NCBI RefSeq assembly: GCF_037042905.1
Contig: NC_087255.1
Span: forward strand, 12,462,001-12,526,000
From: Lytechinus pictus
Taxonomy: Eukaryota
Direction of reading: 5' to 3'
Length of the DNA: 64,000 nt
A program made the position numbers and the translations under genes. Numbering within the stretch: the first letter of the stretch is position 1; each line of letters begins with the position of its first letter. This document shows, piece after piece, positions 1 to 64,000 of the stretch. The notes under the pieces were generated by a model. It was not told where the DNA came from, searched no databases, and saw only the letters and a program-made list of their open reading frames with translations.

Positions 1-66
1 CTAGTGCATTTCTACCTCCATCCACTTTCTCTTAGTCCTTTCCAGGACTTTTCACATGGTGCGCCG

Positions 67-201
67 TAATAATGACAGCTGGATTTATAAAGCGCTTTTT
101 GCCTGAGATTTCTTGCTGAAGGAAAACACGCCATGGCTAGGATTCGAACCCACGACTCTTCTGTTTCAAAGGCAAGAGTCAGGACCACTAGACCACGGCA
201 C
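67..201 (-). mobile_element. tRNA-derived SINE, internally deleted
   Basis: Minus-strand head with A box (gtggtctagtgg) and B box (ggttcgaatcc), and a gcgctttataaat...attatta tail. Same family as 58430-58700. Confidence 0.75.
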
Positions 202-265
202 ACGCAACATAAACCGTAATTTCTGCGAAAATAAACGAACTTAAGAAATAGTTTGACTGGATCAC

Positions 266-3200
266 CTGATCTTCATTCTCCTTGTCGACCTCCGCAGTCT
301 CAAATTCAGTCTTGACTGGGGCATCGGCGGATCCTTCCTGGCCGGTAGATTGCCTCATGGCCCGCAGCAAGAGACGCAATACGTGACAATCCTTGAGGAC
401 CTTGGAGAGGTTACCGGTCTGTGGATTCTCAAAGGTCTTGTCTCCCGCAGTAGATACCTGGAAATGAATGAGGATTGATTATTTAACCCTTTGGAGGCTG
501 AATGCTTTTGCTATGACCAGGCACGATATTCCTCTCTTAAAAAAAAAATCTGAAAAATAGCCATCGGTCGCTAAGTCACCGACGAAGTCTGAGGCATCCC
601 GGTCGGGGTTACAAGCTCTTGTATACATGTAGTAAAGAAATAAAAAGTGATTTTTCAAGGTGAGTCTGCATGATAGTTTTATCATTTGACTTAAAAAAGA
701 AGCAAAAACAGCATGAGAATGTTCTTGGGCAAAGGATTTCACGTTAAAAAAAAAAAAAAAAATTTAAATTTTCAAAAATCTGAAGAAAAAAAAAGAAAAA
801 AAAAAAAAATCGGATTTCAGATTTTAGTCGGGAAAATATCATGCCTCTATGACGCATGTTTCAATAAAGTCCAGATTGAATTGCTTTACTGCAGAAAAAG
901 CATGCCACGCTTAGAATCATGGCTCTATTTAAGGGTAATTGCCCCAAGATTCAAGTTGCAAACATATATGCCGTCCCGCACTGAGCGGGATGACATCATA
1001 ATGTAACGACCAGAAACATAACGATTCACACAAAAAAACGCCTCTTGCAACAACGTGTGGTTGGTAAAGGCATAAAAACCTCACAAATATCACTATGTAT
1101 CTGTTCATCACTTTCTTTGTCTAATAATTATCATATTTCATGTAGTAGGAATGTGGGGGTCAAAGTGTTGAAAATCAAATTATGTGTTAGCAGATTGCAG
1201 TTATCAATCACAGGTTGCTGCACTGTGTTCCATTGAACTTTTTAAATCGTCCCTCAAGATTCATATATTTCAGCAGATGTGTAGTAATTAGCTGAGTTGG
1301 ATGAGCCCGCACATATGGATGTTTCTAAAAGAAGTATGGCGCAATATAAATGCTGTGGATTATCATCATCATCAATGACATCTCAGGCTAAAAATCCCTA
1401 GAGTCACAACAAGCATAATCTGGTGGGTGTTTCATAAAGCTGTTCGTAAGATACGAATGACTTTACGCACGACTGGTGATCCTTTCTTGTGCTCTGTGAT
1501 ATCCCTATGTAATTGATTTATGACCTTACAACAGGTTCCAGTCTTGCGTAAAGTCGTGCGTAACTTTACGAACAGCTTTATGAAACACCCACCAGGAGTG
1601 TACGCAAAGTAAAATAAAACCTAGAACAGATTTCACTGACATCATAAATAAAAACGACCACCATTAAGAAGAAGAGAGATGGATCTTACCGGTCTAAACT
1701 TTGAGGGAATGACTGGGAGTGCTTCTAGGAAGAACTGATCTATAGTGGAGTCTTCACCATGCATGCTAGGCAGATCTAGAACTCCAAAAATATGACGTAA
1801 AACTTTACCTAGAAACAAACAAACAAACAAGGAGATAAGGTTTTACTTACGGAAGCGTCGTGGTGTAGCGGTTCTGACTCTCGCCTTATAATCAGAGGGT
1901 CGTGTGTTCGAATCCCACCATGGCCTAACGTCCTTTGGCAAGGCGTTAATCCACACTTTGCCACTCTCCACCCAGTAGTTAATGGGTACTCTTGTTGGAA
2001 TGCTCCCCAGGGAGTGGAGAAGGTGCATACATTGTATGCGGGCATGCAAGGATCCGATGACCGGGGTAATAATATGTCTGTAAAGCGCTTAGAGACGTCG
2101 TTCCGATGTATTAAGCGCTATATAAATGCGGAATATTATTATCATTATTACTGCTTACCACATATTGTCACTGGACTGTTAAAACCTGGTGTCTCAAATT
2201 GTAAAAAAATTGAGGATATATCAGATAAAGCTTATTTTTAGAGTTATGACATATGTAACATCCTTGTTTTGCCTGAAAAGTGACCTCTGTAGAATAAGGT
2301 AATTGTTTTAAAGATAAATTCCAGAAAACAGAATCCAAGAAACTACCCTCAAAGTGTATGTATGTATAAATAAAAATATGTGCCAAATAGCTCTGGAAGA
2401 AAATGCGTAATTGCTGAGAAATGAGCAAAATAAGCACGGAATTCCATCAATGTCTGGTATTTTTCGAAGCAAAATTAATACACTGCCCAAAATATGCTTT
2501 TCTGTGTTAGTGATATCATCAGAATCATCAATTTTGAGCTGAGATTTCATGATTTTACAAAGATACATGTAAGTTTACATTAATGTACCAGATCTAGATG
2601 TATGAAAATATTTTAACAATTAACCTTGATTTAAAAGACTTTCTTAAGAAATAATTGTCTGCAGCAACTGCTGTCTTGTACCTTTACAACAACATAAGGC
2701 TGCTGCCATTGAATAAACTGAAGAATGTAACTGACTCCTTACTTACCATCATTTTGCATCAGTTTCCGAAGATGTTTCCTAGCTTCATGAGGAGAAAGAT
2801 AGACCATCTGGAGCCCTTGACCAGTACCACTGGTCACCTTGGTGAGGATAACGCTATTATGGAGAGGACGGATCTCACGGACCGGTTTCTTGCACAGAGG
2901 ACACTTCCTACCGCGTGACGCTATGTGCTGACGTATGAAGGACTGGATGACATTACGTCGACACTCCTCAATGTGACGTGCTTCGGAGGTTTCGTCTTTC
3001 TTTAATTCTACGAGATAAGAATGATAAGGGATACATTCATTGGTGGTGTGGAAGTGTAGGACCATCATCATCATTTTCATCATTATTATCATTATCACAA
3101 AGAGCTTACCAGATAGGATCTTATTACATATTCTTTGAAAGGTGTTTCGATCTCATCGGTCAATTCTTCATCTGATTCATCATCATCATTAACATCATCA

Positions 3201-5825
3201 TCAACATCAACATCATGATCATGATGATGATCATCATCATTATCATCATCAACATCATCATCATTACCATCAACATCATCATCATTGCCATTATATCATC
3301 ATCATCATTGTCATCATCATCATCATCATCAACAACATCATCACCATCACCATTATATCATGATGATGATGATCATCATCATCATCATCATTGNNNNNNN
3401 NNNNNNNNNNNNNNNNNNNNNNNNNNNNNNNNNNNNNNNNNNNNNNNNNNNNNNNNNNNNNNNNNNNNNNNNNNNNNNNNNNNNNNNNNNNNNNNNNNNN
3501 NNNNNNNNNNNNNNNNNNNNNNNNNNNNNNNNNNNNNNNNNNNNNNNNNNNNNNNNNNNNNNNNNNNNNNNNNNNNNNNNNNNNNNNNNNNNNNNNNNNN
3601 NNNNNTTACCATTATATCATCATCATCATCATCACCATCACTATCATCATTATATCATTATTATCATCATTATCAAAAAGTGCTTACCAGATAGGATCTT
3701 ATCCACATATTCTCTTAGACTCGTCTCCATCTCATCAACCAATCCTTCATCATCCGATTCAGAGATGACCTGACTGGCCACTTCGGCAAGGTCTCCTACG
3801 CTACCCAACAAACCGTGATCCAAGCAACGGAGCTGGTGGACTACCAGACACAGGGTCCATCGAGGGGCGAGCAGGTGGTTACACTCTAAACAACTACCAT
3901 GAAGGAGCTACAGGGAGGGAGGGAGAGAGGTCAGAGATAGATGGAGGTGGACGAAGAGAGAAGAGAGAGAGATGGAGGAAGAGGGGAGAAAGGGAGGAGG
4001 CAGAGAAAACGAAGGTAGAGAGGGAGATAAAGAGACCAAAATGCAGAGAGAGAGGGGGGTACAGAGGCAAAGAGGAGGGAGAGGAAATAAAGGCAGAAAC
4101 AAAAAAAAGGAGATAGAGAGACAGTAAGACAGAGGGAGGAAGAGAACGAGAGAAAGAGAGAGAGGCAAAGAACAGGGAGTGGGGAGAAAGTGGGATAACA
4201 GAGAGACAGAAAATAGACAGATTAAGAGACAGAAAGTCAGAGAGAGAGAGAGAGAGAAACAGATAGAGACAACAGAATAAAGGGAGAGAGAGAGACAGAA
4301 AGACAGATAGGAATAGAGAAATGGAAGAGAGGGGTGGGCGGATAGAGACCGAAGGCCAAAAGAGGGGAAATGAGAAAAAGAGAATAACGGTAAAAAAATA
4401 GAATGGAAATAATTTGTAAAAATCATTTATTTAATTTACATGCATGTGCAGTTGTGCGCAGTGGCTAATAGTATTATGCCAAGGAATTCTGATGGGGGGG
4501 GGGGGGGTGCAACATGTACTGAAGATGACCTCATTTCTTATTTTCAAGTGAATACTGGAGGTATCAAACCGAAGTTTATGCTCATCTTTCTTCTCATCTC
4601 TTCCCCTTTCCCCTAGTTATTTTTTTTTTACCCCTTTTTTCCTTATATATGGGGGGGGGCATCACCTGCTGCAACCCCCCCCCCCCCATGGGAATGACAG
4701 AATTCAGTAGTCAACAGTCTACTTTTGGATATTCCCTGCACAAAGTCTATGTAAATGACAGAGGTTAATGCATGCTTACCTGACGAACAAGCGGAAAGAA
4801 GAGCGGATTGAAGACAGGAAGTGGCAGGGTCACATGACCCATGTGACCTGGACAATGGAACTGACCCAAGCTGCATGTTCCACAGAGCTCATCTCGATCA
4901 CTTGGACCTGTAAGACACGAGTGAAAGATTCAAAATGAATGCAGAAGATGACAACAGAGAGTAGGAGCATTTCACTCAAATTGGATATCGTTACACCGGC
5001 ACAAATTTTTACACTTGAGCCAGAACAAAAGAAATGGTCCAGGGAATCCATTGTTCTGGCTTGTTTACTCTATTGTTCTGGGCAAGAGTGTAGATTCGAG
5101 TGCAATTACACCCAAAGATTGCTGACTGCCACTGTATAGCATGCATGATCATATTCGTCACTGTCGATTAGACTTTTTATCAATGAGATGCTAAACACAT
5201 TCATCATGTTCTAGTGTTTCGGCAGGAAAGGAACTACTTTGGATCATACTACACGTACATGTAGGTAAAAAGCATTATGAATCATGTGGCATTGCAATCT
5301 CTTTCCTTCCGCTTCAGGTCTACTGTACGAGCTAAACCTCAGAGTCTTTGACCCTTCATAAACTTACCTAGTGCAGGATCATTGAGGTCTCCTAAGGTTT
5401 GGTGTCAAAGGTCATCAAAAGATCTTGGATTAGTTAATTCTTTCACACTCAACTGCTTCAGACCTTAAGAACTGCTGTAAATGCCATACCTCATAGTCTT
5501 TGAGACTTCATGGACTTACTTGGTTCAGGACCATAGAGGCCTCCTATGGTTGGGCGTCCAATGTCATCATAAGATCTTGGATTAATAAATTCTTTCACAC
5601 TCAACTGCTTTAGGCCTTCACTGCTTTACATGCTAAACCATACAGAGACTTTGTGGACTTACCTAGAGCAGGGTCATAGAGGCCTCCTAAGGTTGGGTGC
5701 CCGAGGTCATCAAAAGATCTTGGATTAGTTAATTCTTTCACACTCAACTGCTTCAGGTCTTCGCTGCTGTACGTGCTAAACCTCACAGAGTCAACACGTT
5801 TACTAGGAATCTCTCTCACTGACAT
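266..5825 (-). CDS. POLR1A: DNA-directed RNA polymerase I subunit RPA1, 5' part (6 coding exons; gene continues beyond window start)
   Basis: Exons with GT/AG sites and consistent phases: 5825-5663 (MSVREIPSKRVDSVRF...NPRSFDDLGHPTLGGLYDPAL), 4907-4780 (GPSDRDELCGTCSLGQFHCPGHMGHVTLPLPVFNPLFFPLVRQ; Zn clamp CxxC..CPGHxGH), 3907-3688 (LLHGSCLECNHLL...), 3007-2747 (...KCPLCKK...LSPHEARKHLRKLMQND), 1808-1690 (...FFLEALPVIPSKFRP), 457-266 (VSTAGDKTFENPQTGNLSKVLKDC...). The motifs GGLYDPALG, PSKFRP and ENPQT are typical of Pol I A190/RPA1. The last donor (265) is less certain. Confidence 0.95.
1420..1595. mobile_element. MITE (second copy at ~15741-15921)
   Basis: ~30-bp TIR ctggtgggtgtttcataaagctgttcgtaa with its reverse complement at the other end. 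Confidence 0.8.
1851..2150 (+). mobile_element. Full-length tRNA-derived SINE with LINE-like 3' tail
   Basis: A box (gtggtgtagcgg), B box (gttcgaatcc), central ctccacccag..aatgggtac core, tail aagcgctatataaatg-(tat)n. Confidence 0.85.
2309..2686. mobile_element. Dispersed non-autonomous DNA element (second copy ~8899-9318)
   Basis: The two copies align along their length (aaagataaat.ccag...gtgccaaatagctctggaagaaaatgcgtaattgctgagaaatgagc...tacctttac). Confidence 0.75.
3062..3675. repeat. (ATC)n microsatellite spanning an assembly gap (N 3394-3605)
   Basis: Direct reading; explains the poly-I/H/S/M ORFs in the ORF track. Confidence 0.95.
3911..4410. repeat. GA-rich low-complexity tract (pyrimidine-rich on the POLR1A strand, next to the exon 3 acceptor)
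   Basis: Almost pure purine run on the + strand. Confidence 0.9.
5308..5795 (-). repeat. Tandem ~145-150-bp duplication of POLR1A coding exon 1 plus its splice donor (original, 2 degenerate copies, 1 partial)
   Basis: agatcttggatta.t.aattctttcacactcaactgctt recurs near 5420, 5572 and 5715, each copy with an acttac (GTAAGT) donor at ~5362, ~5515 and ~5658. Confidence 0.9.
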
Positions 5826-6320
5826 ATTCCTTACTTCCGCCTATGGGAACGCCGAGTGGATAGAGTCTGCCTGGCTCACTTGTATTGTCAGAATATACCT
5901 TAAAGGAGATAAAGAGTAAAAATTTAGAAATAGTTCATACCGAGTCATTTTGTGCCAATACACTTTCTTTCTTTTGATGAAATGTAGACCAGAGGCCCGT
6001 TTAATAGAGTTACAACTTTTGTAACTTTGCTATTATGACAACTACCATGGCAACCTTGATTTTGATTGGCTGCTGAGCCCTTTTACCATGGTAGTTGCCA
6101 TAATGGCAAAGTTACAACAGTTGCAAGTCCTTTATGAAACAACCCCTGGTTTGGGGCATACCTTCGTCTATTCTTATTAGTCTACTACATTAATGCGGCC
6201 ACTTGGTATATGTCGCTTTTCTGCAATTTTCTGGTGGAGAAATTGCTTGAAGTTGGGCGGTGCAAAACTACATTAGCCCCTCTAGTGCGACAATCAGCAG
6301 CCTCGAAATCACTCTGCAGA
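5826..6320 (-). promoter_or_regulatory. Putative POLR1A 5' UTR: non-coding first exon, short intron and promoter
   Basis: Acceptor tttactctttatctcctttaag| opens the ATG exon at 5898. Candidate donor AAG|gtatgc at 6162/6161. An ACTACA-type motif (aaactacattagccc) lies near 6265. Confidence 0.45.
5994..6149. mobile_element. Palindromic MITE family (related copies ~22201-22350, ~54631-54765, ~56355-56503)
   Basis: ggcccgttt.at...gtaactttgc...caactaccatgg / ccatggtagttg...gcaaagttac inverted structure. Confidence 0.7.
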
Positions 6321-6512
6321 GCTTTTGCTGTTGTTGAAAGTCAGTGGCAATTTGCCACTGCGCTGCATTGAGTATGAACATGCACTGTTCCTAGAAACCA
6401 CAAATTTGAGGGTCTCAAGAACGGGGAAAAAATAAGAATTTCTACAACTTTCTAAATTGGTGATGCTCTGGAACAGAAATTTAGGCTGAAAATGGGGGTC
6501 TCAACCGCAGCA

Positions 6513-6835
6513 TACATTGAATTGTTACCCATTGACTGTGTGACACAGACAGCCAAGTTCTGCACAGCTCATGGCAGCGTTTCGAAGACTGCTAATTGGT
6601 TCATTGCGCAGATCACGTCATGATCACATGGTCACAAAATAATCCAGCCCAAAGGTATGCGAAAGTATCGAAAGCGGTAACGATATCCAGCCACCTTTTA
6701 TATGGTCTTGGCTCGTGATCGGATCGCTCAAGTATCTATAGAAAATTATCAAGATTCGGCATTTTGATGCATATTCACGAGAAATTCCAAAACCCGGAAA
6801 TCAATTGACTTTGTGCACATTACGATAGATTCTAC
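6513..6835 (-). mobile_element. Diverged fragment (long-spacer end) of the CACAGTG/Transib-like non-autonomous family
   Basis: Colinear with the reverse complement of 19170-19382 joined to 26143-26237. Degenerate heptamer tacattg at 6513-6519, 14 nt from gactgtgt as in the intact end. Confidence 0.75.
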
Positions 6836-7268
6836 TATTTGGGGGGTAATTGTCCTGTGGTAATTGTGCACATGGTAAACTAGATTTGATATGGATTTCT
6901 TTTGCTTGAATATTAGAAATTAAATTATCAATCAATATTCAGGAATGTTTATTATCAATCAATTAATCTAAAACGATATATAATAAGAAATAATTTCTTT
7001 TTATTTTACAGTCATTTACCAATGAAAAACAAGAAAGTTACCGTACTTCTGAATAACCCTTTTCTCCTTTACAAAGTCATCTCATCAATCACTGCTTCAT
7101 TCCACACAAATAATCTAGCATTAAGTACAGTCCATTCCCATTATAACAAGGTATTCTGGCAAATACAGTACCTTGTTATGATACCTTGCTATGGAAATCC
7201 TTTGTACAGATCACATCCTCTCATACAAATATGTAAATACATGTGCCATTTCATGTTATGAAGTCTTA

Positions 7269-7522
7269 CAGTAGTGTACGCAGGATTTTTTAAAGGGGGG
7301 GGGGGGGTTTCAAGCTGAATGAAATGTTGACCAAAAAAAGTCCTCACCACCAATTTTAGCTCGTTTCCCCCCCCCCTCCCCCCAAAAAAAAATGGTCAGA
7401 AAAAAAAGGTCTTAAATTTTTTTAGGGGGGGGGCAGTTTGAATTCTTAGGAGGGGTTTGGGTGTAAAAAAATTTAGGGGGGGGGGGTTGAACCCCTGTAA
7501 CCACCCCCTGCATACATTACTG
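7269..7522. mobile_element. hAT-type MITE
   Basis: TIR cagtagtgtacgcagg / cctgcatacattactg; perfect 8-bp TSD aagtctta (7261-7268, 7523-7530). Confidence 0.9.
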
Positions 7523-7844
7523 AAGTCTTATATGTGATTATTAAAGACTGTACAGTGTACAGCTGTAATATACAGTCTACTCCAATTATAATGAACTACT
7601 TGGTGAGTCCTAGCCTCAATGGAAGGCACAAGTAATAAAACAATAATAAAACAAATACATTTATCACATCTCAATACTAATATTCTCTTCTCTCAAATCA
7701 CTCTCAGCTTCATGCTTATAAGGTCATACCTCTGAATCAATAAAAGATGTGTTTGATATATGATATGTAATGAAGATTTAATTTGCATATGCTCACAATT
7801 ATATTGTTTCCTTTTTTCTAACGTGAAGTGCTTTTTCACCCTAA

Positions 7845-8123
7845 AGGCTTGGTCCCACTGCACTTAACGGATGCAGAGAGGATGTAAAACGGAAAAGAAT
7901 CTTGCCATCCATTGGAAAACGTTCTGTATCCGTTGTATACTCTTTGCATACATGTTTCATACGCTCATATCCATTGAGCATCCGCCCACTGTGATTTCAG
8001 TGTTCGCCCATTTTGTCCATTGTCTGGAGCAGATGAAAACGGATGGAGCCACCCCGAAATTTTGCTTGTACGCTGTATCCGCTATGAATAAGTTTTGCAT
8101 CCGTCGGCCAGTGGGACCAGGCC
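7845..8123. mobile_element. MITE (Harbinger-like ends)
   Basis: aggcttggtcccactg ... cagtgggaccaggcct inverted termini. Confidence 0.75.
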
Positions 8124-8284
8124 TTTACACAAGTTTTAACAGAAAGTTATAACTGGAACTTGAAATCTGAATAAAAACATTCATAATCAGTAAAATGTCA
8201 TGATAATTATGTAAAAACAGTAATCCATGTCAATGTTCTAAGAAAGTTGATACTTTCTGCTTTTCTCTATGCTGATAAACATTA

Positions 8285-8598
8285 AGGCCTGTATTCTGAA
8301 CTCAGGTTTAAATTAAAACCTGGTTTAAAGTTGTGGTTTAACTATGGAGAGCCAATTGGGGCACAAATCCCTAACAGTACACATTCCATTTACTAACTCA
8401 TATGACACCCAAATTGTTCTTAATTGTCTGGGAATGACAACTGAAGTATTTTTCTTCATTATGAAAGCAAAAGGAAACAAAATAGTAAACATAAGAAATA
8501 TACAATAAAAACATAATTTTTGAATTTTTGGCTCCCCATAATTTTAGCTCAGAGTTAGACCGTGGTCTAAGTTAAACCTGACTTCAGAATACGGGCCT
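8285..8598. mobile_element. MITE
   Basis: aggcctgtattctgaactcaggttta ... taaacctgacttcagaatacgggcct inverted termini. Confidence 0.8.
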
Positions 8599-9350
8599 CA
8601 GCCATTGAAAATAGTTTTTCCTTCAATACGATAAACAAGGCAATGAGAGTTTTCAATGAACCATTCAATTAATACTTGTAAATTATGATGAATATATACA
8701 AGTGCAATGTAAATGTACATGCATGGTAATGATTCAAAAGGTCCTGAGTTACAGAAATGATTTGAGTTAATTAATCTCTTTTTTCATTATCATTTATCTT
8801 CACCAATATCATCATTACTGGAATTACCGATTATATTCTTTTAATGTTTGATCTGTGGAATAAAAATGTTTCACATTACAAGGATCAATATCAGAAGATC
8901 AAAGATAAATACCAGTTGTGGTAACGATCTCAAAATGAGTTCGAACAGAATCCAATGAAGTTACCACCAAAGTGTTTGTAAGTATGAATAAAAAATATGT
9001 GCCAAATAGCTCTGGAAGAAAATGCGTAATTGCTGAGAAATGAGCAAAATAAGCAAGGAATTCCATCAAACATTGGGTATTTTTCGAAGAATTATCAATA
9101 TACTGTCCGAAATATACTTTTTTGTGTAAGCGATCATCAGAATTATCTATTTTGAGCTCAGATTTCATTATTTTACAAAGATAAGTTTACATGAATGTAC
9201 TAGATCTAGATGTACATGTATGCTAATAGTTTGACAATTAACCTTGATTTAAAAGACTTTCCAATGAAATTGTTTGCTGCAACTACATGTACAGTACTGT
9301 CTTTTACATGTACCTTTACTGCACATACCTTGTAAACTTTGTATTACAAA

Positions 9351-12300
9351 TCACATTATTATCAAGTCATTCTTTTCTAGGTCTTGCAGTAGGTCAAACA
9401 CCCAATCTTGCGCTTCCTCACCCTCTTCTTCATCATCTGGTATATCATACTCTACAGCATATTCTGTATTCAAAGGATTTACATCCTCACTAACAATGCT
9501 CTTCACTACTCCAGCAAACCACTTGGCTTCTGTGCGTTCTTCATCCCAGCACTTGTGTTTGATCCTTTTCCCTACAAGTGAAACAGGATTTCGAAGGAAG
9601 GATTCCAAGAGCTCCTTTGAAGCTTTGATTTCCCGTTTTTTCGTGTCTGACTCCATTTTGTTGTAGAGTTTTCCCTTCAAGGCAAGAGACTTTGGATTTC
9701 TTTGATGCAAAGAAAACTGATTGTCGTCTGTTAGTTGACTCACCAACAGATTAGGATCTGAAGAAGGAACGTCATTTTCTTCGACAACCATGAAGAGATG
9801 CTCCTTCATTTCCTGGGTAGTAAATGTCTTTTTCTCATCCACAGTCGTAGTAAGTTGGAAAAGCTCAGGCTGTCCCTTCAACCGGAGCACTCTTTGATGG
9901 AAGCAGAGCTGAATGTAGATGGCTCTTCGAACACTTTCCTCATCTCCATCTTTCATCTTCTCAAGCTCCTCCTCAATTTTCTCCTTTTTCTTCCAAATAC
10001 CACCTTGGCTGATGACACTGTCGATAAGAGCCACTCTTTCAGACACCTGCTTTCTAGTCTTCTCTTCTTTATTTCTCTGCTTCTCTTGGAGAAGCCTCCA
10101 CTTCTCACTTTTTATTGAGACCATCCTTTCCTTGTACTTCTTTAGTACAGCTGGAGCTCTTGCCCTGGCTTCGGTCATGAGCTCCGCCCGTCTTTCTTCA
10201 TCCAAATCCTCTAACCATGCTGCCGTCTTATTGTTGGTCCATATCATTAGGGCTTCAAGGCTAATCACTCTCGCTGATGGCTTCTGCCTAACAAGCATGT
10301 CTAAGATGGCGAAATCTCTCTCTCCTATTAGATTCGTTGATGGTACTTTGAAGAATGCCTGTTCGAAAGATGTGGACGGCTTCCAGTACTTGCCCCCTGG
10401 TAGGTGATCCTTGCACTGTCGTTCCAATATTTGCAGGATTGCACAGCATATCAGCTCCAAGGCCTGGACACAGATGGCATGTTTGTCTGCATCCTCTTCG
10501 TCACTGAAGAGCTTATCGTAGACAGAGTCCTTCACTGGAGAAATGCCTGTCACCGCTGACATACCAGACAACATGTCGGCACCACCATCCTTCCATGCTG
10601 TTAACTTAAGTTGGAGATGATGCAAAACATCATTCAGCTCAAGGATGTTCCTTGCTGTCTTCACAGCAGTCCAGAAGGGCTCAGTGATGATCTTGTGCAC
10701 AATCCCAAGAGCACGCAACTCTGCTTCATAAACTCTGTCTGCCGCATCTTCTGCCACTGATCGAAGGAGGTTGTTTGGCTCGGGGAGAATGGACACAAAG
10801 TTCCGAAAGTGCTGGAGATGGTAAAACGTTACCGCAGCTCCCTCGAACAAAATGTTGGCCCTATTGCCTACATAGTCGACCAAAAGATTGTCCGAGTCAA
10901 ACTCATGACGAATGTAGGAGGAGAAAGAGTCCTCGACTCCAGATTTGTCGCATCCCTGATGGTGGAAGGCCTTACTCCCGGTTCTGATAAGGCGCCGAAC
11001 CCCAGATTCTCCTGTCAGAAGTGTGTGCATGGTTTTCCCACTAGATGCTATGTCTTCATATGCTTTGAGTATCTTGTCAACCTCTTCGTCAAAATCTATC
11101 AAAGGATGCATCTTGCAGTATAAAGTGGCGAACTGCTGGTACGTTGCCTTCTCTTCCTGCTCCAGCAAGTCCCAGTTTCGAACAACCTCCGGCAGGAGCT
11201 CCTCTTTCAATACACGGAGTTTGTCACTAAATTGCGGCATGGTGGGCCCTTGGTCAGTCATTGTACTCTTTATAGTTGTCATTATTTTTTTGGTAATATT
11301 TGTTGATTCTGTTGCTTCTGTAGATATACTATCTGCCAGTTCTTGCACTTGGGCTGTGAACGAATCGAATACAGCTGAGGTGTCCCTGCCTGCCATCTCA
11401 CACAGGCCCATGGTTCTTGAAGTTCCATCAGGTAAGGTAACCTGAAACTTCCGGTTTTTTTTCAGGTATTTCATCGTTCCGTCACCATGGATGCAGTTAC
11501 CTATGGCATCTCCTGGACGACTAGCCTTCATAGCACTGGCTACTTCCACATCAGCCAAGTGCCGTGCTTCTGATAGGATCCTGGATTTTGTTTCCATTGA
11601 GGGGAGGCGATCCACCTCTTTCCCGGCAAGATTTTTAAGAACAGTTCGTATCACCGTGTCAATTTTGCTGATGGAAACATTGCATGCAAGTAGCTCCATG
11701 ATGGTAAGACATACAGAGTCGTTGAATTTTCCATCTGCAAATGTCTGGATCTTGTCATCTTCCATGAGGTTTATCAACTGCTGCAACTCCATATTTTTCT
11801 GTTCAAGAAAATGGATTCTCTCTTGGAGATTGTCCATTTCCAATTGGTTAGCTTGTTCCTCGTGTTTACTACGATTTCTTTTCATTGTCCACAAACTTTT
11901 GTAGTGCTTTCTCTTTTGGGTCTTTAGTTTTTCACATTTTGTCTCCAGGTCCTCAAGAGATTTTCTGCTGAGTTGTAGTTGAGCTTTTGTGGTTTCAATT
12001 TCTTCTTTCAGATCATTTATAGTTTCATGCGCTCTCCGCGCTTCAGCCTGAAATTTCCCCAAGCTCTCTTCTCTTCGTTTACGCTTCTTATTAGGGTTCC
12101 AATGTTCTGACTGATTTCCTCTGCTCTTCACTTTCATCATTTTTTCCTCTGTCGCTTCAAGTTGCTTCTTAGCATCGTCATTCTTTTTTTTGTACTTGGT
12201 GAGCTCATCCTTGATTGGGTCAAACTTCATGGTGATAGCTTGCAGGTCCTCCAGCAGTGCCTGGTGACTCCCATCAAGCTCTTTAAGTTCAGCAGTCTGC

Positions 12301-14075
12301 CGTTCGGAAACTTCTTCAAGAAGTCTTTCTTCAAGGGCATCTTTTTGCACCACAGATGTCTCCAAATCCGCAATACGAGTTTCTTGTAAGCCAAGTTTCC
12401 TTTTCATACCTTTGGTCTGCTTTTTCAAATTAGACACAGTCTCTCTCAGCCTTTGCTTTCTTGGTGTGTCTGGGGTCTTTGCTCCTCTTGATCTGACAAG
12501 AAGAAACTCATTGTTCAGAAGTTGATCCATTTCACGTCTCTGTCTATCTCCTTTCGAATTCTTCTTCACCTTCCTGTATGCCTTTACTAGTTTAGATATC
12601 AAAGCTGACACATTTTGATATTTAACTGTGTTACAACTTACATCCTGATAACAATACAATATTTCGCGCTAATACACTTTGAGATAATTTAAGAGTCATA
12701 GTCATGTACAAGTAAAGTTCGATAATCACTCCATTTTTTATCTTTCCAACTACAGGTACATGTTGGGGATCCGCTTCAAGAGTCGTCTTGTCAATGCCAG
12801 CTGATGTGGAATATGGACCGATGCCTGCACAAATCAAAAGAGAGAAAGAATAAAAAATGAAAATAAATTATTGGAAAACTTTCATCACATGTTTAAAGAT
12901 TTTTTTTTGTGATTTTGTTTTATATTTATTAACATAGTTCTTTTTCTTGTAAAATTGATTTAAGCTGTATTTTTTATATATAAGAAGCACCTCATGTGGC
13001 AAAAATATATTTCAAGTACTATGATTGAGAATTCACTTTTGCAAGTGTGGTTTTGAAAATGTTAAGCAAATTTACTTTTACTGGGTACATCCTCTTGTTG
13101 TGAACTGGTGCCTGCTTGCTGTTGCATGTCATCGACTGCTTCATGATCTCCCTGTGAAGTGTCAGGCTGGTGTGGGGTTAACAACTGGGGACCTACATTC
13201 AGAAAAGAAAAGGAAATAAATTTAATAAGACAAACAAGAGTGTCGCTAAGGCGAGCACATAATAAGCCTGCCTGTAACACGAAAAATGGAGTTATCGGTC
13301 AAGCAAGAAAAGTTGAAGGCAGGGACTTCACCTTTGACCTTCTGACTTAAAAATCAAAAGAATTCCTGGGATCCATGCTAGTATCATACACACCTAGTTA
13401 GATGAGCCTAGGTTAAGTTAAACTTAAGTTGTCGCGTTTACAAGGACTGCAGAAGGGTAAGTTGAAAATATGTCACTGTGACCTTGACCTTCTGACCTCA
13501 AAATCAAAAGGCTTCCGGGATCCATGCTAGTATCATACACACCAAATTATATGAGCCTAGGTTAAGTTAAACTGAAGTTGTAGCGTTTACAAGGAAAAGT
13601 TAACGGATGGACAGACAGACGGACATCGAGCTTGAGAAAATAATACTGCTGAACATTTATGAGAAAGGAGTTATAATGAGAAGAAAACATAACATACCTT
13701 GAAGGGATGATGGATCTGAGGATGATGTCGAGGCATGATGTTGAGTTCTATCATCAACTGCTCCATGTTGCGTGTCATCGACTGCTTCATGATCACCCTG
13801 GTATTCTTCATCATGTGGAGTGTCAGGTTGACTTGGGGTTGCCAACCGAGGACCTGCATTTGAAAAAGAAATGAGAGAAAAATTATAGTAATCAAGACAA
13901 AAAATACCATACATGCAATAAAAAAATGCGAGAAAGGAGTCATAACGAGAAGGGAAAAAAACTATAGCATACCTTGAACCCATGATGAATCGGACGATGA
14001 CGTTGATGCCAGATGTGGAGTTCCACCGCCATCACGGACAACCTCAAGTTGTATATCTATATCCTCGTTCTGCAT
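9351..14075 (-). CDS. hAT-superfamily (hATw-like) DDE transposase with coiled coil and C-terminal Spindlin-like Tudor domain; spliced N-terminus, one frameshift at 12631-12670
   Basis: The 1102-aa ORF 12659-9351 has HGDGT (D), MTDQG (D), YCKMHPL (CxxH) and PSTNLIGERDFA (E), and is homologous along its length to the 21134-24975 protein. Upstream phase-1 exons: 14157(ATG 14075)-13973, 13853-13698, 13192-13076, then an acceptor at 12824 (KIKNGVIIELY matches RITNGVVIDLL of the second transposase). No matching TIR pair found. Confidence 0.85.
13231..13630 (+). mobile_element. DINE/HINE-like (Helentron-associated) non-autonomous element in a transposase intron
   Basis: aaacaagag start, two ~150-bp tgacct-rich tandem units (~13330 and ~13480), gacagacagacggac microsatellite near the end. 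Class assignment is inferred from this architecture. Confidence 0.5.
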
Positions 14076-17000
14076 GTCAACAGCAAGTCTTCACTACCAG
14101 CTGCAGTTCCCAAGGTAACTCGTAATTTAAGCCGAAGACAAGAAGAGGGCTCTGAACCTGAGAAGGAAAAGATAATTCAAGTTTTAAGTTATAATTATAA
14201 AAATACTGAAAGTCATTGGATGAAAAAAAACTTACTAAGATGTAGACCTACTGATAGGTCTATGAAATAAATAAATTCGAATTTAAGGAAACATAAAAAA
14301 AACTAATAGTACAACAATTTAAATAATATTAATATTTGTCAAATTATTGAATAAAATTTGAAATCAAAGAAAGAAAATTGAAATAATATTTTTAGGATTT
14401 TTAGAAAAAAAAAAAATGACAGATTGATTTCGATTGTCAATTTTTCTCATTATTTCATGAAATATTTCTTCAAAATAATAATTAACACCATAACAAAGGT
14501 CCATAATCAGATATCAAATTCATGAAACATATCTCAAACATGGATTTCTAAATTAAATTAATTAAAAAAAGGCTTTCTATGCCATTTAAATATACGACTT
14601 CCATTAACAATACCATATTCCAGACATTCAGATGCATTTAAATAAAAAAATCCCTTATCAAACAAAATTCTTGTATTTTACTTACAGTTTTGCTCTTAAT
14701 ACTTATTTCGCACAAATTTTTTAAATAACAATTAAAATTTCATAACTAACAGAGCTCAAATCGTAATTAAAAAAAAATATACAACGAATGAAACCCAATG
14801 TGTCTGAATACCCAGACTAATCTCGACGCCCATCACGTCACTCACAGCTCCTCGTATGGTCAAAACAACACTGCTCGATCGGCAAGTCAGAATCGCAAAC
14901 ACTTCACCACACTCAAAATTGAAATTCGTAATTGCTGGCTCTTGATCAGCCAAATTCAAAGAAACTTTCACAAAATGCTCTCAAATATACAATTAGCAAT
15001 GCCACATGATTTTTATTTTTTCATAAAAGGTCATACATGTTTGTACTCATTTTGAAGCTTATGCATTTCTCTATCAGATAAGAAGACAGTTTTTTGTGAA
15101 TTTCTCTTGTATATGCAAATTAGCGTATAATTAATAAGGGGAATTTCAATATTTTTTCTACTCGATTATTGGAGGAATTCAAACCAATTAGATATCTACA
15201 TAGTATATCTTTTTCCTGGTTACTTTAATGAAATTTGCAAATTTTGTGAATCTCCAAGTGGCATTTCTCCCTGATAATAATTACCTTCAGGTTAATTATG
15301 CAAATTAGCAAATGAGTCACTGTTTGATTGGCCATATTAACAACCACATTTATGCATTTCCAGTAAACGTTCATTTATGTATATTCAGAGGATTTGTTAC
15401 ATAGATTGGATTATGATGTATAAATTCAGTAAGTTATAATCACTTTGTTGATCATGTACATTGCTTATTAGATATGCACATGATTGCTGACAATTAATAT
15501 TATGCATATCTGAATATATTATGCAAATGAGATGTAAGATATCTCATATCTATACCACTGCATTAAAGCTTGTGTAACTTGTATGAAGTATACAAGCTTA
15601 AAATGATCACTTGGTTGTTACTTAATATTATCCATCTTATTATGGACCCATAGGATATGAGTAGATCTCGTATAAACCATTTTGACTTCAGACTTGTATG
15701 CCTTTGTTCATGTTTATGTTTTAAGAATATAATGCGCATACCTGGAGGGTGTTTCATAAAGCTGTTTGTAAGGTTACGCAAGACTTTACGCACGACGGCT
15801 GACCTTTCTTGTGCCACACTATCCCTATGTAGCTCCCTTAGCACCTAAGATCATGTTCCAGTCGTGCGTAAAGTTGAGCGTAACTTTACGAACAGCTTTA
15901 TGAAACATCCCCCCCCCCCTGTAATCTGTATGACATCAAGTACTCATCATGACTTATCATATCTATTTAACTTGATCTCAGTGATTCCATACCAGAAAGA
16001 CTTCTTTAGAGTTGAAAAACTTGATAAACTGTATGTTCCAAGAATCCTCCACGCATGCCTATTTCCTGCAGTCTAGACATCTTTAATAAGCGTCCTCCAT
16101 TGTTCCTCCTCTTTATTTGCTGACCAGTGTATTTGTGCCTGTAGTAAAACAGAGGAAAGTGTCTTCACTCGTTATGCTTTAGTTTTATAATATGATATTG
16201 TGAAATCTTGCTGTGGAACTGTATGAAACTAAGTATTACTTGTGTCCTGGGGTAAATGAATAAAGTATATGTTGGCCAAAACAAAAGTACAAATAAATAT
16301 GAATAAGTGGAAAAAAGTTGTAGGAATAAAAGATAACAAATCATTCAAATCAATAGAAGGGAAAGATAACGAAGCAAATGATAATCACAATAACCAAAAA
16401 TATATGAAGTCCTTTTCCGTCAACAAAATTTGAAGTATAATAAAAGAAATGTAAAAAGCTTGCCTCTATAAGTTTATCGAAGAAACCATCCATTTTTCAC
16501 TGAACAGCAAGATTGAAAGGAAAAAAAAAATCAAATGGAAAGAAAAAAGTCAGAAGGCAGTGGCCCCGCCATGATCTAGCCTGGCACTTTTTCACTTGCA
16601 CTGCAATATCCTTTGAAACAGTCACACTCATCTGAATAAAGATTAAAAATAAAAATGTTGATTACCCCCCCCCCCCCTTTATTTGTATCCTTCATAGATA
16701 ATAAAATGTCACTGAAATGGCCAAAAGCCCTTTCCCTTCAAAAGAATTATATTGGGCCTAAGAAAAACCTAACTTTTTTTTAAGCAACACTAACTAAAAT
16801 TATAAAAATTCTTTAACAGGATTTTCAAAAATGAAAAAAAGGGCACTCTCTGCTGCCCACGCCCCCTCCCCCAAGGCCAAGTACAGTAGAAGCCAGACTC
16901 CTGCCTTTATTTGCATTGTATTGCATCCGTCCCTCAAAAAAGGCACACACACATCTTACAAATATTACAAATAAAATGTTGATTTTTATAATTTTCACCC

Positions 17001-19382
17001 CCACCTCTTCACTTGCACCCTTAATCCATGCCCTTTTTAAAATACTTGTTTATGAACCCCTAAATAACCCCGGGGGCTGGGTCCCAATCCCCGACCATAG
17101 ACTAAGCCGGGCTTAGACAGTTCTCTCCCACTGCAGATTCACAAATGACTTTTTATGTTCATTGATTAATTCACATTCCTTTATTGTAACTCGTTAATGA
17201 AATAAAGCAATCGTTTTTGCGACACTCCCAAATTATTATTAATAAACCCCAACCAAAATCGTCAACAGAATACATAAAAACAGGTACTAGCACATGGGAC
17301 TGCACGAGAATGTATGCAGCTGGCGCCCTTTTGGGTCGCTTCGCGGCAAGAGACTCCTAAATATGACATGTTCTTATTTCTCCAGCTTCAGCCACACTTA
17401 GGTGAGCACATTGGCTCAAAGTTTGGTACCATTTGAAAGCTGGCAGTTCAGCGAGTTCAAAAACGATAGTAAACTTATTGCACACCCCCTAACTTTTGAG
17501 TAAAATGCGACTGAATCGACCCTTAAATACCACTAAATTTTGTCTTATAGAACAACGCATAAAATAGATAGAAATATATCCTAAAATATCGAATTTTTTA
17601 AAGAAAATTTCAGAAATATTTTTACCTTCGTTGTAAGCCATCTTGCTCGTCATGCAATTCAAAACTTGTCGCGAAAATGACCCAGGAAATGGATGCTGTA
17701 CAACCCGGAAGTGCTTCTGCGGAGAGGCAGATGAAGCTCCAAACAAGGAAGTATAACATGCGTTCACTGAAATAACGCACTCGTAAAACTTCATTTTTTA
17801 GAATAAAAATAAGATGACTTATTTATTCAAGAAACATCATGAAATGAAAGACAGATGTATTTTCTACGGGTGAGTGACATGAAACTTGACACTGAACAGA
17901 GTGTGGTGTCAAAAAAGGACCCCCAAAATTGATGTACGTTTGGCGTCGCTAATACAATTTCATTACTCAAAGAGTTCTGGTAAGATCCGATGATTACGAG
18001 TAGGCAATTTCAAGCAAAGAAGCAGTATTACTGTAACATGATACATGAACATATCTGCTATTGAAATGCACACACAGTAGATCCAGGTTGCTGCTCAAAA
18101 AAAATATTCCAGGGATAAAATCCATGATTTCGACTTCTAAAGATTCTTATGACTTTCGCTAATTATGGACTCCAAAAGATCGATGACCAATAAAAATCTT
18201 GTAAGGGGAAGTGATTTTCGCCAGAAATATGGCTGCCGAGATCGCACATGTTCAATCTATCGCAAGAAAATCTGCAATGGCCGCCGCGGGGGTTCCCCAC
18301 GGCGGGACATTCGACACCCTTCCAAATATGGCACTCTCCCAAATATCGGACATTTCGCCTGATTGAATTGGAAATGCTTGCTGTTGACGCTGAGCAAAGA
18401 CGTCCGACGTTTAGAGCTGAAAGAGGTTCGTTTGGTAATAAAATATTTATTATTTACCGCTGTCTTTATAATTATTGATAGTAATAATTAAAATCAGCAT
18501 TTGCGCAGCTGATACAAGTTATTTTCTCAACAATCAAGCAATTATTTTGGGGTTTATAGCGTGATTTAAATCGCCGCGCACAACTTTATGTGCCCGATAT
18601 TTTTGGGGGCAAAAAACAAGCTTCTGGTAGAAAGTAAATAATTTTTGTTCACCATATTTTTTCAATTCTATTTTTTTTAAACTAAGAGGGTATTTTGCAA
18701 TGCTTTGTCACACAGGGAATAGTAACAGAGAACAATGGGCATTATCCTGGTTTAAGTCACCACTCCATTCACTGCCGTTCATTTCGTCAGCCACAGTGGC
18801 AAATTGTATAGAACGGATAGCGGAGCGTTCAACGCTAGCGGGCGTGTACATTTTGCTGATTACATGACGTCATCCAGACACTGCCGAGAGCCAATCTATG
18901 AATGAAAATATAGTAAGCATGCGGCGGTGACTTCTTTCATCTCCCATTGACTTTGTATGAGCGCACACACACCAAAACAAGTGTGCAATTCTCTATCACT
19001 TCGTACCAAAATCGACGTAGATATATTTTATATGAATTATGAAAGGTATTCTCGGTAGATCTATTTTCTCACCTATACCGCACAGGTAAGCGAATTTTGA
19101 TTACTTCTTGCTTTTCCGTCAAAATCTTCTAATTAGCGTCGATATGGCATCATGTTCGTTGGAGTTTGTAGTCTATCGCAACGTGCTCAAAGTCAATTGA
19201 TTTCTGGTTTCGGAGCGTCGCATGAATATGCATGAAATTGCAGAGTCTCAATATTTTTTGATCGATACTGGAGCGATCCGATCGCAAACCAAGACCATTT
19301 ACCGCGTAGACAATGTGCTATCGATATCGATGCTTTTGCACGCAGTCGCTGTCCGAGGGAATTATTTTGGCGACCACGTAGT

Positions 19383-22300
19383 TAGGCACGCTCACGCATC
19401 ACAAGAGGGCGCTTTTTCGCGAGCTCCGTTCGCTGTACAAAAATTGCGACCGGCGGCGGCAGCGTGACGAAGCGAAATTGAGCTCCAGAGCCATGGCATG
19501 GCGTTCTTCAATCCACTCATACATGTATATATCGAATGCCAGAAAAATGATTTAGACACCATATGGCTGTGTGACGTATGGACTTACCTTCTGACTCATC
19601 GGCACTTCCAGCGAACCAACGAACGACGATCGAGAGGCCTGGAAAATCACTTGTAAGTACCAAATTTGCCTGATTTTGTAGAAATTTTGAGTTTTATGAA
19701 TAATTATATTACTTGCACACTGATGCATCATGATTCATGATGAAGATGAAATTCTAAGCTTTAATTTAACACCGAAATTACGTGGGAAGAACTTAGCGGA
19801 TGAAAGCGATTCAGCTTGATGCACAGGCCTGTTGCAGGCAAAATTGTATCGATTTAGCGCCTTCGCGCTCTTGAATTTCGCGGGGGGGATTTGGCGTCTG
19901 CTTCATCTGCCCTGCACAGTCCCGCGTATCGCTTTCAGTGTGCACATTTGCACTCACTTATTACGTAGGTAATATTATTTTCTTCATTTGTTAGTCATGG
20001 ACCAATTTAACATTTTATTCACTTTAAAAATGTATTATATTACAATGAACTAGATGCATAACAAAGCACACAACCTATTATTTCCTGTTCATTATGAATC
20101 ATGATGGATTTACATCTTATTCTCAGACTTTTGTTTTTACTTGTTTTCACTGTCTTCAGTTTATTTTTTATTTTTAGATCATGTATTGATATATGGTATG
20201 ATTTTTTATTTTTTTTTCCTTTTATGAATATTTGATCTATTATAGACTTGGGGAAATCGATTATTTTACACACTCAGTATTTCTATTTGTAAACTAATAA
20301 ATTGTAAAATGCTACATTTTTTTTCAGAAATAAATTGGTGAAAGGGGGGGGGGGGGAGGTGCTCCGTTCTATATTATGATTTTTTTTTCCTTTAAATCTT
20401 TATGAAAATCACATGTATTTTTATTTTCAAAGCCCTTATTGAAAATCTTTTTGACTATGATTTGATTTATTTTCTTTTATTATTATTTTTGTTTCCTTCA
20501 GGTTTCGTAATCTATTCCTGAAAACGCTAAATCGAGTCCATTATCAACTCATCATCCGCATGTCTGGCGACTGGCGAGAAAATTTCCAGGCCGATAGTGA
20601 ACATCAGTCCAGGCCAAGGATAAAGCCATGAACGACCATATCTGGCTAATGCCACATGACAAGATCTCTATGCTGGATTACAGCTAGCATATGACTAGCT
20701 TGAGAAATTTAAATATTCAAGAAAGAAACATAAGATTCTTATCTATTATTTTTTTATTATTTAGAGTTCTGTTTTGTTTGAATTTTTCGTTCTATTTTTC
20801 GTGTTTTGTTCTCGCAAAATTCTTGGAAAAAAATTATTTCTGTGTCATGTACTCCTAACAATTTCAGCACCAATTATTGCACATATTTTTTTCTGCACTG
20901 CACTGGGAAAGGGGAGGGGGGGAGTAATTTTTCTTCCAGTATTTTATCATGAATGACTTTTATCTTAATGGCACTTACGTTCTCAGGAATTTTTCTTCAT
21001 ATATGAACTGTGGTCGAAAATCTGAATTATGGAATTGTAATAACTATTATTCAATTGTTTAAAGGGTTTTTTCAGCAAGGTTGCATCATTATTTTGCCTT
21101 CCAGATATTATTATTTGGCTTTAATATAAGATCATGGCCAAAATGTCAGAAGAGGTGGATCATCTGCTCCAGCTACCAGCTGATAGGATTACTAATGGAG
21201 TTGTCATTGATCTACTGCCAAAACTCACAAGAGGAGAGGGAATTACATGGTCACAATTTCATGAAATAGTTCAAAACAAATATGACTCTGAATGTTCTTT
21301 AAAGGCCCTTCAGACCAAGTTAACAAGGATCTATGGAAGGTACATGAAACTAAACAAAACAAAACAAACTAAAGACCAAAATGATGTGAAGGTCAACTAT
21401 CTGCAAGAACCTTTCGAGCCCCCAGGAAAAATTGTTCAACCTCCAAAGAATGCTAAAGTAGACCAAGATCACGATGCTGCTAGTCCTAAAAAGAGAAAAG
21501 TCTATTCCAATGATCAAGTAGAAAATTTAGGAAAAGAACTTGAGAGATTCAAGGACATAGTACAAAAAACAGAGAGGGAAGTAATGACTTACAAGAAGAA
21601 AGTGAAGCACCTTGAGAAGGAACTGAAAAAGAATAAAGAAAAGGTTCAGTCTTTCACATCTATATTTGGCAGTGTAAGAGGTGGAAGAAAACGGATTACC
21701 GAAACAATAAAGCGACTTAAACAATCTAAAAGGGAATGGAGGATAAACTACCAAATGACAAAGAGTGAAGAAAAACGGAAGACAATTGAAATTACGAGAC
21801 TTCGAGCACAATTGCAAGAAGAAAAGAGAAGACGTCAAAGAATTCAAAAGAAATACACAGAGCAAGAAAAAATCAAGGTCGCCCAGAAGCAACAGGAGAT
21901 TGAACAACTCAAAGAAACTGTTGAAAATCTTCAAGATGAAAAAAACAAGTCCCATCATCCTCAACAAATCCAAACCAAGATTGGTCAGTCCTACACCCCT
22001 CAGATAAGAGAAGCATCCTACTATTTACAGGTTGGCTTTGAATCAAGTTGATTTATAAAAAATAAAGTGATAGGAATTAAGTCATATAATGTTCATAATA
22101 GTAATTTAAAAACTCCCCTTGTGACATTTTTAATATGTAAAACAGGTAATTGATCAGATACATGATTGTTTCCTGTGATACAGTACTGGAAACTGATCAC
22201 AAAGACCCAATTTCATAGAATATTGTAATATGGTAAACTTTGCCATTCCGGGGTAACTTGTCTGGAATCTTTGATTTTGATTGGTTGGTGATTAGCATTA

Positions 22301-25300
22301 CCATGGGATGGCAAAATTACCATTATATTAGCTTGTATGCAAAGTTGCCCTGGTCTATGATATAAAAATTACCTACTTCAATTGTTATAAAAATGTAGCG
22401 ATTATTGCTTTTACATTTTCATTAATAGCAAGGATGTTAAAAGGGATTGAAGTTCACTCAAATGCAAACAGAATAATTCAAGAATAGGATCTTTGAAACC
22501 TTGATAACAATTGGGCAAAAAAAGTTATGATGAGCATGTGTATGTTGATAACAGCATAGCTTATTATTTATCCAAAACTTCCTGTCTTCTACAGTTCAAC
22601 TGGTTTCAAGGATTTCATTCCTCATTATTGTTCACAATGAAGTTATTTCTTCCTATATTTAAACCATTTTAGATAATTTTAAGTTTGACTCAGTAATCTA
22701 TAAGCATGTACTAAATTTCTTAAGTTCAAGTAATTTTTACAAAGTTTAATACTGTTTTAATAACAAAAAGTCTCATTATAATTGTTCTGGCAAAAAAGAC
22801 AAAGCCCAAATATGCTAACCCCAAATCTAACACTACACATTGATTTTCCTAACATAGTTTTAAACAAACTTCTGTCAAACCCTAACCGTAACCAACTGTC
22901 CTTGGATCAATTGCCACAAGAGCAAATGTCACATCATTCTGATAAAGATTGCATGCAAAATTATTACTGTATCCCTCCCCACTTTTAAAAATAAATTACA
23001 GAACCTAGGAGTCGCAGAAGGCAAAGTAAGTGAAGCAATTAGAGTTGTTGCAGAAACTCTATGTGATGTGACCTTCACGAATGAGCTACCGTCTCGGCAA
23101 ACTCAAGGACGCTTTGCTTCTGAGATGAAGGCAATTTGTCGGGACCAGATTGAGGAGCATTTTGTGTCAAAAAGCAATACAACATTAAAGTATGATGGGA
23201 CAACAAAATCGCGAGTTGGTCACCTAGTAGAATGCGAACTAGCTTCTAAAGAGAAAACGTACTTGGTAGGATTATGCCAGCAAGCTGGAGGAACAAGCGA
23301 CGAATATATCAGTGCTATCAATGAATCTCTATCGGATGTGAATCCTTTACTGCTTGACGGCATAGCAAATACGATGACGGATCGAGCGAGTGTAAATACA
23401 GCAATAGACAGGAAACTTTCTGACCTGAAAGGGGAATCTCATATCAACAGCTTCAGATGTGGGATGCACCCTCTGGACACCCTTGGCAAGGCATGCGATA
23501 CTGCATTAAAGGAGAGTGAAAGCCAAGATAAATATCATAGACTTTTCAAGAAGAGAGGGGAGAGTAATACCGCATGCCTCATCAGAAAGGTAGCTGATTT
23601 ATTCCATAATGAGGCAACTGGATGTGGTATTGCTCTGACATCCTTTCTGAAGACTGCTGGTTGTCCAGCGACAACATTCCCAAGATGGGTAGGAAATCGA
23701 TTTAACATTTTATTTAAATCTGCCAAGTGCTTAGTTGCAATGATGCCATTTATTTTGAATTACTTTCAGAAAGTTCAGAAGCCCACAAATGATTTACAAT
23801 CAGCTTTGTACCAGTATCTTCAAGATCCCCACCTTCAGGCTTGTATTTGTTGTTTAGCTCTTATTTCACTCAAGATTACGGAGCCATGGATGAAGATGGT
23901 AGGTACAGCAGACAACATTCTTGGAATTAACACTGCATACCAGGAAGCAGTCAATTGTATGTCGAGTTGGGAGATGGATCCACAACTGATGCTCTCTACC
24001 AACACATGTGCCTTTGGAGAATGTGCAGCTATACCATTCATTGATGACATGAATGATGACAAAAAAGCTCCTCTATGTCCTATCTTGGGGAAAATGATGC
24101 ACGAATGTGTCATTGTGTGCAAGAGACAACTAGAAGACCAATTGCAAGGGGGAGTCTTTTGGGAACCAGGACAGGATCTATGTGAAGCTGCTGCTACGTG
24201 TTCATCTACAAACATATCTGGTGAACGTCAGTTTGCAAAGGCAGACTCTCTCTTACATAGAGCACCAAACATTTCAGTAGGAAAGATGGAAGCCAAGGTA
24301 ATGTTTTCCTCCAATGACACAAGGGATTGGTTGGAAGGTAAATCTGCAGAAGAGAAAAAGAAAACAATTACTTCAGCAATGAAGAAAGGGAAGGAGGTAC
24401 GTAAACATGATATAATTCTCTCATCGCATGTATCAAAAGCAGTAAAAGAGAAAAATGAAGCAAACAGACTTTCACTGACAGAAAAGGAGAAGAAACACAG
24501 AGAGAAAATTGAAGAAGTGATAGAGCATGTATTGGAGGAAGGTGTAATGGAAGGCACCTCATCAATTGACAAAGTTCTCTCCAAGAAGACATCAAAGACA
24601 AGCAAGAAAATTTTTCTTACAAATCAAATCAAATTTCAGCAATTTATTAATCCATCCCCAAACAAGCATTACCTATCAAAATGTAATGTTGAAGAACTAC
24701 ATCAGATCCTAGGAAATGAGTGTACCAGGAATCAAGGTGATGAAAAAATGAAAAATATCCTGATGTTGATCAAACACCCCACCTCCCTCATGAGAAAGAA
24801 TTTCACCCAAAAATGGGAAGACAACCAAGGGGTGGAAGTGTGGTGGAATGGTGTCGTTCAAAACTATAATGGCAAGGAATATGAAATAGAGTTCAACGAA
24901 TTAGAGGAGTTCTTCTATATGACCCAATCCGAAATTATTTGTGACATAATTTGTAATGACCTTAAAATCCTATAATGACACTGTGGATTGAAGCCTAACC
25001 AAAGGACGCGAGGCCACAATGGGATTGGAACAAATGACCCTCTGATAGCAAGGTGAGAATCCGAACCAACAAGTGGTCCAGTATCAAAACCTTTTTCCCC
25101 TGAGCATTATTCCTACACATCCAAGTCAAGGTAAGACAATTTTCTATTTATTCTATTAAGTATGGCAAAATCATAAATGTAGACCTAATATAATTATTAT
25201 TATAGGAAAGATATTTCTAAAGTAATACTACCATAAATAATTATCACTCACTTGTTTTCTGAGGCCCATCTGGATCAGCGAACAATAGGGCTTGCCTGGA

Positions 25301-26135
25301 ACTAAAAAAAAATCCTCCAACATAAAACTGATTCAAGGCAACAAAAAAGATAAGAAAATTGGGGTTAGATTTAAATAAATTTAAAATGAGAGTTATAGCT
25401 AGAATAAAGAAAAAAAAATACCTCCCCCAGAAGGTAACACAAACTTAAACCATTAGTGGACCCTCAACTTTCATGAGAAATTGGGAGAAACTAAGCTTGA
25501 CCCCCTCCCCCCCCCAAAAAAAAAATGGCAAGAAAACAATTACAAAAACCCCCAGCTATGTTTAACCAATCATGTGATTGCCCCCCCCCCCCCATCAAAA
25601 AAAGAAAAATATTCACTAAAGATTGTTTAAGGGGCACATCATATATGTCCCCTCCCCCCCCCCCCCCCACCTCCCTAATCCGCCTCTGAAAAACTAAAAA
25701 TAGAACTTGTCAATTTCCAAGCAAACACATTTCAAGAGAAACAGCTGTGTTTACCTCATTATGCATGGGAAAAAACAATATTTATTCATGAATATGCATG
25801 TGAATGTGCGCGACGCGTCTACGCTGTTCCAATGAGGATTGCAGGCCTAGCGCTCCATCGCGCCGTAACCATGCCATGGCCCCACGCATACGCTACCCGC
25901 TCGTACCCGCCCAGCGTTGGTAAGGTGGGTCACGTGCGCGCTAGCTGGATGCGACTCTCGCCGAGCCGACGAAAGGCAATAGACGCAGCATTTTTAGTAA
26001 AAAATCTGATTTCCATGTTTTTCCGAGTTTTTCAACAAACCAAGTTAGGAAATGTTTTATTGAACATCTAATCTTTCTTTTGAGGTAAGTTTTATAAAAT
26101 TTCATTGGAGTTGAAAATTTCCGTGAGCGTGCCTA
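19383..26135 (+). mobile_element. Full-length, potentially autonomous hATw-like DNA transposon (6753 bp)
   Basis: Perfect 14-bp TIRs taggcacgctcacg (19383-19396) / cgtgagcgtgccta (26122-26135); perfect 7-bp TSD acgtagt (19376-19382, 26136-26142); encloses an intact transposase gene. 7-bp TSDs are characteristic of the hATw group. Confidence 0.92.
21134..24975 (+). CDS. hATw-like DDE transposase, 956 aa, two coding exons (21134-22030, 23002-24975)
   Basis: Phase-0 GT..AG intron 22031-23001 joins ...SYYLQ|NLGVAEGKVSEAIR..., which aligns with the uninterrupted first transposase. Motifs YDGTTK, MTDRAS, RCGMHPL, GNRFNILF, STNISGERQFA; C-terminal Tudor-like domain. In-frame TAA just upstream of ATG 21134; candidate 5' UTR acceptors at ~20501 and ~21104. 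Confidence 0.9.
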
Positions 26136-27491
26136 ACGTAGTCATGACGTGATCTGCGCGATTGACCAATCAGCGGTCACCGATTCGCTGAGCTGGTCTA
26201 TCCGTTGTACACAGTCTATGGACGATTTACCACTGTGTCAGCGGCGGTGACTTCATCTCCCATTGACTTTGTATGACTATGACTATGAGCGCACACACAC
26301 GAGAAGAGAGGCGACTTATTTCAGCATGTTCAGGATAAGGCCGAACAATGTTGTTAGCCTTATTCATTGAATGAGTGCATCAAAGTGATCTCCTAAGTAT
26401 TCTCTCAATGGTCTGATTTTGGAGAGTAACCTCGCGAATACATGTCATGAATTGAATAGCGAAGTTTATGCGTCTCTATCTCAAAGTTAGAATAGCCCAC
26501 ACGAAGTTGGGTTTGTGGGACTGAATATTATAAACCTGAACAAGAGACAATTTAACATTAATGATTAGATCAAAATATTCGACAGCACAATAATAATTTA
26601 GGAATTATGTTCTTAAAGTAAAATGATACTAAGCTTCCTTCACCTATAATGATAAAGAATATATTCAAAATACCTGAGATAACGAACTTTGCTGAAAATA
26701 AAATGAAATCTCCGTCAGGTTGTACTCGATATCACATGGAATGGAATTGTGCACGTTGTTTCGAGCTTATAGTATCGCCGAAACGTCCAAATGGAAGGGG
26801 GAAAACAGATTGTCAGACATTCATGTTCTTTAGCATAATTATTATCGTTTCTACGACTATACCACCACTACCACCACTACCACTACTACTACATTCTGTA
26901 CATGTCTTCATAAATATTCAATGAGCAAACTGATAACCCCACTTGTTCTTTTTTTTTATTTCATTATATGAAATTATGTTTTTTTATTCAAAGTTTTTCC
27001 TCCAAGAAATAAAGAAGTCGGATTGACAACTGATTTGATGCATCAAATATTAATTACTGCAACTTATTTTATCAGAAGGGAGACATAATTATTCACATTG
27101 GTATGAAGAAATTAAATAATTATGATTTCATGTAATAACGTAAGAAAAGGAAAAGTGGGGATGCGGCATCCTCAGCCCACCTGAGGCCCATCAATGACTA
27201 AGTACAAAACTGTTTTCACAAAATATTGTTTAGTTTTAAAATTCAATAAATTCTTTATAAGTTATAAGATGTTGATGAAATTTTCATTTTCATTTTCCTA
27301 GCATTTTGCTAGGTGAATTTTACTCTGTTTATATTTTCAACCCGGTACCCCCTGGACCTGGGAAGCGGGGGTGCTGCGTGTATTATTTTCCATATGCAGC
27401 ACCCCCACGAAATCAGGTTCCCCCTGTATTTTTTGAAATATGTTATAATGTACATAATTATCACAAATCACAATCACAATCACAAATCATT

Positions 27492-27625
27492 TACTACTGT
27501 CTTTCACAAATTCCAATAACATATATCCCTCCTAACGCGACTCATGCAATCAATGAGCTACTACTGTCTTTCACAAATTCCAATAACATATATCCCTCCT
27601 AACGCGACTCATGCAATCAATGAGC
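27492..27625. repeat. Perfect 67-bp tandem duplication
   Basis: 27492-27558 is identical to 27559-27625. Confidence 0.95.
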
Positions 27626-29149
27626 TCCGGCACTCCGATCATGGATCTACTACATGCTCCGATACAGACGTGGTCGCGCGCGATACGTGATAATCATACA
27701 CACTACTCGATAGCAGTGAGGGACACAGTGGCGTAACAGGCGGGGGGGGGGGGCAGGGGGGGCAAGCTGCCCCCCCTGGCGGAGCTCACCGGCAAAATAA
27801 AAAAACGGGAAAATAAAAAAAAGGGGGGAAGAAAGGGAAAGGGAAGGGAAAGGAAAAAAAGGGGAAGGGGAAAGGGAAAGGGAAAAGAAAACTAAGAAAA
27901 AACACAAAAAAGGGAAAACGGAAAGATAACGGGAAAAGGAAGGAAAGAAGAACAAGTGAGAAAGAACAATTCTCCCCGATATACAAATACATTAGCATGA
28001 TAAGTAAGACAGTGAAATAAATTAAAGATGACAAAAAGGCAAACAAAAGCGGGAAATAAAGGCAGAATGGAATTAGCCAAAATCAAAATTGGAAAATAAA
28101 GAATAGGGACAAGATAACGTACACTACCGGGCTGCCGAGGATTGAGATAACGAGCGGGAAGAAAATGGATGGAATATAGCATAATGTCGTATGAAAGTCT
28201 ATCATAATCTTGCTAAATCTCCAAAGGCTCTGTCCAAGAGTCAAGACCCCGTGCAATGGGGGCTCTTCATCTGTAACCTTTAATGGGTTCTATAACGGGC
28301 CCCTATATGGACCCTTCCTGCATTAAGCTTTACGTTGAAGCACTGGCGTACCGGGGGGTGGTTCCACAGCCAAGGGGAAATAAAAGAAAATAAAGGAGGC
28401 AGCAAAATGACATGAATGAAAAAAATATATGACATGATATTTGCTATAATGATGTAACAATCGATCACATAATTAGAATTTCATTTTAACAGGCCGTTTT
28501 TTTCTGGCTCACTTCGCTCGCTGGCGACTTTTTACAATTTTTCCATATTTGCTATGGTGTGCCCCTCACAATATTTGGATGATTACGATACACAACTGCA
28601 TTGAATTTATGTGTTGTGTGAAAGCTATATAAATATAGACGCAATTTGATTAAAATAAGTGGCCATCTGTAAGGTTTAAAATGGTTTTGATATCAAGAGG
28701 TTCCGGGGCTCTGCCCTGGACCCCACCCATAAAGCACTGTTATATGGATGAGTTTGGACCATGGCCCCCTAAAGTTCTACAACCAAACAAAAAAAAATGA
28801 GGAAAGAAAGGAAAGTGTATTATATTTTTCTGAAAATCATGTTAAAATCTATCTTCATGTTAGATTCTCATGAAAAGGTGATTTTTTATCTCGCTCGCTT
28901 CGCTCGCTCGGGACCTATATTAAGCTACTTCTTGCCACAATCGCCATACTCGGCCCCCTCGAGCATATAGAGCTTCGCACTGATGCTCACAATCATAACA
29001 AAAATCCTGTTCACCATGGCGTACAAAAAAGAGAGAAAAACGGTAAGAGAGGAAAGTGAAATATGATATCTTTTTAACATTATGTCAAAATCTATCACAA
29101 AATTGGATTTTTGCAATAAAAATGTCAAAAATTTTTGCTCGCTCGCTCG

Positions 29150-29151
<2 letters not shown>

Positions 29152-29240
<89 letters not shown>
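29152..29240. repeat. (TA)n microsatellite
   Basis: Direct reading; explains the YIYIYI ORFs. Confidence 0.98.
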
Positions 29241-29243
<3 letters not shown>

Positions 29244-31334
29244 CCCGATACGCCATATCGCCCCCTCAAACTTTTTGCCTTATGACGCCATTGCCTGTTC
29301 CATGATATATGACCGGGAAATTGTTGGCTCGAAATATCCGACACTAACAGACATCTTTAAAACAAAAAAAATCAGCACCTTACGAGCATATTCACAATTA
29401 TTGTCCTTACTACCCTATACTAACGATTGATGAAGCATATTCATTCTATAACATATAAAATTAATTGACCTAGCCTATTTCAGTGATTCTTTATTTGGTG
29501 TTATGGATATTTATTATGAGTTTAGACAATTAGCAGTATTAATTTTTCATAGCCGAACGCAGCCGGGGGGGGGGGGGGACCGATGCCATAAGAAATTCTG
29601 AATTTCTGAATATTTTATTGAATAAATTCTTAAAACTACGAAAAGAGTGCACGAAATCCATTCATTTCACTGGTTAAAAAAAAAATTGCCCTACTGAGCA
29701 GCGCGGTAACTTCACTTCATCGCCTTTGAACTTTTTCGATTTGTTTTTTTACATAGGATTAGTAGGAGTATAATTTCATCATTTTAATGAAAAGCTATTG
29801 AGTTACTGTTTCATATTCTAGTAAATTTAAGATTGCATCTCACACTACCTTAGAGCAAATTTTCGCAGCATTTCCATAATTTGGTGGTCAGGATCAATGA
29901 ACAGTAAGAAAATCTTCGAGTAATAAGATTTAAGCATAGTGCTTCTGATGATACACAGCATAAAGCATATGGTTTGATGGCAAAGAACGTTAAGAATGTA
30001 AACTGTATTTTTTAGGCAGCACAAGGGTTTTTTAAAGTTAAGGTAGTTTTCTAGCATATTTTAAAAACTTAATGTCTTGGTTGAGTGTGTGATTTTAGTT
30101 AAAATTAGTAGGCCTACGGTTGTATGCAAACATCCGTTTACACGCATGGCTTAATAACGCATAAGGTTTTTAAGCATAGGGTTTTTGTTACCCATCAGAT
30201 TTTTATCATAAGGTAAGAAAGTTTTAAAGCATAACATGCCTTGGTTGAGTGTATGATATATTTAGTTAAGGTTTTCATAGCTTACGGTTGTATGGAAACA
30301 TATATACGCATATGGTTCTATTAAGCATGAGGTTTTGGTTAAGTTCAAGTTTCTTATACTAAAACATTATGCTTTGATATGCTTAAGCATGAGGTTTAAG
30401 CATGTGGGGGAGGGGGTACATATGGAAAACTAGCGGACAGAAGGTCCTCGCTGCACGCGCGCACCCTTATAACACGCATAATTCCCTTGCATCATACCCT
30501 TTTTTCACAAACAAATGTGTATCAAGGACAAGCATTGATTCAGATAGAATTTCCGTCCCCCTAAAATGAATGTTAACAACTTCTATCAGATGACCATACT
30601 TCTATTTACATTCAATTGGTGGGAAATATGGCACTTTATTACATTAAAATCACTCAAAACCATCCAAAGTCAGGAATATGTATTGGGATAATGGGTTTGG
30701 GGGACATTTTAATAGTACCCGGGTGGATTATATCCGTCGTCACATCGGTGGGTGATGATATCAAGAATTTCCGTTCAGATTACAATAAAGGGCACATTGT
30801 AAGGCAAATACTCATGAAAGAACCATGGGGATTGGTTAATAAAGAAATAGAGCACTTTTATCATCAAATCGGAGGAGATTTTCTTTGTGATAGTGATGTC
30901 CAAAGAGCAAACCTATACACTCGACGTGCATTTACCATACAGGGCAGCCTGCGGCTGGACAGAGCTTTTGTGTACGTCGGTGTGTTGTTCGAGTCACAGC
31001 GGTTTTTCAGCTCTTTCTATTGCAGTGCTGAGCATTTTATTAGGAATATATAACTATATATACATTGTCAGTCCGAACTATAGATATAAATAAACCAATT
31101 GACCACCGATGGGGACGGACGTACTTTAAGAGCGCTCTTGGCCAATGTCGCCGCAACTACTACACGACTTATTTTCTTAATTATGACTAAGGATGTACCT
31201 GATATTTGAACTACTGTATATTCTATATCTGCTTATGGATTATTTACGGTCTTCACTTCATAAAAACTGATCTTACTACGAATAACCAGATACATTCTTC
31301 TCACTGCGTTTTCTTCGACTTATTCGTAGTCATC

Positions 31335-32168
31335 ATGCACCCAAGTACTCGCTCTAAGACGGCTAATAAGACGCCGCCCGCCCTTCAAACATCAACCCAA
31401 GAAGCTAGCAACAACCTACCTCAGTTAACCCTAGCAGACCTTTACAAGAAAATATCAGAATCTACATCTAACCTAGGAGACAAGATTGATAAACTTTCAA
31501 ACGAGGTTAGTCAAATTAATAAGAGGTTTGATGAACTTGAGGATAGCGTCGTTTTTCATACCGGGAAAATCAACGAAATCGAGAAGGAAATTATTCCCGA
31601 AGTAAAGTCGTCTCTTCAAGAGGAAATACAGAAGCTACAGGACAAAATAACGATGATGGAAATCCACAACAGGAAATCGAATTTGCTTTTCTACGGAGCT
31701 ACGGAAACACGCGGAGAAGATATCTACACTGTGTTAAAGGAGATTTTCATACATCTTGGCATACCTGCGAGGGAAGCGGATCAAATCCAGGTGATAAACG
31801 CCCACCGGCTACCGAGGCGCCACGCCGAAGCAAACGCAAGTAACCTTGGCCCGAACCCGATAATCGCCAGATTTGTCTTCATGGGAGATCGCGACCGTAT
31901 TTTAAATGCTTTCGAACAACGTAGCCGAAGCAAAAGCGGAGCGACCCCCGAACCTCAACCCCAACCAGCAGGATCACAACGGCCGCGTATCACTGTAAGG
32001 ACTGATCTACCCCCGGCACTAAAAATCCAACGTGGGAAGTTAGCTAACGAGGCTTACAAATTGCGTAAAGAAAAAGGCCTATCAACGAAAATTGTTGTGT
32101 ACGAAGCTAAAGTCATCCTAAAGTGGAAGGAAAAGGGATCAGCTAACTGGAACAACTACACTGGATAA
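31335..32168 (+). CDS. LINE ORF1p (coiled coil + RRM + CTD type), ~277 aa
   Basis: MHPSTRSK start, heptad coiled coil, then EIHNRKSNLLFYG, NAHRL, PIIARF, VRTDLP motifs typical of L1/CR1/L2-group ORF1 proteins. Confidence 0.85.
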   Translation: MHPSTRSKTANKTPPALQTSTQEASNNLPQLTLADLYKKISESTSNLGDKIDKLSNEVSQINKRFDELEDSVVFHTGKINEIEKEIIPEVKSSLQEEIQKLQDKITMMEIHNRKSNLLFYGATETRGEDIYTVLKEIFIHLGIPAREADQIQVINAHRLPRRHAEANASNLGPNPIIARFVFMGDRDRILNAFEQRSRSKSGATPEPQPQPAGSQRPRITVRTDLPPALKIQRGKLANEAYKLRKEKGLSTKIVVYEAKVILKWKEKGSANWNNYTG

Positions 32169-32299
32169 AAGTGAGTCAATTCCTAATCCGTTTTCACTAA
32201 AAACTTCATTTCAACTTCAACTGAATCACTGGAAAGATATTTTGTTCATGAATGAAATCTTTAAGCATCTAAAAAATTGTCTTTTTTAACTTAATAAAA

Positions 32300-34200
32300 A
32301 AAAAGAAGACAAGAAGGAAGAAGGTTAATACTTTTGTAAATCTTCATTCTGTACCTCTAAATTATCCGGGTTTTCTTTCAAATTACGTATATGATTACAC
32401 CCCCATAAAGTAAACTTATTAACGTTAAAAAAAATCATGTTTATGGACTGCTATATTCTGTTATTTTGGAAAATTCATTTTGAAACCCAATATACTTCTA
32501 TATTTGCATATAGAATGGAAATAAGTTGTATGTATTTTCTCTTGCCTTTACATTGAAATACTATAGGCCTACATGTACTTGCTAAACTGGTAATTTTCAA
32601 AAAATCTCAGAAAATTCGTACTAGTTTAAATGTACAACCGTATAAAATGGGTAAACATCTATAAAATCAGGGTTTTTTTTTCAAAATGTGGTAAAAAACG
32701 ATAGGATGAAGTAAGTCGATATTTTACATTTTCTATTGTAAAACTTCATTCTGTACCCCCAAATTACCCAGGTTTTCTGTCAGATTATGTATTTGATTGA
32801 AACAAAAAGTAAACTGATTAATACGAAAGAAAATCATGTTTATGGATTGCTATATTCTATTCTTTTGGAAATTCATTTTGAAATCCAATATACTTGTATA
32901 TTTGTATACAGAATGAAGATAAGTCGTATGTATTTTCTTGTTGTCTTTACATTGATAGATTTTAAAATTTACGCTAAAAGTAATTAAAAAAAAAAATCTC
33001 AAACATTCGTACGAGTTTGAATGTACAACTGCATAGAATTGTTAAACATCTCAAATCATGTTTATTTCTTAAATATAATAAAAAGGAGAATAAGAATGAA
33101 GGTCGATATTTTCCCTTTTCTCTTGCAAATCTTCATTCTGTATCAACCTAATTACATGAGTTTTCTTTTAAATAATGTATTTGATTGGACCAAAAAAGTA
33201 AACTGATTAATATGAAAGAAGATCCTGTTTATGATTTCTTTCAAATTATGCACTTGATTGGACCAAAAAGTTAACTGACTAATACGAAAGAAAATCATGT
33301 TTATCTGTTTATGGATTGCTATATTCCATTCCTTTGGAAAATTCATTTTGAAATGCAATATCCTCTTATATGTGCATACAGAATGAAAATAAGTTATATG
33401 TATTTTCTTTTGTCTTTACATTGATTGAAGACTTTAAGATTTATGCTGAAAGTATTATTTAAAAAAAATCTAAAATATTTGTACTAGTTTATGATGAAAA
33501 AAAGAATGAAGGCTGATATTTTCTACCTTTTCCATTGTAAATCTTCATTCCATATCAACCTAAATAACATGAGTTTTCTTTCAAATAATGTATTTGATTG
33601 GACCAAAAAGAAAACTGATTAATACGAAAGAAGATCCTGCTTATGGATTAATTGCTATTTTCTATTTGGAAATTCCTTTTGACATCCAACATCCTTATAT
33701 ATTTCTATACAGAATGAAGATAAGTTGTATGTATTTTCCCTTTGTCTAACATTGAAAGAGGACTTTAAAATTTATGCTAAAAGTAATTTCCAAAAAAAAA
33801 AAAATCACAAACATTCGTACTAGTTTAAATGCACAACAGCATTAAATGGTTAAACATCTCAATCGTATTTTTTTTTCAAATGTGATGACAAAGAGGATAA
33901 GAAGGAAGAAGGTCGATAACTTTACTTTTTCTATTGTAAATCTTCATTCTGTACCCTTAAATTACCTTGCTTTTCTTTCAAATAATATATTTGATTGTAC
34001 CCAAAAAAGTACAAGGAAAAATACGAAAGAATATCCTGTTTATGGATTTCTCTCTCTCTCTCTTTATATATATATATTTTTTTTTTCTTGAAAATTCATT
34101 TTGAAACTCAATATCCCAGTATATTTCCATACAGAATGAAGATAAAAATTATGTTACATGTATTTTCATATGTCCTTATATTGATAAAACCATATTAAAG
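32300..34200. repeat. Diverged tandem array, ~400-bp unit x5
   Basis: aa.cttcattct(g)ta recurs at ~32339, 32740, 33128, 33540 and 33939, each followed by atgtttatgga...gaaattcattttgaaa...tacagaatgaa. Confidence 0.9.
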
Positions 34201-34499
34201 CAACAAAACGAATGTACTGCTTATTTCTATTTCATTTTCTCTCACCATGATGAGCACCTACATTCTTGTAATATTCATGAATGAAGTAAATGCCAACTGT
34301 TTATTCAGAATCAATATTGTCTTATACCTGATTTAACTCTTTTGGATCGAATATTTTTATGCAAATGAGTTATAAAGTAATAGTGTCCGTTTTGTATAAG
34401 AGGAAAGAATGATACTGAATCATTTTCTTTGCCCGCCAAATTTTTCCCGCCAAATTTTTGCCCGCGAAATTTTTCGCGGGTCCTTGCAATCAATCTGCT

Positions 34500-36050
34500 T
34501 TGTATTGCTCATAAGTATCTATTTGAATAGGGACTTGTTATGCTTTCAACAACATTCTCCAGAATAAACTATTGATACTTAAAGAATCTCCAAACCCTGA
34601 ATAATGCCTGTATAATTTAGTATTCAAACATTCCTAGTCCCTTCATTTGTTTTTCTGAATAAGATTCTTCTGAGTATTTTAAACTCCTAACAATCTGCTC
34701 TAAAGCAATCATGATAATCCATTTTAGAATAGGGAGTTCCTTCATACAGGGAATTTAAAATAAACAGTGTGCTTTATTTGTTGATGCTAATGACCGTAAT
34801 GGCTTTCACACTTTCCTTGTACCATCCACAAAAATTCGGACTGATACAACGTTTAGGGTCTATATGCTAATATTGTGAATACAGTATCATTGTTCAAAGA
34901 AGATTGTAACTGCAAATGATTTTTAAAGCAGATTCCATCTGGTTTTCAAAACATAAAGGACTTTTTAAATAAGCACCGTGTTGTTTCATTGACCCCCAAA
35001 TTCTGAATTCGAAGCAATTATTTATCTGTTTTCACTTTTGTACTGTTCAGAATAATCCTCCAGAAATTCATGCAATGACCAGAATTCTGGATCAGAATGG
35101 GGACTTGTTTCATTTATGTTTTCAACCGAGTCTTCGCAATGTTCTCTTTTGTAATAAACAAAAGTTGTTAAGCAAATAGTTCATATTATTATACTAGCAA
35201 ATGCCATCTGTTCTCTTATGTGTGAAGATTCAGAATGGAAATTGAATTGTAGAAAACTGAAAACTGTCCAATCCCTAACAATTAGTTCTTCTCTGTCTTG
35301 CTCAGTGTAACCTTTGCACAATTGAGACCTCCTTAATGGTGATAATTTGTAAACATCTTCAATAGTGCACCATTGAATGCATGTTACCATTTTTTTTGTT
35401 CAAACATTGAAATGCCTATAATATCTTTCTTTTTCGGAATGAAGTATAATGGCCAGCGATACTTTGTTAAATTTCTTACAAACAATGTTTTGTATCGCTC
35501 TCTTTAACTTATTCAGAATTCTTTCGCGCTGTGCAACACCAGCATTCTCATCAGTGCACTCTTGTAGATGATGACTTTGTGTTAAAATCCTAGTTGCATT
35601 CAATTATTATAATGCAACGTGTTGTCAATTACTTGTATAAGATCAATTTAAATGCTTCAAACCCTTCAAATGCTTTTCTTTTTGTCATGCACTCATGAAA
35701 ATCGTCAGAGAAGAACAACAGGTCGTTTGTGTTGCAATTTCAGTGCCATTCTCTAATTTGTTATCTTGATAATCCTTGTCACAAACCTGTCATTTAAACG
35801 CATTTTTTTTAAATACATGTCGATAACCTTTAGGGAGATGTCCTTACAAATTTCTGAGATCCAGGAAAGGGGATTGAACTGCCGTAGACCATCCGGCATT
35901 CTTACAATACTTATAAGTCCACAAACACTCATTGTGTTTCTTCTTTAAAGACGCTTCTTTTCTCGCTCCAAAATCAGCTCTCTCTTAATTAACGACATTG
36001 CCCATTCTCCTTTCACTCTCTTCCTTTTCTTTAGTTTACTATTTTTCACT
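34500..36050 (-). pseudogene. Highly decayed hAT transposase (KIAA1586/ZNF862-like) remnant
   Basis: Broken minus-strand frames give, in the expected order, NATRILTQ..., KVSLAII, KGYTEQD..ELIV, FLEDYSEQY, KVLYVLKTRW (hAT RW motif, ~34935-34965) and GLEIL*VSIVYSGECC. Many stops and frameshifts. cccgc(c/g)aaatttt repeats at 34431-34480 resemble subterminal repeats. Confidence 0.45.
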
Positions 36051-36203
36051 GCAGGTAGATACTTCCAAGGCGGTGCATTGGCCAACAGAGCCTTTTGTAC
36101 TTTATAGTATATCTCTCAGTGACGATCCTAATACCTCCGTCTCTGTATCCACTTGACTGCACACACACGCACATGCACTCACTCCCAACACACATCCCTC
36201 AAC

Positions 36204-39137
36204 ATGATCAACAACACAGATGAATTCAATAATGAAAATAAATATTACACAGTAGCAGAATTTAATAACTCATTTTCGAAAACAAACAGCTTTAGCATTT
36301 TACATATCAACTCAAGAAGCCTCAGCCAAAATTTTGAATATCTTCAACACTTGCTTTGTGCCATCAATTCAGTTCAATTTTCAGTTATTGGTGTCAGTGA
36401 AACCTGGTTCAATAAAAATTCTCCTCCATTATTTAACTTACCAAATTATTATTTGATTAGAGCTGACCGTGTAGGAAGGAGAGGGGGTGGTGTTGCCTTT
36501 TACGTTTCCGACAATTTGAAATTCCGTACTCGAAATGACATAATATTTGAGCGAACTGAAACATTGTTTATTGAGATTGACATACCTAAGAGTAAAAATA
36601 TTATTATTGGCTTAATATACAAACCTCCCAATGTTGAATTTGACATATTTTATCAAAATCTGGAGCAATGTCTTGATAAACTTTCTACAGAGAATAAACA
36701 TATTTATTTCATGGGTGATTTTAATACAAATTTTCTGAATATAAATAATTCTAATACCGAAAGATTTCTTCAATTAACTAATTCTTATGCTTTTTCCTCA
36801 CATATAAATAAACCCACAAGAATAACTGCAGCTTCTGCGACTTTAATAGATAACATTTTTTCTAATATTCATAATGAAACAATCATCGGCGGTTTACTTT
36901 ATTCAGAAGTATCAGACCATTTGCCAATATTCACGATATCCGAAACCAATTCATCTAAAAATAAATCAACAATACCACCCCGCTATAGATTAGAAACTCC
37001 CAGAAAAATTGAATCTTTCAAACGGGACCTTTTTGAAGAAAATTGGAGTGATATTTACAATGAAAATAATGTGCATATTGCTTATGAGAAATTTAACAAT
37101 AAATTACAATTTTATTACGATAAAAATTTTCCACTTGTGAGGAAGCGTCAAAATTCCCGGCAGGCCAAAAACCCGTGGATCACAAAAGGGATTCTAAAAT
37201 CAATACATACTCGAAACAGTCTTTACAAATTACATTTAAAGAAACCATCACCCATAAACGTGCAAAAATATAGGAAATATCGGAACAAACTTACAAATTT
37301 AATAAGATTATCTCGCAAGATGTATTACTCAGACAAATTAACTAAAGTTAGCGCTAATTCAAAGGCGACATGGCGGGTTATAAATGAGATTATCGGAAAA
37401 AAGACAACTGAATTACCTAAAGATGGACTAACTTTAAACGGTGATAAAATCGCAGATAATTCCACTTATGCTTCACAATTCAATTCTTTTTTTAGTAACA
37501 TCGGCCCCCAACTAGCAAATAAGATAGGTAGTTGCAACAATGCACATTTTACTGATTTTATTTCAACGCCATTCGAAAATTCTATTTTTCTCAATCCTAC
37601 CAACCCCACTGAACTCATTAACATTACGAAATCCTTAAACTCTAGTAAGTCACAAGGACATGATAGGATAAGTACATCTATGCTTAAAGAAATTATTCAT
37701 GCTATTGTTGATCCTTTAACTTATATTTTTAATCAATCTATATCATCAGGTGTTTGTCCGAACCTACTCAAAATTGCAAAAGTTACCCCGATCTACAAAA
37801 AAGATGATCCTCATGAAATAAGTAATTACCGCCCAATTTCTATACTTTGTAGTATATCCAAAATCTTAGAAAAAATAATATATACACAATTGTACAATTT
37901 TTTAAACTTGCATAATTTATTGAATCAAAATCAATATGGTTTTAGGAAAAATCACTCTACAGATTTAGCGCTAGTAAATATTTACGACAAAATTACTAAA
38001 GCGATGGCTGATAAAGAACATGTTATTGGAATATTTTTGGACCTAAGCAAAGCTTTTGATACACTTAATCACAAAATATTACTTCACAAACTACATTTAT
38101 ACGGAATACGTGGAAATGCACACAGATGGTTAGAAAATTATTTATCAAACAGACAACAATATGTTACATTTAATGGAATAGATTCAACCTTTAAAACTAT
38201 CGAATGCGGTGTGCCTCAGGGGTCAATTTTGGGGCCGCTCCTCTTCCTATTATATGTCAATGATATATCAAATACTTCGGCCTTATTATCGTTTATCCTC
38301 TTTGCAGATGATACTAATATTTTTTATGCTCACACAGAACTAGAAACTGTAATATCTACTTTAAATGTTGAATTATGTAAAGTATCTACTTGGTTCAAAT
38401 GCAACAAATTATCCTTAAATATAAACAAAACACATTTTATGCACTTTAAGCATTACAATACACATGCTGTTAACAATACAATAGCGATAAATATTGATAA
38501 CGTATCTCTACAGCAAAAACAACATTCAAAGTTTCTAGGGGTAACTATTGATGAAAATTTATCCTGGAATAATCATTTAAGCCAAGTCACAACTTCCGTG
38601 TCCAAAGGTGTTGGAATAATTTCCAAATTAAAATACATATTACCTGAAAAAACTCTCTTTTTACTTTATAATGTTTTGGTGCTTCCTCACATATCATATT
38701 GTAATATAGTTTGGGGTAATTGTGGTAAAACGAAACTTAATCCGATTTTCTTATTACAAAAAAGAGCAGTCCGTATTTGCACAGGATCACAATATCTTGC
38801 TAGATCCAATCCTTTATTTTTTAAATTAAAAACATTAAAAATTTCAGATATAAATACATTTCATGCTGCTATATTCATGTTCAAATACAAAAAGGGATTA
38901 CTTCCCCCTTCCTTTCAAAATATGTTCACCCTGAACAACACCATCCATTCTTATCCAACACGAAACTCCACAAACTTTCATTTAACAAATCCAAAACTAA
39001 TAATAACACACAAATCAATTAGACATTACGGTGCGGATTTGTGGAATGATTTATCACATGACATTAAGCTATGCACATCACTTTATTCATTCAAAGCTGT
39101 TCTGAAAAAAAATACGCTGTCAAGCTATAATTTCTAA
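36204..39137 (+). CDS. LINE ORF2p, APE endonuclease + reverse transcriptase (L2/Crack/Daphne-type), intact
   Basis: HINSRS, GVSETW, GGGVAFY, MGDFN, LIDNIF, SDHLPI (APE); YRPISIL, QYGFR, DLSKAFD, GVPQGSILGP, FADD, KFLGV (RT). Frame open from 36153, first ATG at 36204. Confidence 0.95.
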   Translation: MINNTDEFNNENKYYTVAEFNNSFSKTNSFSILHINSRSLSQNFEYLQHLLCAINSVQFSVIGVSETWFNKNSPPLFNLPNYYLIRADRVGRRGGGVAFYVSDNLKFRTRNDIIFERTETLFIEIDIPKSKNIIIGLIYKPPNVEFDIFYQNLEQCLDKLSTENKHIYFMGDFNTNFLNINNSNTERFLQLTNSYAFSSHINKPTRITAASATLIDNIFSNIHNETIIGGLLYSEVSDHLPIFTISETNSSKNKSTIPPRYRLETPRKIESFKRDLFEENWSDIYNENNVHIAYEKFNNKLQFYYDKNFPLVRKRQNSRQAKNPWITKGILKSIHTRNSLYKLHLKKPSPINVQKYRKYRNKLTNLIRLSRKMYYSDKLTKVSANSKATWRVINEIIGKKTTELPKDGLTLNGDKIADNSTYASQFNSFFSNIGPQLANKIGSCNNAHFTDFISTPFENSIFLNPTNPTELINITKSLNSSKSQGHDRISTSMLKEIIHAIVDPLTYIFNQSISSGVCPNLLKIAKVTPIYKKDDPHEISNYRPISILCSISKILEKIIYTQLYNFLNLHNLLNQNQYGFRKNHSTDLALVNIYDKITKAMADKEHVIGIFLDLSKAFDTLNHKILLHKLHLYGIRGNAHRWLENYLSNRQQYVTFNGIDSTFKTIECGVPQGSILGPLLFLLYVNDISNTSALLSFILFADDTNIFYAHTELETVISTLNVELCKVSTWFKCNKLSLNINKTHFMHFKHYNTHAVNNTIAINIDNVSLQQKQHSKFLGVTIDENLSWNNHLSQVTTSVSKGVGIISKLKYILPEKTLFLLYNVLVLPHISYCNIVWGNCGKTKLNPIFLLQKRAVRICTGSQYLARSNPLFFKLKTLKISDINTFHAAIFMFKYKKGLLPPSFQNMFTLNNTIHSYPTRNSTNFHLTNPKLIITHKSIRHYGADLWNDLSHDIKLCTSLYSFKAVLKKNTLSSYNF

Positions 39138-39613
39138 AATCTTTCTGTGTACCAAACAACTGATAATCCCCCCCCCCCTTGCACATGCACACTCGCACAC
39201 CTGCACTTGCACTTTCACTTTTATCAACGTTATTAATCTTATCTCAATCAAATTTCTCTTCTCTATCCACTTTTGATATATTCCTATTATTTTGTGCAAT
39301 AAAAGATAGTCTCTTTTATTGCACTATACAGTCTGGTTTTCTATCCCCTTTCCTTTCGAGGCCTCCATCGCTTTCAAGCTCCAAGCTTAAGATGGAGGTC
39401 TCCCACATTTCTATATATATGTTCAGTAATTAAAGAAAATGTATATAAATATATAATTTCACAGTACAGTTGATATTTTATAATGATTTATGTTTAAAAA
39501 AATATTTGCTTATTATGTAATATTGAAAAAAAATGTTATACTTGTATATTCTTTGTTTTTTGTTTAGAAATGTGGAAATAAAATAAATCAAATCAAATCA
39601 AAATCAAATCAAA
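39138..39613 (+). mobile_element. LINE 3' UTR with hairpins and (AAATC)n tail
   Basis: Stem 39358-39369/39391-39402; aataaa followed by (aaatc)n at ~39578-39613. Confidence 0.8.
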
Positions 39614-40129
39614 TATATCAGATACCATTATTTTTGCCAACAAAAATCAATTTTATTCTCTGAAAGTTGGATATGTCTCTGAATATTGTGACGGGTCCAT
39701 AATATGTATACGAGGGGTGCATCCTAGCTTACCACTGCATAGGTAAGTCTGAAAATTAAGTTTTGCTTGTTCCTTTCACTTTATAATGATGTTTTAAATG
39801 TTCAAACAACGATAATTCATGACATTGTCACAAAATATTGCGAATGGTCAAGGGTAAGGTTTTTAGACAATGTTTTGGACATTGATAAGGTTTTTTAGCA
39901 TAGGGTTTTGGTCAAGTATAAGGTTTTTAAGCCAAGGGTTTTCGTTAATGCATAAAGTTTTGTTTATCATATGATTTTCAAGCATAAAGTTTTTAGCATG
40001 AGGTTTTTGTTTACGCATGTTTGTTTATACCTCAGGTTTTACTAAAGCAGTATGTTTTATGTAGGCATAAGGTTTCACTTAATTGCAAGGTTTTCAGCAA
40101 AGGGCTTCGGTTAAGCATAAATATGCATA

Positions 40130-41600
40130 ACTAATAATACATCTGATTTATATAGCGTCTTTATCATTTTGATTAAATGCCCAAGGCGCTTAGAAGCGAG
40201 CAAAACATAAAAGTAAAGAGAAGTACAAGAAAGGGTAAATTACAAAAGAGGAAAAATGTCTGTCTTCAAACCTGGTACATGCTGGCGAACAAATGCAATT
40301 TGAGGTTGCCCTTAAAGGATGTTGCAGAGTTTGAGTTTTTCAGCTCCTGTGGTAGTGAATTCCACATGGCTAATCCGGCATGAGCAAAGGTTCTATCGCC
40401 CCAGGATTTTTTATTAGATAGTGGAATATGTAAGAGACTAGATTGGGATGATCGTAGGTCGCAGTGTGCGTGCAGGTTGATAGTGGTGTATAAGAGACTT
40501 GTAATCGGGTGCGGATCCATTGATGATATGATAAACCAAAAGTAGAATTTTGAAAACTATGCGATCCTTTATGGGCAACCAATGGAGGTCTTTAAGAGCA
40601 GGAGTGATGTGATCGTGTTTATTTGACAGAGAAACATTGCGAGCTGCTGAATTCTGAAGTTTTTGAAGTCGGGTAATTTTAGAGTTAGGTATATTAAAGA
40701 AAAGAGTATTACCAAAATCAAGACGTGAGGAGATGAGTGAGTGCACACGTTTCTCTGTTGCAGAACGAGTTAAATATTTTCGAACGAAACCAATGTTACG
40801 CAATTGATAGCGGACAGATTTACAAATACTTGTGACCTGATTTGACATTGACATTTGGAAATCGAAAATGACACCAAGATTGCGGCATGAATCAGAAAGA
40901 GGAACATTATTACCGGCAATGAAAATGGAGTCTATGTTAAGTTTACTTAATTGAGAGTTGGTGCCAAAAAGCATGAACTCACATTTACTGTGGTTCAGTT
41001 GCAGTGAATTTGATTTCATCCAGGTGTCAATTTTCCAAAATGCCCAAAGCTTGGGAAGCTTGAATTTGGTCCGGTGGAAAAGAGACAAAAACCTGTTTAT
41101 CATCGGCATAAATATGGTAATGAACAGGGTGATTTTTGAAAAATATGGCGGAGGCCGCGTATGTAAATTGAAAATAAGGTCGGCCCGCCTACATAGCCCT
41201 GCGGTACTCCACAACCTAATGACCGTTGAGGAGGATGTGAAACCGTCAAGAACGGCAGACTGTGAATGATATGATAGGTAAGATCTAAACCATTAAAGAT
41301 CCTGGTCCTGGATACCTAAGCTTGCAAGAGTATTTACAAGTATTTTGTGATCTACTGTATCGAAGGCCGAAGACAGATCTAATAGGACCATTGCTGTATC
41401 AGATCCAAAGTTCATTTTCTGCAATATAAAACTAGAAACGTTTATGAGTAGAGTCTCAACACTATGATGAGGTCGGTAAGCCGACTGAAAAAGGGTCAAG
41501 TCAATTGTGTTCTAACAAATATTCGTGCAGTCTAATGAACACAACTCTCTCAAGGTTCCTAAACAGAAAGGGAAGATTGCAAACTGGGCGATAGTTATGA
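40130..41600 (-). pseudogene. 5'-truncated, frameshifted L2-type LINE (RT fragment and 3' tail)
   Basis: NYRPVCNLPF, QSAYRPHHSVET, LLDLSSAFDTVDH, WMKSNSLQLN, RNLGVIFD, SRLDFGN, LHWLP in broken frames; tail cgctatataaat...tattatta. Confidence 0.9.
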
Positions 41601-42707
41601 TGGTAGTACACAATAGACGCATAAAACTTAAGGGTCTCTGGGCGTGTGGAAAAGCGGGAAATGTGGTTGGAATCGTAGACAAAGAATTGAGTAAGAATTA
41701 AAACATTCAATATGCATAAACAAAATCATAAAATATCAAAAATTGTACCTACCTTAATTGAACATTCTAAAAGAGGTGGGCATTTAATAGAACATAACCC
41801 AATTACCCAATTTTGGGTAATATAATATTTCGTCGGGGGAGAGAATTGCTGATCATGGACCTGGGAAGAGGGGGTGCTGGGGTGTTCCTGGGGTGCTGCG
41901 TGTATTATTTTCAATAGGCGTGTATTATTTTCCATAGGCAGCACCCCTGGAATCTGGTATGTATGATAAATGACAGAAATGTAATGAAAATGAAACACGT
42001 TTTGTAGGACCCCCCTTCAGAATTTTCCTACACATTGCTTAAAATACTGTTTAAATTCACCCTTTTTTTTAGATCGTAATATCATTTTTTTTAACTCGCG
42101 CTTCGCGCTCGCATTATTTATTTTCATGTTAAAAAAATGTATTTAGAATGCCCAGATTTAAACGAGCGCACCCATGTTATTTAGATTCGCTGATCATATA
42201 TATATATATATATATTGTGTATTTGTGTGTGTGTATATAAAAGAACAATAGAAAACCCAATTGTGTCCCCACCTATGAGGAGAGACTTCATCACCCCCAC
42301 TGAAAAAATCGTTCCCAGGGCCCTGGGTACCCCTTTAAGAGTAAGGACATAAATGATAGTGAAGCGCTTTATATAGGTTCACCCGTTATACTGTTGGTTA
42401 CTTATATAATGTAAGACACTAGCGTAAAGAAGGGGGGGCGGAGGCATGGGGCCACGCCCCAAAAAGTCTTCTAGCCCCCCCCCCCCCAAAAAAAAATAAT
42501 AAAATCAAGGAAAATGGATAAGATATGAATTTATTTTCTAAATGTCAAAAATCAATAACGAAATTAGATTTTCATTTCAATTTTCGCTTGCTTCCCTATC
42601 TCGGGACTTTGAAATGTGAATCAGCCCCGTTAAATCAAGGATCTGCGTAAATTTTGAAAAAAAAGTTTGAATGAAAATTGACGCGTGCAGAACCCCCTCT
42701 ATCAAAA

Positions 42708-43140
42708 CCCGGGGGGGGGGGGGCAGTCAAATATATTGCTGTAAACATGCGTCACCAAAAAAACGCGTTTAAAGGGGTGTTTTTTTCTTCCAGTTTTGGA
42801 CGAGGGCCTCGCGTGCACTCGTTAAGGGTATCAAAAACACCGATTTTTTTTAAAGGGTGGTTTTGAAAGACTGGTCAGTGGTCAATCGCGGGGTCAAACG
42901 TATTAAGGGTATGATTTTTTCCAAACGTGTTAAGGGTATGTTTTTTCCCAAAGTTTTTTCCCCGGGGTCATATTCTGGCGACAACTTGTTTACGGGCCAA
43001 AATGTGGAAATAAAGCCCGCGAAAAACTTGTTTAGGGGGTTATTTTGCACACAGAGAAAAACTCGTTTAGGGGGTGTTTGGAAATAATTTGGTAACGCAC
43101 GTGTACAGTAATACATTTGACTGCCTCCCCCCCCCCCGGG
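42708..43140. mobile_element. MITE with CCCGGG termini
   Basis: cccg(g)n-cagtcaaatatattgctgta ... tacagtaatacatttgactg-(c)n-ggg long imperfect TIR. Confidence 0.8.
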
Positions 43141-43550
43141 TCAAACCAAAATGTTTACGTACGTCATTTGAATCACTGACATTCCTGTGCCCGTAATACA
43201 GAAGCATTGTCGGTGCATTGTAAAGCTTTTTGACCATCCCTTTCAATGACGTCATTGATATCGACCTGGGAGAGAGAGGGGAATCCCAAAACGAAAAATC
43301 TATTACGTAATAATGGGTATGAGCAAAGTGAAAGGATTTGTTGTTCGCAACATGGACCAAAAGTTGTCAGTACTGACTGAGTTCTCAGCTCTGACAATAC
43401 CAGCGTGGTTTCGATTGGCGGAAAACGTGAAGTACTCGTAATGACCTTTTATTACAGGCCTATTGTAACTGGCTAATGGCTGAAACATCCCAGTTTGGAG
43501 AGAAAATGTCGTAAAAAGCGCAACTATGTTCAAACTATACACATAATACG

Positions 43551-44088
43551 CAGTGTTGCAAGGTCCAAGCTGAAGAAAATCCCCGAAAGGCACTTGAAAA
43601 ATCCCCAAAATGGACCCCAAATCCCAAAATTTTTCAAATCATAATTGAAAATTGAGGACTGTTATAAAAACTACATGTGCTCATTTGTTCACACCGCGGC
43701 AGTTATTTTTTATGTTTTTATTTTTTTTTAAAGGTATCGATGCAATGTCAATCGGCAATATCACAAATGCATTTTACAACTATAATCTCAGTTTTCTGAA
43801 TTCATCGGTTCACTTGCGTAATGCATTGGTGTAGATTCCTTGCATTAACTATCTAGAGTAGATCGTATACATCGTTTATATACAAATTAATCTCCATTAT
43901 TGTTTAATATTACTGAAAAATAGCGAATTTAAGTGCTCTTCACCAACAACCTTAAAACAAGCCTTAAGAAGGACAAAAAATCCCCAAATTTATCTTAATC
44001 CCCAAATATTTTTTCATCTCCAAAGGATTCTAAAAACAAAATTTAAAAAAATTGGGAAACTGATGGAAACCCCCAGATGGCAACGCTG
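43551..44088. mobile_element. hAT-type MITE
   Basis: cagtgttgca / tggcaacgctg termini, imperfect 8-bp TSD ataatacg / atgacacg, internal aatcccc repeats. Confidence 0.6.
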
Positions 44089-45434
44089 ATGACACGGCAT
44101 TCTACGGTATATGTACTACAAAACAAGACCAGTTCATAGATACAATCTGCACATTGACATTCAGTAAAACTTATTTTTGTAAAATCAAATTACAAAATGC
44201 TACTGAAAAGCCCGCTGAAAAGTGCCTTTGTTAACTACTCGGTGCGTGACTGCGCGTAACGTCTTCGTACACGGTCGATATACCGATTAAATTAGCTATT
44301 CTTCAGCCAAAGGCCACACACACAAAAGGTGCATTTTGGTTGAGATAATCTTAAAAAAGGGACTTTTTTCACTGAGTGGGATCAGATGATATATTTAGGG
44401 GTCATTCATATTGAATTTATAGTCTTGGTTTGTACGCAGGCTTTGTAGCGTGCGCCTGTAATCCAAGCTGCATGGGGTAAGTTATAAATACGAATCAATG
44501 CCGAGGTTCGAGTCCCTGTCACGTCTTTTGGATGGTGAAGGTTTGCCCAGACGTAGATATTCGTACCGATTGAAGTCTCTAAACACTCATTTTTGTTTCC
44601 ATTGATCTTCAAGAATATTTCTACAGAATTCACATCGATCTACATGTATATTGTTTGTTACATAATTTGACCATCCCCTCCATGACCCCCTCTCTTAATC
44701 ACCTTCTTTCGCTTCTATATCCTCTCAGTCAACCCCCCTCTCCCCTACACTATACCTCTCTCGATTTGGTGACACGACAATTGCTCCTACGACATTTGCT
44801 CCGGGTTCAGTATCTCAGAGGGTTATAAGAGTTGGGATTGTGATAAAGTTTTTGGTATAATATAAAAATGATGACAGGTTTATTTAGTTATTTATGTTAG
44901 ATTTTATGTGACTGTATCTTAACTTAGATATTTACTATCGGAGCAATTGTCGCCGGAACAAATGTCATGGAACCCACGATTTACCCAATCTCTTATAGAC
45001 CCCTCCCCCCCTCATGACACTTTCTCTTGTCTCCCTCGAGGCATGATCGCTAGTCAATGAAGCATGAATCAACATTTCGTATTCGGGAGAAAGGAGAATG
45101 ACGAATGCGTCAATCCCCTTTTGTTATTATTGCGTAATAAATAAAGTTTCTCTTTGTATTCAACTCACAGGAAAAGGAAGTAGATAGCAAGAAATCTCCA
45201 AACGAGGAAAAGCGATGTATATCACTTCTTCCCCGTTTAGAAGTAATCTCTATTTTTCTAATTTCGGTCGCCATTTAACGAGATTGGTGGTTTGGTGTTA
45301 CGCACAGTCATGATGTTCTTTTTGAGTTTGTCTTTGTAACTGCTTCACTGTTGATTATTCATTCCTGTTTTTTCTTGTTCGAAACTTCTGATTTGTATAC
45401 AAATTAAAGTGTGTCGAAGGAAACCGAGTTGAAG

Positions 45435-48400
45435 ATGAATTATTTCTTCACAGAAACCCAAACTACATTGTGTTATTTGTTGTTTCTGATGTGTGTCTTT
45501 CAAGGTAATTCATTAATCTTTTATTTAATTATTTAATATAAAGTTTGATTTGTCATATTACATATTGCACACAAGATTGGGTCCGTTTATGGGTGTCTCA
45601 TAAGCTGAATTCAAATTGAAATAAATTATCTTCAAGATTTAATTAATAACCCGGCAATCGGTATTGAATGGCAATAGTGATGATTCATTTTACAATCCAA
45701 TGATTTGGGGGTGTTTTTATCAAGTAGAGTTAAATTTAAAATCGATTTAAAGGTTGAACCCCTGATTGTTTTTTGTTGATATTGTACTTAAGTTTCATTC
45801 CACTCTTATTCAGGAATCATCCCATTTTTCTGATAGAACATCCCTCATTTATATTCACCCTTATCATATTAACTTCCAATCCTTCATGTACAGCTAGCTC
45901 TCTTACACATTAACACATGCATGCTGTACACTCCTCACACAAGGTCCTTTTGTAAAAACTCAGCTTTTTTCACTCCTCTCTCTCTTTCTCTCCCTCTCCT
46001 TCTACCTCTCCCTTTCTGATTGGTTTAAGAGGATGCAGTCAAGCTTAGACAACAATTTGCATATAGTTTGAATAGTCAATTTATTTAGCAATTTATTAAG
46101 CAAAAAAAGAAATTGCATATGCGTTCAGCTTCGAGACATGTCTGTTCACCTTATAATAAGATAACGAATATCCCTGTATTCTTGTTGAGTATCATTTTGT
46201 TTCCCTTCAATGATGGCTAGTTTTATGTACAAATACGTGTAGGCCTAAACAAGCTTGAGGGTAATACTATTATGTAGGTCTATACATGTAGGCATTTACA
46301 TCTAGGCCTATACATGTAGGCTTACACATTAACGCAGTTAAAATGATTTAAACAATGTTGTTCACTATGTGAATCGCACAGTAGTTGTTTAAACATGTTA
46401 AACAAGTGTTATAATCTTTAACAACAAAGTTTGATGTACAAATACGTGTAGGCCTAAACACGCATGAGGGTAATAATATTATGTAGGTCTATACATGTAG
46501 GCATTTACATCTAGGCCTATACATGTAAGCTTACACATTTACGCAGTTAAAAATGATTTAAACAATGTTGTTCACTATGTGAATCGCACAGTAGTTGTTT
46601 AAACATGCTAAACAAGTGTTTAAAATCTTCAACAACAAAGTTTGAATTAAAATATTAAATCATCAATTATTTAAGCACGGTTGTTTAAGATTTTAAGCAC
46701 TTGCTTAAACTGTTTAAACAACTACTGTGCGATCCACATAGTAAACAACGTTGTTTAAATTATTTTTTAACAGGGTAGGCCTATACATGAAGGTCTGTAC
46801 AAAAAAGCCTATAAAAAGTAAAGGAGAAGTCACACACTAGTTGGCGAATTGGTTAGCTTGACGAAGGCACCACAACATCTATAAATAAATCCTAGTTCTT
46901 GATATCCAGAATTAAATTCTTGATATAAAAAATGTCAAATATTACATCACAAACTGATTTCTTTATATCAAATATTAACCTTTTTACAAAATTTTCATTA
47001 ATTCTGTATGTACACATTTATGACTATCTTCTGCAAATGTATCGATTAACGATTGTATTATAAACAAAACGATTAAATATTGTAAGCCAATGAAAAAAAA
47101 GATCAAACGAAAAAAAAGGCTTTTCAAAAGTTGTTTTCGATCAACAGACCTACATTTTAGACACTGGCGGATCCAGAGGATATGCCGTTCTAACACACGT
47201 GTGCCCCCCTCCCCCCTTTGAAAGCGAAGACATTTTTTGTCAATTTTCCTCGGGAAAATGTGCACCCCCCCCCATTTGGGAAATCCTGGATCCGCCCCTG
47301 ACTTTAGACAAGCAATATCTCGAATGGTGACAACCTTTAGTGAGCTTACTTATCGTATTTTTAAAATTATTTGATCATTAATCTTCGTTTGTTGTCATAT
47401 ATCTGTTTTTTTTTTATTCAACTTGAAATTGAACTGGTACATGCTTACACATTATTGAGGCTTCGAAATCAGTATGCATACTAAATTAATAAATTAAAAG
47501 TATATTAGTTGGTAAGCATTATAAGTGGCCACAATTTGTAGTATTCGTAGTCTAATAGCAACATCAGACGTATATCGCCTGCGTTTAGCATAACAGCTGA
47601 AGGTGGAGGTGGAGGTGTCGAATCCGAGTGGTTTAAGGCGCCTGACTATACATTGAAAGTCCGGGGTTCGGTCCCCGGCCGCGGCACCTATGCCTGTGAG
47701 CAAGGCATTCAATCGACAATGCTATTTTATCCTGCATTGTCGATTAAATGGAAATGCTATACGCATTCTTGGTAACTAGGTGTGCACTTTATGTTTAAAA
47801 AAAAATTAAAAAAATAACAGCAAAGGCAAGTACAATAACTGCAGCCTCCGCCAAGATTATCGGCTCAGAGAGACCGCGGAGTGCCGGAGTATATCTAGAC
47901 CCCTCCGTGTAGGGTGTTAACAAAAGGAAGACCAAAGACTTTAAAAAATCCCCCAAATTGTCTTAAATTCTTTGAATTCATCTTTTTACTGGGCAATCGT
48001 GTGACCCGGGGCAGATATTTTCATCTAAAATATCATATTTAATCAAATTTGGTAACACCTCATTCATTTACCCCGTGTTGCGCTTTTTTTTCTACAGTAA
48101 ACATCTGATATGCCATTCAAATAGTTTTATTTTTCCCTTGCCACTTTGCCTAGTTTATAGTCAACAATGCCCTGATTCTTTCATCGAGTTCGGAGATGCA
48201 AAATACTGTTACCGCCATGGAGGAGTACCGTTTGACAGCGCACGGGTCTACTGCAAAGAAATCGGTGGAGATTTAACAATTATTACATCCCAGGAACAAA
48301 ATGTAAGTAAAAATAATATTTATCACCAACAAATGTAAATCAATCGATTTATGGATTGCTTTCTTGGTTTTGTTTAAAATGCTTCTCTGTCAAATCTACT

Positions 48401-51400
48401 ATTTTGTCACAGTGCTTGTTTTGGGACACTGGTGTCATTTTATATATTGTTTTAAATGTTTACTCTCGGTTGCGTAGAACATTTACAGATGTTGATTTGA
48501 TATGTATTATCATTGTTGTTATTTCAATTATATCATCATCATTATTCTTCTTATTATTGCTTTAGTCAATATTGCCATAATTATAATTACTATCGTCATT
48601 CTGGTCACCTAATAATAATTTCCCAACATAAGCGAATAATTATATATTGATTCTTATTTTTGGTTATAATTATTTGAAAACTAAAGCGGCAGTTGTGGGT
48701 ATCTTTTTCTACACCGGGGTCTCGTAGCAAAAAGGTTAGCGATTAATCGTATGGTTGGTTTTCACGATAGATTGTACATTGTAGTCAATGAAATCAATCG
48801 TAGACAAATGTTCTACGATCATTGCTAAGCTTTGTGTTACGGGCCCCTGCACCACTATTGCGCATAACGTTAGAACAAGCAACTTCATATAGTAATACAC
48901 TGTGAAAACTGGACCCCGTCGTACAAAGAGTTGAGATCGATCCGATCAATCATAACTATGGACGGCTAGCAACATCAACATCTAAAATGCAAATTTGTTC
49001 AAAATATTTTCCAGGTATGACGTATATTGATACAATCGTCATTCTCTTGAAGATTCAGTGTGATTGTCTTTGTTTAATAAGGAGATGATAATAATAATAA
49101 TAGCTGGATTTATAAAGCGTTTTTTGTCAGAGGATACAAAGCGCTGCTATTATTACCCCGGCTTTAGCTCGAGATTGTGCAAATTTCCTGTAGAAAAAAA
49201 AAGTTGAGATTGATTGGATAAATCGTAACTCTTTGTAGGACGGGGCCCTGATGTGTTTAAACAGGGGTGTTAAGAATGACAACTATTGGTGTCCCGAGAG
49301 GACCACACCATTGGGTGCTAAAATTACACCAAGAGATTGAATATAACACCAAAGAAGTAAAAGTAAGAACAAGCAATATAGAATAAACGCTGTGAAATTC
49401 TGATGTGTTTCAACCGGGGTTTTAAGAATGATACCAGTTGGTTTTCCGAGAGGACCACACCATTTGGTGTCAAAATTACACCAATAGATCGAACATAACA
49501 CCAAAGAGTGTAAAAGTAAGAACAAGCAATATAGAATAATACACTGTGAAAAAACTGATGTGTTTAAACTGGGGTGTTAAGAATGATACCTATTGGTGTC
49601 CCGAGAGGACAACACCATTGGGTGTTAAAAGTACACCAATAGATTGAACATAACACCAAAGAGTGTAAAAGTAAGAACAAGCAATATAGAACAATACACT
49701 GTGAAAAACCGATGTGCTTACACTGGGGCGTTAAAAATGACACCAATTGATGTCGTCCCGAGAGGACCACACGATTAATTACACCAAGAGATTGAAAATA
49801 ACACCAAAGAGTGTAAAAGTACGAACAAGCAATATAGAATAACACACTGTGAAAAAACGGGGGTGTTAAGAATGTCACCAATTTGTGTCCCGAGATGCAT
49901 CACGCCATTGGGTGTTAAAAGTACACCAAGAGATTGAAAATAGCACCAAAGAGTAAGAGTTACAACCAAAGGTGTTGCAATAACACCCACAGGTGTTGAA
50001 TTACCACCAACAATTTAAAACCGGAGTAGAATGACTGGTGCTATGTACACCGCTCAACAACATAGTGTTTGTTGTGCACTTTGAACATAATGCACCACAT
50101 TTCAAGTATTTATGTTATGATTCTGAATGACGTTCATCCACAGGAATTTCTCGCAGAAAATTTGGTATCGGCACCTTCAAGCTCCAACGACAGATATCGT
50201 TACTGGATTGGCTTGAATAGAAATGACAATGGCAATCTGCGGTACATCAATGGAGACGCTCCAAGGTAAATGTTTAGAGAGAGAGGAATAATTTTTGGGA
50301 AAATTGGTGATGATAATAAACATAATGATGACGACGACGATGATGATGATGATGATAATAATAATAGTAGTTATATTGGCAATTTCCATATAGATACGGA
50401 GATATGGATATATTCAACTGAGCATTACATGGGAGATAACAATAAGATAAAATCATAAAGGATTACTTCCAATTAATAATTATTGATGTATAATCTCCTC
50501 AACCACATAAATACAATACTATTTAGCATTTTTCGTTGCCCCGACTGACTAATATTCCAATATTTCTTTAAAATGCAGCAGCTAATCAATGATACAAAAT
50601 CATAAAGTTGATTATCATAATCGGATAGACAGAGAGATAAATCTGTATATAAATATTCTTCTATTTTTTTTTTATTCTGCATTTATATGTAATACAATAC
50701 AGGGATAGAAGACCAAACATGTAATAATCCTAACGCACATTGCTCGATTTGACCGCGACCGTCACAGTCTTGAGTAGGCCTACTTTTTATTGAATACTGC
50801 TTTGTCTTACACATTTGCTTTGATCTGAAAAGTAAAAAAATGAAATAATAAAAAACCCTCAATATCGAGAGAAAGAGTGCCAAATAATTGATTGAAAATA
50901 GAAGAAAAGAAAAAGTTAGAGAGTGGTTGGTTGACTGGTCATTAAACTTGCAAACGCACTTTCATTCTAAAAATGATTTGTCAAAATAACCATTCTCTGG
51001 GTTAATATGATTGTGTCCGACCGCTGAAATTTGTCAAAATCAACCGAACACTTGCAAGTAGATTGTAGCCAACATGGGCGGAAATCCCAGGGGGGACAGG
51101 GGGGACGTGTCCCCCCTACTCAAAATAGTAGGGGGGACACAATATCAAATGTCCCCCCTACTATTTTTTGTCTGTTATGATGGTAAGAAATACATCATTC
51201 TAAATCGAAATAAAACATGTATTTTGGGACGAGTTGGGACGAGATGACCGTACTTTTGGGATGATAACCTTTTTTTTGCTTGTCAAATTTTCCCGCCCCT
51301 TGTCCTCATAGGCGGATCCAGGGGGGCCGAGGCCCCCCCCCCCCCCCCTATTGGCGGAGCAAAAAAAGGAAAAAACGGGAAAGAAAGAAGGAAAAAGGAA

Positions 51401-54400
51401 AAAAGGAGGGAAAAAGAGAGGAGAAAAAGAAGAGGAGGACGACCAGTGCATAAAATAAGATGAGGGGAAAACTTGGAAAATAAAAAGAATCTTTCGTGCC
51501 ACTATATAAAATTTTCGCTCGCGCTTCGCGCTCGCATTGCCTGTTAGGTGATTTACATATCTTGTTCAATATGGAGCTCAAATATCAAGTGTAGAAGTCA
51601 ATATACAAAACATATTTCACCTCGGAGATCGCACTTTCATTATTTTGTGTGATTTACAAATTGATTTTTAAAAAGTGCTCTGTAAAAATGTCAGTTTTAT
51701 GGTCTGAATAATTTTATCAACATTTGCTGCTTGCGCTGCGCGCTTGCAAATTGTGATTTATCAGGTACCTATTATTTTCATATATTCCATAAAGTTTTCA
51801 AAATATCCCTTCTCAGGTCTGATTGTCAAGACGTATCAGCTAGCGCTGCACGCTGGCATTTTGATTGGCGAGTTATGTATGTTTTAATATTGATTATACA
51901 ACAAACTACTTAAAATCCCCTTTTCATGACGGTTTATCAAAAATGTTAGCTCGCGATTTGCGCTCACATTAATGGTTAAAAATATATTAACTGATGCATC
52001 CTATTCATAATTACAAAAGTGAAATGTCCATTTCTTATGCCATAATATCATAAGATTTCGCGCCCTCATTAGGTGTTAATAAATATGATATTAATTTAAT
52101 AATTAAATTGTCCCTTTTGTTTCATCTCGCGCTTAGCAAGAGGAATAGGAAGATAGTCATCATTTTCATGACATGTCGTAAGGATGTCCCGGTCCTATAT
52201 AAAAACTCAAAGTAATAATAATGACAATTTTAGCTCTTTTTTTAAAGTGCAATCCATATCCACCTTACAATTTTCCTACAAAGTGCTTGAAATATAAAGC
52301 TGTAATTGACTCTTTTTTCAGATCGGAATATCAAAGTTTCATGATTTTCATGATTAAAGATGTATTTAGAATGCCTTGATTCTAGGTCTAAATATGAAAC
52401 ACGCGCGCGCATGTTTATTAAAATACTCAACTTGTTCTCTATTTAAATCATTATCCAGTTTCAGATCACAATATCAAAATTTTTCTGCTCGCGCTTTGTG
52501 CTCGCATTATTGATGTAGGAAGACCCCCTATTACTCATCCTTTTCATGATTTACAAAACATTGATTTTGATTGATTTATTTTATTTAAACACGGTAAATA
52601 GCCCTCGATCAGCCTATGGCTGTTTACAAAACATGAACAGGGTGGCCCATTTTTAGGTCTAAATCTCGATTTTTTTCTGCTCGCGCTTCGCGCTCGCATC
52701 AATTGTTGAATTATATAGCTATCCTGTTCACGATTACAAAAATTGATTAAAATTTTCCATTCTTTCTTTAGAAATTTTCAAAAATTTTCAGCTCGCGCTT
52801 CGCGCTCGCATTTTTTTATTGTTGAAATATGTAACGCCTTCATGGCTAAGTGCAAGTAGTCCTTAACAGGTACCTTTTCAACAGGTACGTATATAAAAAT
52901 TTTCTGCTCGCGCTATGCGCTCGCATGACTAATACTCATCCTTTTCATGATTTACAAAACATGAATAGAGTGTCTCGTTCAGTAAATATTAAAGGACTAA
53001 ATCTCGAAATTTTCCGCTCGCGCTTCGCGCTCGCATCAATTGTCTTCTTATATACCTATCCTGCTTGAGTTACAAAAAGTGCTTAGAATTTCTATTCTTT
53101 AGGTGAAAATTTCAAAATAATCAGCTCGCGCTCGCATTATTTGATTGTTAAATGCTAACTGCACGCAGTCTTTAAAAGGTATCTTTTCCATCAGTTCATT
53201 TCTGCTCGCGCTTTGCGTTCGTAGTAATTATTAAGTTGCATACAGATTTTTTTTCACGATAACAAACATTGCCCAGAATGTTCAAATTTTAAGAAAAAAT
53301 ACATGAAAATTTCCAAAATATTAGCTCGCGCTTCGCGCTCGCATCATATAATTAAGGATTATGATATTACATATGAATAAAGCTTAGAAGTGACTGATGA
53401 GGACTACCCCTTCAAAGAAACAAACACAAATCATCTTCGAGCTGCCGATCGGGGAAAATATGGCTGAAACAAATTTCCGAACCCCCCCTATTGGCGAAGG
53501 CTGGATCCGCCCCTGTGTCCCCCCTACCTTTTGGGAGAGATTTCCGCCCCTGGTAGCCAATAATTTGGTTAATTTTGGCCCATTTTCTCGTTCGGACACA
53601 TAAAAACCAAAAAGAATGGTAATTTAAACTAATTCTTATTCGAGAGTACTAATAATTCTTTTTTTTGGTCTCTGTTAGCTATACAAACTGGGTATCACCA
53701 GCGGCAGAAAACGATTGTGCTTTTATCATAGGATCTCAGCTCGACATACATGGACAATGGGACAGAAATCCATGTTCAAACTTTCGCCGAAGTATTTGTC
53801 AAATATTTAAAGGTAAGGACAAATTAGAGGACGAAGCTGTGAAACAAATTTACTGAAAAAAAGCAATGACAAGAAATGTAAGGACCGACAGAAAACATGG
53901 TAGATAAAGCCAATACACTCTTAAAAATATCGAGCAAGATCTCGACTAGATTTTCTGGTCACTCTATTGGAACGACGTTTTAGTGTTTTTACCAGATTCT
54001 AGTCATTTCGACCAAAATTCTATTTACTCTCCAAAACGTTTGGCTATCTATAAATTATTACTAGTATTGTTTTGTGCTCTGACTAGTTTCGGTGACTAGA
54101 AATGATAAAGCGCTCAGGGGATCTTATAATATTCTAGTAGTTACACTCTAAAAAAAAGTTTACCCAATATTGGGTAAAATGGGAACGTGCATGTTTGTTA
54201 GGTAAAAAGATGCTAAATATTTTGTAAATTTACGTAATGTTGCGTTGAAATTTATCCTTAAAACATGCATTTTGCCCAATATGCGGTGAAAAAAATACCC
54301 AGCAAATATGCAGATTCTCTTTTTACCCAATATTGGGCAAAATTTTTTCCCCAGTGTTTTTAGAGTGTAGATATTACAACCTTCCATGCAAATTTGACTT

Positions 54401-57400
54401 AGTTTTTCTGAGGGGGTGTGTTGCACGTCAATTTTTGTTCCCAAAGTCAATCATAAATCTAGCAATTAATTGCAAATGTGCACTTGATCTTCTTCTTGCA
54501 ACAAGAATTAAAAATAAAGTTTGCTTATAGTAAAAATTGATATATCAATTGTAAATTAGCAACAGAAATTTGCAATTGATTCCAAATATTTTATAGCAAC
54601 ACCCCCTCACAGTGTATCACACCTTAAATCAGGGCCGGTTTCATTATGGCAACTACCACTGTAAAAGTCGTAGAAGCCACTCACAATCAAGGTTTCCATG
54701 ACAGTTACAACAAGGGCAAAGTTACCATAGTTGTATACAACCATAGTAACTCTTTATCAAACCGATACGGGATTTTGCAAATTGGGTTTAGTGATCTGTA
54801 ATCATGGAGGGGTTGGGGGCTGGGGGCATTTCTGATACCTTTTATTGAATTTGTCTACAGAGCCAATTGCGGTTTGTGCGTTAAGAGAGTCAAACACATC
54901 AGTGGCGTAGTCAGCCAAAAACAAAATGAAGGGGCCAAACATGGCGTATGGGGCAAAATTCATAAAAAGCTGGAGCGATCTTTTAAAGAAAAAAATACCC
55001 AATGTTTAAGAAGATATAATATAATATTTTCCGTTTTTTTTCTACCCCCCCTTTTCCTTGGTTGTATTTTTTTTATATCTTTTTTTTGTGGGGGGGGGGG
55101 GGGGTGATCCATGGCCCCCATCTGTACGCCAGTGAAATACATGTCAATCGGAGATGGAATCGATTAATCTGTGACCCGATTTTGTTATCCATCCTGGTTT
55201 TCGACATGACTTTTGCTTAAAACTATATCAGAATATATGTCTATTCACTGTTTTATTCTCCCACGAAAGAAAACTCCTTTTTTGTATGTAACCTTCCTAT
55301 TCCGTTATCACTGTTGCTGATATTCTTTTTTGAATGATTCCTTATTGAAAGATGAAGGCTTTTTAATTCCAACTAAGAAGGAGAGGGAGGAGAAGATCGA
55401 AAACGAAGAAAAAGAAGAAGAAGTAGAAGAAGAACACGAAGAAGAGAAAAGAGATAAAAGAGAATGTTCTTTTTACTCTTCAAATGCCTCAAATTCAACC
55501 ACAATATACGTTTAAATTCCAAGGAAGTACAATAATCCCTCGTGTTAACAGTTGGATTTGTTAGATTTGCATTTTCTGACCATCTCTAAATCTTACTTTC
55601 GGAAGTTCATAGTCACTGTAGGGTTGGAGTTATGCAACGTGTCTGTTGACTTAACTGGTAAAAGTCGTCAAACTGATATTTTACTAACGACATTACTATC
55701 AAAATCTAAAAAGCAAATAGAGGATTAATCAAAGGAAGTATTTTTTTTTAATAAAAAAATTCTCTCATTTCACTTATTCAAGCTTTACCCTTGAACAGCT
55801 GGGTACCAATAGGAAACACTCTTTACCACGTGACAGAAGACTGGACCTCTCGAACTTATAACGGCGCCAAAGAATACTGTTTGAACCTTGGAGGGAGTCT
55901 CGCTCAACCACGATCTCAACGAGCCAACGTAAGTACAGAGCCTCTCTGCCAAAAAAAAATAATAAAAAATAACCTTTGCTATCCACTGGTAATAAGCTTT
56001 CGAGCTTTCATGGGTTATCCTGTTCAAGTCTACTGATTTTATTGTTATTGTATAAAACCCATTAATAGGGTTTGGTGACTTGGCTAATGAAATCAATCAG
56101 TCGATCAATGGCATTTAAAAAAGAGCAAATTTCATCTTATGGAACAAAGAACAGTGCTTGTAAATGTCACCCGGGGCCCGTAACACAAAACTTAGCAATG
56201 ATCGTAGAACAGTTTTCTACGATTGATTCCATTGACTACAATTTACAATCAATCGTGAAAATCAAGCGTACGATCAATCGCTAACCTTTGTGTTACAGGA
56301 CCCTGAAGGGGTTTTACCAGTGAGTTTCAATCCCAAATTTGAATTTTTTTTCCAGGGCCCCGTTGCATAAAAGTTACTCTTATGGTAACTTTGCCATCCA
56401 ATGGTAACTACTGTGGTATCAACGCCAGTCAGAAGTAAGGATTCCTAGCAAGTTACCATTACATGGAAAAGTAACCATAATGGTAACTTTTATGCAACGG
56501 GGCCTTCGTCATGACAATTGTTGATGAAACGCGCCCTCAAAATCAAGTCGTTTTTTTTCCGCGTCCCCCTTTGGCAAGACGTTTGTCTGCATTTGCCACT
56601 CTCCACCCAGGTGCAGTAAATGGGTACCCGGTAGGAAGAACTCCTTGAATGCTGGAGCACCTAATCATGGTAGCCGTGCTAAAGTCGGATAATAGTATGC
56701 AGCGATAGATAAGCGCTAAATAATTGTTCATATCAATATTATTTATGATGATGATGATGATTATTATTATCATTATTTTTATTATCACCATCTCCATCAT
56801 TATTATTATCGTTATCATTATCTTATTTGTGATTGATTGCAACTCGTTCTCCAAAGAGTCCCAGAACTGCAAGTGTGATCTAAATATATTATTCGAGATT
56901 ATAATATGTATGTACGGTTTGCTCAAACCAACTACCATTCTCATAATTCATAGAAAAGCGTACGTGTCTCCTCGGAAGTGTCATAATCTGTTTGTATTTT
57001 GCATCACTTGCAGGATTTATTACAAGCTGATAGTGGAAGTTCTGGAGTATGGATTGGATTAAATGATATCAATGAAGAAGGAACATACCAATGGGAGGAT
57101 GGTACACTGCTAGGAGGAAGGTACTCAGCTCTTCTCAATTTTTTTCTCGATATACACGTCTATAACAAAAAGTGTGGGTGTGTGTGTTGTGTGTGAGGTG
57201 CCGTAGCCGAGTGGTCTAAGGCGCCTGACCATAAATGGAAATTCCGGGGGTCGATCCCCGGCCGCGGCACCTAGGCATTTAATCGACCATGCTCTTTTAT
57301 CCTGCATTCAAATAAATGAAAATGTATGCATTCTTGGTAACCAGGTGTGCACTTGTTAAAAAAAAAAGTGTGTGTATGCGTATGTGTGTGTGTGTGTGTG

Positions 57401-60400
57401 TGTGGGGGGGGGTGCTTCCGCGCAACCGCTGCTAACGAAAAACTTTTCTGGAATTATATCAAACCTTTGGACTATCCACCTATATAGAATTGTAGTTTTG
57501 GAAGCCTCATATATCATTAAAAGCTTTCAAAATGAGGATGATATAAGAAAACAGTGTCACTATGGCTTATATGCTTTTCACACTGCACATATTTTCCTTG
57601 ACCTACGGGAACAAATAGTATGGGGCTAAGAAAAAAAGCTTAGCCCACTTCAGTTTCACACTACATTTTGGTAAAGTGGGCTAGCAGGGAAAATAGTACG
57701 GTACTGGCCCTGCAAAAAAGCAGGGTTAGCCGGCTTATTGCCGTGCTAATGCTAGCACCACAATTGTGCTTACAGATGCAGTGTGAAAAGAAACAGGGCT
57801 AAGGAAAACTGGGGCTAAGAATTAGCCAATCACAGAAGTCGAAATTGCACGTAAATCACGCTATGTGTGGCAAAAATCATTAATATTAATGAGCTGTGCG
57901 ATAGTCCGGGGTTAAGGATAGTATGAGGTTAAGGAAATGCAGTGTGAAAAGCATATATCTGTGTTTATAGGGTCAACATGAGTGATTAAAAGCTCCCCAA
58001 TAATAATTGATGAACTCAATATTGTTTACTTTTCTCTTAGTTCACCTTGGTGGGAAGATGGCGAGCCTACAGCGAACTCTGGTTTGGATTGTGTTCAATT
58101 GTCTCCGAATGGATGGAGAGTACAAACATGTTATGCTCAACTCAGATTTGCTTGTCAATTAAATCAAGGTACAATCAGTATTATCATCAATACGCTAATT
58201 TCATTTTTTTTTCATCATGTCATCTTATTGATGTTTTCGATCACCATAATTTATATCGATGTTACTTTCATCATTTTATCACTTAATTTTCTTGTTATAA
58301 TCATTATCATTACTATTATTTAATTTTCATTGTTACAATAACTATCAGCATTTTATTGTATATCATATTATTATCATTATTGATTATATTATTGTTGCTA
58401 TTATGATTAGTAGAATGATAATAATAATATAGATATAATTACCCAGGGTATCCACTACAGTTCTGAAAACTGTTCTCCCAGCGGGCCCTGCTATTATTAT
58501 TACCTCGGCTTTAGCTGGGCTGCCTAGGCACTCAAGCATTCGAGGAATTTCTCCCTACCAGGTACCCATTCACCTCACCTGGGTTGAGTGCAGCACAATG
58601 TGGATAAATTTCTTGCTGAAGGAAATTACGCCATGGCTGGGATTCGAACCCTCGACCCTCCGTTTCAAAGGCAGAAGACTTATCCACTGGGCCACAACAC
58701 TTATTATTATTACTATTATGATGATTATTATTATCACTATAAATAGTAATTAAATAGTGCATACATCTAATTTCCAGTTTAAATCTCACTGTGTCATTTC
58801 CCATTAGCACTTCCACTCGGTAATTGGATCCCATTTGGTAAGAACGACTACTTCAGGTTGCCATCTTGGCTGACTCTCCCCTTCCTAGATGCAAGGGATT
58901 ATTGTCAAACTCTGGGCGGAGATATCGCACAACCGAAGGACGATCAGTCACACGTATGTATCCATTCTTATAATAATTAAAGGGATGGTCCGGGCTGAAA
59001 ATATTTATATCTAAATAAATAGAGTAAAATTCACAGAGCAAAATGCTGAAAATTTCATCAAAATCGGATACCAAATAACGAAGTTATTGAATTTTAAAGT
59101 TCATCAATATTTTGATGAACATCGTCATGAATATTGATTAGGTGGTCTAAAGCTGTCACATCCCCTCTTTCCTTTTTCTTATGTTATTACATGAAATAAT
59201 AAATGTTTCATATTTTCATACATGTGTAAATGATGTGTCTCCATTATGATGAAATAAGTTGCGGCAATAAATAACTAATGCCCTTAATCAGTTGTCAATC
59301 CAATTGTTATAGTTCTTGGTAGAAAAAAATTAAATAAACCTAATTTCATATAGTAAAATACAAAAGAACAAGTGGGGATATGACATCATCAGCCCACCTA
59401 ATGAATATTTATAAAGACACGCCTAGAACTGTTTCACCGGAATAATGCAAATCTTGAAAATTCAATAACTTTGTTATTTGTTATCCGACTTTGATCAAAT
59501 TTTCAGCATTTTGCTTTGTGAATTTTACTCTATTTATTGAGATATAAATATTTCCAGCCTGGACCATCTCTCGAACTTTCATGAGTTTTAACATTTTATG
59601 GTTCAGTCACGTCGGCCCTTATTAACCAATTTGTAAAAATTGAAATATTGTATAATTGTATAATTAATGAGTTCTGCATATAACTTTTTTTTGTGAAAAA
59701 TAAGCGAAACTTTAGTTAAAATGTCATAACTTTCTTATTTACATCCGATTTTGATAAAATTTTCAACAATATGCTTGTTGGAATTTTCTCTATTGATTCA
59801 AATCAACATTTTTCTGGACTTGATTTTCAAAGGTGGACCACGCCTTAATCAGAGCGCGGATCGAGCTGGATTAAAATAGGCAGTACTATATAGGGTCATT
59901 TTGTTTTTGCACAACAGTCGGTTAATTCTCAAAGGTATTGTGTATAATCTAGCTGGATCCGCGCCTGCCTTCATTTTAGATAATTTTATTTCTACTTTCT
60001 GCATACGATAAAGCGACTGAGCGAAAAATTTGTATTCTATCAATCATATGCCTATCGATAAACTATAACCCCCCAAATGTTTAAAGTATTTCGACCATTT
60101 ATGCTAGCCAACTAGTATAGCCTTGGTTTTGACATTACAATAACTTGGCTCCTGCAGTTTATATAAAATATATTACAGTAAACATCGTTATGTATGCCTC
60201 TCAAATTAATGCCAGGATTTCCTTCAAGAAACGGTCGATACAGCGTTTTGGATAGGATTATCTGACACGGAGGAAGAAGGGACATATTTATGGATAGATG
60301 GGACTATACAAGGAAACAGGTAATTATCCTTATATTTCATCTATCAAAACACCCACATTCTGTGATAAAAATCCTTGGAAACTCCATAAAATGATTCTCA

Positions 60401-63368
60401 TTTGACTGTTATTCTGAAGAAACTTACATGTAGTTTGTCAACCTGTTGGATATTGATTTCTAAAAAAAATTACCAATAATGACCAAAATATATTATATTC
60501 TGGGCAATTATTATCCAATTGAGCAAATTTATTTCCCAAATTATTAGCTTTTATTACCTGATTTAGGCAGACTTTAACCACTAGTTGTGCGGACAGTATG
60601 TTGCCCATGCATGCAGGGTTGGTTAAAAGTTGGGCAAAAAATGTAAGCAACAAAACCCCTATACCTTGCGTGCGGGTAAAATTGCAAAATTATTCATGTG
60701 TCTACTCTAATTACGTCACAGTCGTTGTTTGACAGTTTAAACAATTAACCATTCTTATTTTAATGAATGTTTCTTGAAAAGATGTTAGACACTTTTTTAA
60801 AATGTTAAAGTGACGTTCATTTAGTGATCAGCGTTGTATAAAAGATAATTATGCACATGTTCAACAGAATTCTATTGGAGTACTAAGCGTTCTTGGGGAA
60901 CGTTCCCGTCCTTCGTCGTAAAGTCCCTAAAGGCGACCGCACACCTAACGATTGGTCTACGACCCGATTTCATAATAAAATGTTGTAGAATTTGATGCTA
61001 ATATTGAGACTTGGAATATCTTACTGTGTAATGTTCGAAATCACCGTACGAATACATATGTTCAAATCTGTGACTATGCTATCATCCACCTTAGAACAAA
61101 AGCGAATTTAATATTTGTTTGTTTGTTTGTTTGATTTCCGTCATAAAAAAAATACATAACAATATATATACAAGAGATACAAGGAGTAACATACACATAC
61201 ATAATGAAATAAATTCTAAACATTGATTAAAAAAGAAAAGAAAAAAAAATGATTGATTGAAACATGTTAAGGAAGTTAAAAGATCAAACTTAAGACAAGA
61301 GACGGTTGGATAACCCATATTCAGCTGCACCAATTATATGTGCGGCTGGTCTTCCATGGGGACCAAGTAAAAGAGAGTCATAGGGAGCGGAAAATGAGAA
61401 CAGAAAAGAAAAGACAAAAGAGGGAAATGAAGGAAGAAAGAAAAGAAAAGGTAGAAAAAAAAAAGAAAAAAAATATATATATTGTCGTAATGACGTCATA
61501 GCAGTCGTACGATTGGCTACGATTTGAAACTAATTTGGCCTTTACTCAAAAATAAAGGTTTGCAATCTTTCAAAATGGTTATATTAGTATTCTTTCAATT
61601 AATCTTAACCTCAAATAAAATGATATGTTCCATTCACATTTTCAGAAAATGAGCAAAGTGCGATTTGTTCCAAAATCGGATCGCGAACAGTCGTAAGGTG
61701 TGCGGTGGCCTTAATACACGTACTATCTACTTTGTGAATTATTCTCCTGCAGCTTTCCTCCATGGGCACAGGGATCTACACCTCAACCCAGTGAAAACAA
61801 TGACTGCGTTTACATTCGAAGAGCCGGTGGCTGGAGTGTCAGGGAGTGCACCGCAGCAACACGATTTGTCTGCGAAAAGTCGCGAGGTAAATTTTGATTG
61901 GTCAACCAATGTGAGACAAAACCCCGAACTGTAATTAATCAAAGTAGGGTTATGAGAGAAGATGGAATGAAACAAATATAAACTAGGCAAACAACCGCCG
62001 GATGAAACCTTCAACAAACTAATGATATAGCTTTTTACTCATTTACAGGTATTTTATTTGACTATAGGTGAGTTGCGTCTGTTCTGGGTATTTATCTAAA
62101 CATTCCTGACATTTCACTGTCAGAGCAAATGGGTATAAGAGTAGCCAAAGTTAGTTCAGCGGAACAATCGATCCTACAGAGACGGAAGCTTTGGTACAGT
62201 AGAGAAGTTGCCATGAAAATTGAAATTGGTTGTTTTCTAATTAGATTAACCAAATTTTCTCGATTTGTTAATGCTTATAGAGTAACCAACCGAAAATTAA
62301 TCTTGAAAATTATGAACCAGGTTATCTACTTCAATCAATAGAGATCATAATAAGACCATTTCAAATCCGTTTTAGGTCTACAAAAATATGGATTCATCTA
62401 GTTGACCTATTCGTTTAATATTTCTCCCATGCAGCTCCGGAGCCGATTCTACCTATCCGTCTAACCGCCGCAACCCAAACGCCATTCGGTTCCGACTCCG
62501 GAGCTCTGAGGTACCTGTGCCTCTTGAGCTCTCCTGATGCTGATGATCCTACCATCACTGTCACCACACAGAGACTTGTAAAGCTCAGCCAGTCATCTGT
62601 TGATGATGACCTGACCGTGCCTGGGGTCAATGAGGCCATGAACCCGGATTCCTTACCCGTAGTCATTGATCAGAGCTTACCCTTAGATGCTAATGGGATG
62701 GGTGTGTTCGAATGCAAGGCCTCATTGTCACCCGCCGGATCAACAACCTCGGTATCAACAGTCATATTGCTACATTCAAGTAAGTATAATTAATCTTTAT
62801 TTTTATTCAATTTGATTTATGTAAAAAAGGCAAATAATAATGAATATAAGGGAATAGAATTTTGTTGGATCGTTCTTATAGCTGTGCCATCGCACTTTAT
62901 TTTACTGTGGAGTAACGTTAGATAGTAATACATCTGTCTCTTTTTTTCCATCAATAAGGATAGAAATTGGTAGTAATGACAATTGCTATCATCCTTCTTA
63001 CTGATAGTGCTACTGAGACTTATCCAATGAGTCACAACACCTCAAATATTCTAAGATATCTTCTGATGAAATTCCATGCCATATAGGACAGTATCAACCG
63101 GCTGATGGTCGATTCACGAAGTCAGTCTACCCTGGGGGTAACATATCACTGGGTGTCAGTAAACTAGAGATGGACATGGATCTCTCGAAGGTGATATGGC
63201 GGAGATTCTCAAACCTCAATTCATTGGACTCGACGCTGGGCCAGAGCATGGGACAGCTCCACCATGACGTCACAATGGCAGAGAGTCAAGATGCTGATGT
63301 CTACGGGACTTACACGGATGGAGAGATCATTAACCATGAACAAAGCTTCATTCGATTGATCGTGATTG
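45435..63368 (+). CDS. Secreted or receptor protein: signal peptide + 3 C-type lectin domains + 2 Tie-type Ig-like domains (3' end beyond window)
   Basis: Phase-consistent exons: 45435-45504 (MNYFFTETQTTLCYLLFLMCVFQ); CTLD1 48154-48302, 50144-50265, 53679-53812; CTLD2 55783-55928, 57014-57120, 58041-58168; CTLD3 58808-58953, 60216-60319, 61753-61886 (each with A..YC..(L/I)GG, WIGL and C...W....C......C); Ig-like 62435-62779 (YLC...GVFECKA) and 63087-63368 (DGRFTKSVYPG...W...DADVY...FIRLIV). Confidence 0.88.
46225..46644. repeat. Near-perfect ~209-bp tandem duplication
   Basis: atgtacaaatacgtgtaggcctaaac... starts at 46225 and again at 46434. Confidence 0.9.
47162..47300. mobile_element. hAT-type MITE
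   Basis: cactggcggatccag / ctggatccgcccctg; TSD attttaga / actttaga (7 of 8 match). Confidence 0.8.
47611..47815 (+). mobile_element. tRNA-derived SINE (second copy 57195-57367)
   Basis: ccgagtggt.taaggcg A box, ggttcggtccc B box, shared body (cattcttggtaac.aggtgtgcactt) and A-rich tail. Confidence 0.8.
49250..49960. repeat. Minisatellite, ~150-bp unit x ~5
   Basis: ggggtgttaagaatga...cccgagaggaccacaccatt...aacaccaaagag...gaacaagcaatatagaat repeated. Confidence 0.9.
51073..53552. mobile_element. Composite non-autonomous hAT element with a nested hAT-like MITE and many gctcgcgcttcgcgctcgca motifs
   Basis: catgggcggaaatc / gatttccgcccctg termini, perfect 8-bp TSD gtagccaa (51065-51072, 53553-53560); inner ggcggatccag / ctggatccgcc pair at ~51307-53515. 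Confidence 0.85.
54144..54367. mobile_element. MITE with CACT termini and TA TSD
   Basis: ta|cactctaaaaa ... tttttagagtg|ta. Confidence 0.75.
57195..57367 (+). mobile_element. tRNA-derived SINE
   Basis: gtagccgagtggtctaaggcg A box, gggtcgatccc B box; aligns with the 47611 copy. Confidence 0.8.
57571..57954. mobile_element. MITE
   Basis: Perfect 17-bp TIR atgcttttcacactgca / tgcagtgtgaaaagcat. Confidence 0.8.
58430..58700 (-). mobile_element. tRNA-derived SINE
   Basis: Minus-strand gtggcccagtgg / ggttcgaatccc boxes, core ctcaacccagg..aatgggtacc, tat-rich tail. Confidence 0.8.
58981..59571. mobile_element. Long-TIR palindromic non-autonomous element (related fragment ~26890-27340)
   Basis: ttaa|agggatggtccgggctg...aaatagagtaaaattcac / gtgaattttactctattt...cagcctggaccatc, ~120-bp imperfect TIR. 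Confidence 0.75.
60931..61711. mobile_element. PIF/Harbinger-type MITE with internal insertion
   Basis: aggcgaccgcacacc / ggtgtgcggtggcct termini with a 3-bp TAA TSD on both sides. Confidence 0.8.
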
Positions 63369-64000
63369 GTGAGCTAATGATTTAAAAGTCTTTAAACCGT
63401 AACATGAATGACGTCAACAGTATTTCTGATATTTTTATTGGTATTAAAGGCAAAAAGAATGTGACACTGAGAAGAATCCCACTGCCACGACTGGGATGTT
63501 TCTTTTCTCATATTATTTTTCGCTGATTCTCCTAAATCCTAACAATTTGGTGTTATGCACAGGCGGTGATTTCATTAGATATTTTGTCCATGGGGTGGGG
63601 GGGGGGGTGGGAGAAGATGACCCTCTCCAATATAGCCTGTACAAGACACAAAAATCTAGAAAGGGGGGCACCTGGGATCGCAACAAATGGAATTGTGTTT
63701 CAGTGGTCATTCGATGTACTCTATGATCATTCAAAGGGCTAGCTTGTTTGTATTTCCATGATCTTTCGACAGACGCTCATTTTTTTTTTGGGGGGGGGGG
63801 ATGGAGATCAAGAGATCCTTGAAATATCACTAAAAGAACAGCGAAAGAACGTAAGGCTTGTCTAACTTCAGAAAGACAAGAATTTTCAGTCAGTCCTTCA
63901 AAATTCTCTTCGGGCACTTGGTGACTTTTTCCGAGTTCTGTAAGTGGTCTTGGTTAGTCTTTTAGAGATTTTGAGTGATCTGTCAAACATCTCTGGCAGT

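What the first reader, a model, noticed from the sequence alone, without database searches (positions are those of the whole stretch)
18787..26242. Hidden transposon with RSS heptamer ends, 5-bp TSD and 12/23-like asymmetric spacing
Seen: removing the nested hATw element leaves a ~686-bp element bounded by perfect CACAGTG heptamers and a tcagc 5-bp TSD. Left end: CACAGTG + 12 nt (gcaaattgtata) + gAACGGATAG. Right end read inward: CACAGTG + 23 nt (gtaaatcgtccatagactgtgta) + cAACGGATAG. Counted to the identical 9-mer AACGGATAG the spacers are 13 and 24; the 11-bp (one helical turn) offset holds either way. Established: V(D)J recombination signals are CACAGTG + 12/23 spacer + nonamer; Transib and RAG-like transposons have CAC termini and 5-bp TSDs; echinoderms encode RAG1/RAG2-like genes. 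Inference: this is a non-autonomous partner of a Transib or RAG-like transposase that may follow a 12/23-type rule with a different distal motif (not ACAAAAACC). Because it is split by 6.8 kb it would be missed by ordinary repeat finders.
Basis: partly seen in the sequence, partly recalled or inferred. Interest (0 to 1): 0.9.

Follow-up and report, generated by a model that had tools for sequence, protein, structure and literature searches.

The report
Sea-urchin Transib/RAG-type MITE, asymmetric ends
This is a real copy, split by a later insertion, of a several-hundred-copy miniature DNA transposon whose ends look like a 12/23 pair of V(D)J recombination signals; such asymmetric ends are already known in Transib and RAG-like transposons, and the enzyme that moves this family was not found.

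Summary
Observation confirmed. Window 18792-19382 plus 26143-26237 is one ~686-bp element split by a 6.75-kb nested transposon. In other copies the two parts are contiguous.

The family gives about 490-570 candidate matches in this genome. It has 16-bp terminal inverted repeats (CACAGTGGCAAATTGT) and target-site duplications of exactly 5 bp. An inverted 9-mer, AACGGATAG, lies 13 nt from the heptamer at the left end and 24 nt at the right. That spacing holds in 23/24 left and 28/34 right ends; a minor subfamily has 22 and still carries its own duplications.

These hallmarks fit a non-autonomous Transib/RAG-like transposon. No autonomous copy was found. The only RAG1-core homologues detected are RAGL-B-type genes and fragments with no link to the element, and no Transib profile was available.

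A 12/23-type rule is not shown, because all copies descend from one founder. 12/23-like end asymmetry is published for insect Transib families (2005), for Ptychodera RAGL-A (2023) and for ProtoRAG. This is therefore a new member of a known kind.

First-stage readers flagged at least ten similar elements elsewhere in this genome; I could not check them.

The parts
18787..18791 (.). left copy of the 5-bp target-site duplication (tcagc)
18792..19382 (+). left 591 bp of the miniature transposon (MITE)
   Evidence: 100% self hit and 82-87% hits to full-length copies elsewhere
18792..18807 (+). left 16-bp terminal inverted repeat: heptamer CACAGTG (18792-18798) plus a TR2-like 9 bp, GCAAATTGT (18799-18807)
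18808..18811 (+). remainder of the short (13-nt) spacer, ATAG; variable between subfamilies
18812..18820 (+). left distal 9-mer AACGGATAG
19376..19382 (.). left copy of the 7-bp duplication (acgtagt) made by the nested insertion
   Evidence: (element positions 585-591 appear on both sides)
19383..26135 (+). nested 6.75-kb transposon with 14-bp inverted ends (taggcacgctcacg and cgtgagcgtgccta); not part of the MITE
   Evidence: intact MITE copies lack it
26136..26142 (.). right copy of the 7-bp duplication of the nested insertion
26143..26237 (+). right 95 bp of the MITE
26198..26206 (-). right distal 9-mer (AACGGATAG on the minus strand)
26207..26221 (-). right-end extra spacer (CCATAGACTGTGTAC read inward); it contains the 11 nt absent from the left end and an inverted heptamer-like GACTGTG
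26222..26237 (-). right 16-bp terminal repeat, CACAGTGGTAAATCGT read inward; 14/16 identical to the left repeat in this copy and 16/16 in young copies
26238..26242 (.). right copy of the 5-bp target-site duplication (tcagc)
6575..6829 (-). old, truncated relative of the same family (73% identity to element positions 381-639); its degraded right end keeps the 24-nt spacing

Best explanation
The feature is one old copy (about 8% from the family majority sequence) of a ~695-bp non-autonomous cut-and-paste DNA transposon of the Transib/RAG-like (RAGL) superfamily. A second transposon later inserted into it.

Shown:
- The family has hundreds of copies, some only 1.7-3% diverged.
- It has a 16-bp terminal inverted repeat that begins with the exact RSS heptamer CACAGTG.
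- It makes strictly 5-bp target-site duplications.
- Its ends are bipartite. One inverted copy of AACGGATAG lies 13 nt from the heptamer at one end and 24 nt at the other. There is no sequence similarity between the two ends in the rest of the spacer or beyond the 9-mer.

Inferred mechanism: a RAG1-core-type DDE transposase supplied in trans recognises the heptamer plus the adjacent 9 bp at both ends. It nicks at the heptamer border, releases the element through hairpins on the flanking DNA, and integrates with a 5-bp stagger. The distal 9-mer most likely serves as a second contact for a separate DNA-binding domain of the same enzyme. The 11-bp offset (about one helical turn) keeps it on the same face of the DNA at both ends and makes the two ends non-equivalent.

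Not shown: whether pairing of one short and one long end is enforced (a 12/23-type rule). I rate that at about 0.3. The transposase source is unidentified; it could be Transib or RAGL-B.
For: Element and join:
- Other copies are contiguous across the join.
- Candidate matches number 566 and 487. Exact heptamer-spacer-9-mer sites number 78 against 2 for the control.

Superfamily hallmarks:
- Duplications are 5 bp in 17/25 pairings and no other length fits.
- The 16-bp terminal repeat is identical at both ends in young copies.

End architecture:
- Spacing is 13 in 23/24 left ends and 24 in 28/34 right ends.
- The 9-mer occurs once per end, with no subterminal arrays.
- Variants shared between subfamilies fall in the spacer and the TR2-like block. 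In the 9-mer only changes at its CpG were seen.
- Heptamer/TR2 variants are mirrored at both ends in subfamilies: CACAGTGAC in L017 and CACAGCGAC in L016 and L025.

Age and context:
- Youngest copies are 1.7% from the majority sequence.
- The genome holds RAG1L-B genes with intact cores and the TR2-binding Cx2Cx3GHx4C tail motif.

Literature:
- 5-bp duplications and CAC heptamers define Transib and RAGL (PMC1131882, PMC7204232).
- Asymmetric bipartite ends are known in both (PMC1131882, PMC10629977, PMC8289069).
Against: - No autonomous element with these ends was found. All exact 16-bp termini in the genome belong to the MITE itself.
- RAG1L loci show no similarity to the MITE and no such termini within the DNA I hold.
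- Transib transposases could not be searched for lack of a profile.
- The target duplications are only mildly GC-enriched (46% against 37% for the window). Transib and RAGL are reported to prefer GC-rich targets.
- The 9-mer is not A-rich and matches the RSS nonamer at only 2 of 9 positions.
- A 13/22 subfamily transposed, so the spacing is not rigid.
- Conservation of the asymmetry within one family is explained by descent alone.
Confidence: 0.72

Rival explanations
1. Same element and superfamily, but the asymmetry is a historical accident. The founder had a longer terminal repeat of about 40 bp and one end gained or lost 11 bp. The transposase reads only the terminal ~16 bp, as shown for ProtoRAG. 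The 9-mer is then a passively inherited remnant with no role.
For: - All copies form one family, so the 13/24 spacing is inherited.
- A 13/22 subfamily with its own duplications exists.
- A variant right end reads CCATAGACTTT + ATAGAACGGATAG, that is the left-end sequence plus an 11-nt insert. This points to a simple indel origin.
- For RAGL-B, only the first 16-17 bp of the terminal repeat are essential (PMC7204232).
- Substitution density in the right-end 9-mer is no lower than in the interior.
Against: - The ends share two discrete blocks (16 bp and 9-10 bp) and nothing else. Random decay of a long repeat would not give that pattern.
- No subfamily-defining change hits the 9-mer apart from CpG decay, whereas the adjacent spacer and TR2-like positions do vary.
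- The left 9-mer shows 1 change in 162 cells against about 5.5 expected.
- The offset is close to one helical turn.
- Other families of the superfamily show the same kind of asymmetry (PMC1131882, PMC10629977).
Confidence: 0.4
2. The element belongs to another superfamily that can give short duplications and CA-type ends (hAT5/hAT6 groups, Chapaev/CACTA, Ginger2). The resemblance to recombination signals is coincidental.
For: No transposase is linked to the family. Some hAT groups are listed in Repbase with 5-6-bp duplications (my own knowledge, not checked here).
Against: - Duplications are strictly 5 bp, never 3, 4 or 8.
- The termini are the exact CACAGTG heptamer, not a hAT-type end.
- The ends are bipartite with a second conserved block, which hAT termini lack according to PMC1131882 (its Figure S7 legend).
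- There are no CACTA-type subterminal repeat arrays.
Confidence: 0.07
3. The ends are substrates of the host's domesticated RAG1L/RAG2L proteins rather than of a selfish autonomous element. The family would have been, or still be, mobilised or excised by the sea-urchin RAG-like genes.
For: - The only RAG1-core homologues found are RAGL-B-type. Two of the loci carry intact core ORFs with the TR2-binding tail motif.
- The MITE has a conserved 9-bp block next to the heptamer, in the position of TR2.
- Some copies are young, yet no autonomous partner was detected.
- The literature calls identification of genomic targets of sea-urchin RAG1/2L a crucial open step (PMC8355894).
Against: - No physical or sequence link between RAG1L loci and the MITE.
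- The AAA of the TR2-like block sits 2 bp off the RAGL consensus (PMC7204232).
- Sea-urchin RAG1L/2L showed no recombination activity in published assays (PMC8355894).
- Transib elements, which I could not search for, are known in echinoderms (PMC10629977).
Confidence: 0.12

Closest known systems
Transib families with 12/23-like ends: Transib5 (D. melanogaster), Transib2_AG, TransibN1-N3_AG (Kapitonov & Jurka 2005, PMC1131882)
   Same: 5-bp target duplications. CAC heptamer termini. A 5' end like a 12RSS and a 3' end like a 23RSS. Non-autonomous members exist.
   Different: Those are insect families with a CACAATG-type heptamer and an A-rich distal nonamer. Here the host is a sea urchin, the heptamer is exactly CACAGTG, the next 9 bp are conserved at both ends, and the distal motif AACGGATAG contains G/C.
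PflRAGL-A terminal repeats of Ptychodera flava (Martin et al. 2023, PMC10629977)
   Same: Same layout: RSS-like heptamer, then about 9 bp conserved at both ends (TR2), then a spacer with 10-11 bp length asymmetry, then a distal 9-mer. 5-bp duplications.
   Different: The PflRAGL-A distal element is AT-rich and nonamer-like, its duplications are GC-rich, and the ends flank a RAG1L-A/RAG2L-A gene pair. Here the element has no gene, the motif is not AT-rich, and no RAGL-A-type gene was detected (only RAGL-B-type).
Amphioxus ProtoRAG (RAGL-B) terminal repeats (PMC8289069, PMC7204232)
   Same: CAC terminus and a conserved block next to the heptamer. A distal conserved 9-mer (TR5) that is not A-rich. 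Asymmetric spacers. 5-bp duplications. RAGL-B-type RAG1L genes are present in this genome.
   Different: The ProtoRAG offset is 4 bp (27/31), not 11. Its heptamer is CACTATG. In ProtoRAG the first 16-17 bp suffice for cleavage.
Transib1_SP and TransibN1_SP of Strongylocentrotus purpuratus (PMC1131882)
   Same: Transib elements, one of them non-autonomous, in a sea urchin, with 5-bp duplications.
   Different: I cannot say whether this family is related to, or already deposited as, a named sea-urchin Transib family.
Vertebrate V(D)J recombination signal sequences
   Same: Identical heptamer CACAGTG. Two classes of site whose spacers differ by 11 bp (12/23 counted to the 10-mer, 13/24 to the identical 9-mer). 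Paired in inverted orientation.
   Different: The distal motif matches ACAAAAACC at 2 of 9 positions. The first 9 spacer bases are conserved at both ends. The sites bound a mobile element with target duplications, not gene segments. Canonical 12RSS sites are not enriched in this genome (28 against 51 for the control).

Membership tests
Transib/RAG-like (RAGL) DNA transposon superfamily | 5-bp target-site duplication | tested here: met
   17 of 25 end pairings have identical 5-mers; none fits length 4 or 6-9. Window copy: tcagc on both sides.
Transib/RAG-like (RAGL) DNA transposon superfamily | Terminal inverted repeats that start 5'-CAC with an RSS-like heptamer | tested here: met
   CACAGTGGCAAATTGT at both ends.
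Transib/RAG-like (RAGL) DNA transposon superfamily | Mobilised by a RAG1-core-type DDE transposase (an autonomous relative with the same ends) | tested here: inconclusive
   No longer element shares the termini. RAG1L-B loci exist but are unlinked. No Transib profile was available.
Transib/RAG-like (RAGL) DNA transposon superfamily | [quoted passage not shown] | tested here: inconclusive
   Duplications are 46% GC against 37% for the window, from only 17 sites.
RAGL-B transposons (ProtoRAG type) | A-rich TR2 block directly after the heptamer, conserved at both ends | tested here: inconclusive
   9 bp (GCAAATTGT) are conserved at both ends. The AAA is at positions 10-12, against 8-10 in the published consensus CACTWMCAAACKTYKBB (PMC7204232).
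RAGL-B transposons (ProtoRAG type) | Convergent RAG1L-RAG2L gene pair between the terminal repeats | tested here: not met
   The element is about 690 bp with no such gene. The RAG2 Pfam model finds nothing in the genome, although that model is known to miss invertebrate RAG2L.
12/23 recombination-signal pair | Heptamer CACAGTG | tested here: met
12/23 recombination-signal pair | Spacers of 12±1 and 23±1 bp | tested here: met
   13 and 24 nt to the identical 9-mer, or 12 and 23 to the 10-mer SAACGGATAG. 23/24 left ends and 28/34 right ends; 3 right ends have 22.
12/23 recombination-signal pair | A-rich nonamer (ACAAAAACC) | tested here: not met
   AACGGATAG matches at 2 of 9 positions. Canonical 12RSS sites are not enriched.
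12/23 recombination-signal pair | Cleavage only in a synapse of one short and one long site (the 12/23 rule) | not testable with these tools
   Needs biochemical or cell-based assays.
MITE (miniature inverted-repeat element) | Short, non-coding, high copy number, terminal inverted repeats and target duplications | tested here: met
   About 695 bp. 487-566 candidate matches. No RNA-family match. Terminal repeats and duplications as above.
hAT superfamily (rival) | 8-bp duplications and hAT-type termini without a second conserved block | tested here: not met
   No pairing fits 8 bp. The ends are bipartite.
CACTA/EnSpm and Chapaev (rival) | 3-bp or 4-bp duplications, CACTA termini, subterminal repeat arrays | tested here: not met
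   2 of 25 pairings fit 3 bp and none fits 4 bp. The 9-mer occurs once per end.

The most novel reading that the evidence does not exclude
This MITE family, and possibly the other 12/23-like families that first-stage readers flagged in the same genome, is the natural substrate of a sea-urchin RAG-like or Transib enzyme that requires one short-spacer and one long-spacer end. That would be a working 12/23-type rule in an echinoderm using a non-A-rich distal motif. It would supply the long-sought genomic targets of echinoid RAG1L/RAG2L, or reveal a still-active partner transposase.
Probability: 0.15. Interest if true: 0.8.

Novelty: new member of a known kind. Interest (0 to 1): 0.45.

Why it matters
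The origin of the 12/23 rule is actively debated: the 'Transib seed' idea against a RAGL-A origin (PMC8355894, PMC10629977). No transposition-competent RAGL element, and no natural DNA target of sea-urchin RAG1L/RAG2L, has been reported in echinoderms.

This family offers a defined substrate pair for testing that question. It is abundant and partly young, it lies in a deuterostome, and it has the exact RSS heptamer, a TR2-like block and an 11-bp spacer asymmetry. The substrates could be tested with echinoid Transib transposases and RAG1L/2L.

On the evidence here it adds an example to a known phenomenon. It does not show a new one.

Tried and rejected
1. Longer relatives that might encode the transposase. 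Copies whose match breaks at element position 526 (L061, L062/L063, L036) and the 1.0-2.1-kb forms are MITEs with unrelated nested insertions, not deletion-series relatives.

2. Pfam RAG1 (PF12940) and a RAG1L protein against the whole genome. Only RAGL-B-type loci came up, closest to amphioxus RAG1L 6B40. None has the MITE termini or any MITE similarity in the DNA I hold. The homology borders between the C182 and C10 copies show no CAC terminal repeat.

3. Getting a Transib query. The 150 best hits of the representative search are all RAG1/RAG1L. The Atlas search pointed to PF26100, which is not in the local Pfam copy. The RAG2 Pfam model found nothing.

4. Enumerating all exact 16-bp termini. 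All belong to this family.

5. Looking for a second family through canonical 12RSS sites. No enrichment.

6. Laying public reads on a young copy (L011) to look for an empty-site allele. The flanks are repetitive and only one unclean joint appeared, so nothing can be concluded.

7. Metagenome scans. The 29-mer found nothing and the 16-mer found only chance matches.

8. Rfam and single-strand folding of the ends. Nothing.

Full report
**What is in the window.** The left end reads tcagc|CACAGTGGCAAATTGTATAGAACGGATAG. The right end, read inward, reads CACAGTGGTAAATCGTCCATAGACTGTGTACAACGGATAG|tcagc. The composite pattern heptamer-N(6-34)-AACGGATAG occurs only at these two places in the 64-kb window, against 0.00 expected from shuffles. 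The 9-mer alone occurs only there too.

Between the two parts lies a 6.75-kb element (19383-26135). It has perfect 14-bp inverted ends and a 7-bp duplication, acgtagt. Its ORFs have no significant Pfam match, so I confirm that it is a nested insertion but not its 'hATw' label.

**It is a family, and the join is right.**
- Searching the window's own assembly (811.7 Mb) with the left 591 bp gave 566 candidate places. Full-length matches were 79-87% identical.
- The right 95 bp gave 200 candidates.
- In at least 18 distinct copies the two parts are directly contiguous, giving elements of 628-701 bp.
- Exact heptamer-spacer-9-mer sites number 78 genome-wide, against 2 for the reversed-pattern control.
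- Young copies are 1.7-3% from the majority sequence of 18 aligned copies. The window copy is 8.1% away.
- Read depth in public runs suggests on the order of 10^3 copies, and the family appears under at least two organism labels. That measure is crude.
- Some copies are not independent insertions. At least eight 5'-truncated copies share identical flanks, so they were amplified as passengers of a larger repeat.

**Hallmarks.**
- Target-site duplications are exactly 5 bp. Of 25 end pairings, 17 match at length 5, none at 4 or 6-9, and 2 at length 3 by chance. The sequences differ from copy to copy: ctgta, ccttc, ctctt, gggaa, tgata, ccccg and others.
- They are 46% GC against 37% for the window. 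That is at most a weak GC preference.
- Young copies have a perfect 16-bp terminal inverted repeat, CACAGTGGCAAATTGT.
- Strictly 5-bp duplications with a CAC heptamer are the defining signature of Transib and RAG-like transposons (PMC1131882, PMC7204232). They exclude hAT (8 bp), CACTA (3 bp) and Chapaev (4 bp).

**Anatomy of the ends.** After the shared 16 bp, the left end has 4 nt (ATAG, variable between subfamilies) and then AACGGATAG. The right end has 15 nt (CCATAGACTGTGTAC) and then AACGGATAG. Beyond the 9-mer the two ends are unrelated.
- In 24 distinct left ends the heptamer-to-9-mer distance is 13 in 23 cases.
- In 34 right ends it is 24 in 28 cases, 22 in 3 cases, and not scorable in 3.
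- The 9-mer occurs once per end, so there are no arrays of subterminal sites.
Counted to the 10-mer SAACGGATAG, the spacers are 12 and 23.

**What the conservation does and does not show.** All copies belong to one family, so uniform spacing is expected from descent. It does not demonstrate a rule.

Three observations lean towards function for the distal block:
- The ends share two discrete blocks and nothing in between.
- Variants that define subfamilies, and so were present in transposing masters, fall in the left spacer (A17G, G20C) and in the right TR2-like block. In the 9-mer only CpG-type changes were seen. The left 9-mer has 1 change in 162 cells against about 5.5 expected.
- Changes in the heptamer and TR2-like block are mirrored at both ends in subfamilies: CACAGTGAC in L017 and CACAGCGAC in L016 and L025.

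Three observations lean the other way:
- A subfamily with 13/22 spacing carries its own duplications (L015, L042).
- A variant right end equals the left-end sequence plus an 11-nt insert. That points to a simple indel origin.
- The right 9-mer is no less variable than the interior of the element.

**The partner transposase.**
- The RAG1 Pfam model and a RAG1L protein query found about ten loci. Two carry intact core ORFs: one at C182, identical at C233 (612 codons), and one at C4 (624 codons). The rest are fragments, including tandem arrays on C9 and C2.
- All are closest to amphioxus RAG1L, PDB 6B40, so they are RAGL-B type.
- The two intact cores carry the Cx2Cx3GHx4C tail motif, which binds TR2 in ProtoRAG (PMC7204232).
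- None of these loci shows MITE-like termini or similarity in the DNA I hold. The borders of homology between two 91%-identical copies show no terminal repeat.
- Every exact 16-bp terminus in the genome continues as the MITE. No properly oriented pair of ends lies more than 3 kb apart.
- Transib transposases could not be searched, because no profile or query sequence was obtainable.
- The partner therefore remains unknown. Transib and RAGL-B are both open.

**Comparison with what is known.**
- Kapitonov & Jurka 2005 (PMC1131882) reported that several Transib families (Transib5, Transib2_AG, TransibN1-3_AG) have a 12RSS-like 5' end and a 23RSS-like 3' end. They also described Transib1_SP and TransibN1_SP in sea urchin.
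- Martin et al. 2023 (PMC10629977) describe PflRAGL-A terminal repeats as heptamer-TR2-asymmetric spacer (10 bp)-nonamer. [quoted passage not shown]
- ProtoRAG prefers its asymmetric 27/31 pair (PMC8289069).
- The same literature notes that no transposition-competent RAGL element is known in echinoderms, and that the genomic targets of sea-urchin RAG1/2L are unknown (PMC10629977, PMC8355894).
- Against this background the family is a new echinoderm member of a known kind. What sets it apart is the exact RSS heptamer, a TR2-like block, an 11-bp offset and a non-A-rich distal motif.
- I could not check Repbase or Dfam, so it may already be catalogued.

**Other notes of this scan.** First-stage readers flagged at least ten further 'Transib/RAG-like elements with 12/23-like ends' on other pieces of this genome. 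One is 706 letters long and is probably this family. Several are about 1.16-1.25 kb, and others are 1.8-2.06 kb. No pair of this family's exact ends lies at about 1.2 kb, so some of these may be separate families. That would bear directly on constraint. I had neither their coordinates nor their sequences, so they remain leads only.

**Verdict.** The classification as a non-autonomous Transib/RAG-like element is well supported by structure. The 12/23-rule reading is plausible but untested, at about 0.3. Novelty is modest.

Noticed in passing
window 26243-26330, compared with window 18923-18975: The DNA just right of the element is itself a repeat, with at least 87 candidate copies at 72-95% identity. 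It shares a ~50-bp module (ggcggtgacttc...gcgcacacacac) with the inside of this MITE copy. Young MITE copies carry a different 37-bp segment at that position, so the window copy belongs to a variant lineage and sits inside a related or module-sharing repeat.
   Followed up: partly
L022, L024, L045, L046, L047, L051, L054, L055 (for example L047, whose match starts at element position 29): At least eight 5'-truncated MITE copies lack the first 28 nt and have identical flanks on both sides. L005 and L009 are full-length copies with the same right flank and the aaata duplication. One insertion was evidently amplified as a passenger of a larger repeat, which inflates copy counts.
   Followed up: partly
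G000 C9:18143020-18195827; C2:5168566-5172019; C182:16498-18231 (identical at C233); C4:15674907-15676673; C10:30964928-30966174: About ten RAG1L-B-type loci. Two carry intact core ORFs with the CTT* zinc-knuckle motif: one at C182, identical at C233, and one at C4. A copy on C10 is 91% identical to the C182 one but carries stop codons. Tandem arrays of RAG1L C-terminal fragments lie on C9 (units of about 4.1 kb) and C2 (about 2.5 kb).
   Followed up: partly
MITE positions about 526-591 (window 19376-19382; L061, L062/L063, L036, L034): At least five independent nested insertions of unrelated elements hit the same ~65-bp stretch of different MITE copies. Two hit the ACGTAGT site region. This looks like an insertion hot spot.
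   Followed up: no
window 18860-18900 and 26143-26175; L003 element positions 70-105, 290-300 and 595-625: The MITE carries two direct copies of a promoter-like module (TGACGTCA/TGACGTG followed by CCAAT) and a consensus splice donor (CAG|GTAAGT). It could be a remnant of the 5' region of the autonomous element, or a source of regulatory motifs.
   Followed up: no
window 26207-26221 (minus strand): The long spacer contains GACTGTG, a 6/7 inverted copy of the heptamer, 14 nt inside the true heptamer. It is conserved in the family. It may be a cryptic heptamer or a trace of how the 11-nt extra arose.
   Followed up: no
L028, L029, L030, right ends: In three copies with shared flanks the terminal CACTGTG is replaced by the perfect 18-nt palindrome CACAGCTAGCTAGCTGTG. 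Origin unexplained.
   Followed up: no
window 19383-26135: The nested 6.75-kb element has ORFs of 305 and 635 codons with no significant Pfam match. Its superfamily assignment rests on structure only (14-bp inverted ends and a 7-bp duplication).
   Followed up: partly
window 6575-6829 (minus strand): An old, 5'-truncated relative of the same MITE family (73% identity). Its degraded right end still shows 24 nt between the 9-mer-like and heptamer-like blocks.
   Followed up: partly
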